DNA from: the human T2T-CHM13v2.0 reference genome, Homo sapiens
Length of the DNA stretch: 64,000 nt
Reading direction: 5' to 3' (one strand)
NCBI RefSeq assembly: GCF_009914755.1
Contig: NC_060935.1
Shown here: piece by piece, positions 1 to 64,000 of the stretch
Numbering within the stretch: position 1 is the stretch's first letter
Layout of the letters: each line of letters starts with the position of its first letter
Program-made: the position numbers and the translations under genes
Notes under the pieces: generated by a model
What the model was told of the DNA's origin: nothing
Seen by the model: only the letters and a program-made list of their open reading frames with translations
Database searches by the model: none

Positions 1-1924
1 GTGGGGAGCCTCAGGTCTGGCTTCCCTTTGCCCCAACACACTTGGGACCACCAGCGTGCTGCAGGGACAGGAGGCTGCCTGTGAGTGTCAGTGCATCTTG
101 GGGCCATGGGCCAGTGCAGGGGTTGCGGGGGGTGGGGGGGGGAGGTGGACACAAGGAACTGTGACTTTGGGTAGGTAGGCTGGGTTCAGCATTGACTTAA
201 AGGAGGGCCACAGAGTTAGGAGGCCCAGAGGAAGGGATTCCACCCAGCTGGGGGGATAAAAAAAGGAAGAAGCAAGGTGAGATCTGGAGCTAGATAGACA
301 CTTAGGGTTTTGATGAATGGAGATTAGTTGAATGGCATTTTGTGTGAAGGGAACAGTGGAGATGGGGAGGCTGGAAAGGGATTCTGGCTCTCTGGCTGCC
401 ACTGGCTGTGTGGGAGTCTCCATGTCTTGGGAATGTGTGACAAAAGAGGAAGGGGCAAGGGCAGAGTGGCCCTGGCGTACTTCAGATAGGACTGGAGGGC
501 TTGGCAGGGGTCTTGAATGTCAGGAAAAGGGTTTGGGCTTTTCCCCCAAAGGGCAGAGGGATGCAGAGAAGGATGTAGTCAGAGCCACTTGTTAGCAAGC
601 CCCCCACCATGGGCAGAGTCCAGCCCAGGAAGAGGCTGGGGTCTAGCCTGGTCCAGGACTTAGGACCCAAAAGCTAGTGACAGATGTCAGCGCCAAGGTC
701 AGCTGCTGCCTGGAGGTGGGAGCCAAGAGCACCCTCCTTGAGGCCGGCCCCTGCCAGGAACTGGAAGAACAGCTCACCTCTCCTAGGTCCTCAGAAAGTA
801 GACAAGAGAGCCCAGGCAATGGCCAGGTCTGTCTTTCCTGACACAGCCCTGAAGGTTTTCCCAGAGAGCTGTGCACCGGATCCCCTCCTGCAGCCCCCTG
901 CCTCCTTCCAAGAGGGAGGGGAGGGGGTCCCAGGAGGATCAGTCTCACCAGGGTGTGGGAGCGGCACACTGCAGCCCCCAGTCATCTGAGACAGAGGACT
1001 GTCCCTGGGGGTGGGATCTGAGGGTGCAGGCCTCCCAAAGGGAGGTTGAGGGATGCAGCACCCCTCTAGCATGTTCTCCTCCTCACCACAACCCTCTTCC
1101 CTTGCAGACTGGTCTCCTCAGACCCTGTGTGAGGAGAGGGGTCAGGGAGGGGCAGAGGCTGCCTCTTGAAGGCCAGCCCCACCGAACCAGCAGTTTTCTT
1201 TCTCCTCAGATTTCTTTGTCAGACCCTGTATGAGAGGAGATCAGTCTGCAAGGACAGAGGGTTATGGTGACGAGGGGAACATGATAGAGGGGTGCTATGT
1301 TCTTCAACCTTCCTCCTCACCCGGAGTGTCCTTACACCCTTTTCCACTCATGGAAATCCTCCTCAACCACCCAGGCCTTGCTCTGTCTTTCATTCTGCTC
1401 TGAAAAGTCTCTTCCATCAGGTGGCTCACACTGGTCTCCTCCATCAGACTAGCATATCTGTATCTGTATCCCCATATCTCCATGTCCACCTATACACTAT
1501 GCCCTCATGTATCTAGCTGGCAGGGAGGACTCCGTGAATCCCTGTCATGTGAAAACAAGAGAATGAACATGTGAATGAGAATGGCCTGAACCAATGAATG
1601 AAGAGATGAGTGGACATTCTCTGCCTGTGCTAATCCTGGCTTCCTGGCTATGCTATGGTGGGCTGCTATGTTTCTTCCTCTGGCCTCCCCATTGTGCCTA
1701 CCTTGTCCTAGCTGGGCACCCAGCACCCCTAGCATATGGGCTAAAGTCCCACAAAGAATCTTTGATAACTGAGAGTGACATGGGATGTGGGCTGCAGACT
1801 ATAGAATCCAACATTATCATTTTGCCCAAAAATGGGATAAAATAGCTCCACCAAAATGAAATTGCAAGTTGGGACAAATGTATTTTTCTCTAATATAACT
1901 TTAAAAAATCCCATAACCTTACTT

Positions 1925-2135
1925 AGTAGGTACAGTAAGAACAGCAAACACTTGGCCCCATGCCAGGCACTGATCTTCACAACAATCTTATAAGGCAGGT
2001 ACTATCTCATCTCATTTTACAGATGGGGAATCTGGAGAACAGAGGTTAACTAGTATGCCCAAGACCACAGAGCTCATCCATGGCATAGCTGGGACTTGAA
2101 CCTGAGCATCTGGATCAGAGTCCATATACTTTGCC
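1925..2135 (-). mobile_element. MIR SINE fragment
   Basis: cattttacagatgggg…gaggttaac…gcccaagaccacagagc…gggacttgaacc matches the MIR core in reverse. Confidence 0.75.
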
Positions 2136-2889
2136 TGAACCCTTTACCACCCACTGAGTGCATTTGCAGGACTTCATATTTTTTCTGGGCTTCAGTTTTT
2201 CCATCTGTAAAATGGCAAGAGAGGAGGATTAGATTCACTATCTCAAAGGCCCATTGGATTTAAGTTGCAAATTTTCTCTAGACACCAGTAATATGGCAAT
2301 GTCAGTTTCGAGGTGAGTGTCTAGGAGTCAGACTTACCCCATCAGGGAACCCCTTAGGGTATTTGTGCTGCTGGCTCTCCCAAAACCCAGCCCGAAAGAA
2401 TGAGAGGAGGGACAAGATGTAGAATGCAATGGCATGGCATTTATTGAGCACTACTGAATGTCATCACCGCATATTTCACTGATGAGGACACTGTGACATA
2501 ACCTGCTTCACACAGCATGGAAGTGGGGGAGCAACATTTAAACCCAGGCCTGCCTAGCTCTGAAGTTGGTCATGTAACCTCTACATCCCATGTCTGTGGG
2601 CTACACTAAGCTGTCTCTTCTGGATTGGGCAGTTGGGTTCTGGTTCTGACTCTGCTCTGAGTCACGAAGAAAGAAGGAGCAGTCCCTGCCCCTCACTGTG
2701 CCTGGATTTCCATCTCTGTAAACGAACGGTTGACTCGGTCCCTCACCCATCCGCCTTCAGGGACGCTGTTTTCACTCTGGGCACTAGGAGGCGCTGTGTT
2801 GTCAGAGGCTCTGCCAAACCTGCCTTTGTAGCCTCAAGTGGAAAGAAGCCTTGGGGAACTGGGTATCACCTCCTTCCCCTATTTTACAG

Positions 2890-2975
2890 ATAACAAGACC
2901 TCTGCCAGAAGAACCATGGCTTTGGAAGGCGGAGTTCAGGCTGAGGAGATGGGTGCGGTCCTCAGTGAGCCCCTG
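2890..2975 (+). other. P2RY6: P2RY6 5'UTR exon (86 bp)
   Basis: Acceptor ccttcccctattttacAG ends 2889; donor CCTG|gtgtgt after 2975; joining to the acceptor at 3645 matches my recollection of the P2RY6 mRNA leader (…gagcccctg|cctccctgaacatagg…). Confidence 0.75.
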
Positions 2976-3383
2976 GTGTGTGGACCCTTCGCATTGGTTA
3001 ACTAAGAGTTATCAGGGCCCTTTTCCGCCCCAGACCCTGGGCGAAGATGCAGAGAGACACCAGACCTGGCCCCTGTTCTCAGGCAGGTCTCAGTCTCTGA
3101 GAGACATGCAGATCCACCATGACCAGAGTCTCCACACCCCAGTGAGCCCCTGGCAGCCCTGCACAGCATGATTTAGTGCTTCTAACCTCGTGACATCCCT
3201 GAGAGGCAGGTGCCGCATTCCCCCTTTTCTCGGGTGAAATGAAATCACCACCTCAAGGTCATATAGCAAATGCATAACAGAGTTGGGATTCAAACCCAAG
3301 TCCATCAATCTCCACTAACAGAGAAAGAAACATATGATCAGGGCTTTGAAGGATGAATAGAAGTTCACTAGGAAGGCTGAAGG

Positions 3384-3386
3384 AAA

Positions 3387-3426
<40 letters not shown>

Positions 3427-3427
3427 A
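3384..3427. repeat. A-run plus (AT)n microsatellite in the P2RY6 intron
   Basis: aaaaaaaaaaaatatatatat…. Confidence 0.9.
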
Positions 3428-3679
3428 ACAAAATGAATCAGATTGCTCCCAAGAGTTAGCTTTATTGTATCCCAAGTTTTCTCAAAGTGAGGGCTCTGTG
3501 GGGCTTCACGGGGTGGTTAGAGTAGCCGAGTTGACAAAGTTAGTGCCCTCACTGTTCAGACAGGGAGATCAAGGCCCGAGGAGGGGCAGGGCCTGCTGGG
3601 TGGTGAGTGAGCATGTCACTGACAGGCTGTGTATTGCTTTCCCAGCCTCCCTGAACATAGGAAACCCACCTGGGCAGCC

Positions 3680-4666
3680 ATGGAATGGGACAATGGCACA
3701 GGCCAGGCTCTGGGCTTGCCACCCACCACCTGTGTCTACCGCGAGAACTTCAAGCAACTGCTGCTGCCACCTGTGTATTCGGCGGTGCTGGCGGCTGGCC
3801 TGCCGCTGAACATCTGTGTCATTACCCAGATCTGCACGTCCCGCCGGGCCCTGACCCGCACGGCCGTGTACACCCTAAACCTTGCTCTGGCTGACCTGCT
3901 ATATGCCTGCTCCCTGCCCCTGCTCATCTACAACTATGCCCAAGGTGATCACTGGCCCTTTGGCGACTTCGCCTGCCGCCTGGTCCGCTTCCTCTTCTAT
4001 GCCAACCTGCACGGCAGCATCCTCTTCCTCACCTGCATCAGCTTCCAGCGCTACCTGGGCATCTGCCACCCGCTGGCCCCCTGGCACAAACGTGGGGGCC
4101 GCCGGGCTGCCTGGCTAGTGTGTGTAGCCGTGTGGCTGGCCGTGACAACCCAGTGCCTGCCCACAGCCATCTTCGCTGCCACAGGCATCCAGCGTAACCG
4201 CACTGTCTGCTATGACCTCAGCCCGCCTGCCCTGGCCACCCACTATATGCCCTATGGCATGGCTCTCACTGTCATCGGCTTCCTGCTGCCCTTTGCTGCC
4301 CTGCTGGCCTGCTACTGTCTCCTGGCCTGCCGCCTGTGCCGCCAGGATGGCCCGGCAGAGCCTGTGGCCCAGGAGCGGCGTGGCAAGGCGGCCCGCATGG
4401 CCGTGGTGGTGGCTGCTGCCTTTGCCATCAGCTTCCTGCCTTTTCACATCACCAAGACAGCCTACCTGGCAGTGCGCTCGACGCCGGGCGTCCCCTGCAC
4501 TGTATTGGAGGCCTTTGCAGCGGCCTACAAAGGCACGCGGCCGTTTGCCAGTGCCAACAGCGTGCTGGACCCCATCCTCTTCTACTTCACCCAGAAGAAG
4601 TTCCGCCGGCGACCACATGAGCTCCTACAGAAACTCACAGCCAAATGGCAGAGGCAGGGTCGCTGA
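3680..4666 (+). CDS. P2RY6: P2Y purinoceptor 6 (UDP-activated class A GPCR), 328 aa, intronless CDS
   Basis: GCAGCCATGG strong Kozak at 3680; MEWDNGTGQALGLPPTTC…KWQRQGR; seven hydrophobic segments, LALADL (TM2), FQRY in place of DRY, DPILF in TM7; exon acceptor ttgctttcccAG at 3644-3645. Confidence 0.98.
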   Translation: MEWDNGTGQALGLPPTTCVYRENFKQLLLPPVYSAVLAAGLPLNICVITQICTSRRALTRTAVYTLNLALADLLYACSLPLLIYNYAQGDHWPFGDFACRLVRFLFYANLHGSILFLTCISFQRYLGICHPLAPWHKRGGRRAAWLVCVAVWLAVTTQCLPTAIFAATGIQRNRTVCYDLSPPALATHYMPYGMALTVIGFLLPFAALLACYCLLACRLCRQDGPAEPVAQERRGKAARMAVVVAAAFAISFLPFHITKTAYLAVRSTPGVPCTVLEAFAAAYKGTRPFASANSVLDPILFYFTQKKFRRRPHELLQKLTAKWQRQGR

Positions 4667-4942
4667 GTCCTCCAGGTCCTGGGCAGCCTTCATATTTGCC
4701 ATTGTGTCCGGGGCACCAGGAGCCCCACCAACCCCAAACCATGCGGAGAATTAGAGTTCAGCTCAGCTGGGCATGGAGTTAAGATCCCTCACAGGACCCA
4801 GAAGCTCACCAAAAACTATTTCTTCAGCCCCTTCTCTGGCCCAGACCCTGTGGGCATGGAGATGGACAGACCTGGGCCTGGCTCTTGAGAGGTCCCAGTC
4901 AGCCATGGAGAGCTGGGGAAACCACATTAAGGTGCTCACAAA

Positions 4943-4948
4943 AATACA
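4943..4948 (+). terminator. Candidate variant poly(A) signal AATACA for P2RY6
   Basis: Only PAS-like hexamer I saw within about 1 kb after the stop; followed by GT-rich gtgtgacgtgtactgt. Confidence 0.5.
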
Positions 4949-5642
4949 GTGTGACGTGTACTGTCATCAAGGGGTATGCTCCATGCTTTGAGTCACCAAT
5001 GAAGCGGGTGAGGGAAGATGAGAGGGGGAGGTGAGAGCTTCTGGGAAGGGGCATTTGAGCTGGGTTTTGAGGGATGATTATGAGCTCTCTGGAGAGGAGT
5101 GATATTCCATTTATTTAGAAAGCCTTTACTGACACCTTGTGCTCAGGCCTGTGTTGGTTCTGGGGCCCTAGAAGAACCAGTCCTAGCCCTGGTCCATACG
5201 GGCTCCCAACTGCTGGAAGTACAGACTGGCACAGCAACATCAGGGTTGTGACAGAGGGAAGCATGGCTGGGGGGAGGGGGTACACAGACAGTGCCCATGA
5301 CCCAGTCCAAGGAGTCAGGAAAGAGCTCTCTGAGGAGGGAGCATCTGAGCCAGATGTTGAGGGCTGAGTGGGAACTTGGCAAGCAGAAGTGGGGAGCACT
5401 TTAATGCAACCCAGGTATGCTCCATGCATATCCAGCTGGGCCAGCCTCGTGCTGGGCTCTGCCCTGGGCAGACAGGCAGAGGGCCAGAGCAGAGGACACA
5501 TGGCCTTGCGTGTGTGAAAGCTGAGAAAATGGGAGCTGTGCTTCAGCTACCCTCCAGACAAGGGCAAGAGTTAGCCAGATGCTCCAGGCAGTGGGAAGCC
5601 AATGGAGGGATTAAGCGGCGGAAGCTTCTTAGAAGAGGCAGG

Positions 5643-6716
<1,074 letters not shown>

Positions 6717-7247
6717 TTAAATGGGGGGTAGGCGGGGTGGGGTGGGGCCTGGGTGTGTGGAAGGGGGTGGCCAGGAAAAGAGCTGGGTAGGGCCAGAGCA
6801 TTCAATGCTAGGATGAGCCCCTGATCCACCTCTCCTTCATCTACCTCTTCAAGTGTGGCTCTTTCAACCTTAGGGTATCCTCTGTACCTGGGGTACCTCC
6901 ACCAGGCCCCTAAGTGAGGGGAAACAACTGTTCAACATTGCTTCATTCTAAATGGAGGAGCCAGCAGCTTGAGAGCCTCAGGGCCACCAGGAAGCTGCTA
7001 CATGGAGGTCCCACGGCTGGAAGCCTACTGACCAGTCTCATGACAGACTGTTCCCGCCGTGTTCCCCTCCTGCCCTCTCAGGCCCATCGTTCTGACGTGG
7101 GTACCCAGAGAGCTGCCTTGAGGCCATCTCATAAGGAGGCATGTCAAACGCAGATCCGAGCCTTTCAAAGCCTTGGAAAGGCATCTTTACCGAAGGTCCC
7201 TGGAGGAAGCAGCAAAGGGGACTGGTAGCACACAAGACCCCACACCC

Positions 7248-7679
<432 letters not shown>

Positions 7680-8491
7680 TCATTTCTTCTCCCCCTCACT
7701 TCTCCTCCAGTCCTTGTGCCCTCCTCCCAGATCTGTTTTTCTTATGTAGAACAATCTAGCCTGCCCTTGGCTGCTGGTGCACCATACAGAAACTGTCTTT
7801 TTGGAAGGCAGAGCAGGGAGGGGAAGGACTGTATAACTTATGCAATATTTTTCTTTTAGCCCCACCTAGTCCCCAAGCTGCTGGGCAATAGGGTCATTCA
7901 GAGAGGGGCAATGGAGGAGTTAAACACCATGGTAATGTCACAGGTGTGCTTGCAGCTGGCTGAGGAAGTTGGAAACCCAGGCCCAACCCACCCTGGGAGG
8001 CCATTCAAAGTGTCCTTGCTGGAGAGGCAGACCATTTGGACAGAAGGAACTTTGACTTGTGACCACAGCAAGACTGATTTATGTTAGAAGACAGAGGCTG
8101 GTTTTTATTCCCTGTACGGTGCCCCGCCGTGCCAAGCGGGGCACATAGGACCCACCTTGCATCTAGCTTTGAGTCTGAGACCAATCTTCTCAATTGCCTG
8201 GGATGGGGGCTAGGGGATAGTGAGAGCAAGGGCAGGGGACAGGGCCTCTGCTCGTAGCCCACCTGAGCCCCTGTAGAGAGTCCCAGATGACTGTCCCAGC
8301 TGACCTCCAAGAGCTGTGACCCTTTGCTTACTCTTCCAGGAGTGGAAATTGTGACCCACAGGTAAATTCCATTCCAAGCTTCCCTTTGTGAGGCCAAATA
8401 GCATGGAAGGTGCAGACTCCAGAGCCAGACCATCCTGGCATATGTCCTGGCTCTACCATTTACTAGCTGTGTTATGCTATGCAAGTTATTT

Positions 8492-8807
<316 letters not shown>

Positions 8808-9114
8808 TATTTTTTATTTTTTATTTTTTTTGAGACGGAGTTTTGCTCTTGTTTTCTAGGCTGGAGTGCAATAGCGTGATCGTGGCTCACTGCAAAACTC
8901 CACTTCCTGAGTTCCAGCTATTCTCCTGCCTCAGCCTCCTGAGTAGCTGGGATTACAGGCACATGCCACCACGGCCAGCTAATTTTTATATTTTAGTAGA
9001 GATGGGGTTTCACCATGTTGGTCAGGATGGTCTCGAACTCCTGACCTCAGGTGATCTTCCCGCCTCAGCCTCCCAAAGTGCTGGGATTACAGGCATGAGC
9101 TACCGCATCCGGCC
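8808..9114 (-). mobile_element. Alu
   Basis: Reverse Alu consensus; the pair interrupts a MIR core. Confidence 0.93.
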
Positions 9115-10548
9115 TGGGCAAGTTATTTCATCTCTCTGTGCCTCAGCTTCATTATTATTCCCATAACATTATTATAAATGTCTATCTTTTTAAAGCCACT
9201 AGTTTTGGGGGGGCTTTTGTGACCCACAGCCAAAACTAATACCTTTACTTGGGTTCCATCCTGGGATGGTGGACCTTAGGTGCAGGCGAGGCAGTGACCT
9301 GGACAGAGATGGGGCCAGGGTCTAGGCTGGAGTGGGAGCTAGGAGCCAACAAGGTCTAGGGACACCGGGAAGGCTGCTTAGAAAAGATGCAGAGCCTGGG
9401 GAATGGTCAGCCCCAAAGTGGCTTGAGCTCAAGTGGGTGGGTGGGCTTCATGAAAGAAAGAGTGGGAAGAGGGGAGTCGTTCTGGGAACTCCAAGATTAG
9501 GGAGCTGAGGAGAAGGAGCCACAGACGTGGAGGGCAGGAGCCCAGGGGTCTCTGAATGATGGTGGTATGAGGGGAGAGTGGAGCTGGGTGAGTGAGTGAG
9601 AGGTTTCAGGGAAGGAAGTAGGGGTAGTAGGCGGAGAAGAGAAGAGGGAGAAAGATTCCAAGAAAGGCCAGGCCCAGGGATGGAGTTTCCAGGACAAAGT
9701 TGTTGCTGAGAGTTGGCTGGTGGCAGTTGAGGGCAGAGAACCCGGGTGGGGTGGGGGTGGGGAGGTAGGAGCAAGGATTGGGAAGCTAGAAAGTCGGGAA
9801 TCAGTGACTGTCTTGGGGAAATTTCCATTCCAAACAGGAAAAGCCCAGGAGCATTTGATCTGTCCTAGCAATGGACAAAGCTGGCCTCTTCCTCCCTCAT
9901 TCATTTGTTCAATGAATATTGACTCTGTGTTTCTGAGACGAGCTCAGGTCCAGGCCCTAGTCTTGGGAAAGAATCCAAGGGGTTTGGGATGCAGACAAGG
10001 AAACAGTTCATCCAGTAAACAATACTTATTGGGCACCTCCTATATGCCAAGCATCATGCTGGGCCCTCAGGGAGCCCCTAGTCTGATGGAGGAGACAGGT
10101 AATAATGAAACATATACAGACCTGGATCATTACAGCTGGGGAAGAGAGCTCAGATCATAAAGAGGACCCAGGCAAGGAAGGTATCACTAGGGAGATGATG
10201 AGCTCCTGGAATGGTCCATGGCCAAGAAATGCTAAATACCAGAGGGGCCCTGACCTAGTTGAGGGGCAGAAAATGTATCTGAGTGAGGCCTAGAGCCTCA
10301 GAAGGCCTCAGAAGGCATTAGCTCAGTGCAGAAGGGCTGCAACAGAGTCTGTGACTTTGACCAAGCACCTTCACTCCTCTGAGCCTCTGTTTCCTTACCT
10401 GTAAAATACTAGACCTTCCTAAGCCACCAGGGATACCGAGGAATAGAAAAGTTAGAGCAGAAATTTCATAAAGTACTAAACATACTATAACCCAATAGAA
10501 AAATGAGCAAGAGGCACAAATAAGCACTTCATATGAAAGGAAACACAA

Positions 10549-10853
<305 letters not shown>

Positions 10854-11180
10854 GGAAACACAGATGATTAAAAAACATAGACGAGAAATTAGATCCCAGC
10901 TTGACAATGCTTCCCAATGTTGATCAATTGCCTGCCCTATGCCCAAGCACTTCTGTCCATGTGTACCTGGAGTCATGCACAATGCTCAGCAAACACCTGG
11001 AAACACCCAAATGTGCATCAGCAAGACACTGGATCAACACACTGTGATATAGTCACACACTGAAATAGTCCACATGGCCAGAATGGAGTATAGAGGCATG
11101 CAACAATATGGGTAAATCTTTTCTTAATATTAAGAAAAAAGAAGTCCCAACAAATTTTGTAAAGCAAGAAACCCCCCTCC

Positions 11181-11551
<371 letters not shown>

Positions 11552-11945
11552 TGAAGGAATATGTTTGAAGGAAAGCAAGAGAATGCTGAACACAGGATTT
11601 GAGATGATGATTTTCTGATTTTCTGTGTGGTGGGACAGCAGGAGGATGGGAGCAGAAGAACTGTATAATGAGATGTGAATTATTTTAAAGGTCCTAGTTG
11701 TATTGTTTTGTTTTTTGGCGAAAGCCAATTAAATAACTGATGAGAATGTATCATTATCAAAATATTATAAAGAATTTAATCCTGTGTGCTTAAGGTCTAA
11801 TTATATAGGAAAGGGGGCAATCTCAGATAGTTTCTATTTGGCTTTGCAATGGAGTCAGAAGAGTCAGATTTCCCCCTAAGACAGCTCCTTCATGGAGCTC
11901 ATTGCTTCTTGTCCCCGCACTCATCATTTCTCTCCCTCTTAAGTA

Positions 11946-12301
11946 CAGTTGCTCCTCGACTTACGATGAGGTTACATCCCAATAAACCCACTGAAAATAT
12001 TATAAGTCAAAAAGACATTTAATACACCTAGCCTACCAAACATCAGAGCTTAGCCTAACCCACCTTAAACAGGCCCAGAACACTTCCATAGCCTAGAGTT
12101 GGACAAAAATCATCTAACACAAAGCCTATTTTATAATAAAATGCTGAATATCTCATGTAATTTATTGAATACTGAAAGTGAAAAACAGAATGATTATATG
12201 TGTGCTCAAAGTATGGTTTCTACTGGATGTACATAGCTTTTGCATCATCATAAAGTCAAAAAATCATTAAGTTGAAATATCATGAGCTGGGGACTTATCT
12301 G
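11946..12301 (+). mobile_element. MER47A-like non-autonomous TcMar-Tigger DNA transposon, near full length
   Basis: TA|cagttgctcctcgacttacgatg … catgagctggggacttatctg|TA: imperfect terminal inverted repeats, TA target duplication, internal sequence matches the MER47A consensus as I recall it. Confidence 0.85.
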
Positions 12302-13033
12302 TACCCGAAGCCCACCAAAGCCCATCACTGGCCATGACCTGTGACCTTCAAAACCTTCCCATCTTGATTTCCCCAAGGGATTCCACGGTCCTCACCTCAC
12401 TAGATCACCATGACTCACTGGGTAGATGGGCTATTGTTTTCATTACCCTTTCATAGGTGAGGAGCCTGGGGCCCAGAGAAAAGGGGGTGAGCTGCGGAAG
12501 GTGAGCCTGGCTTCAAAACCCCAGCGTAGGGTTTCTCTCCACTCTGGTGCCCAGTGCTCCCAGCCCCCTATCAAATAAGTCTTCTTGGGGCTAAAAATTG
12601 CTGTACATAATTACCAAGCACCATTAAAATTCCAGATCTCTTCTGTTCATGGAAGATAACTTTGTCTTATACTGGATCATAAGGAGCTGGGGGTGGGAGG
12701 GTTCCTGAAGCACTGGAAGCAATCAAGCCACTCTCAGATTGGGTGAGCTTCCCTTTGGACAGAGACCCAGTCTAGATCCTTAAACACCCCCCTCCCCACC
12801 AAGGGGATTCCTGAGCCAAAGGCCCCAGCCAGCTCACCTCAAGGCCAAGCCACAGGACTCTGGGAGCCCATGACCTGAACCTCCACTCCTCTCTATCCAC
12901 TTGCCCATCTGTGATATGGGATAAGGGTTTCTGTCCCAGAACTGACAGGGAGGTGGAAAAGTACAAATTTCAGATAGTAAGAGTCATCATTATGGGGGGA
13001 GAGAGTGACTCCTGGGATGAGAGTCCTGTCCCC

Positions 13034-13114
13034 CACCCCTCCACAACCCACCCCTCCACAACTCACCCCTCCACAACTCACCCCTCCCCAACTCACCCCT
13101 CCACAACTCACCCC
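13034..13114. repeat. Minisatellite, 15-bp unit cacccctccacaact, about 5.4 copies
   Basis: Units start at 13034, 13049, 13064, 13079, 13094, 13109. Confidence 0.92.
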
Positions 13115-13222
13115 ACAGCACACACCAAAACTTGCCCCAAAGAGCAGAAAGAAAATACTAAAGGAGGTGAGAGTCTGACATCAAATGCCAGAGCCAGAGA
13201 GGGCACTCTTGGGGAACCTGAA

Positions 13223-13268
13223 CCACTCCTCACTTTTCAGACACCCCACTCCTCACTTTTCAGACACC
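13223..13268. repeat. Perfect 23-bp tandem duplication ccactcctcacttttcagacacc
   Basis: Copies at 13223-13245 and 13246-13268. Confidence 0.9.
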
Positions 13269-14549
13269 AGCAAGTGCAGGGATTTACCCAAGGTCACAGA
13301 GTAAGGCCGAACAGAGAGGCACAGGCCAGCAGGGCTCTCTTTTATCAATTTCCTAGAGAAAAGGGAGAGATTTACTCCTTGGCCCCCTTGAGGCAGAGCT
13401 GAGATGAGGTTGAGGTGAGGGACTCCCTGGATGCTGGTCTCAACACAGAGAGGAAGCACTTTCTTGCTACAGAGATATTCCACAACTCAAGAGGCTGCCC
13501 AGAGAGTGGAGAGTGACCTCCTCATCCTGTGGGGTATATGAGTAGCAAGCAGGTTCTGGAGTCCCGGCTGAGTCCTCTCTCTCTCATTCGGTAGTCAGGC
13601 AATCCCTGGGTGTCTACCATCCTTTCCTATCCTCCTGCCTGCCCCTCTCCTCTGAACCCCGTCTCCTAGCCTAGTCTGGCCCAGCTACATCTCCTTGGCT
13701 GGACCTGGTGGCAGTGGGGTTGGCTGGGTAATGCACAGACTGCTGACCTAACTATGTGTCCCCGAGGCCTTGCTACTGGGGGTTGGAGGGGCCAGGGCAG
13801 TTTGACCAGGCCTGAAGAAGGCTGGGCAGCGCTGGAGGGGCATGGGTCAGACCAGGTTATCCTCTGTTCCTGAGGAGAGTGAGCTCAGGCCCAAGGAGGA
13901 GAAGGAGGAGACTGGGGGCTCAAAGGAACGAGAACCTCCTTCTTCATCAGGATTTGGGGGTGCATCTCAGAGCTGGCTGGAGGAGCATGGTGTTTGAAGC
14001 CCCTGAAATCTGAATTTTAGCAGGAGCTGCTATTTCCTGACTTGCATAGTGGTCAAAGTTACTTCTCCTTCACGGTCCACAGAGAAGGGGTAATAATATT
14101 TGTCCCCAAGGGTGGTTTGTGGATTTTAAAAAATAAGTTAAATAATATTGCCCATACATTATAGGTACTCCATACATTTTCATTCGTTCGTTCATTCGTT
14201 AGTTGGGCCGGGAGGATGAATGGGATCTAGAGGCAGGTGGGAATGCGGAAGGGGATGATGCCCCAATACCGAGAACAATGTGAGACTCAGACGGAGGCAG
14301 GGGCGGGAGGGGAGCTCAAGCGAGGGATCAGCGTGAAGCCAGAGAAACAACCGACACTTTTCCTGCCAAGAAGGTGAAGCAGCTGCGGGTAAGAGTATAG
14401 GTTTGGCAGTGGGAAGTCGAGGGCGTTCCCGTCGAAGCTCCTTTTGTGTATAAGGCCTAAGAAGGGGCAGTGCGCTTTGCGAAGGTCTGAAAAAGACTAA
14501 GGGGATTAGGTAACGACTGAAAGGAAGTTTTCACAACTCTCCGTTTTTG

Positions 14550-16700
14550 GGGGATGGGTGCTGCTTTATCCGTCCAGGACTCCGTGCGTTGGGAAAATCA
14601 CGCCGCGAGGGGGCGCAAGAGCCGCGTACTCCAGAGCAAGAAGAAAAGGCTCGGGGATCCAGGCGGAGAGTCCAGGAGAAGAGCCGCCAGACTGCAGGGG
14701 CAGGTGGAAGGCGTGGCAGCTGGAAAAGTAGGGGTGGGGGCGCGGTCGTGAAGGGTGGGACTTCTGGAGCAACGCTGGGCGGGTTGGGGGCCGGTCGGAG
14801 CCGGACAGGCGGCTGGGAGGTGGGATGGGCGGGGCGCTTGGGAGCGAGATGGGGGGACAAGGGCGTGGCTACAGCTAAATTCGCCGCAGAGGGCGGGCGG
14901 GGAGGGGGAGGGAAGGGGAGGAGGCGTGGCCTGGGCGGGGAGTAGGGCGCGACGGACCCTTCAGTTAGCCCGCGGCTCCCCGGGCTCTCCCTGGCGCCGA
15001 GTCCCACCCCTTTCCCGGCCCAGAGAGTGTGCGTCTGCGTGCACCTGAGTGTCAGTGTGTACGAGAGTTTGTGAGTCCGAGGTTGCCATGTTGGAGCCCC
15101 TGGGCAGGAGGTGTTTCCGCGCGGAGGCTGGTGGCCCGCGGTGGACGCGGCGCCCTGGCTGCGAGTCTGCGGAGCTGAGCACGCTCAGCGGTTGTGTGTG
15201 TCTCAGCGACTCCCTGGGGGCAGCTCGGCCTGCTGGGCTCCCGAGGGACCTCTCTGGAGGGCCAGAGGGTCGCCTCAGTCTGCAAGTCCTCCAGCAGGCT
15301 TTTTCTTCTTCGGCTCCTCCCTGATTCCCTCCCACCACGCGGTTCCCAGGCTCGCGCACGCCCGGAGCCCACCCCCTCTTTTGGGCGCGAGGCCCCGCCC
15401 CCCGCCCCCTTGCCTCTGCCGCAAAGTTTATTTGCAACAAAAGGGTGCCAGGAGCGAGCAGCCAAGGGCGTTGGGCAGGCGGACGCAGAGTCGAGGAACC
15501 AAGCGCTGGGATCCCGCCCAGGCGGTGCCGCGGTGCCCCTGGTCGCTCCAGCCGCGGCGGGGGCTGGGCCTGGGGGTCGGCGCTGAGGCGGGAGGGGCCG
15601 CCCGGGATGGAGACGTTGCGGCCGGTGGCCACAGAAACTTGAGCCGCGGCAGAGAAACCTCTGCTCCGGTCTCTGCGTCCTCTTCCCACACTCCCGTGCG
15701 CTGCTTTCGGCGTGGGCCGCTGCGCTCCTAGGGAGTGGGGGCGCAGGGGGGGTTGGCCGCGGCTGCCCGAGGCCAGCCCCCCCGGAGTGAGTTACGCCAC
15801 TATGGCGGACGGGGCACCCCGGCCCCAGCTTTACCGCAGCGTCTCGTTCAAGCTGCTGGAGCGCTGGAGCGGCGGCCCCGGGCTGAGGGAGGAGGACACG
15901 GACACCCCCGGCTTGAGGCGACGCGCCTCGTGCCGGCCGACCACGGCTGCCCGGGGCCAGCCCTCTCGGCGCGTGTCCAAGCTGGCGTCTGGGCCCCTGG
16001 CCGCCCCCGCGCAGCCGCGCCCGCTCCGCAGCCTCTCGCCGTCGGTTCGCCAGCTCTCCCGGCGCTTCGACGCGCCGCGTCTGGACGACGGCTCCGCTGG
16101 GACCCGAGACGGAGGCGTCTTACCCGCGGCCGCGGAAGAAGCGGCCGAGGGCCCAGCGCGAGGAGCCTGGCCCAGCGTCACCGAGATGCGCAAGCTCTTC
16201 GGCGGTCCTGGCTCCAGGAGGCCCAGCGCCGACTCTGAATCCCCAGGAACGCCCAGCCCCGACGGTGCCGCGTGGGAGCCTCCGGCTCGGGAGTCGCGGC
16301 AGCCACCGACGCCACCCCCTCGGACATGCTTCCCCCTGGCGGGTCTGCGTTCGGCGCGGCCCCTGACCGGGCCGGAGACCGAAGGGAGGCTGCGCCGGCC
16401 GCAGCAGCAACAGGAGCGGGCGCAGCGTCCAGCGGATGGTTTACATTCTTGGCATATCTTCTCCCAACCGCAGGCCGGGGCCCGGGCCTCCTGCTCCTCC
16501 TCCTCCATCGCCGCCTCCTATCCTGTCAGCCGCAGTCGTGCTGCCAGCTCCAGCGAGGAGGAAGAGGAGGGCCCGCCGCAGCTGCCTGGAGCCCAGAGTC
16601 CGGCCTACCACGGCGGCCACTCCTCGGGCAGTGACGACGACCGAGACGGTGAGGGCGGCCACCGCTGGGGAGGGAGGCCCGGGCTCAGGCCTGGAAGCTC
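14550..16700. promoter_or_regulatory. CpG island: ARHGEF17 main promoter, 5'UTR and start of exon 1
   Basis: Dense CpGs, several GC boxes (gggcgg/ccgccc), G-run cluster 14891-14940; edges estimated by eye. Confidence 0.9.
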
Positions 16701-18993
16701 CCTATTGGATCAGGACTGCAGGCCTGACAGTGATGGGTTAAATCTAAGCAGCATGAACTCAGCAGGGGTTTCTGGGAGCCCTGAGCCCCCAACATCTCCA
16801 AGAGCCCCTAGAGAAGAAGGACTCCGGGAGTGGGGTAGTGGCTCTCCGCCCTGCGTCCCAGGTCCCCAGGAGGGACTTCGGCCTATGTCTGACTCTGTGG
16901 GAGGAGCTTTCCGTGTGGCCAAGGTGAGCTTTCCCTCGTACCTGGCCAGCCCCGCAGGCTCCCGCGGTAGCAGCCGTTATTCCAGCACGGAGACCCTCAA
17001 GGACGACGACCTATGGTCTAGTAGGGGTTCTGGGGGCTGGGGCGTGTACCGCTCCCCTAGCTTTGGAGCTGGGGAAGGGCTCCTGCGGTCCCAGGCTCGA
17101 ACCCGTGCCAAAGGACCTGGAGGCACCTCTAGGGCATTGAGGGATGGAGGATTTGAGCCTGAAAAGAGTCGACAGCGGAAGTCCCTGTCAAATCCAGATA
17201 TCGCCTCAGAGACCCTGACGCTTCTCAGTTTCCTGCGCTCAGACCTTTCAGAGCTGAGGGTCCGAAAACCTGGTGGGAGCTCCGGGGACCGTGGAAGCAA
17301 CCCCCTAGATGGCAGAGACTCACCATCCGCAGGTGGCCCTGTGGGGCAACTTGAACCCATACCCATCCCAGCCCCAGCATCACCTGGCACGCGCCCCACA
17401 CTCAAGGACTTGACAGCCACTCTGCGGAGAGCAAAGTCATTCACCTGCTCTGAGAAGCCCATGGCCCGCCGCCTGCCCCGCACCAGTGCTCTGAAGTCCA
17501 GCTCCTCCGAGCTCCTGCTCACAGGCCCTGGTGCCGAGGAGGATCCGCTGCCCCTCATCGTCCAGGACCAATATGTGCAGGAGGCCCGCCAGGTTTTTGA
17601 GAAGATCCAGCGCATGGGTGCCCAACAAGATGATGGAAGCGATGCCCCCCCTGGAAGCCCTGACTGGGCAGGGGATGTGACCCGAGGGCAGCGGTCCCAG
17701 GAGGAGCTCTCAGGCCCTGAGTCCAGTCTGACAGATGAAGGCATTGGGGCAGACCCTGAGCCTCCTGTTGCAGCATTTTGCGGCCTGGGTACCACAGGGA
17801 TGTGGCGACCTCTTTCCTCATCCTCGGCCCAGACGAACCACCATGGCCCTGGGACTGAGGACAGTCTGGGCGGGTGGGCCCTGGTGTCGCCTGAGACCCC
17901 TCCCACACCAGGTGCCCTCCGCCGACGACGCAAAGTCCCACCTTCAGGTTCTGGTGGGAGCGAATTGAGCAATGGGGAGGCAGGGGAGGCCTACAGGTCC
18001 CTGAGTGACCCAATTCCTCAGCGCCACCGGGCTGCCACCTCTGAAGAGCCTACTGGGTTCTCTGTGGACAGCAACCTCCTGGGCTCACTGAGCCCCAAGA
18101 CAGGGCTCCCTGCCACCTCAGCCATGGATGAGGGCTTGACCAGTGGTCACAGTGACTGGTCTGTGGGCAGTGAAGAGAGCAAGGGATATCAGGAGGTTAT
18201 TCAGAGCATAGTTCAGGGGCCTGGCACCCTGGGGCGTGTGGTGGACGACAGGATTGCTGGCAAAGCCCCCAAGAAGAAATCCCTGAGTGACCCCAGCCGC
18301 CGTGGGGAGCTGGCTGGGCCTGGATTCGAGGGCCCTGGAGGGGAGCCCATCCGAGAAGTTGAGCCCATGCTGCCTCCATCCAGCAGCGAGCCCATCCTTG
18401 TAGAGCAGCGGGCAGAGCCAGAAGAACCTGGTGCCACCAGGAGCCGGGCACAGTCTGAAAGGGCCCTACCTGAGGCTCTGCCTCCCCCTGCCACTGCCCA
18501 CCGAAACTTTCACCTTGACCCCAAGCTGGCTGACATTCTGTCCCCGAGGCTAATCCGCCGAGGCTCCAAGAAGCGCCCAGCTCGGAGTAGTCACCAGGAG
18601 CTTCGGAGAGACGAGGGCAGTCAGGACCAGACTGGCAGCCTGTCTCGGGCCCGGCCCTCCTCCAGACACGTTCGCCATGCCAGTGTGCCCGCCACATTTA
18701 TGCCTATTGTGGTGCCTGAGCCACCAACTTCTGTTGGTCCCCCTGTGGCTGTGCCAGAACCCATAGGCTTCCCTACCCGAGCCCATCCCACGTTGCAGGC
18801 ACCATCGCTCGAGGACGTCACCAAGCAGTACATGCTGAACCTGCACTCCGGTGAGGTCCCTGCCCCAGTGCCAGTGGACATGCCCTGCTTGCCTCTGGCT
18901 GCACCGCCCTCTGCTGAGGCCAAGCCCCCTGAGGCAGCTCGGCCTGCAGATGAGCCTACCCCTGCCAGCAAGTGCTGCAGCAAGCCACAGGTG
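15802..18993 (+). CDS. ARHGEF17: Rho guanine nucleotide exchange factor 17 (TEM4/p164-RhoGEF), coding exon 1, 1064 codons; low-complexity N-terminus with the actin-binding region
   Basis: ACTATGG Kozak; MADGAPRPQLYRSVSFKLLERW…KCCSKPQV; donor GTG|gtgagt; 3192 bp, phase 0. Confidence 0.96.
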
Positions 18994-21900
18994 GTGAGTC
19001 CTTTGTAGGGGCCTTCAGATTGGGGCCAAAGAAGGGCCATGGGCACCGACTTCGGTTGGAGCCTTTTGCATTGTATTCACTGGTCAGGTGCCCAGGTGCC
19101 AAGGGTGCTTTTCTGGTCCTGGAAGTGCCTGTGCAGTTTTAAGAGTTGTTAATGACACAGGGCTCCTGTCTACTCAGGCCCTGTAGAAGCTTCAGTTTTC
19201 TGCTGGTGCTAATGGCAAAGGGTCTTGTCTGCTCCAGGTGTTCTGGGTGGTAATTACAAAGGATTCTTATCTTGTCCTTTGGATGTTTCTCAGGGACTGG
19301 TTTTGGAAATCCCTGTGTGGTTCTTTGTTGGAGGGATGAGTGTGATGGCACCCAGCGCAGGCTCAGTCCTTTCTCTGAGGCTTGCTACTCTGTTGGCCAG
19401 ACCCTTGATAGGATGTTTGGCTCAGGGGCCACAGTTGACATGGGTTTGCCCTTCTTCGTGTGGCTTTCCTATGACAGGTCAGAATATAGATGTGTTCCTG
19501 GGCCTGGGAGAATTGGGGAGGTACAAGGCTTTACTTTATGGAGGAGCAGAGGGGGCTCAGGGTTCTAACTGCAGTTCTGTTCTTGCTGTGTGACATTGGC
19601 CTTTCTCTGTGACTTAATCTCCCCAATCAGGGGAGATAGGTGGACAAACTAGTGCCTATGTTTCCATCCAGCTGGTACTGTGCAGATTTGGGGGAGCCTG
19701 CGGTTTTGAGTTGGGGACTCTTGGGGCCTGAGTTCTGCCAGAGCCTCCTCAGATGAAAAAAGCTTCTAGATGGGGGCTTCTAGGGGAGGATAGAGGCAGG
19801 GAGGGGGCTGCAGAGGCTGGGCAGCCAGGGCCCTTTAGAGAGGTCAGGAGTGGTTCTGGGCCCCATATTCAGGGCTGCCTCTATGGGTCTGGGGGGTCGG
19901 TTCTTGTTCCCCCATCCTGTCTGCTTGCATCTTTTCCCCACTCTACCCCCTTCTTGGTGACTCTGAGATGCACCCCGTTTCTGCCAGACCCCCAGCCCTG
20001 GGGGCTCACTCTCCCTGAGACCCCTCCTTCTACCTTCTGGCTTCAGCTATCCCTGGAGTTTAGGCTGTGGATTCAGATGGGATCCAGATGGCATATGCCC
20101 TGGCATCTGGGTTGGGAGCTAGATTCCAGGCTGTGGATTCTGAGCTGAGCTCAGCGATGGCCAGTGGTTACTTCAACTGTGGCCTGCGCTCCCACTGCGC
20201 TCCCTGACTGTGTGAGAAGCCTGGAAATTATAAACCCTGGACTGATTCAGTCACTCCCTTTCCCAGCACTCTCATGGCCCCTCTGAACTCCCTTTCTCTT
20301 TGTTTCTCTCTCCTTGTCTCCAGTTACCCCTGGTCCTGGCTCTGGGGTTTCTCATGGAGGCTGCAGAGAGAGCAGGCAGGGAGTGGGGAGCGGGGCGTTT
20401 TGAACCTGTCCTTCCTTCTGAGTCCCAGTGAGGGCAGCTCCGGTGCCCCTGAACTCCAGTGCCAGTTCTGAAGGTGGGGGAGGGGAGGAAGACAGCAGGT
20501 CCAGTTCTTGTCAGGGGTCTCCTCCCCAGCCTCCTTTCCCATATATCTTTTCTGGGAGCCTTGAAGGCTCAAATGGGGGAGAGGACAGGAGTAAACCAAG
20601 GGACTCAGGGAGACTGAAGGTGGGTTGGGGGTGCTTCTAAGAGAAGGCTTTGAGACCCAGAGAGGAGGTGGGAGTTTACAGAACTTCTCCTGCCCCACCT
20701 CCCTTCACATTCTCCTCTACCCCCCACCCCTTTCTGGAGCTCTGAGGCGGGACAGATCTGCCATAACATGGGCTTCTCCCTGCCACGAACAGAGGCCTTC
20801 TCTGATCTCCAAGCTTTTGCCCACTCCAGGCCTCTCACTTTTCCAGGCCCAGCTTGATGTCCCCTTAGGGGGAGGTAACTGGTGAGTCTGTCATTAGAAG
20901 AGCAGGGTGTGAGCCTTGCTCTTCTGATCCCTGTGTGGCCTAGGATCCATCATATCCCTGCTCTGTGCCTCACTTCCCCCTTCCATAAAATGGGGGTAAT
21001 GGCCTCTGCCTGGCAGGCTGTCTCTTGTGGTGAATGGGTGGTGTGATCATTTCCTCTCTGGTAGCAGGAAAGAAGAAAAATGGAGGCTGCACTGCCCAGC
21101 TGCTTCTCAGCCACCAGGCTTGGCTTGTGAACACAGGGCTGGGTCCTCGGGGGCCTCAGTATAACCTGGTGGACTGCAGTAGCCTCTGAGAACATCCATC
21201 ATCCTCCAATTTCCCACACCCTCATAAAGCCTGGAAGTTCTCCCATCTGCTAGCTTGAACCCCTCCTGCTGTCCCCTTCCTTCTGGCTCCCAGAATATGG
21301 GGAGCAGCTGTCCACCCCCTCCTGGTGGCCTCTGTTGAGGAGACAATGTTCCCTTGTTTCAAGCCTGAGGCTCCAGTCATGCTCCCTGGGCCGTGGGTGG
21401 AGATGGCGTGGTATGGACTCCAGAATAAGCAGAGACGAGAGGAGCTGTCATTCTTTGCTTCTGGCAGTCCCTGGGGACTAAGGGGATGCCCCCCGCCCCC
21501 CAGGCTGTAGGGAGTCCTTCACCCTCAGGTCCACATTCGTGCTCTGTGTGGTGTTGCCCCCATTGCCGGGAAGTGGGAGGCCTGGGGCCAGGCCTGGCTC
21601 AGCCTTTGACTCACTCAGACCTGGACAGAGTCATCTTTGTCTCTCAGTTTTCCCATCTGTACAGTGGGAGGTTAGACTGCCTGGTCTGTGAGGCTCAGAA
21701 GGAGGGAGTCAGCCTGCAGGGGGTGTCAAGTGAAATGGGAGGAGCCAGCGGTGTGGCTGGAGGGGAGAGAAAGGCAGCTGTCTGCAATAGCTGCATGAAC
21801 CCAGGAGAACAGGGAGTAACAGTAGCTCATGGGTCATTTATTCCAGGAATGCCTGTCTGTGTGCCGGGAGGTGAGGAGGCAGAGCTGTCAGGCCTCCCTG

Positions 21901-23429
21901 CCCCGCCCCTCCCACACTCTTGTTACCTCCACTGAGGCCCACTGTAGCCTGGTTGGTCAACAACTCTTCCTGTGAGGGAGAGCTTCCCCCGCCCCAGCCT
22001 CAAAGTGCAGAGTCTTGCAGTCCCACCTTCTGCCCTCAGGTCCCTGATACCCGTTTGACACATGCCACAACTGTAGCCCACAGCAGGGGGTGACTTGTCT
22101 CTCAGCATCATAGGCAGATGAACTCACGAAATTTTAACATACTGAAATAGCAGTAACAATGACGAACATTTATCAAGTGCTTGCTATGTGCCAGACACTA
22201 TCTGTTTCATTCTTCAACTGTGAAAGCTGTGGATATCTTACAGTGCAGACTTAGAGTCGAAGACTGTTGGATTCACCCTGAATCCTAGCATATCAGTGTC
22301 TTAGAGGTGAGGGGTCCCAAGGAGATTGGCCTGCCATCTGAGTAGCGGGGACAAGTCAGCAGACAGTTGGGAGTGTCACCTCCACATCCCCAACAGCCTG
22401 AACACTTTCATAGTGGTTATTTAATTCACCAGGGCCTGGGGTTGGGATGGGAAGAACTTTGAGACCCAGAAAGGGAGAATGCTAGGTCTAAGGTCACACA
22501 GCAAGGGCGGGCAGAACCAGGCCCATGCACCAGGACCCTGGCCTTGTTCCTCTCCACTCAGACCCCCTCCCTACCCAGCCAGCTCCCTGCCTTGCTGATG
22601 AAGGTCTGGCAACAGCTCTTCTAGTCACCCTTCTTTCTCCCCTTTTGGCGGGGAACCTGCGGGGGTGGAGGTTCTCTCCTTCCCCTCCTTGGCTCTTTGT
22701 GTGATTTTTCCATGGAAACTGGTTCTGGGGGGAAAGGAGGAGGTGATTAGGACACTTGGAATTCTGAGCGGTACCAAATATCTATAATTAAATGTCTTGT
22801 CACCCAGCAGGAGGGGGTGAGATGAGGGAGGACAGGCAGAAGGGCAGCCCCTTTCCTCTGTTTATTCCTCACATCTCCTCCCAACTCCTTCCTAAGGGCC
22901 TGGGCTCTTGGGGGGAACACTGTCCAGGAATGAGTCCTCCCCAGCGAGGAAGGGTTGGGGGATGGACTAGAGTTGAGTCTGACATTTTCCAGCCCCACGT
23001 TTCTGGGACCAGCTGGGTTTGGGAGGCGGAGAGGCTGCTGCTAATCCTGTCCCCAGCCCCCTCTCCCCGTGTAGGGACTTACCCCTCCTGCTTCCCTCCC
23101 ACCCTCCCATCTGTGATCTTTCAGGCTACACATTGCTGCCCCAAAGCAGGGTGGAGGCACCCCCAGGCTTCCTGGGAGCCGAGGCACACAGAGTGTAGGA
23201 TCTAGAAGCCAACTCGAAGGGGCTTAGGATGTTGAGGGACTAGCCTGGAAACTGGCCGAGGGACTTCCTAGAAGAGGCTCTGCCTAAGCTTGAGCTTGAA
23301 CACTGAGCAAGAGGGAGAGGCTCTATGAAGAGGGCACAGCATGAGCAGAGGCTAGGAGATGGAAAGAAATATGGCAGGTTGTGTGCAGTAAAAGTTTGTT
23401 TCAGAGACTCAGGTGGCCTTTGATAGGGT

Positions 23430-24110
23430 AATGCATTCATCCATTAAACAAATACTGTCTGAGCAATAAGACATGTCAGGCCTTCTAGGCCTGGGAATAC
23501 AGCAGCAAACAAAACAAAAGCCTGTCCTTGTGGAGCTTCCAGACTAGGGAGGAGGCCTGTCTGTAAATGGAGATATTCTGTGTCAGGGAGTGGTAGGGTC
23601 CGAGAAAAAAATAAAGCAGGATAAGGGAGTAGAGAATGACAGGGTGGGGTACTTTAGATCAAGAGATCAGGAATGCCTGTCTGAGGAGGTGACATTTGAG
23701 CAGAAGCCTGGAGGAAGTGAGGGAGCAGGTCAGGTGGCTGAGGGAAACAGCATTCTGGGCAGAGAGGAACAGCAGATGCAAAGGCACTGAGGTGGTTGAG
23801 AAACAGTCAAGAGAACTGTATGGATGGAGCAGAGAAGTAGAAGATCAGAGGTGGGTTAGGGTGAGGAAGATCATGTAGGCCAATAGGAGGACTTCAGCAC
23901 ATACTCAAAGTGAGATGGGGCAGGTGCTGTTGGAAGGTTCTGAGTGGAATAGTGGCCTGGTCTGACTTAAGCATTCACAGGTCTGCTCTGGCTGCTCCAT
24001 GTGGATAGATTGCAAGGGGCCAGGTGGAGGCTGTGAGGCCAGTCAGAAGGCTGCTGGAATAATCTGGACAAGAGATGATGGTGGCTTGGGCCCAGGCAGA
24101 GATGGTGGAG
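23430..24110 (-). mobile_element. L2 LINE 3' fragment
   Basis: cattcatccattaaacaaatac…gggaatacagcagcaaac…ctgaggaggtgacatttgagcagaag…, typical reverse L2. Confidence 0.75.
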
Positions 24111-25517
24111 TGGTGGGTTTCTGCTGCAGCCCCAGGGGCTCCTCAAGGGCCTGGACCCCAATGTTCAAGGTGAACACAGAGCTACAACTTCTCACATGGC
24201 TGGGCAGTGTGTGAGGGGTCACTTAGGGTGGGGAGGTGGAGTTTGAAAAGTCCCCAGGGTGGACTGGGCTTTGCGCTACACTGGCCACCCCCTGCAGACC
24301 CACATTGGCTTGGCTGAAAGGCTAGGAGAGTGGAGCCGCCACAGGGTCCCAGTGAGGCAGGTGACAGGGCCATATCCCACTGGTGTCTCCTCTGCAGCCA
24401 CCATGACACCCATTTAGCTCCAGCGTGCATGTCTCCTGGGACAGGGAGCTCATGCCTCCCCCTACCCCCCAAGGTAGCCCCATCCCTCCCATCTGATCCT
24501 CCAGCTACGTGGGCATTGCCATGGCTCCAATAGTCCAATAAAGAAGCAGGCTCAGAGTGGGCAGGGTCTGCCCAAGGCCCCAAAGCTTGAGTATGGGATT
24601 TGGCTCCCAGTGTCCTGACTCCCAGACCGTACATTGGTCCCACAGAGTTCCCACTAAGCAGAGTTGGCAGGGATGGCGGTAGCAGGGTGGGGGAAGGGGG
24701 AGCCAATGTTTCCCAGAAAGGCTTGAAGCCCTGGCGTACTTACTGGGAAATGTGCCCAGGCAGCCTGGCGCCTTGCTGGCAAGCCCTGAAATGGGGGCCC
24801 TGGGTCCCCTGGGAAGCAGGAGCCTATTGGAGCTGATGTCTCCCCATGGGAGTTGATTCCCCCCATGATGTCCTCCCTCTAATTCTCAGCTCCCAGGGTC
24901 TCTGGGGCATTCTGGGGGTTGGGAGAGACAGACACAGAGGAAAACTGTCAGGCTGCTGGGCTCTGTGCAGTGAGTGAACCTCAGCCCATGAGATGCAGGG
25001 GTTTGGGGCCCCAACCACAGTGCCTGAGCCCCTGGAGGGACTTCCAGGACCCAACCCTCCAGTAGCTCTAGGGTTCACTAGGGACAGCCTGGTGTCTGTA
25101 CTAGGAGTCAGGAGATCAGCTTTGCCTCACCACCTTCCTGCTGTGAGGCCTTCAATAAGTTCCATCCCCCTTCAGAGCCACAGAGCTGTCCATGCTCTTG
25201 GGCACCAGGATAAACCTCCTCCCAGGGCTGTTGGGAAAGGACCCAGTTCTAAGGAGGATCTCGGTTGCAGAATGAAGTGCTGGCAGGCAGGGACCCACCA
25301 TCCCACTAGGCTGCTGAGAAGGCAGGTTCAGAGTGGTGCCGGGACTCAGGCCTGGGTCTACCCGCTACGTGCTTTCCCCACCATCGCCTCCTGCTCTAGG
25401 ATCCCCCCCACCCCCAGATAGGGTCTTTTTCCACACTTGTGGCAGGCTGTGGTGCTCACTGTGGGGCCTGTCCAGAAGTGTGATGTTGCAGCTGACGGGA
25501 CAGTAAACCTTTATCTG

Positions 25518-25823
25518 GGCCGGGCGTGGTGGCTCACCCCTGTAATCCCAGCACTTTGGGAGGCTGAGGTGAGAGGATTGCTTGAGCCCAGGGGTTCGAG
25601 ACCAGCCTGAGCAACACAGGGAGACCTTGCCTCTACTAAAAATAAAAAACAGGTGTGGTGGCACAGACCTGTGGTCCCGCTACTCGAGAGGCTGAGGTGG
25701 GAGGATGGCTTGAGCCCAGGAGGTTGAGGCTGCAGTGAGCTGTGATTGCCCAACAGCACTTTAGCCTGGGCGACAGAGTGAGACCTTGTCTCAGAACAAA
25801 AAGCAAGAACCAAACAAACAAAA
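25518..25823 (+). mobile_element. Alu (AluJ-like)
   Basis: ggccgggcgtggtggctcac…gcttgagcccagg diagnostic, degenerate tail. Confidence 0.92.
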
Positions 25824-25943
25824 CTTCCTATGGTTTCTTTCCAGTGGAGCTTGAAGAAGCCGCCAGGCAGGAACAGGGTGAGAGGGGAGGGCAGAGCACA
25901 CCCGAGGTGGGAAGACCTGTGCTGATTGCAGAGGTCTAGGTGG

Positions 25944-26719
<776 letters not shown>

Positions 26720-27516
26720 GATAGGCAAAGGACCAGGCTGTTGGTTCCTGATATTCAGAGTCCCCAGCTGGTGCTGGTCCCGGGGCAGAACCTTCGAACT
26801 CAGGCCCACTGCATTTAACTTGCTATTTCTTTCCATGTTCATTTGTCATTCATTCATTTAGCAGTCAATCATTGAGCTCCGTGTTGGGCAGTGGGGACAC
26901 ACGGGGAAAACTTGGACACCATCCCTCCTTGCCAGGAGCTTTCACCAAGGATCCTAGCCTCCTGAGGTGGGTGAGGTCCAGAGGCAGGCAGAGCCCAGGC
27001 CTGGTGGGGCAGGGGCAGAAGTGCCAATGTGTTCCTGGGGCCAGGCCTGGCTTCCAGAGGTGGCAGGCCATAGTTTTGCTGACTAGAAGTGGGATGAGGC
27101 CGCTCCCAAGAAGGGCAATTGATAGGAGAGTTTAAATCCAGGGCAAGGAGGGAAGGTGGGCACCTAGGGAGGGGGTGGGAGTCACGTCTCTGCCAGGCTG
27201 CCCCATCTGAGGGCAGAACTGAGAGCCCAGCGGCAGAAGGAAAGAAACCCCATGTTCTGGGAGCTCCATGTGGGAATTGGTGGCATTGGTGCTGTCTGAC
27301 CAGAGGAACTGTCAGGTCCCTTCATCCCTGAGAGGCCTAGGGAGGCTTCAGGGAGGTGGCATGTGGAGGGTAAAGGGTGCTGTCCAGAATGCTGTCTCCC
27401 CGCACGCTGGCTTTCAGACCCAGGCAAGCACTTACCTACTCCCCCGAGGCTGTAGTCGATGGGGGCAGTATCCCCTCACTCCACAGAGGATTATTGTTAA
27501 GATTATTTTGTTTTTC

Positions 27517-27813
27517 GGCCGGGCGCTGTGTCTCATGCCTGTAATCCCAGCACTTTGAGAGGCCGAGGCGGGCGGATCACAAGGTCAGGAGTTCAAGACT
27601 CAGCCTGGCCAATATGGTGAAACCCTGTCTCCACTAAAAAAAAAAAAAAATTAGCAGGGCGTAGTCCTAGCTACTCAGGAGGCTGAGGTAAGAGAATTGC
27701 TTGAACCCTGGGAGGCGGAGGTTGCAGTGAGCCGAGATTGCACTACTGCACTCCACACTCCAGCCTGGGTGACAGAGCGAGACTCCGTCTCAAAAAAAAA
27801 AAAAAAAAAAAAA
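27517..27813 (+). mobile_element. Alu (AluS-like, small internal deletion)
   Basis: Dimer with A22 tail. Confidence 0.93.
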
Positions 27814-27824
27814 GATGATGATGA

Positions 27825-28124
27825 TTTTTTTTTTTTTTTTGAGGCAGGGTCTCACTCTCTCAACCAGGCTAGGGTGCAGTGGGTCAATCATGGCTCACTG
27901 CAGCCTTGACTTCCTGGACTCAAGCAATCCCTCCCACCTCAACTTCCCAATGAGCTGGGACCACAGGCATGCGCCATCATGCCTGGCTAATTTTTTTTAC
28001 TTTTAGTAGAGGCAAAGTCTCACTATGTTGCCCAGGCTGGTCTTGAACTCCTGAGCTCAAGTAATCTTCCCGCCTTGGCCTCCCAAAGTGCTGGGATGAT
28101 GGACATGAGCCACCGCACCCAGCC
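27825..28124 (-). mobile_element. Alu (AluJ-like)
   Basis: T16 then reverse dimer; tail-to-tail with the preceding Alu. Confidence 0.92.
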
Positions 28125-30819
28125 TACTGCTGAGATTAAGTGAAAGCATGCCAAGAGGGCTTGGCACACAGTAAGTGCTCAAGAAATGTTACCTCCTCCC
28201 CTCATGACTGAGATGCTAAGGTTTTATGATTCTAAGATTCTTGGCTGCTGGGCACCTCTTTCCAGCCGTGAAGCAGAAGACAAAGCTCTAGACAGGAAGG
28301 CAGGTTGGGGCCTGGCTACAGTACCCACATAGTCAGTGGCTCCGAGCCTGGTTCTCTGGAGGTGGGGAGGAGGGAGAAACCGGGGCTGGAGGCTGAGCCA
28401 CATGCCCACTGTCCTTGCTCCACTCACCAGCTCTTCTCCTTTTGTTACCACCAGCCCCACCCTGGGACATGTCCAGGATAGCTCAGCCCACACGGGGAGG
28501 AGAGCAGAGGCAAAGCCCTCTCTGCATCAAAGCTGCCCCTCACTGGAAGCGGCCTGTGAAGTGGGGCTCAGTGAGTCTGAGTGTCTGTATGCCTGGTGGG
28601 CTTTGGGTTCAGACTGATAAGGGTTAAAATCACAACTGACTCTGACCCCTTGCCGGGTGATATTAACAAGTCATTGGATCCCAACTCTGAGCCTTAGTTT
28701 ACTGCTCTGTAAAATGGGGGCACTAAGGCGTTATTATGAGGGCCAAAGAGAGAATGCTTGTGGAGCGCTCAGCCCTGGGCGCTGGCTCCAGACAGCTCTC
28801 AGAAATGTGGCCACTTAGTGTATGCTTTTGAGATTGTCATTCTCAGAGTCTAGAATCCTGTGGTTTCAAGATGAAGGATTCTGGGTTCTTTTCCAAGAGT
28901 CCAGACCTCTTTTTTATTTGTGATTTTGAGATTGTGACTTCTTGGTTCTGACATCCTGTGATCCTGAGACTCTGGGGTCTGGAGAGGTGCAGCAGGTCGG
29001 GGGCCAGTGGGAAGGCAGTGGGGGCAGTGTGATGGAGGGGCCAGCCGAGGGAGCAAGCACAAGGTTGGTGTCTGTTTCCTGTTTATTGGTTCCCAGGGGG
29101 TGAGCAGGCCCTGCTCCCGCACAGCGCTGTGGAGCAGGAAGCGGGGAGGCAGAGTTCCTGGCTGCCAGCCAGCCCCACAGCCGGGCCTCCAGGGACTGCT
29201 GGGACCCCACTCCCCAACCTCCTGGACAAACATTCAGTCCTTTCCCAGGACAGGGCACTGGAGGTTAAGGAGCAGATGTGGAAGGGAAGGGGTGGATAGA
29301 TGGGGAGGGACGCCTTCCCCCAATAAAGGTCCCGATAGCTCCATCTTTCTTAGCTGCCTGAATCACTGAGGTCTCACTCTGGGTTTCTTGGTATCCCCCG
29401 CCTTTCCCTGTCTCCCTGGGATGGGGCCTGGTGATGAGATGTCCAACTTCTGGGCAGGCCAGAAGGGCAGGAGGAGGAAGAAAAGGGCCAGGGCCTTTAA
29501 TGCCAGAACTGTCTACCTGGAAAGACTCTTAGAAACCAGCCATGTTTTCTAGCCTTCCTCACCCCTGCATCATTCAGATGGGGAAGCTGAGGCCCAGCAA
29601 GGGGCCTTGCCCAAGGCCACACAGTAGTGGACTAGAGCCAGAAATCCCCCCCATGCATCTCACCATTGCTCCAGCCTCACACTGTAAGGGGTCACTGAGA
29701 GTTCTTGAGAAGTGCAGTGACGTGGTTCACCTGGCATTTTAGGGAACTTGTCTGAGCCAGGGCAGGAAAGGGAAGCCCCTGTATGTGTCTGAGGCCAAGA
29801 GGGGCAGGGAGGTCTCAGTTTGACCAGAGCACCTGGGGAGAGGCTCTGTGTGGGCAGGAACCAGGTTGAAAGCCTCAAGTGCCGAGTTAAATGGCCTGAG
29901 CAGAGGGGCTCCCCTCTGCCAGCTCCCCTCTCCCTTTCTGGGAGAGGAAGGGCTGGGAGCACTGCCAGCTTTGCACATCACAGTATCCTCTGGTTGTGAG
30001 GTGATGATCTGACATGAGGGTGCGGGAACATGAGTAGCCTGAGCTTAGGTAGCAGAGGATGTGGAGCTGGCGAGGGGAGAACTGACTGGGAAGACAATTT
30101 GGAGGCAGAATCTGGGAATTCGAATTTAGGTTCAGGGGTTATATCAGAAACAGGGTTGGGGGAGCGGGACTCACTTCTTGTCTCGGCAGAAATTTCCTCT
30201 GCATTCTGAAAGAGTGAGGTGGCTGTGAGCCCTGCCTCTGTGCCCAGCAAGCCTCCTGTCTGACCTCAAACCCTCTGCTCCAGTGGAAGTGCCCTGCCTC
30301 TCAGGGGGGTCCCTGAAGAGCCCCAGAGCTCCAGGCCACACCTGCAGTCTGGCCCTCCTGGGAGAGGCCTAATGGAGGGAGCATGGAAGGGAATGAAAGA
30401 GCAGGCTTGGGCTGCCTTGCTGGCTCTAACCTAAGACAAGTCCCTCTGCCTTGGTTTCCCCATCTGTGAAGTGGGAGTCCTCCAGAGTCCAGCAGAGCTC
30501 TAGAATATGCAGGCTTTTGGGAACTGAGGGAGAGGGACTGGTAGGTCCACAGGCAGGCATCCTTGCCAGCAGCCCTCGTGGTGGGTCCTGTAGTCAGAGA
30601 CAAAGAACCTTGTGATATTTGTACCCTAGATCCTGAGACCAGTGCTATTCTGTGGCCCCGCAGCCCTGGAGGCCTTCCTGAAGAAGAGGAGAGCCGCGCT
30701 TTAGGGAGAGGAGTGCCTCACACTGGGGGCCTGAGCGGAAAGCCTGCTTCCCTGTCAGATGCCTGAGCGCCCTCCCAGCTCCTGCCGCTCCTGGGCCCCT
30801 CCTCCCCTCTGGCCTGGAC

Positions 30820-30925
30820 CCGCCACTTCCAGGCTTCTCCCCAAGGCCAGCGGGGGCGTTGCCTGGGGCGGGTGAGGAATTTCCGAGGGAATGGCTAAAT
30901 TCAGCCCCAGCTAAAAATAGTCCCG
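30820..30925. promoter_or_regulatory. Candidate intronic enhancer (MEF2, TEAD, ETS, GC box)
   Basis: CTAAAAATAG 30911-30920, GGAATG 30888-30893, GGGGCGGG 30865-30872, CACTTCC near 30824, local CpG enrichment. Confidence 0.5.
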
Positions 30926-32069
30926 GGCCTGGCCCCAAGGCTGGTGGAGGAATAGGAGAAGGGTGGGCCCGGCCTGCCCCATCTCATCACCTGGACGTGG
31001 TGCCTGGGCAGTGGAGGGTCTCTGCTGGTCCCCTGGGCATCTGTGTCTTTGTTCCAGCCACTCGCACCAGGACTTCCTCTCATGGAGGCTCCCTGCTTTC
31101 TTCTCTCCTTCTGTCCTCTGTCCTTCTCCCTGTTCTCCTCCCTGGGTCTTGCTCCTCTTCCTGTCTCTCATCTCCTCTGACCATCTGTGTCACCCTGCCT
31201 CCCTTTAGAGAGCCAGACAGAGACCCCTGGCCAGGGACTGGTCTTAGGAAAACGGCCGTGTAGGGCAGAGTCCCCCTCAGCTTCCCAGCCCAGGTGTCAG
31301 GAACCGCCTCTGTCCCAGGATACACAGTGATTGCAGCTCCTCTCTGCTTCGGAGGTAACAGACCTCTAAGGCTCTGGGATGTGGAGATGTGGGTGGGAGC
31401 CCCCAGTTTGCCCCGTGACCCAATGCTTGATTCTGGTCGGGTGGATCCACCCATGCCAAGCCCTCCTGTTCCTGGCACGAGGTGGAGCCTGGGTACACGT
31501 TTATTAAATAAATAATGTGGGGGAGGCAGGAGGAGGACAGCTGAGCCCTGCCCTGGGGGAGCGCCCAGGCTCCTCTCAGCTCCCCTTACCACCCATGCCT
31601 ATGCCTAGCCCTATGTTGCTGCTGTCCTGGGGACCAGGCAGGTGGAAGCTGGCAGATGGGCAAAGGGTGCCGTCCCGAGTCGGCACTGATTGGGGGTGGG
31701 ATGGGAAGCAGACACAGGCCCAGAGAAGGTGAGGGTGCTTAGCTCAGGTCACAGAGCCCAGAAAGAGAGAGGTGGTATTCAAACCAGGATAGTCTCACTG
31801 GGTTGGAGTTCAGACCCAGATGGTCTGGCTCCAGAACCCGTGCTTAGGCCCCTGGCTTTCAGGACTGCCTGAGTTGGGGGCAGTGCCATCATCAAGGTGG
31901 GCACAGAAAGAAAGGGTGGATTTTGCTTTGGACATAGTGATCCTACTGGATTCACAGTCCATGGTCTGAGTCCCAGGAACCAGCACATAGTAGTTGCTCA
32001 GTAAATATTAGTTGAATGGCTCAGTTGCACTTGAGAGGCCCTTGGGGAGTGGGAGGAGGTGACAGGCAC

Positions 32070-32340
32070 AGAAGGAATGAGTGTTTCCTCCCTTTATGGG
32101 CCCAGGGACCCTTCTCTTGGTGCTGGAAAGCAGCTGAGGTGGGTGCTGGGCTTTCTGCTGGCGGAGAGAACTCAGCCCAGGAGTTTGGGAAGGTGGAGAG
32201 ATGGGCCACGGGCAGGTGAAGGGGAGACAGGCAGGCCAGGCAGTGCAGTGCAGTCCCGTTTGCAGTATCTGGAAAGCAGATCTCTTGGGCCATGGCCGGC
32301 GTGACTCAAATGGAGACAAAAAAACCTTCCATATTTGGAC
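32070..32340. promoter_or_regulatory. Candidate intronic enhancer (CArG, AP-1, TEAD)
   Basis: CCATATTTGG 32329-32338, TGACTCA 32302-32308, GGAATG 32074-32079. Confidence 0.45.
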
Positions 32341-33600
32341 AAAGAGCCCAGAGAGGCCCAGACCCGCAGCCAGCCCAAACCTCCCCCACCCCCAGCCTCC
32401 TGCCCTGTCTCCCTCTGGGCCCCTAGCCCTGAGTCCTGTCCCATGAGTTGAACTCTTGGGCCTCAGTCATCAGGTCGCTTCCTGTGTGGCCAGGCCTGGG
32501 CTGTGGGTGCTGGGGAAGAAATTTCGTTCCAGGGCTGGGCCCTGTGCTTGGGCTGGAGATGTAGAGAGGAGCCCTGCTGGAGCCTGCGGGCTGGAGGGGA
32601 GCACACTGAAACCAACAGTTCCCACACTGTGGGGTAAGCTGACAGCAAACCCCCACCCATCTCAACACAGGCAAAGCTTGAGGAGCATCGCATATAGGCA
32701 TTGTACACACACACTCTCTCTCTCTCTCTCACTTTCTCACTTTTCAATCCCCAGCAGATTTCCATACCCACAAAGACATCTGTACAGATATCAGGAGTGA
32801 GGACCGAGCCTGAGACCTTCCCTGGAGCAAGCTTTGATGACAGCAAAGTTGGAGTAGATTGGGGCAGCCAGATGTCAACAAGTAACATAAACAGGCATTA
32901 TCCATCTGGAGAGATGTGAACAGAGCAATTTGCTCCTGTACCACCCTCTGAGTGTCCAGCAAGGGGCGGGGCTGGGCAGTGGATGCCAGAGCCTGGTGAG
33001 TGGGGAGAGGGCCTAGGCCGCTTCCTGCCTGGGAGCAGACCTTGCTCCCATGGGACAGCCCAGCCATTTGACTGAGAACCGGGGTGTTCACTGTCATTGG
33101 TGGATTGACTGAGCCCTGACTGCACAGATGCTTCTACCTTTTCTAACTAGTCTTGGATAATTAACGCTGAAATAAGCTCTGAGTGGCGGGTTGGGGGAAC
33201 CCAGGGGAACCTTTAAAATTCAATTGCACTGTGGCCCACTGGTGCCTGTATGTGCAGGGTTAGCATGGGGGCCGCAGGGTGAAGGAGAAGGGGTTCCTGA
33301 CCCAAGAAGCCCCATCTGAGAACTGGGGGTCGAAGGAGGCCAAGAAGGGTGAGGGCAGGGAAGGCTAACTTAGGGCAGTGGCTGGAATCTTGAAGGACTA
33401 GCCAGACCTTGACAGGCAGAAATGAGCCAAGGCCCTTCAGGGAGAGAGAACTGCAAAGGTAGAGGCCTGTGATGGAGAAGCCCTGGTGTGTCTGGGGTAC
33501 CATGAAAGCTCCCTGGTTCTGGAGAGGTCAGGTGGGCCCCGGGAGTTCCTAAAGGCCAGGCCTAAAAGCCTGGACTTGATCCCAGAGTGGTAATTTCCAA

Positions 33601-33922
<322 letters not shown>

Positions 33923-36335
33923 AGTGGAACCTTTTCTTCTAGAGGAATCTTGACACAGAAGTATAAAGCAGGCTGATCTCATTGATTTAAGTGAAAGTAG
34001 GGTCATGTCTGCCCCCTGGACCACATCTCACGCCATGTATTTCCATGGAGCTTTCAGGACTCAGTCAGGAAATCTCTGTTGTGGAAAGAGGGAAGCCCTC
34101 CCTGATGGGAGGCGTTAGAGTGAGACAAGCCTCTCCCTTCAGTGTCTCTGCAGGCTCAGAAGGGCAACCAGCCAGGCTCCCTGGGCAGGGGTAAACTCTG
34201 TTGGGGGCCAGGTCTCCAGACGCAGCCAGGATGATGGAGCATACCACCCATCCTTGGTGCTCCTATGAGCAGGCAGCACCTCCCACCCGGGGCCTGGAGC
34301 TGGCTGGGCCCCACTTGATCAGAAGGACAAACTGTTGGAGTGGTGGGAAAATCCTGCCTGCCCCCTGCTGACACCTGGAAGGACACAGGCCCTTTGAGGG
34401 AGGTAGGAGCTGGCAACCAGCTACGCTCCCAGAATGTGCACCCTGTCTCAGCCCAGCTCAGTCACACTGACAGTGGACAGGCAGGAGCACATTCTCTAGA
34501 GGTCCAGGAATCGTCCTGACTCCTGTAGGATGAGTGAATTAGGTTAGAATCAGGAAGGAATTCCCCAGAGTTTGTAGTGTGTAAAAGGAAGAGTATGAAC
34601 AAGTGTTGGCAGGAGAAAGACTGAGCTCTGAGGCTGGCAGGTCTGAGGCCCTTCAGGACCTAGGCCTTGCCCCGCTTAGTAGACCAGCCTGCCTGGTCCA
34701 CCATACAGCCTAAGCTCCCACTTCTTTGGCCACGAAAAATGTAGAATGAGTAGGAAGTTGCCAAACATAGACATAGGAAGCCACACCTGGCAGAGAGACC
34801 AGCATGTGCAAAGGGCCCAGGGTGTAACAATGCGATGGGTTGGAGGAACTACTGTGGCCAGAACATGATGCAGCCAGACCGTGGTAAAGGTGGGGAAATT
34901 TGATGCTGGTGAGTCAGCAAGGGCCAGGTCATTGAGACTCTCGGGGGACAAGTACTTGATCTTACATTCAGCTGGGTTAGTGTAATGGTTAGAACAGACT
35001 GAAGCCAGATGGCTTTCTTCAAATCCTGCTCTTCCTCTTAGTTTTGTGGATAGTCCTGGGTAATTATTCATTGGAAAAGCTGAGTACTCACGTGTTAGTA
35101 CTTAGTCCCTCTGTGGCTCAGTTTATGTACCTGTAAAATGGGGATGATGATGATGGCACCTATTATAGGGTTATGGTGAGAATTTGATGTGATTATGTCT
35201 GTGGTGGCTGGGCTGGACCACAGACCACTGGGGATCAGTGGGAAGCCGTAAAACAAGTTGGAAGGGAGGGAGGGAAGTGACCTAGCTGGCTGAGGAAGAG
35301 CCCCAGGGATGGAGAGAAGAGGATGGGGTCACTGAGAGTAGCCCAGGTAATCCTCTTTGGTAGGGGGATGAGCTGAGCTCCCTGAGGGAGGCTTGGAGTT
35401 CCCCACGGGCAGCTGTCCAAAGGAAAAGAGTGGGGCTATGCAGGAGGGATGGGACTCTGCAGGCTGGGGGCTCTGCCGGAGTTTTGCTAGCAGAAATCCC
35501 CACCTTGCTTTAAAGTTGCCCATCACTGACTCTGGAGCAGCTGGTCTGTGTTCCTTGCCATACAGATGGGGGCCCAGAGAGGGGCAGGGTTGCCAGAGTC
35601 ACCCAGTGACTTCTGACCCCAGGACCTTCCTCCAGGCTGGGGACTCACTTTGAAGCTCAAAGCCCAGCCCTGAGGTCGCTCTACCCAAGGCAGGGGTTGA
35701 GCGTTTGGCTTGAAGGAGGAATTGGACAGTTCTACCCCAGTCTGAATGTGATTTGGGCAGGGAGGGCTTCCTGGAGGAACACCACATGTGAGACTGGAAC
35801 TGTCCCAGAGGAGACCAATGTGGAAACAGAAGAGGGAAAGCAAAGACAAAGGCTCCAAACTTGGGGCTCCAAGGCAGTGCCCCCTGTTCTCTGGTGCAGT
35901 CTTCATTCAGTGGGAACCTCGTCCTCTGTATGTAGGCTGGGAACACAGGTGGTGCCCCAGCTATGAGGAGGCACAGACTGAGACAGGAACATCAGGCCTG
36001 TGTCACCAGGGCAGGGTCCGGGCTGGGGCAGAGATACTCCGAGGCCAGGGGAGCCCAGAAGGTCTAGGAGAGAGAGTCATGGAGGGAGCCTAGAGAGGCA
36101 GGATGGAGAAGGAAGAAGAGGGGTGCAAAGGCTGTTCAGAGATGAGACGTGAGGCTGGAGTGGGCAGCAGGGGCCTGATTGCAAGGTGAATTTTTTAAAT
36201 TAAATTTATATATTTAATATTTTGAATAGATGATATATTCACATGGTTAGGAAAAATCCAAAAGGATAAAAAGTCTCCTTCCCACCTGGCTGCCTATTTC
36301 CTACCCTGCCTGACCCCAGGCCACCCAGCTAGTAG

Positions 36336-36920
<585 letters not shown>

Positions 36921-39492
36921 TAGGTTTTTTCAGTCTTTTGCTGTTACAAACTGCTGCAGTGAACAAGCTTGTTTGTAGGTCATTTCTTAGGAGTGCTAGG
37001 ATACAGGGTAAATGTGATTCTCATTTTGCTGCTGTCCATGGGGGTCTGCCATCAGCAGTAGGTTAGAGGCCCATTTCCCCACAATCTCACCAACTCAGAC
37101 CTTTGGGTATCTTCCCAATCTGATAGGTCTCAGTGTATTTTAATTTGTATTTATCTTATAATGAGTAAGGTTGAGCATCTTTTTCTATCTCCAAGAGACA
37201 TATGGATTCCCGTTTCTGTGAATGCTTCATATCCTTTGTCTATTTTTCTGTTGGGTTGTTGGCCTTTTGTTTTTATCAGTTTCTAGGAACCTTTTAAATA
37301 TTAGGGAAGTTAGTTCTTTGTCTGGCATATGAGTTGCAAATATTTTTTTCCTGATTTGTCACTTGACTTTTGACTTTGTTTATATTTTTACTATGCAGAA
37401 GGTTTTGTTGTTATGTGTTCTACTTTATCAAGCTTTTATTTTATTGCTTCTGGATTTGGAGTCATAGTTAGAAAGGCCTTTCCCACTCCAAGATTATAAA
37501 GTAATTCTCTCATATTTTTTCTCTGCTATTTTCAGTTTTCTTGTTTTATTTTACATTTAATTCCTTGATCGGTTTGGAATTTATCCTGGTGTGTAGTATG
37601 AGTTATGACTGCAACTCTTTTTTTTCTGGATGGTTGGTTTTAAGGTGAGGAATGACTTGGTCAGAATCTTTCTAGGGTGGGTGTGAAGGTCAGCTGAGGG
37701 GATCGAGGCTGTGGCTGTGGAGGGGCAGGGGCAGAGGGATGAACAGAAGGGCCTGGAGTGGCACCAGATAACTTGCTGGGCCCTGGAAGGTGGCATAACA
37801 TTCCCAAATTCCTTGTCTGTACTGTGTGACTTTGGGCAAGCCCCATCCCCTCTCTGGGCCTAGATTATCATAGCTGGAAGAGGCCCTGGACATCGCCCTG
37901 GCTGTCCTGGAGGTGGAGGCAGAGAGTAAGACTGTGGAGCTAGCGCCCACTCAGGCTTGGCCCAAGAAGATGGAGGGCTGGCAGCAGAATTCACTGTGTT
38001 CCTGGAGTGGGCAGGCAGGAAGGAGGAGAGGGGCAGGCACCCATTTAAAAATGCCCACTGCAGCCTGGCACAGCAGGTGGGGGTGGGGGCAGGCCCTCTG
38101 CCAGCCCTCTGGATCCAGGAAGGCCAGGGGTTTCTAGGGGTGGGCACATTACCTGCTGTCTCAGCACTGTGGGCCCAGCTATTACCATTCTTGGGGATCC
38201 TCTTCTCCCTACCGTGAGGCAGGCACCCTTGTCCTCTCCTTTAGAAAAATAGAGAAGCCAGAGTGGACAGACCACATCCCCCAGAACCTAGTCCTGCCAC
38301 TACCCTGGACTTGCTGTGTGACCTTGGATTGAGTCCCTGTTCCCTGGGGTCCCTATCCATCAAAGGGAGCACTGGCCTTGTCCTGGCTGTGTCCCATACC
38401 CCTAGCCCTTACCCATGTCTCGATTTGGATTAGAGGTAGAGAGATCTTAAGGCCCATGCCTCTCTCTCCCTCTTTTACAGATGGGGAAACTGAGGCCATG
38501 GAGGGGACCCTGGACCCCTGCCCTGCATTGCTCTTCTTGGCTTTCCTGGGCCCCTGGACCTTCCTCCCTGGCCCCAGCGTAGCCTATACCACCTCCCCTC
38601 CCCCACTCCTGGGCCCCAGTGGTCAAATTCCAGGGCTGTCATTGCCATGGCAACAGCCAGTTCACAGGGCCCCTCCTCTGGGGTTCTCCACCAGTCCTGT
38701 TGTCCAGGGAGGAGGCAGAAAGGGCCTCCCACCCCTGGGGGCCTGGAGGGTTGGGCGAGGGGGAGTGGGGGGGTGCGGGGGGAGGAGGTCAGACTCAGCT
38801 GGCTTCTCATTTGTTTTCCAAAGGAGAAAATGGAAAAGGCACAAAGTGCTGCCAACAAATGCTACTCTGTTGTCCTGGAGAGAGAGAGGGATAGAGGTGG
38901 TCACCTGGGCTGGGGACAAGAGAGCCACCTGGAAAACCTCTCCCAGCTCTCACCTGGAGAATCACCCCACAGAAGCATCAGAGCCCAAAGGATTTTTGAA
39001 TGGGAGGTGGAGGAAATTTCTTCCTGAGGTGACTGCTGTCCATTTCTAAGGCCACCCAGAGACTGAGGGGTCCAGCCCAGCATGGCTTTTTCTCAAGCAG
39101 ACATGCCCATAGTGAAAGGAGCTACCATGGCCCCATGGGAGGGGGAGCTTGTCAGCCCTGCGGATATGCCAGCGAGGGCTGCCAGGGAGGCCTGCCATGG
39201 AAGGAGGGTGCTTAAGCCAACCACTGACCCCTGAGGGGACCTGCCCTCTGAGATTCTGGTTATTCATAACAGCCAATATTTGTTGAACTCATGCTTTGTT
39301 CTGGGCACTGTGGGAAGTAAGCCCTCTATATTCTCTACTTTATAGATGGGGAAACTGAGGCACAGATGTGGTCTTCTGGAGGTCGGGAAGCCATCAGTGG
39401 AGAGTGGTCTCTGGCTCTACCCCTCTACCCACCTTTGTCCAGGGCCCCTGCCCACTGTTAATGTTCTGGTATATTTCCCTCCAGGCTTTTTC

Positions 39493-39495
<3 letters not shown>

Positions 39496-39547
<52 letters not shown>
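39496..39547. repeat. (GT)n microsatellite, about 26 units
   Basis: Uninterrupted GT run. Confidence 0.97.
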
Positions 39548-39550
<3 letters not shown>

Positions 39551-42500
39551 AAATAACATTGAGATGGTGCAGAATGTATGCTTCTTGCTTCTTTCATTTG
39601 ATGTTATACCCAAATACTTCTCCATAGCATTTCAAAGATTTCAGTAAGTGCATGAATCTCTGGGCTTTCCTGTGGTTGGACCTTGAGGTTGTCGCCAGTT
39701 TTCCCTGCTGTGGAAAAGGCTGAGTGGGCGAGTGGGCGTCCTCATGCTGGGAGCCTGGGCTGCTCCCGGGGTCACTCCCTTAGGCTAGAACATGCTCCTC
39801 TCTCCGGGTTCCTAGATAATCCCACACCTCTTCCTTCTGGGGTTCCTGGGGGGCGGGAATCCTGTCTGCTTGAGAGACCTTGAGCAAGGTACTTAACTTT
39901 TGAGCAAGGTCCTTAACTATGCCTCATCATCTTCCTCTGTAAAACAGGGTAATAATAGGGCCTACCCAGGAGGCTTATTGTGAGGTTAAAATAATACCTG
40001 CAGAGCGCTTAGTAAGCAGCGCAGAGGAATCCCTCAGGAGATCTTCTCCTCCTGGTTTATGCTTTTGCTCTCTTCCTGTCCTCAGGCCCAACGAGGTTGT
40101 GTAATTTGCTCACAGTCCCACAGCAGGTCAGTGCCGGCACTGAGATTTGGGCCCTGGCCCCACCAACCTCTTTGTCTTGAGAACCTAAGCACACATGACT
40201 TCTCACTGAGCCTTGCTTTACCCACGGAAGAGCTCATGAAATTAGGCCCTGGAAGTGTTTTGTAAACTCTAAGGTACTGGGTGGTTCCACTTATTGCCAA
40301 TAATAATGACAAGACTAGAAAGACCCTGAGTTTTGAAGGCCGAAACTCTAGAAGTTCAGAGGAGGGGAGTGGGCAGGTCTGTGCTACCAGAAAGACTTTC
40401 TGGCGGTGGTGGCCTTGTCCTGGGCCTCAGGAGAGTATACCCTGGGTTTGGCTCAGGCTGACCTTCAGCTGTGAATCTTATCCACTGCGCACACTTGTGC
40501 ACATGCACGCGCGCGCGCACTCACACGTAACTATCGCTGTCCAGGCATTAGGGCTGGTCACCATTGGTGGATAAATTCAGTAAGGCCTAAAAGCCCAAGC
40601 TGCTGTTGGTCAGCCAGAGGCAGAGACCACTTCTTCCAGAGGCTAGGGTGGAGGGATAATTGAACGGGCATGGTCACTGCCCCTGGACATCCTGACCACC
40701 CTATGCTTGCCTGGTGTGATGGGAGGGGGCTTCCCTCGGCTCTGGGTTATGCCAGAGTCCCCAGGGGCAGGGCTGGAGTGACCGACTGATGGGTAGAACT
40801 TACTCTCCCCTCAGAGTGTCACCCGGGTCCTGGAACAGGGTGGGAGTAGGGGAGGTAGGGGCCACAGTGCAACCCAGCTGGTTGGGCCTCTCTGGACAAG
40901 CTACAGTGGGAGAGCTCCAGAGGCCTGGTCTGGTCTGGTTCTAGCTCAGCTGACTGTCTGCCACCCTGGGGGTCATGAGACATTTCCTCTTTGAGCCTCT
41001 GTGCCCATATATCAAATGCGTAGAAATGGTCCCTTCTCTGCCTCCCTCCTTCAAGAGAGGATTGAACATGGACATTCTAAACTAATCAGTGCACATTAAT
41101 TACACTGATACTTGCTTTCATTCATCCTCAAATTCACAAATGTGAACTGAGCACTTAACTGTGGGTCAGTCTCTGTTGTAGGCATGGAAGCTGCTGGAAC
41201 AAGGCAGAAGTGCACCCTCCCTTTTGGAGCTCACAGACTTTGTTATATGTCCCTTAGTACCTGGGCAGCTTGCCTGAGTGCAAGCCTGACATATAGTAGG
41301 TCTTTCAATATGCCAAAAAGGAGGCTGCTGATTGGGGAATTAGCACCAGGCAGTTTGGTCAGTGCCCTGGTCTATAGCAGGGATAGGTCAGGGAGGGTGG
41401 AGGACTTAAAAGAAACTTCCAGGAAGAGGCAGAGCATAAAAGTTAGATGGCGTTTAAACAGGGCCAAGAGCAAGGAGGGCAGCCCAGGCAGAGGAGCAGT
41501 CTACACAAAGATGGAGAGGTGGGGAGGAGACTGGGGTTGGACAGTGGTGAAGAGACCAGCCTGGCTAGAGGAGAGGCTGGGAGGTCACACACGTAGGCTG
41601 CTGGGGGCTGATTGCACTTCAGGCTTCCCTAGGTCTCTGGTGGCATGAATAGAATTTCTGGCACTATGGTAAGTGGGGAAGACAGCCTCTTTTGGCTGTG
41701 GGGCTTCAAGAGCCCCCAGGATTTATCTTCAGCCGAGGCAGGCTCTGGCCCCCTCCTTCCTGCCTCAGCTCCTTGGGGCTCTGGCTGAGGCTGACCTGGC
41801 CTTTCCCAGGGTGCCTGGCCCACAGCCCAGTGAGTCATCTTCTGCACCAGAGGCAGGACACCCCATCCCACCGACAACACATGACTGCAGCCCTTCCCCC
41901 TGCTCCTGGGTCTGAGGGAGGGAGAGAACAAGAGGGGCTGGAAACAGACCCTGGATAACTTCCGTTCCCACGATCCCAGCCCCCCTGCAGGCTGGGGAAC
42001 TGGGTGGAGGATAGGGAAGGGATCCCTGCTTTCCAGTGCTCTGTGCAGGTCAGGAATCAGAGGCTGAACGGTGGTGGTCCTGGGCCACAGGGCCTGATTC
42101 CCTGAGCACTGGTCTGGTGCTGAGCCAGTGTTAGACATTTTGAATGAAATAACTTTTAGAGCTGGGAGAGGAGGGCCCCTGGAGGTCATCTCATTCATAG
42201 GTTTTAAGCCAGGGCTGGGACCACAGGCCAGGCCAGTATGTAGGCAGAAGTGTGCATAGGGGAAGGTGGGTGCATTTCCTGGGAGCCCTAAAGCAGGAGT
42301 TGCCAGATTTAGCAAGTCCTACCTACCCTAAGGCCTCATGGGATTACCAGTGGGGTCCTTCTCGACTGCCAAGGGCAGGGCAACCTCCCCTGCTCAGACT
42401 CAGATGTGGGACCCAGAAGATCTGGGTTCTGGTTTCTCTGCCTGTAAAATGGGGGTGACAGTCCCAGCCTCTTGGGCTGAGAGGATGATTGCATTCAAAG

Positions 42501-43884
42501 CTTCTGAGCTCCTAAGATGTTTTTCACATCTGTTGGGGGTCTGTCTATCCATCTACTTCTCAAGCCCCACCTCCTGCTTCCCGCTATTATCCATAATGAG
42601 AAACTTTTCCTTCCCAGCCTGGAAGGTCCAGCTGTATCTTCTTGAAATTGGGAGGGAGGGGGGCGGATCTCAGAGAAGAAAGAAAGGGAAAAAACCCACA
42701 TTAAAAAAAAAACCCACCAGTTAAATTCAAACCACATGCACCACAGCCCCTGCCATGTGGGCCTCTGCTGCCACCTGTGGGCGTCTGGTGGAAGTGCAGT
42801 TCTTGGGGCTTCAGCTTCCTCACTGGAGCCATAGGCTTAATCCTGAAGCCTGAAATCAGGAAGGAAGGTCAAGCTGTCCATCCTCCACCTCTGAGCATGA
42901 CCTCACCCCCACCACCTCTGCTGCCAGGAAGCCTGGTGGGGAATTTAGAATCCATCTACACCTTCCCTTCTCCCCCATTTGTTTACAGAGGGGGAAACTG
43001 AATCCCAGAGTGGAGAGGAATTTGGCTAAAGTTGCAAAGCAAGACAGTCAATAGATAAGTATTGTACACCTACTGTATGTCAAGAGACCTGGTCTCTGCT
43101 CTTATGGATCTTCTGGTTGTGGAAAGCAGGGAGCAGACATTGAGACCGTCCTATTTCCATCTAACTCCCAGCCATCCATGGAAGAGAATACAGCCTCCTA
43201 CCTTCTCATTCAAGGTGCTCTGGGCTTGGCTTGACTTCTTGTTAATGTGCTCTGTGACCCTGGTGAGGTCACTCAGCTTCTCTGATATGCCAGTTACTTG
43301 GGGTCAAATCCCAGCTTTGCCACATCCTGACTTCATAACCTCAGGCAAGTTGCTTTGCTTCCTGGAGCCTTTGTTTCCTCATCTGTAAAATGGCCATAAC
43401 AGGAATACATAACTCAGAGGACTGGTGTGAGGACTAAATGAGATAATACATGAGAAACAGTGCCTCACTAAACATTAGCCAGCTGTATACATGAGCTCCC
43501 ACCAAGGATACAGTGAGCACACCTCATTCCCAGAGGTCTAGGAGGGGGCTGGGAGCGCAGTGGGTACGGGGGTCCCTTCTGGGCTAAGAGTGCACCAGCA
43601 AGGTTCAGCAGTTAGAAGTCGGGCCTGAGTCCCAGCATAAGGAATGAGGGCTACCACCTCCATCCTCCTTTCAGCCAGCAGGGACAGTTTCTGGAAGGAG
43701 TGGTGAGGTTGGAGTCCCAGCTGGACCCCTCTGGGGCAATAGATGAAATCTAGCCTGTGCAGAAATCATCCCCTTCCTTCATTTCTCCTGTCAGCATATG
43801 AAGGACCCTGGGTTCACATTCCGTCTCTTCCACTCACTGCCTGTGTGACCATGGCTCCTCCACCTCCCTGATCCTCAGTTTCCT

Positions 43885-44605
43885 CAGCTAGGCACTTCTC
43901 ACTGAGAGTCATGCAGTGTGGTCGGATAGTGCTGGGCTGGAATTACCTTGAAGGCATCCTCACTCACAAATTGGTGATTAATGCTGGCATTTGGCTGGAC
44001 CTCATCTGGCCTGTCAGCTGGCATACCTACACATGGCCCCTGCATGTGGCCTGGGCTTCCCCACAACGTGGAGGCTGGGTTTCAAGAATGAGCAAGCCAA
44101 GAGAGCAAGATGGAAGCACGTGGCATTTTTATGACCTAGCTTTGGATGTCACATAGTATCATTTCTGCTGTGCTCTGTGGTCAAGGCAGTCACAAAGCTT
44201 TACCCAGCTTCAAAGGGAGGGGACCTGGACCTCGTCTTTCTGTGGGAAGAGTCAATACCACATTGTAAGAAGAACATGTGGGCCAGGCGCAGTGGCTCGC
44301 GCCTATAATCCCAGCACTTTGGGAGGCCGAGGCAGGAAGATTGCTTGATCCCAGGAGTTCAAGACTAGGCTTAATCTCTAAAAAATATTTTTAAATTAGC
44401 TGGGCGTGGTGGTGCGCACCTGTACCCCCACCACTCAGGATGCTGAGACAGGAGGATCGCTTGAGCCCAGGAGTTTGAGGTTGCAGTGAGCTGTCACGCC
44501 ACTACACTCCAGCCTGGGTGACAGAGTGAGACCCTGTCTCAAGAAAAAAAAAAAAAAAAAAGCATGTGAGATGATAGCTATCTTCAAAACATACAGTCTA
44601 CCTGA
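43885..44605 (-). mobile_element. Old MLT1-type LTR interrupted by an Alu
   Basis: cacatggcccctgcatgtggcctgggcttc…ttttatgacctagctttggatgtcacatag…; boundaries approximate. Confidence 0.65.
44282..44560 (+). mobile_element. Alu (AluJ-like)
   Basis: Dimer with poly(A); catgtg on both flanks. Confidence 0.92.
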
Positions 44606-44624
44606 AGATGATTATGAGGAAAAC

Positions 44625-44855
44625 AGCTCATTGTAGCCTTGACATCCCAGAGCTCAAGTGATCCTCCTACTTCAGCCTCCTGAGTAGCTGGGACCACAGG
44701 TGTGTGCCACCAGGTCTGGCTATTTTTAGTATTTTTTGTAGAGATGAGGTCTCCCTGTGTTGCCCAGGCTGGTCTCGAACTCCTGGGATCAAGTGATCCT
44801 CCTGCCTCAGCCTCCCAAAGTGCTGGGATTACAGGCGTGAACTACCACACCCAGC
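44625..44855 (-). mobile_element. Partial Alu (AluJ-like, tail missing)
   Basis: Reverse Alu consensus. Confidence 0.88.
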
Positions 44856-47800
44856 TATTTTTTATTATTATTGAAGTGACCCCTTCACTTTCAGTCTCTG
44901 CCATTGAACCCTATGGACCATCACCCTCACCAGTTGTGCAGTCACATGTCCACAGAAGACCCCAACAGGAGTGTACACAGACACACAGAGGAGTCCACAC
45001 AGAGAGGACACAGGTCGTGTCACTCATAATCCCACCCCAGGTGCATACACGCACCCACCTAAGCAGGGCACTGTCCCCATAGCAGGAAGATCCTGAGGCT
45101 CTAAGGAGCTCTCCTTCCCATTCCCAAAGCACATTCCCCAGAATTATGGAGCCCACCCTGAGCAGCCAGTCCCCAGGGAGCCCTGTGGCTTGGACACTTC
45201 CCTTCTAGCTGCCTCAGAGGCCTGGGAACTCTGTGGAGCCTTGAGAGGCTCCTCTTTCCAGAAGAGAGGGTCTCTAGGAAACAGGACCTGACCAGGGAAG
45301 GCAGGGGGAAGGGAGGAGAGGAGAGAAGATAGGGGGATGGGAAGAAGACAGAGTCCTCAAGCAGGAACAGATGGAGAGACTGAGGCCCCAAGAAGTGAAG
45401 TGTCCTGCCCAAGGTCACTTCCCCAGTAAGTGGCCAAGCCAGGATTTGGGATTGAGCTTTCTGGCTCCAGGGCCTGCCTTCTTAATCTCTCTACCCAAAA
45501 AGTCCCTCTTTTGGAACTTTCATCTCCTTGATGAACTGAGCACCTGAGGAAGGCAGCGGCTGTCAGGGAAATGGATAGCCCATTAGGTTGGGAACATCCC
45601 GTACCAACCCTATGCTTGTGGACTTTGGTGGGGTCAGGAGCATCAGACAGTCTGTGTGGGCCATTCGCCAGGGCCGAGTTCCCAGGGAAGAGGATCTTCT
45701 TTGACTCTAGCATTGCCTGTGGATGGCAGTTTGTTTACCACCTAAACCTTCAGGAGAATCTGTTCATGTCACTGTCTTGGAACAAAGGAGGCTGAAGAAA
45801 GGCAACCACCACACCAGGGAGGTGGGGGTTGGGGGAGCCCAGCTGTGTGCACCAGGCCAGGGGAGGTGGAGTGGGGCTCTCCCCACTGGGGAGAGGGTGG
45901 GGTTTAGGAGCCTGGGCCCTGGAGGTGGCTGGTAGAACTGGGTTCTACCTCTTACCAGCCAGGTGACCTCTCTGAGCCTCAGTTTCCTAGTTTGTAAGAA
46001 GGGAGAGTAATAATAATAGAGTTCTTGATGTGGGGCTGCTGTGGGGATTAAAGGAGCCAGGACGTGTAAAGTGATGGTAGGGTGCCTGGCCCCTGAGAAT
46101 TGTCCAAACAGCATTAGTGGTGTGGCAATTCTGAGATTATGGGGTTCCTAGTCTTCCAGTTTGGGCAGCTCTGGGGCCCAGGCACTCTCTTGACAAAGAT
46201 TTAATAGGGTTGTGCCTCCACTCCCAGGAGCCTGATGAGGCCTGCTGCCCCAGTACCGGCATTTCTCCTTCACCACCTGCATCATGCTTGCCATTTCTTT
46301 CTCAGTTCCTGTCTTCCTGTGTAGACTGTGGTGCCCAGTAGGGCACAGACCTCTTTCCTTACCTTTAAATCCCCAGCACAGTGCTTGGCATCTAATAGGT
46401 GCTCTATAAGTATTTATTGAACTAATCAACTAATGAATAAAATAAAAATGCAATTGATTACTCATGCATTAAACCATGTATCTGTGGATTCATTCATGTA
46501 TTCATGACTGTCATTGATCTGTTCATCCATTAATTTATTATTTATTCATTTATCATGATTTCATCCTTTCATCCTTTCATTTATTCAGCCATTACCGGTT
46601 ATCTGTCCATTTGTTTGTTCATCCCTGTGTCTAGCCTTTCTCATCATTGGTCCCATTTGGTCCAGCACCAGCTGGAGGACCAGGTGGCCCCCAGGTGGAC
46701 AGTGCCCAGATGCAGGAGGTATGGGTGGGCTCAGACTGGGTGGTGTGTCCAGAGGCAGGTAGTCAGGGTATTGGGATTCCCTCAGAGATGGGGAAGTTGT
46801 TAGCAGATTGGGCAGAAGTAGGGAGGGTTAGGTGCTCCCCAGGGCTGGTAGAAAGGTGGTCCCACAGACTTGGGACCCCCAGCCTGCCCCTCCTGGAGTG
46901 GGGTGGTACTCTTGTAGAGCAGAGCCCTTTTTCCCCCTCTCTGTCTTTCCTTCTCTGACTAAAGAGCAGGTGAGAGTGTGGCTCTTTCATGGGAGAAGAG
47001 GTGTTTATGGTTGGGTGTGGGGTATGGAGAGGAGGGCTGGGTAGGCCTTCACCAAGCACCCTGTATACTTACAAAAACTCTTCTGAGCCACACTCATTCT
47101 ATACAACTGCACATACCCCAAAGGAGATAAAATCAGCACTCAGAACAGGAGCTCAGAGGAACAATAGCAGAACCAACCTGCATAGGGGTACCGTGGCCCA
47201 CCTGGTGCCCTCAGCCCCCACCCCAACTGACCTCATCCTGAAGGGCTCTGATGCCTGTGCTGTTATGGGGCCCTCCCTGGACACCCTGCCTCAGCGACCA
47301 ACCCATGTGCTCCTGTTCCTTCTCTTTGCTTCCTTTCATCTCCCCGAACCACCAGCCCCACTCCATTGCCAAGACAATAGGCTTGGATCTAATTAGTCAT
47401 CCTTAATGAAGCAGCAGCAGCAAGCAGTGCCTTTGGCACCAAGTCCCGCCCCCTTCTTGGGGGCAGGGCCTTTCAGTGAACTCTGTCTTCTGGGCACCCA
47501 TATGCCTGTGGATCTCTCGACCTCAGGACCTTGTTCTTGCCATGCCTCCTCCAGGAAGCCCTCCCTGAATACTTTCCCCTGAAGCAGCAGTGACTCCCTC
47601 TGCTGAGCCCTATGAGAAAAAGCCCTGTGTTGTCTGGGAGCTCCTGGAGGCAAACAAGGGTGGACTGATCTCTGCAGGGCCCCATCCCACTGGAACTAGT
47701 GAGGGAATGGATGCACGTCTCTAAATCCTGAGCCACACACTGCCTCTCAGCCACTCAGAGGAAGCTGATGCCCAGGGTTGTGTAGCTTGAGAGGGTCAGA

Positions 47801-48432
47801 TGAGGGACGAGGTGCCCTGAGAGAAAGCCAGATGTGGGTTAAGTATCCTCAGTGACCAAGCAATGAGCCAGGGATGGGGCCTTCAGACCACCACTCTGCA
47901 TGTGCTGTGGGACCTGGATGTCTGGACTGGATCACAGGCCTGTCCATCCTCCCTTTCAAGCCACCACTCAGTCAATTGGTCTGGCTGTTCCAGACCCCCT
48001 GCATGCCCAGCCCTGGGAGGAGGAAGAGGAGGAGCAGGCTCCATCCGCAGGGAAGCCCACAATCCATCCAGTTGGGAGGGTAAGAGGCAGAGAGCTATTC
48101 AGGCTGGTCTGCCTCTCAGTCAGTAACTGCTGGGCATGTGGGGAGAAGGGAGGAGGAAGAGCTATTGGGGGCTTGTTTATTAAGCCAGCCTTCCTTATAA
48201 GTGCCCTGGCTTACAAAAGGGACAAGGACGCTGCCCTCAGGAAGCATATAGTCTCCTGGGAGGAGACGGGCCTCAATCTAGTAATTGCTTAAATGTATAT
48301 TTACGAACTGCCATACATGGTTAAGGTAAGGAAAACTGAGAGCCTTTAAGAGCAGAAATTAGATGCACATGACCTAATCTGAGGATCAGGGAGGGCTTCC
48401 CTAAGGAGGTGACATTTGCACTAAAACTGGTA

Positions 48433-48748
48433 TTTTTTCTTTTTGAGATGGAGTTTCGCTGTTGTTGCCCAAGCTGGAGTGCAATGGTGCGACCTCAGCT
48501 CACCGCAACCTCAGCTCACCTCAACCTCCGCCTCCCGGGTTCAAGCTATTCTCCTGCCTCAGCCTCCCGAGTAGCTGGGATTACAGGCATGCGCCACCAC
48601 ACCTGGCTAATTTTGTATTTTTTTTTTTAATAGAGATGGGGTTTCTCCATATTGGTCAGGCTGGTCTCGAACTCCCAACCTCAGGTGATCTGCCCGCCTC
48701 AGCCTCCCAAAGTGCTGGGATTACAGGCGTGAGCTACCGCGCCCGCCC
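48433..48748 (-). mobile_element. Alu (AluS-like) with short internal duplication
   Basis: Flanking aaactggt TSD; cagctcaccgcaacct-cagctcacctcaacct duplication. Confidence 0.93.
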
Positions 48749-49209
48749 GAAACTGGTCTTAAAGGAAAAGAAAAAGCATTACTAGGAGAGGGAAAAGGCA
48801 TGGGCCAAGACCCTGAGGCAGGAGAGGGCATGGTCAGTTTCTGGAAGTTAAAACGGAAGTGGCTGGAGCACATCAAGCAAAGAGATGAGAGGAGTCGACA
48901 GATGGGCCTGGCTTGAGCTATGGGGTCAGGATGTCCACTGTGCAGGAAACTCAGGGGAAAGCAGGTTTGGGAGAAGGAGTCAGCTGGGGGCTTGGTGAGC
49001 GTGGCAGCGTGCAGCACACTAAAAGGCATGAAGTTGGCCAGGGCTGAGGCACAGCTGCAGGGTGCTTCAGAGCCCCCCCATCTTGCTGGGTGGGAGCTGG
49101 TGCAAAAGCAGGTTGCTCGCCCCCACCCCTCAGTCCAGATTGAGTCTAGGATAGGTTCTGCTGTCACTCTGGGCTTTCAAGCAGCACGTTATGAGGATCC
49201 TGCTTGGAG

Positions 49210-49354
49210 ACAGTCTAGGGGTGCACAGTCTAGGTACGGGAGCACAGTCTAGGGGTGGGAGCACAGTCTAGGGATGGGAGCACAGTCTAGGGGTGGGAGC
49301 ACAGTCTAGGGGTGGGAGCACAGTCTAGGAGTGGGAGCACAGTCTAGGGGTGGG
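49210..49354. repeat. Minisatellite, 19-bp unit agcacagtctaggggtggg, 6 full plus about 2 degenerate copies
   Basis: Full units start at 49241, 49260, 49279, 49298, 49317, 49336. Confidence 0.93.
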
Positions 49355-49779
49355 GCGGATGGACAGGGACAGGACTGGAACCCTCCAAGATGGTCCCAGG
49401 TATAGGACACAGGACAAGCTGGATCCGGGCAGGGGTAGGGATGATTCAAGGTGGGTGATTTGAGTGATAGCTGCCCTCCTTCAGGCCCAAGAGCTCCTCC
49501 CTTGGGTGGAAGACCAGGGATGTGTATGTGTGCACATCTCTAAATGTCCGAGCCTGGACATATGTGCCTGTTTCTGCTGGCAATAGTTATGTAAACACAG
49601 AAGCACTTGTCTGGGCGCAACGATGGATCATGTTCGTTTCTGTCAAGGTTCAGGTCTGTAAGGGACTGTGTTGATGTGGGTGCACTTGGCCTGACCCCCT
49701 TGTGCATACGGGTCCAGGCCTGAGGGCAGGTTTCCATGAACGTGGCCTATTCCGTGTAGGTGTGTTCGTGCCCCTGTGT

Positions 49780-50450
49780 GTGTCCCGTGCTCCGTGGCTC
49801 CTCGGTGGGAAGCTGCGTTCAGCGTGTGCCGGCGCTGGGTACAGGTGCGGACGGAAAGTACATGTCGGCGCCTTTGTCCACGGGTGTGCGCCGACTTGTG
49901 TCCTGGGGCGGGGGATGGGTCCGTGAGCGGACGCTGCCGCGTGGGGGAAGGGGCGGGTGCGAGGGCAGCCCAGAGCGTGCTGGGGGAGATGGGGCGGCGC
50001 GGAGAGGGCGGGGACCCTCCTCCCCACAACGGGGCCGCGCGCGCCTGGCTCGCCGGGCGCACTCCCAGCGCGGAGGAGGCAGCAGCGCCGCCGGCGGCCG
50101 GGCCGCAGCGCTCAGATCGACGCTGGAACTGACCACCGCGACCGCCACTGCGGCTGCCGCCGCGGCCGGGCTGAGCCCTTAGGGAGCGAGAGTGGGAGGC
50201 GGCCCCTGACTCCGCGCTGACCCCCGCCCCCCGCCCCGCCGCCACCCCGGCGCCCCCGCCCCAGCGGCTGGCCGGCCGCATGCTGCAGATGGTGAAGACC
50301 CTGGCCCAGTTCACCATCGCGCTGGAAGACATGCGCGATATGGGCCCAGCCGCCGCCTCCGGGGAGCCTGCCGGGGGCAGCAGCACTGACGCCGAGGAGC
50401 CTGGGGAGGCCCAGGTACGGGGAGGGGGAGGGGCAGCCAGGGACCTGGGC
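49780..50450. promoter_or_regulatory. Intronic CpG island, putative alternative ARHGEF17 promoter
   Basis: Very dense CpG, GC boxes (ggggcggg at several sites between about 49905 and 50015), followed by an ATG exon with a donor. Confidence 0.85.
50280..50414 (+). CDS. ARHGEF17: Putative alternative first coding exon of ARHGEF17 (45 aa, MLQMVKTLAQFTIALEDMRDM…EEPGEAQ)
   Basis: ATG inside the CpG island, coding-like codons (CTG, GTG, AAG, ACC, TTC, ATC), donor CAG|gtacgg in phase 0 matching exon 2. Confidence 0.72.
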
Positions 50451-53400
50451 CATGGCCTAGAACTCAGCCGACCCAGGAGCCAACCCAGGAGACGGTGGGG
50501 GGAGGGGAGGCATGGGGCGCAGGGACTCTCTGTGACCGGGGATGGAGACCTGGAGATTGCCGGTGAGGAACCCTGGCAGGCGGTGGTGTGGCTGGCAGGG
50601 CGCTGAGGGTCAAGGCCTGGTGGCACTCCGCTTGCAGAAGTGCCTGTAGAAGCTGAGGCTGTCGCCAGTGTTATCCTGGGTCCACAGGCTCAGGAAGGAG
50701 AGGTTTTCCCAGCCCTCCTCTTAGGCTTGAGGTGGCCCTGGTGTATGTGTGTGCTGGAAAGTAGAGTCAGTTTTGCACCCCCACTGCCATCCTCTCCCTG
50801 CCGCTGGGCCTGCTGGCCCTTGGAGGAGTCATGCTGCGGTGGGAACAGCAGCGTCCCCGTTCTCGCTCAGTGTGTGTACCCCTGCAGGGGAGGGGAGGCG
50901 TCTTGGGGCTGTTTCCCTGTCTTTGTGTGTCTCTGGGCCTGGACTCTGTGCCATGCTCCCGGCCCCAGTGGGGGCTGTAATTCTGTCCCCTCCCCGTGCA
51001 ATGATGTGTCTCTCCACAGCCTCAAGTCTCTGAGCTGGCGGGCCTGGTTCTCAGCTGCGTGACCTGGCTGCGTTTTTTATTTCTGTGTGGGGCGGCTTGC
51101 CTTTATGGCGTCTCTGTGTGCGTGTCTGTCTTCACACTGTGCCCGTCAGGGTTTCAGTCTTTGGGTTGTGATGCCCCAGTCATCCCAGGAGTGGCCCCCT
51201 CTGTCTTCCTGCTGTATCCCCCAGTGCCCACCTCAGTGCCCGGTGTAGCGAAGGTCTGGGGATGGGGCTGGTGAGGGATGAGGGGTGCTGTGGGGAGGCT
51301 GGGTGTGAAGGGCTGTTCTGCCTGGAACAGGTGGGCCTGCTGTTCAGGCTGACAGCTGCGCTGTCTGCCTCCTGCCTCCCCTGTCCACCCCCGCAACCCC
51401 CGCACACTACACCCGTGGTGGGCACGTGTAGAGGGCTGCTCGCGCAGTGACAGGGAGCTGGCCTTGTTTTCTGTGTCTTTACCTGACAGCTGAGTGACAG
51501 GCCGCTGTGCTCTGCCGCAGGGAGGAGGCTGGGAGAGGCGGGCATTTGCAGCGTCAGCCTCCCCGTGTCACCCCAGCCTCCCGGCATCAGGCACAGCGCC
51601 AGCCCTGCCTCTCAGGAAGCCTCCCTGACCATGACCATTGTGGTGCCCGCTGGGCCTGATGGGCCGTTGTGTGGGCGGGGGAGTGTGGCTGAGGGGCCCA
51701 GGGCCGCGCCTGGCCTGGCCCTGCTGTCAGGGAGCTCCCCACGCCGTCTCACTGAGGGGGAGAAAGGGTGGACACTGGTGACCTGCTGCGTGTGGACAGA
51801 GCTGCTCTGCTCGCTGCCGCCTTTGCCTTCACGGTGATGGGAGGGCGGGGTTATTAGCTCCATTTCATGGAAGAGAATGTGGAAACAGGGCCATTAGGTG
51901 ACACCACAGTCACACAGCCAGTAAGGGCAGTGCTGGGGACCTGTGGCCCGTGGCTGCCCAGTCAGTCTGGGCGAGAACTCCAGGGGCTGGGGCCCTGAGA
52001 GTCATGAGGTGGCTGAAGAGACCCTGGTCCTTGCTTTGCCACTCACAGGCTGTGTGATCTTGGACAAGTCATGTCACCTCTCTGACATGACCCCTCACCT
52101 GTGCAGTGGAAATGGCAACACCTGTGTCACAGAGCTGAGTGTGAGGCTGAAGCAAGACCATGTCTGTGGGGTGCTGAGATGTCCCTGGCGTGGGGTAGGG
52201 CAGGATTAGGCATCTGGGCCTGTCCTCGGGAGGCCTTCCTGGCCCTCCACGCTCTCCCAAGTCTCCATCCTACAGTGAGCCTTGCTCGCACTGCCTCCTT
52301 CTGGAAGCTGCCCTGGTTTTTTAGAGGTCACAAGAGTACCGAGGATAGATGGTCTGCTTGTCTCCAGAGGCTCTGAGGCTCTGGTCTGCTGTTTCCGGAG
52401 GCCCTGAGGTACCTTCCCACCCGTCAGAGCCCAGGGCTGGCAATGGTGGGCTGGCAAGGATGGGGAGAGCCAGCCCCCCTTCCTCCCTGCCCCAAGGGGT
52501 GTCCTTCACACCCCCACCACTGAGTTCCTAGCATGGGAGCTCACTTTTCTGAGTGTGCTTCATTATAGGACACTGTGGGGACAGGCCTTGCCCCTGAGTC
52601 CCTGGTCAGAGGGCAAGGGATCTGAAGTGGGTGTGCCACAAGCAGAGGGGGAGCAGTGGCTGGGTCAGGCAGGACAGGCCTGGGCTCAGGTCCACTAAAA
52701 CATGAGCCCTGGGCATAGCAGTGACCAGGACAGCCCCACTGGTTGAGTTCCTACCCTGAAGGACTAGAGGTGGAGGCTGGAGGGATGCCACAGACATGGA
52801 CACCCTGGCATTGCCATCTGCACAGCACTTGCTCGAACCAGTAAGCCTTGATGGCAGGAACCCGAGATACGGTCCACAGATGCTCAGGCCAAGCCGAGAC
52901 CTGGGAGGGGAGGGGAGAGAGGAGAATAACCCAGAGATCTGGAGCCTAGAGGAGTTAGGGGCCTTGCCCAGGATCACTCTAGGGCTTTAGAGGGGTCAGG
53001 AGTGGAGTCTAGGGGTCTAGGGCTTGGAGTGGAGTCTCTGCCAGAGAAGGGAAGTTGTTGGGGCTGGTGCTATCTGGGAAGGCTTCCTGGAGGTGGGGAT
53101 TTTGAGGGGAGAGGTGTAGGGACTGGTGGAGAGGAGCAGCAGGTAAGTTCAGTCCCAGGGGCTGAACACAAGGCATCCCAGACAGGGATGAGCACCCTGT
53201 GCCTGGGGGTGTGGGTGCAGAGGCTGTGTGACCCCTTGGGGACTCAGTAATTCAGGTCATCAGATCCATAGGTTGGAGGCATCGGTGTCTGGGTTTCCTT
53301 TTTCCCCTCCCTAACATGAAGAGAATAATAACATATACCTCACAGGGTGGCCAGGATTATTGAATAATATGTCATGCTTAGAACAGTGCCTGGCGCATAG

Positions 53401-54019
53401 GAGGGCATAGTTAATGTTTTTAAATGACAGAATTGGGATCCAGCCTTGTCTGAGACTGGCTGAACCCTGATACTGCCCAGCTGTGTGACCTTCAGCACTG
53501 ACTTCCCCTCTCTGGTCCACAGTGTCTTCCTCTGTAGCAGGGTGATGGTGTCTACTCTTAGGGATGGTGGGCAGCCCAGCCAGGTGGGCATGTCCCCATA
53601 GCACTGAGCCTGAAGTTGGGGTCTTCAGAGATGGCAGCTGGAGTGGGTGCTGGCCTGGAGGCATTGTTCTTTGCAAATGTGAAAGGTTATTGATTTTTTT
53701 AAAGACCCTTTTTCAATAGCCTGGCAGAGGAGCCAAGAAGTGGGTGGATGGGGCAGGGGCAGAGGAGTGAGTGCCTAACTGTGCAAGGCCACGTGTTTGA
53801 GGTGTAAGTCGGGGGCAGGGGGAGCAGCTGAGCAAAGACCTGGCAGAGTGGAGGGCCTGGGGGCCTCGGGGGAACAGCCCGGAGCCCTGGGCGGCAGGAG
53901 GGAAGGGCCAGGAGGGCAGGGAGAGGGTGTGGGCGGGTTCTCTGGGCACCATGTGGCTACAGGTGATGGGGTCTGGGGGGAAAAAGACCCCTGTTCACCC
54001 TCTGCTCCTGTCCCCACAG

Positions 54020-54097
54020 GACATGCGGAAGCACGTGGCCATGACCCTGCTGGACACAGAGCAGTCGTATGTGGAGTCGCTGCGCACCCTGATGCAG
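54020..54097 (+). CDS. ARHGEF17: ARHGEF17 exon 2, DH domain start (DMRKHVAMTLLDTEQSYVESLRTLMQ)
   Basis: ctcctgtccccacAG|…CAG|gtgggg; DH CR1 motif TExxYV. Confidence 0.96.
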
Positions 54098-55570
54098 GTG
54101 GGGCTCGGGGCCCACTCCCCTGAGAATGGCCTTTCTGAGCCTAGGAGGCTGTCAGATGGGTGTGAGCAAACCCCTTTCATGGACAAGGGACTGAGGCCAG
54201 AGAGCCGTGTCCCTGGCATCCGTCGCCTTTCCATGAAGAACCCCCAGCATGGCCATTCCAGAGAAGGAGGAAGGCTTCTCCCGGGCAAGAGAGAATGCAG
54301 AGGGGCCAGGCCACCCCAGGGCAGGCGTCCCTACCCTGCTGTTCTTCCACGTCCCCCTGGCAACCCTGACCCTGAACTTAGATCCGTGAACTCCCTCTGA
54401 TGTGCCGCCTCCATTGTATTCACTGACTGGGAAGTATGAGTTGAATAGAGTTCAGTATTGAGCACCTGCTGTGTGCAGGCCCTGTTCCAGGTGCAGGAGA
54501 CACAGGAATGAATAAGAGAGCCCAGCCCCTGCCACAGGAGCTCACCGCCCTGCTGAGTACGTAGTGGAGTATACGGGCACTCTAGAAACATCGAGGGGCA
54601 CCTGCTAAGCGTGGGGTCAGGGAGGTTTCCTGGAGGAGGTGCTCACTTCCACCATGACCTGTCTTCTCAACAGCAGGAATAGCACATTGCAAAGCCAAGT
54701 GAGGCCTGGCACATTCGGAGGTCTACGTGGCCAGCACAGAGCACAACGCGCTGGTCCCATAGCTATGCTGTCGGAGTCGGCAGAGGCCACGCTGTGGGGG
54801 CCTAGAACACCAGTTGGAGGCAGTAGATTCTGCCAGGGTCCGTGGATGATCAGCGAAGGGCTTTGAGCAGGGGAGGTGTGTGGCCTGATTCATGCTTCAT
54901 GAAGTCTGTCTGACAGCTGGGAAGGTGGGTGGCAGAAGAGGAGGTCAAGGCCATTGAGATCCGGCAAGGATAGAGGTTACAGGAAGGGAGTGCTGGGGAC
55001 AGACACTCAGGAAGTGGACTGGTCAGGCCAGGCGTGGTAACTGGTTGGTTGTGGGGGGCAAGGTGGGGAAGCCCAAGATGATGTCTGGGCTCCTGGCCTC
55101 GGATAGGTGGGGCCCAGGGGAGAAGCACAACTGGAGCAAGGTGGTGAGTTCAGGCTCAGACATGAACCTGGGAAGGCCCACAGCCTGGATGCACACATGG
55201 CCTGGGGCTGGATGAGTGTGGACCTGAGCTGAAGTGGGGCCTGGCAGTCACCATTGAGGATGAATTTGCCCAAGCTAGCTGGGCAGAGTGACAGCAAAGG
55301 GTAAAGGTAGAACCTTCACCCTATGGAAACATCCAGAGCATTCACTCACTCACCATTCATTCATTCATTCACTCACTCCACAAATCCACGGTGAGCCCCT
55401 TCTGCGCTCCAGGTAGTGTTCTCTGTGCAGGGGCATTAGTGGTAAGGGCCTGTCTCCTGGAGCTCACGGTCTATGGCAGAGACTGACAGTGACCAGCCAG
55501 ACATCAACACACAGTGGCATGTGGTGATGCAGAAGTGCACACACAGAGAACCTACACACAACAGGGATAC

Positions 55571-55930
55571 GCCTTAAAAGGAGGGAAATTCTGACATCCT
55601 ACAACATGGATGAGCCTGGAGGACATGATGCCAAGTGAAAGAAGCCAGTCTCAAAGGACAAGCACTGTCTGATTCCACTTGCATGAGGTTCCTGGGGTAG
55701 TCAGACTCAGAGATGGAAGGTAGGATGGTGGGTGCCAGGGAAAGGGTGCCAGGCTGGGAAAGGAGGGAATGGGGAGTTACTATTTAATGGGTGTACAGGG
55801 TTGCAGTTTTACAGGATAAAAAGAGTTTTAGAGCTGGATGGTCACACATTATGAATGTATTTAATACCATTGAACTGTACATTTAAAATGGTAAATTTTA
55901 TATTATATGTATTTTACCATAAAATACAAT
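55571..55930 (+). mobile_element. L1MB-type 3' end fragment
   Basis: ggaaattctgacatcctacaacatggatgagcctggaggacat…gaactgtacatttaaaatggt. Confidence 0.8.
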
Positions 55931-56470
55931 GCGTTTGTTTATTGTTTTTAAAAAGTGCATGGGGAGATGAGAACACAGAAGGGGGCCTACCCTGGTGTCG
56001 GGGTCAGGGAGGGCTTCCCTGGGGTTGGGGTATTTAGCTGAGACCTGAAGGGTGAGTAGATTTCAGCAGAAAGAGCCCGGAGGGATGGCTCCCAGCAGAG
56101 GGTATGTCAGGGACAAAGGCCAGGAGGCTGGAAGGAACCTAGAGCAGCAGGGAACCAGAGGTGGCCAGGTGGCTGCAGGAAGGAAGGCTGCTGGGCATGG
56201 AGCTGGGCTTTCCTGTGCACGCAAGGAAGCCATGGGAGGATGCAGCCAGAATGCCAGGCAGGAGGAGTAGACATGGCAGGGGCCTGAGGGGGTCCTTTGC
56301 CATCCCCTAGATGAGAGTTGGAGGCATTAGGGTCAGACAGTCCAGGGTTGAAGTCACGTGCGTCCTCACTGGGTGATACTAGCCTAATCACCTCACCTTC
56401 TCTGAGCCTCAAGTTTGCCTGCAAAATGTAGCTAATCTACCTATCTCCCATCAAGAAGACTTAAAGGTGA

Positions 56471-56806
<336 letters not shown>

Positions 56807-58626
56807 TCACAGGCAGGAGTCAGGAGCAGTGGAGAGCTGGGAGCAGGCAGGGCTTGGGCATGTCTTTCTACCTCCGCCAAATCTCCCAGACCCGTCCAGG
56901 GCTGCACTTGGGAGAGGGTGCAGGACCTGTGGGTGGAGGAAGCCAGAATGTTGGGTGAGCAAGGTGGAGGTGGACAGGAGGGTGTCACGTGAACCCAAAG
57001 ACCGTCCCTGGAGGCAGCCCTGGAGTGTGGGAGGAGGACTGAGGTCTGGCTCCAGGTCAGGAGTATGACTCTGGAGCCAAGCCACCAGCATTCAAACTTG
57101 GCTCCATCTCCTGGCCAGCTGCATGACCCGGAGCATGTCACATAACCAGTCTCTGCCTCAGTTTCCTCATCTGTAGAGAGGGGATAATAATAGACCTGCC
57201 TTGAGTGCAGTTAATTAGAGACACATGTTTATAATTTAGCATACTGCCTGCAGCTCTGCAAGCATGGTAAAAAGTTGCATTTAATCTTTGTATTAACCTT
57301 GTGAGGTAGATATTATATTCTTTATACAAAGAAACGAAGACTCACAGAGGTTAAGAAACTTGCCCAGGGTCATCCATCTAGTGAGTGGTATTAGTTGACA
57401 TTCACTGAGTGCCCACTATGTGCCAGGCACTGTTCTGAATGCTTTAGAACAGTGAGTAAATTCATATAAGCCTGACTATAAACCCCATTTTGCAGATGAT
57501 GCAGCTGAGACACAGAGAAGTAAAGCTGCTTGTCCAAGGTCACAGAGTTAGGAAGTGCCACACCCTGGGTTGAAACCCTGTCATTGTGACTCTGGGTTCT
57601 CCCTGTCACCCACTAGTCTACACTGCCTAGAGCACAGTGGTATTCAAATTGAGATTGGACTCCATAGTCCCAGTGTTAACTTCGAACCATCACTGCCCTC
57701 ACTAATTGATAAGTGTTGTTCCTGCAGGCCAGGTGTTCAAAATGAACAAAGAAGTTAAATAGAAGTTAGGAGCCAGAAGGAGGGAGGATTTGAAACTAGG
57801 TCCTAGGGCTACATCCCTTCCTCAGTGTCACCCTCACCCTCTGAGCCTATTTTCAACTCTGACACTCGAAGCTAACAAACGCCCCTTCCCCTGACCACCC
57901 TGACGAGTCCCCCTCCCCTTGGCACCCTGATCCCACTTCTCTTTTCCGTAGCACTCACTGTCTTCCACCATGCTGTATAGTAATTTACGCATTTATCGTG
58001 CTTCTTTCCTGCCTCCCACCACTCATGTGTCAGCCCCACAGGGGGTCTGTGCAGTGAGATGCCCCAGTGCTGGGCAGGCTGAGCATTGGTGAGTGAATGG
58101 GGCATTGGCTTGTGCCAGGTTCCGTATTGGGCTCTCAGTCATTGTTTGTTCTTTCCTCCTGCTGTGTGCCCGCTTCTGTGTGGGGTGCCGGGACCCTGAG
58201 GTGAGCGGTTTAGCTGCTGCTCCTGCTCCTTGTGGAGCAGCGGGCCCTGACCCAGCCCAGGAGCTGGCTCACCTGTGGGCAGGAGACTGCCTGCCTATCT
58301 CCTCACCATCATCCCGGCCTTTTCAGAATCCCCAGCCAAGAGAGAGGATTCTGTTGAGCTTTACTTTCTCAAGCTTGTTTTACAAAACAAGCCAGATTTT
58401 TAAAAATGTTTAATATAAATGTTATTGCAACATCACATATGCTTTTTCAAACAACACCCTCCTGTTTTTTTTAGCCTGCAGTTACAGCGTAGGGCCAGTA
58501 GAGGGCGACCTCTCCACAAGCGCACCGGCCCCTGAGCTGGGCTATTAAAGCTAGGGGAACATCTTTGCACGTAGATTTGACGTAAAATAACGGGAGTTTT
58601 AGTCACAGACTGGCCAGCAGGTCTGA

Positions 58627-59019
<393 letters not shown>

Positions 59020-59051
59020 GCATTATCGCCTTTTAACTGACTACGAGATTT

Positions 59052-59548
<497 letters not shown>

Positions 59549-59966
59549 CTATCAGGACAGGGATTGTGGTCTTTCTTATACATTGCTGTCTCCCAATTCT
59601 TAGAACAGTGCCTGGTACGTAGTAAGTGCTCAGTAAATCTTTGCTGAGTTAGTGGTGGGAGGTCTTTCAAGGAGCCCCATCTTGCTTTCCTCATTCCAAG
59701 CTCTGTTTGTTCATACATTAAACAAACCTCTTCCTGAGCGTCCTTGCTCCCATCTTGTGCCAGGCCCTGGGCTCAGCGATGAGGGCATGAGCTTAGATCT
59801 TCCCATCTCCCTCCTGGAGCTCTTGGTCTCATGAGGGAGATGTGGAAGGCAGGGCGCTGAGCTGCAGGCCCGGGTGATTCTGTGTGCACTCACACAGGGG
59901 CCCTGTGTAGGTGTGGTGGGGGCGGCATCTCTGAGGGAGTGTGCACCGACCCTGTGGGTCCTTCAG

Positions 59967-60149
59967 GGCTACATGCAGCCGCTGAAGCAGCCAGAGAACT
60001 CCGTGCTCTGTGACCCTTCACTGGTGGACGAGATCTTCGACCAGATCCCCGAGCTCCTGGAGCACCACGAGCAATTCCTGGAGCAGGTTCGGCACTGCAT
60101 GCAGACCTGGCATGCCCAGCAGAAGGTGGGAGCCCTGCTCGTCCAGTCG
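59967..60149 (+). CDS. ARHGEF17: ARHGEF17 exon 3 (GYMQPLKQ…GALLVQS, 61 codons), DH domain
   Basis: gtccttcAG| … TCG|gtgagt; phase 0/0. Confidence 0.96.
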
Positions 60150-61570
60150 GTGAGTGGCCCCGCTGCTGCCAATTCCCACAAGCACAGGCCCTCCTGGAAG
60201 GGGCTGGATGTGGCCACGGACCCCACCCCCACCCATCCCACCTGGATACTGACTCTGTTTCCAGATCTGACCATAGAACTTGGCTAGACATTGGTACTTA
60301 CCCCAGCCCCTGGGTGGACCTGAACTTGGACACTCCCCTACCCCAAAGCTTGGCCAGACTCTGGCACGGACTCCGACCCCAGCCAGACACTGACTCTGAT
60401 CCTGGACCCTACCCCGCTCCTGGCTGGCACTGACGTGACTCTAGTCCTGACCCCAAGCTGGTGCGGACGCTGACCCAGACCTCAGATGGATGCTGGTACT
60501 GACCTCCACCCTATCTTTACTGGAACCAAAATAACTGCCCTGGTCCTGACCCTGGACTTGGGCTGGATGTTGATGCTGGCTGAGTCTTGACTTTTTCTCC
60601 ATCAGATATTTTCATCATAATAGCATACCTGTTTGCTAGGCATTGTTCTAAATGTGTTGTATCTATCAACAGCCCTGGTAGGAGAGTGCGTTGGTTACCC
60701 TGATTCTAAAGATAGTGACTGAGACATGGAGAGATTGGTAACCTGATGAAAGTTACAGTTAGGAAGTGGTGGAGGACTCAACTCCAGAAAGCCTGGTTCC
60801 AGTGCCCCGGCTTCCCCTACCCCATACTGCCTCTCACCACAGGCCAGATCTCCACTGTACACTTGTCAAGCTCCCACAATAGCGAGTGAGATCTTAGAAA
60901 AGGTATTGACTTCAGAATTCAAAAAGAACATCGAAAGCAAAACCAATAAGCATTTAATTAAATGCCTGTAAAACATAGCATGCCATTTTCATTCATTGTT
61001 AAATTTAGTATTTATAAGAATTTAATTACATTTGAAAAACTTCCAGTTCCATTTTATTTTGCCAGAATTCCCAAGAATACACCATGATGACTGATAAATC
61101 ATAGCCAAATGCAAACTAAATGGTTTCTCAGAGCCACATAATTTCAAAAGCAAAATTGTAAAAATTCTTGCAAAAATTTTACAAGTGAAAAATTATATCT
61201 ATTTCTGTGGGATGTATGTTTCAATATATTTGCTATGCTGTGGGGTGGGGCCTTGAACCATCTTAGAATGTCCTTGCTGACCCAGAAACTGATGGGACCA
61301 GACAGGGGTGATGGGGTTCCAGCTTGGATTGAGTGCTGATGTCTCCAGCCCATCATCACTCTCAGTGTCAGTAAGCTCAGCCCCCTGCCTGGACCTTGAT
61401 GCTGACCATGGACTACGGCGAAGCCCTGGACCCGGAGGGGTCAGCACAGGATGCTGTGTCCCAGGGTGGGGGTGGTTGGTGAGGGTTGTCTTCCTCCCTT
61501 TGCTTCTTCACACCCTGCCCTGTTCTGTCCAGAGGCAGGGGCACTTGGCACCTTAGAGGGACAGGACTCT

Positions 61571-61868
<298 letters not shown>

Positions 61869-62669
61869 GACAGGACTCTGAGGGGTACAGAAATATCACT
61901 AATGTGGTCACGTAGCTTATCCACAGTACAGTTGAGACAGGAACCCAGGTTTCCTGGTTCCCAGACAAGGCTTCTTACCAATAACCTCCATATTTAGTCC
62001 GCCATCAGCATCAAGCAGGTATTAGCCACCAGCTGTATGTCCTGCCCTGAGCTGGGCTTTACTGTGGGTGGGATGGGAGCACTTTTCATGGAGAGGGAGA
62101 ACTTGTCCTAGGAGATCAGGAGAAGCCAGAGGCCAGGTGGCGTACCAGGCAGAGCTCTAGTCAGGGAAAGGAGTACTTCCGAGAGGAGGCAGAACTGGAG
62201 CACAGCCCTGAGGCGGGGCGAGATTTGGATGAGGAAGGGCATTCCTGGTGGGGGGATCTGCATAAGCAAAGGCCAAATGGCTAGAATGAGTCTGTGTCAC
62301 TCAGAGAATGGGGAAAGGGAGACCTGCCTGGCTGGACTTCGTGAGGGTGGAGGTCTAGGGATGGAAATGCCCAGTTGGAAGTGAGAGAACCAGGTCTGAG
62401 CTCACAGGATACATTCAGGTCTACATATGTGCATACATGAACAGTCACACCCAGATAATATGAGCACTCGTATATCCATGTGTACACATGCACATACGCC
62501 TAAACACGACCACACTTAGAGCCACAGGACATGTGCCTGATCCCTTAGAGATTGTATCATTTCTAGTTGGAGGGAAAAGATGGTGACTCATGAATCAGTG
62601 AAAACTAGGACAGGGTGAGGTGGGGTGAGGGACACCTTGAGGGTCCCCAACCTGCCTCCTCCTCCACAG

Positions 62670-62786
62670 TTCTCCAAGGATGTCCTAGTAAACATCTATT
62701 CTGCCTATATCGATAACTTCCTCAATGCAAAGGATGCTGTGCGTGTGGCCAAGGAGGCGAGGCCTGCCTTTCTCAAGTTCCTAGAG
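62670..62786 (+). CDS. ARHGEF17: ARHGEF17 exon 4 (FSKDVLVNIYSAYIDNF…FLKFLE, 39 codons)
   Basis: cctcctcctccacAG| … GAG|gtactg; phase 0/0. Confidence 0.96.
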
Positions 62787-62997
62787 GTACTGTGGGCTAG
62801 GGCAGGGGGATGGAGGTGACCCTCACCTTGGGCCAGCTTTGAGGGCCCCAGGAGCTCCCAGCGTGGGTACCATAGTCCCAGCCAGTGGGCCAGCCTCCGC
62901 TCTCAGGCTGAGCTGGAGAGGCTTGCTGGGGACCTGTCCCTGGACATAGTCTTCCTGGCATGTCATTCCTCACATGATGCCCATCCATGGGTTTCAG

Positions 62998-63090
62998 CAA
63001 AGCATGCGTGAGAACAAGGAGAAGCAGGCGCTGTCTGACCTCATGATCAAGCCTGTGCAGCGGATCCCACGCTACGAGCTTCTGGTGAAG
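62998..63090 (+). CDS. ARHGEF17: ARHGEF17 exon 5 (QSMRENK…IKPVQRIPRYELLVK, 31 codons), DH CR3
   Basis: tttcAG| … AAG|gtgggc; hallmark KPVQRIPRY motif. Confidence 0.96.
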
Positions 63091-63311
63091 GTGGGCATGG
63101 ACCTGGGTGGGCAAGTGGGCAAGGCCTGGAAGCATGGGGGGATACAAGGAGGTCTAAGGCCCCTGCCTCGTTGAGCCTGACATCAGGGTCCCTAGGGGAC
63201 AGGTAGGAAAGATAGTCCTCTTTGGTGTCTACCCATAGTCCCTCCTGCTCCAGCAGTCTGGGGCCCCAGGGGTAGCTAAGCAGTCAGGTCTGCTCCCCAT
63301 TCCCACCCCAG

Positions 63312-63488
63312 GACCTCCTGAAGCATACACCTGAGGACCACCCGGACCATCCACTCCTGCTGGAGGCGCAGCGGAACATCAAGCAGGTGGCTGAGCGCAT
63401 CAACAAGGGTGTGCGGAGTGCCGAGGAGGCGGAGCGCCATGCCCGTGTGCTGCAGGAGATAGAGGCTCACATCGAGGGCATGGAGGAT
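63312..63488 (+). CDS. ARHGEF17: ARHGEF17 exon 6 (DLLKHTPEDHPD…HIEGMED, 59 codons), end of DH
   Basis: ttcccaccccAG| … GAT|gtgcgt; LLKHTP-x-x-HPD motif. Confidence 0.95.
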
Positions 63489-63845
63489 GTGCGTGCGCCC
63501 TGCCCCACCCCACCCTACCCCACCCCACCCACATCTGTGTCCACTCGGCCTCTGTGTGCATCTGTGGCCACCTGGAATCGTGGCTGTGTCCATGTCCGGA
63601 ACCACAGTGTGTTTGCATCCATGTCTGCCAGCCTCTGTGGCCACACGTCTCCACCTGTCTGTTCTTCCACGTCTGTCTCTGACCTTGGGTCCTGTGGCCT
63701 GGCAGCACAAGGGCATTGAGGGTGGGAAGCATGCTGCTTCCATTGGCCTAGCCCATGGAGTGGGGCCGAGGGATCACTGGGATTTTTGGAGGGGATAGGG
63801 ATTAATAACTGGCCTTCGAGATGCCTTGTCCCTCCTGTCCCACAG

Positions 63846-63896
63846 CTCCAGGCCCCTCTGCGGCGGTTCCTGAGACAGGAGATGGTCATTGAAGTG
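63846..63896 (+). CDS. ARHGEF17: ARHGEF17 exon 7 (LQAPLRRFLRQEMVIEV, 17 codons), start of PH domain
   Basis: cctcctgtcccacAG| … GTG|gtaaga; phase 0/0. Confidence 0.92.
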
Positions 63897-64000
63897 GTAA
63901 GAAGTGTCCCAGTATCTGTCCGGCTGTCCCCACCTCCTCACTTTGTCCTCTCTTCTGCTCACACCCTCTACCTGCAGGTCTCCCTGCTCTTTCACCCCGA

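What the first reader, a model, noticed from the sequence alone, without database searches (positions are those of the whole stretch)
49780..54097. Internal CpG-island promoter and alternative first exon predict a short ARHGEF17 lacking the 1064-aa N-terminus
Seen: a separate CpG island 31 kb into intron 1, containing ATG 50280, 45 codons and CAG|gtacgg, in phase with exon 2 (…EEPGEAQ|DMRKHVAM…). There are four in-frame Mets (1, 4, 18, 21), the last in strong Kozak context. Residues 1-18 (MLQMVKTLAQFTIALEDM) have amphipathic-helix spacing and are followed by a Gly/Ala/Glu linker. Inference: an isoform retaining DH-PH and the C-terminus but swapping the actin-binding, 14-3-3 and LATS-site region for a short helix, and so with different localisation and regulation. 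Many Dbl GEFs are controlled by a helix just upstream of the DH domain. It also skips most of the long intron. It may already exist as a predicted transcript; I could not check.
Basis: partly seen in the sequence, partly recalled or inferred. Interest (0 to 1): 0.8.

Follow-up and report, generated by a model that had tools for sequence, protein, structure and literature searches.

The report
Conserved alternative first exon of ARHGEF17
A CpG island deep in the first intron of the human RhoA activator gene ARHGEF17 carries a small coding exon, conserved from fish to mammals, that would start a half-length protein with a new 20-residue helix in place of the actin-binding half.

Summary
Window 49701-50400 is a CpG island (GC 0.74, CpG o/e 0.87; rest of intron 1: 0.16). 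ATG 50280 opens 45 codons that end at CAG|GTACGG, in phase 0 with exon 2.

The ORF-plus-donor pattern alone is not special: 9 such arrangements lie in intron 1. Conservation decides it. Of 194 proteins fetched, 102 carry MLQMV(K/R)TLAQF(T/S)IALE(D/E)M. Thirty-three are spliced straight to the DH-domain exon, and 25 of those start at Met1. They include macaque "isoform X6", pig, bat, birds, turtle, lizards and ten teleosts. Mammal-teleost identity is 76% in the helix, 80% in the DH domain and 13% in the linker.

Two unnamed short contigs from other species carry the spliced junction. No human transcript could be checked, and human RefSeq has one transcript, without this exon.

What the helix does is open. 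AlphaFold2 gave no confident docking on the DH domain.

cg20864214, a top Alzheimer Braak-stage hypermethylated CpG, maps into this island.

Verdict: a real, ancient alternative 5' exon. It is predicted in other species, absent from human RefSeq, and not mentioned in the papers I searched.

The parts
49701..50400 (.). CpG island in ARHGEF17 intron 1, the presumed internal promoter
   Evidence: 700 bp, GC 0.74, CpG o/e 0.87, 82 CpGs. The rest of intron 1 has o/e 0.163. GC boxes: GGGCGG at 49906, 49951, 49992, 50006 and CCGCCC at 50224, 50231, 50256. Promoter activity itself is inferred, not shown.
49992..50279 (+). ATG-free leader upstream of the start codon, a candidate 5'UTR and start-site zone
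   Evidence: The last upstream ATGs are at 49862 and 49989. There is an in-frame TGA at 50172-50174. The start-site position is unknown.
50227..50349 (.). Interval into which array probe cg20864214 (hg19 chr11:73,054,121) maps
   Evidence: GREAT offsets ARHGEF17 +34788 and RELT -33187 (PMC7704686, Table 2) were added to the annotated starts at 15439 and 83536. They give 50227 and 50349. A CpG lies at 50225-50226. This assumes collinearity of hg19 and T2T; the probe sequence was not checked.
50280..50339 (+). Codons 1-20 of exon 1b: the conserved helix MLQMVKTLAQFTIALEDMRD
   Evidence: Positions 4, 5, 7, 9, 10, 11 and 13-16 are invariant in 90 of 90 helix-bearing proteins. Mammal identity to bird/reptile/teleost is 95/88/76%. 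Predicted as helix 2-19 in both AlphaFold2 runs, at low confidence.
50340..50414 (+). Codons 21-45 of exon 1b: a poorly conserved Gly/Ala/Ser/Glu linker
   Evidence: Mammal identity to bird/reptile/teleost is 23/22/13%. Length varies between species.
50415..50420 (+). 5' splice site GTACGG after CAG
   Evidence: 7 of 9 consensus positions, within the range of the annotated donors. In 66 read-through ORFs from other species the residue after the exon end is Val (GTN), as expected if the GT is kept.
50415..54019 (+). Intron between exon 1b and exon 2 (3605 nt)
   Evidence: Follows from the donor at 50414/50415 and the annotated acceptor at 54019/54020.
54020..54097 (+). Annotated exon 2, start of the DH domain region, shared by both forms
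   Evidence: Hub annotation; sequence. In short models the Pfam RhoGEF domain begins 9-10 residues into this exon (residues 54-57 of the short protein).
50263..50264 (+). Candidate in-frame acceptor AG (cccag|CGG, exon from 50265)
   Evidence: Pyrimidines 15 of 20 upstream but no T. It would allow use as a cassette exon. Not shown to be used.
50287..50288 (+). Candidate in-frame acceptor AG (ctgcag|ATG, exon from Met4 at 50289)
   Evidence: Pyrimidines 11 of 20. The NCBI tinamou model P0082 (1705 aa) joins exon 1 to ...MVRTLAQF... at the equivalent point.

Best explanation
Window 50280-50414 is a genuine alternative 5' coding exon of ARHGEF17 ('exon 1b'), kept by selection.

It lies in its own CpG island, 34.8 kb downstream of the annotated start site. 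Transcripts that begin in the island splice from 50414 to exon 2 at 54020. They encode a protein of about 1044 residues: 45 new residues followed by residues 1065-2063 of the known protein (DH, PH and beta-propeller).

This short form lacks all of exon 1. It therefore lacks the F-actin-binding domain (residues 81-135) and residues 667-1064 of the Mps1-binding central domain.

Its first 20 residues form a helix as conserved as the catalytic domain. The remaining 25 are a variable acidic/glycine linker that runs into the first DH helix.

Shown here:
- the sequence anatomy;
- protein-level conservation from teleosts to mammals;
- use as the first coding exon in many gene models;
- use in unnamed short contigs of other species whose frame is already spliced (cDNA-like).

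Inferred:
- that the island is the promoter;
- that humans use it;
- what the helix does.

My committed reading of the helix: it is a docking or targeting module that replaces actin binding and gives the short form its own place and partners (about 0.45). Less likely are intramolecular control of the DH domain (about 0.2) and self-association through its a/d heptad pattern (about 0.15).
For: Anatomy: (see observation check).

Conservation:
Of these, 33 are spliced to DMR[KR]HV, 66 are unspliced read-through ORFs with Val right after the exon end, and 3 are other.
- Of the 33 spliced, 25 start at Met1, 4 start at Met4, and 4 have the helix internal.
- Named short models:
  - mammals: Macaca fascicularis isoform X6, Sus scrofa, Eschrichtius, Galemys, Phyllostomus (a cluster of 54 members), Prionailurus isoform X1;
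  - birds: Ficedula, Cairina, Taeniopygia and others;
  - reptiles: Chelydra, Anolis, Podarcis;
  - teleosts: Aldrovandia, Brachyhypopomus, Phoxinus, Scleropages, Larimichthys isoform X2, Coregonus, Lucifuga, Dissostichus, Nothobranchius.
- Region identities, mammal vs bird/reptile/teleost: helix 95/88/76%, linker 23/22/13%, DH 88/83/80%.
- Translations upstream of Met1 and downstream of the donor diverge freely between species. Conservation is therefore bounded by the proposed exon.

Transcript-like evidence: P0009 (277 aa, 4678-nt contig) and P0041 (158 aa, 1153-nt contig) run from the helix through several DH exons. P0166 is a complete 1055-aa teleost frame on a 6646-nt contig that starts at Met1.

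Domains: short models keep RhoGEF, PH_19 and WD40_2.

Consequence of losing exon 1: an engineered N-terminally deleted TEM4 was diffuse in the cytoplasm and activated RhoC poorly (PMC3404065, passages). The Mps1-binding domain is aa 667-1306 (PMC4792069, passages).

The island is methylation-variable in people:
- cg20864214 maps into it. It is 7th of the top 20 Braak-stage CpGs in a prefrontal-cortex meta-analysis (P 2.1e-14, hypermethylated in all four cohorts).
- It also appears in a hippocampus study, in MS CD8+ cells and among intracranial-aneurysm SMR loci.
Against: - No human start-site, junction or peptide data could be consulted. The human RefSeq annotation supplied with the finding has a single ARHGEF17 transcript, without this exon.
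- Among all hits, the only one 100% identical to human is the unspliced read-through ORF P0001. No human-identical spliced frame was found.
- Western blots in several human and rodent cell lines were reported to show only the 222-kDa protein (PMC3404065, passage). From the passages I read, I do not know whether the antibody's epitope is present in the short form.
- Met1 has a weak context (C at -3, C at +4).
- Many supporting models are automatic predictions, and some are visibly faulty (P0015, P0060, P0068).
- Four models place the helix inside a longer protein.
- Helix function: AlphaFold2 with a 60-sequence alignment gave pLDDT 35-38 for residues 1-20, against block means of 77-96 for the well-modelled parts of the DH domain. 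It therefore shows no confident packing.
- Non-amniote tetrapods: no amphibian model with the helix was seen among the listed hits.
Confidence: 0.8

Rival explanations
1. Exon 1b is mainly an internal cassette exon. It would be spliced between exon 1 and exon 2, using the in-frame acceptor at 50264/50265 or 50288/50289. This would insert the helix and linker just before the DH domain of the full-length protein, rather than starting a short protein.
For: - The NCBI tinamou model P0082 (1705 aa) joins exon 1 to ...MVRTLAQF... at the point equivalent to ctgcag|ATG.
- P0057 (1798 aa) and the Myotis model P0015 also place the helix internally.
- Both human candidate acceptors are in frame.
- Gln3 (CAG in human), whose AG would supply that acceptor, is kept in 81 of 84 sequences.
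Against: - 29 of 33 spliced models start at Met1 or Met4.
- The frames of P0009 and P0166 begin at Met1 on contigs long enough to hold upstream sequence.
- The human acceptors are weak. One has 15/20 pyrimidines but no T; the other has 11/20. Annotated acceptors have 12-17/20 with 4-6 T.
- Sequence upstream of Met1 is not conserved at protein level.
- The three internal placements use three different upstream junctions, as predictor artefacts would.
- A cassette exon does not explain the CpG island.
Confidence: 0.08
2. The exon is real and used in other vertebrates but is silent or vestigial in humans. The ORF and island would be retained only because too little time has passed, or because the island now serves another role such as an enhancer or the start of an unannotated non-coding RNA.
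For: - Human RefSeq has no such transcript (hub annotation).
- No human-identical spliced frame appeared among the hits.
- Only p222 was reported on blots.
- Human carries a lineage-specific L21M change.
Against: - The human ORF, donor, phase and CpG island are all intact.
- A CpG island with o/e 0.87 inside an intron at 0.16 implies that it stays unmethylated in the germ line.
- The helix is unchanged in human.
- Macaque has an NCBI model with the junction.
Confidence: 0.07
3. This is a chance open frame in an orphan CpG island. GC-rich DNA has few stop codons, and the in-phase donor is a coincidence.
For: Nine ATG / open frame / in-phase donor arrangements occur in intron 1 by the same mechanical scan. 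Several other long ORFs cross the island on both strands.
Against: Near-invariance of 20 residues from teleosts to mammals, with sharp loss of conservation on both sides. The genome holds only this one copy, so it is not a repeat.
Confidence: 0.02

Closest known systems
Predicted short ARHGEF17 isoforms in other species' annotations (e.g. NCBI Macaca fascicularis 'isoform X6', Larimichthys crocea 'isoform X2', UniProt/Ensembl models for pig, zebra finch, anole)
   Same: Same first coding exon, same junction to the DH exon, same domain content.
   Different: They are automatic models in other species. The human RefSeq set given with the finding has no counterpart. I found no paper that describes the isoform. 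I could not check its status in human GENCODE/Ensembl.
p164-RhoGEF / KIAA0337 (1510-aa ARHGEF17)
   Same: A shorter ARHGEF17 once treated as a full-length protein.
   Different: It is an N-terminal truncation within exon 1, resting on an incomplete cDNA (PMC3404065, passage). It has no exon 1b and no new helix.
Engineered GFP-deltaN TEM4 and DH-PH fragments (Mitin et al. 2012)
   Same: They lack the actin-binding N-terminus. They show what loss of exon 1 does: diffuse cytoplasmic protein and weak RhoC activation in cells.
   Different: They are artificial constructs without the conserved 20-residue helix, so they do not test what the natural short form does.
Dbl-family GEFs regulated by a helix N-terminal to the DH domain (Vav acidic-region helix, Tim/ARHGEF5-type helix; recalled, not from a call)
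   Same: A short helix placed a few tens of residues before the DH domain.
   Different: No sequence likeness was found: no Pfam hit for the 45-mer, and no solved structure that aligns residues 1-18 of the helix. AlphaFold2 did not place the helix on the DH domain with any confidence.

Membership tests
CpG island (Takai-Jones type criteria) | At least 500 bp with GC >= 0.55 and CpG observed/expected >= 0.65 | tested here: met
   49701-50400: 700 bp, GC 0.74, o/e 0.87. Intron background is 0.163.
Alternative first exon driven by an internal promoter | Transcription start sites of its own | not testable with these tools
   No CAGE, chromatin or RNA data are available here. Only the CpG island and GC boxes point to a promoter.
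Alternative first exon driven by an internal promoter | 5' splice site joined to a shared downstream exon, reading frame kept | tested here: met
   CAG|GTACGG, 7/9 consensus, phase 0 with exon 2. The junction is present in 33 spliced proteins of other species.
Alternative first exon driven by an internal promoter | Transcripts whose coding frame begins in the exon, with no upstream exon in frame | tested here: inconclusive
   P0009, P0041 and P0166 are spliced frames on short unnamed contigs that start at Met1 or Met4. Their DNA could not be fetched, and none is human.
Protein-coding exon under purifying selection | Amino-acid conservation far above the flanks and comparable to known domains | tested here: met
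   Helix 95/88/76% against DH 88/83/80% and linker 23/22/13%. Flanking translations diverge. Synonymous rates were not testable, as no orthologous DNA was available.
Dbl-family RhoGEF (the product) | DH (RhoGEF) domain followed by a PH domain | tested here: met
   PF00621 at E about 1e-44 and PF19057 at E about 1e-21 in the short models P0033, P0005, P0058 and P0166.
Autoinhibitory pre-DH helix (Vav/Tim type) | The helix packs on the GTPase-binding face of the DH domain | tested here: inconclusive
   AlphaFold2 on P0009 with 60 sequences gave helix 2-19 at pLDDT 35-38 and no confident placement. The paired-chain prediction was never accepted by the queue.

The most novel reading that the evidence does not exclude
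ARHGEF17 would be two genes in one. A long, actin-bound RhoA activator comes from the annotated promoter. An ancient short form comes from the intronic CpG island, and its invariant N-terminal helix sends the same DH-PH-propeller core to a different partner or compartment.

On this reading, cg20864214 is not a 'gene body' mark. That probe is reported as hypermethylated in Alzheimer cortex and hippocampus and is tied to intracranial-aneurysm loci. It would instead mark the promoter of the short form, so those disease signals would report silencing of one specific isoform.
Probability: 0.25. Interest if true: 0.75.

Novelty: new member of a known kind. Interest (0 to 1): 0.55.

Why it matters
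- Functional work on ARHGEF17/TEM4 treats it as one 222-kDa actin-bound protein. That work covers stress fibres, junctions, the spindle checkpoint, bile canaliculi and aneurysm risk. A second product would change how it is read. Depending on the target site, knock-downs, knock-outs, antibodies and variants hit one form or both. The second product would lack actin binding and part of the Mps1-binding region, but would carry a 20-residue helix as conserved as the catalytic domain.
- It gives a concrete, testable meaning to a replicated epigenome-wide signal. cg20864214 is currently labelled as ARHGEF17 body or RELT-proximal.
- It points to a gap in human RefSeq for a feature that pipelines already predict in macaque, birds and fish.

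Tried and rejected
- **Chance test.** The ORF/donor scan of intron 1 gave 9 candidates, so I dropped that pattern as evidence.
- **Whole short protein fold.** AlphaFold2 on P0033 (1055 aa, 15 sequences) failed, with mean pLDDT 31.9. The model was not used.
- **Paired-chain prediction.** Every attempt was turned back because the queue was full, so the job never ran and says nothing.
- **Family and similarity searches for the 45-mer.**
  - ESM Atlas: no usable hit.
  - Pfam: none.
  - Rfam on 48500-54500: none.
  - The bacterial promoter/terminator scan found nothing and is not relevant to a human gene.
- **Exhaustive phmmer with the 45-mer.** It gave 20 hits. Three (P0073-P0075) are low-complexity or repeat matches and were dropped. 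It added reptile-like read-through ORFs but nothing outside ARHGEF17.
- **Human genome search.** Only the self match was found, so there is no paralogous copy.
- **Literature.**
  - 'ARHGEF17' + 'isoform': 82 papers, 25 listed. In the four I opened, no passage concerns a short ARHGEF17.
  - 'ARHGEF17' + 'alternative promoter': 2 papers, both irrelevant.
  - Peptide TLAQFTIALEDMR: 0 papers.
  - 'ARHGEF17' + '14-3-3' + 'LATS': listing only, not followed.
- **Methylation probes outside the island.** cg18875674 (hg19 73,026,651) and cg13422045 (73,021,272) lie elsewhere in the gene and were set aside.
- **Unavailable sources.** The Biochem J p164-RhoGEF paper is not held.
- **Considered from memory only, not tested.**
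  - An AKAP-like or LD-like amphipathic motif; the helix fits neither pattern cleanly.
  - N-terminal acetylation of a Met-Leu start.
- **Supplements.** I did not open the Supplementary Data of PMC7704686. They may list further probes or a DMR in the island.


Full report
**Observation**

- ATG at 50280 opens 45 codons (MLQMVKTLAQFTIALEDMRDMGPAAASGEPAGGSSTDAEEPGEAQ) that end at 50414, in front of GTACGG.
- Annotated exon 2 begins at 54020, behind a good polypyrimidine tract and cacag.
- Exon 1 coding is exactly 1064 codons and ends ...SKPQV. Exon 1 and the new exon therefore both meet exon 2 in phase 0.
- The donor matches 7 of 9 consensus positions. The seven annotated donors of the gene in this window match 5-7.
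- An in-frame TGA lies at 50172. No ATG lies between 49992 and 50279.

The exon sits at the 3' edge of a 700-bp CpG island, 49701-50400 (GC 0.74, CpG o/e 0.87, 82 CpGs). The rest of the 35-kb intron has o/e 0.163. By the stricter criteria only two other stretches of at least 300 bp in the window qualify. They adjoin each other at the annotated promoter and exon 1.

**Is it more than chance?**

By anatomy alone, no. A mechanical scan of intron 1 looked for an ATG, at least 20 open codons and an in-phase donor of at least 7/9. It returned 9 candidates. This is the only one with a CpG-island-like neighbourhood (local o/e 0.74; the others 0.00-0.33). The island also carries other long ORFs on both strands. 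The case rests on comparison with other species.

**Cross-species evidence**

Searches run:
- The 45-residue peptide against proteins of 80-2000 aa gave 68 hits among 81 candidates.
- The same peptide against proteins of 24-79 aa gave 16 of 16.
- An exhaustive phmmer gave 20 hits. Three are repeat artefacts.
- The first 120 residues of a mammalian short model gave 148 hits among 186 candidates, of which 120 were listed.

Of the 194 proteins held at the end, 102 carry the helix:
- 33 are spliced to the exon 2 sequence DMR[KR]HV;
- 66 are unspliced read-through ORFs in which the residue after the exon end is Val (GTN), consistent with a kept GT donor;
- 3 are faulty (a mis-joined Myotis model, a frameshifted ORF and a chimera).

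Of the 33 spliced proteins:
- 25 begin at Met1 and 4 at Met4;
- 4 have the helix internal. Two of these are upstream ORF extensions (P0020, P0163). The other two join it to exon 1 (P0057, P0082).

Named short models:
- Mammals: Macaca fascicularis 'isoform X6', pig, gray whale, Pyrenean desman, a bat that represents a cluster of 54 sequences, and Iriomote cat 'isoform X1'.
- Birds: many species.
- Reptiles: Chelydra, Anolis, Podarcis.
- Teleosts: Aldrovandia, Brachyhypopomus, Phoxinus, Scleropages, Larimichthys 'isoform X2', Coregonus, Lucifuga, Dissostichus, Nothobranchius.

No amphibian model with the helix was among the listed hits. This is not evidence of absence.

**Pattern of conservation**

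- Positions 4, 5, 7, 9, 10, 11 and 13-16 are invariant in 90 of the 90 helix-bearing proteins tallied.
- The only common change is K6R.
- Mammal identity to bird/reptile/teleost is 95/88/76% for residues 1-20, 23/22/13% for the linker and 88/83/80% for the DH domain.
- In read-through ORFs, the translation upstream of Met1 and downstream of the donor differs freely between species. Constraint starts at about the ATG and stops at the splice site.
- The exon therefore predates the split of ray-finned fish and tetrapods. My recollection, not from a call, puts that split at roughly 430 million years.

**Transcript-like evidence**

Two unnamed proteins lie on short contigs and run from the helix across several DH-domain exons: P0009 (277 aa, 4678-nt contig) and P0041 (158 aa, 1153-nt contig). 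P0166 is a complete 1055-aa teleost frame on a 6646-nt contig and begins at Met1.

Such frames can only come from spliced RNA. That they begin at the helix argues for first-exon use. I could not fetch the contig DNA, and none is human.

The only hit 100% identical to human is the unspliced ORF P0001.

**The product**

Short models keep RhoGEF (from about residue 54), PH_19 and the WD40-type propeller. The closest solved DH domains are BCR and ECT2, and no solved structure aligns residues 1-18 of the helix.

The human short form would be 45 + 999 = 1044 residues. What it loses:
- the F-actin-binding domain at residues 81-135, and the whole 1-582 region that is necessary and sufficient for actin localisation (PMC3404065, passages);
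- residues 667-1064 of the Mps1-binding central domain, which spans 667-1306 (PMC4792069, passages).

An engineered N-terminal deletion was diffuse in the cytoplasm and activated RhoC poorly. A natural short form without a replacement targeting device would therefore be expected to be weak. This makes the strongly conserved helix the obvious candidate for that device.

**What the helix does**

This is inference.
- Both AlphaFold2 runs predict helix 2-19. The first run is unusable (mean pLDDT 31.9).
- In the second run (P0009 with 60 sequences, mean pLDDT 65.4), large parts of the DH domain have block-mean pLDDT of 77-96, but residues 1-20 score 35-38. There is no support for stable packing on the DH domain, and no strong evidence against it either.
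- The hydrophobic moment is modest: 0.33, reached by 354 of 5000 shuffles. The a/d positions M1 M4 L8 F11 L15 M18 are all hydrophobic.
- Polar positions (T7, Q10, E16) are invariant as well. This fits a helix buried in a specific partner or in an oligomer better than a generic membrane-binding helix.
- My ranking: partner or compartment docking about 0.45, DH control about 0.2, self-association about 0.15.
- The paired-chain prediction that might have helped never got into the queue.

- Met21, in the strong context, is confined to the human-identical sequence (1 of 90). The macaque model has Leu. It is a recent change, not a conserved start. If it were used, it would delete the helix.
- Met1 has a weak context. 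Some mammals and fish models start at Met4. Met1 or Met4 are therefore the plausible starts.
- I did not verify the 14-3-3 and LATS statements (listing only).

**Rivals**

- **Cassette exon.** Use between exon 1 and exon 2 is possible. Two in-frame AGs exist, at 50264 and 50288. The NCBI tinamou model uses the equivalent of the second. But the human acceptors are weak. The three 'internal' models use three different junctions. And 29 of 33 spliced models start in the exon. I give 0.08 to this as the main use. It may coexist with first-exon use.
- **Silent in humans.** 0.07.
- **Chance ORF.** 0.02.

**Link to methylation studies**

Probe cg20864214 (hg19 chr11:73,054,121) is annotated ARHGEF17 +34788 / RELT -33187 (PMC7704686, Table 2, read in full). 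Added to the annotated starts at window 15439 and 83536, these offsets give 50227 and 50349. Both lie inside the island and exon 1b, and a CpG sits at 50225-50226. This mapping assumes collinearity of the assemblies.

Where the probe appears:
- It ranks 7th among the 20 most significant Braak-stage CpGs in prefrontal cortex (P 2.1e-14, hypermethylated in all four cohorts).
- It appears in a hippocampus Alzheimer study (PMC6585076, passage).
- It appears among CD8+ T-cell differences in multiple sclerosis, together with cg16017089 (PMC4348521, passage).
- It appears among methylation loci colocalised with unruptured intracranial aneurysm, there attributed to RELT (PMC13019052, passage).

None of the passages I read interprets the site as a promoter. 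This shows that methylation of the island varies in human tissues. It does not show that the island is a promoter.

**Known or new?**

As a kind of thing, this is ordinary: an alternative promoter giving an N-terminally different isoform of a Dbl-family GEF. The isoform already exists as an automatic prediction in several species. It is absent from the human RefSeq annotation supplied. It is not mentioned in the ARHGEF17 papers whose passages I read. My searches did not retrieve it: 'ARHGEF17' with 'isoform' (82 papers, 25 listed), 'ARHGEF17' with 'alternative promoter' (2, irrelevant), and the peptide (0). I could not check human GENCODE. I file it as a new member of a known kind.

**Verdict**

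This is a real, ancient, selectively maintained alternative 5' coding exon (confidence 0.8). Human usage and helix function remain to be shown. Interest 0.55. It is not surprising in kind. It is notable for the depth and sharpness of its conservation, for what it implies for reading ARHGEF17 experiments, and for the link to a replicated disease-associated methylation site.

Noticed in passing
window 50340-50342 (codon 21 of exon 1b): Human has Met where other mammals have Leu and birds Ile: 1 of 90 sequences. This creates a fourth in-frame ATG, in the strongest Kozak context of the four. A start there would skip the conserved helix.
   Followed up: partly
window 49219-49354: A tandem array of a 19-bp unit (GGGAGCACAGTCTAGGGGT), 7.2 copies, 93% matches, about 350 bp upstream of the CpG island.
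   Followed up: no
window 38456-39028, + strand: A 191-codon ATG-initiated open frame in intron 1 that ends at an in-phase GAG|GTGACT donor. It has no Pfam match and a CpG-poor neighbourhood. It is probably chance.
   Followed up: partly
window 49643-50332, - strand: A 229-codon ORF runs antisense across the CpG island and over the start of exon 1b. This is expected in 75% GC DNA. It was not examined further, and whether the island also fires antisense is unknown.
   Followed up: no
bird models P0054, P0065, P0066, P0098 and others: Many homology-based bird models extend exon 2 upstream into '...VSFPPGQ|DMRKHV'. This looks like the polypyrimidine tract and cag of the intron read as protein. 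It is a recurrent annotation artefact at this junction.
   Followed up: no
window 51400-51800: A second GC-rich stretch (GC 0.66-0.71 in 200-bp windows) inside the exon 1b-exon 2 intron. It did not pass the CpG-island criteria.
   Followed up: no
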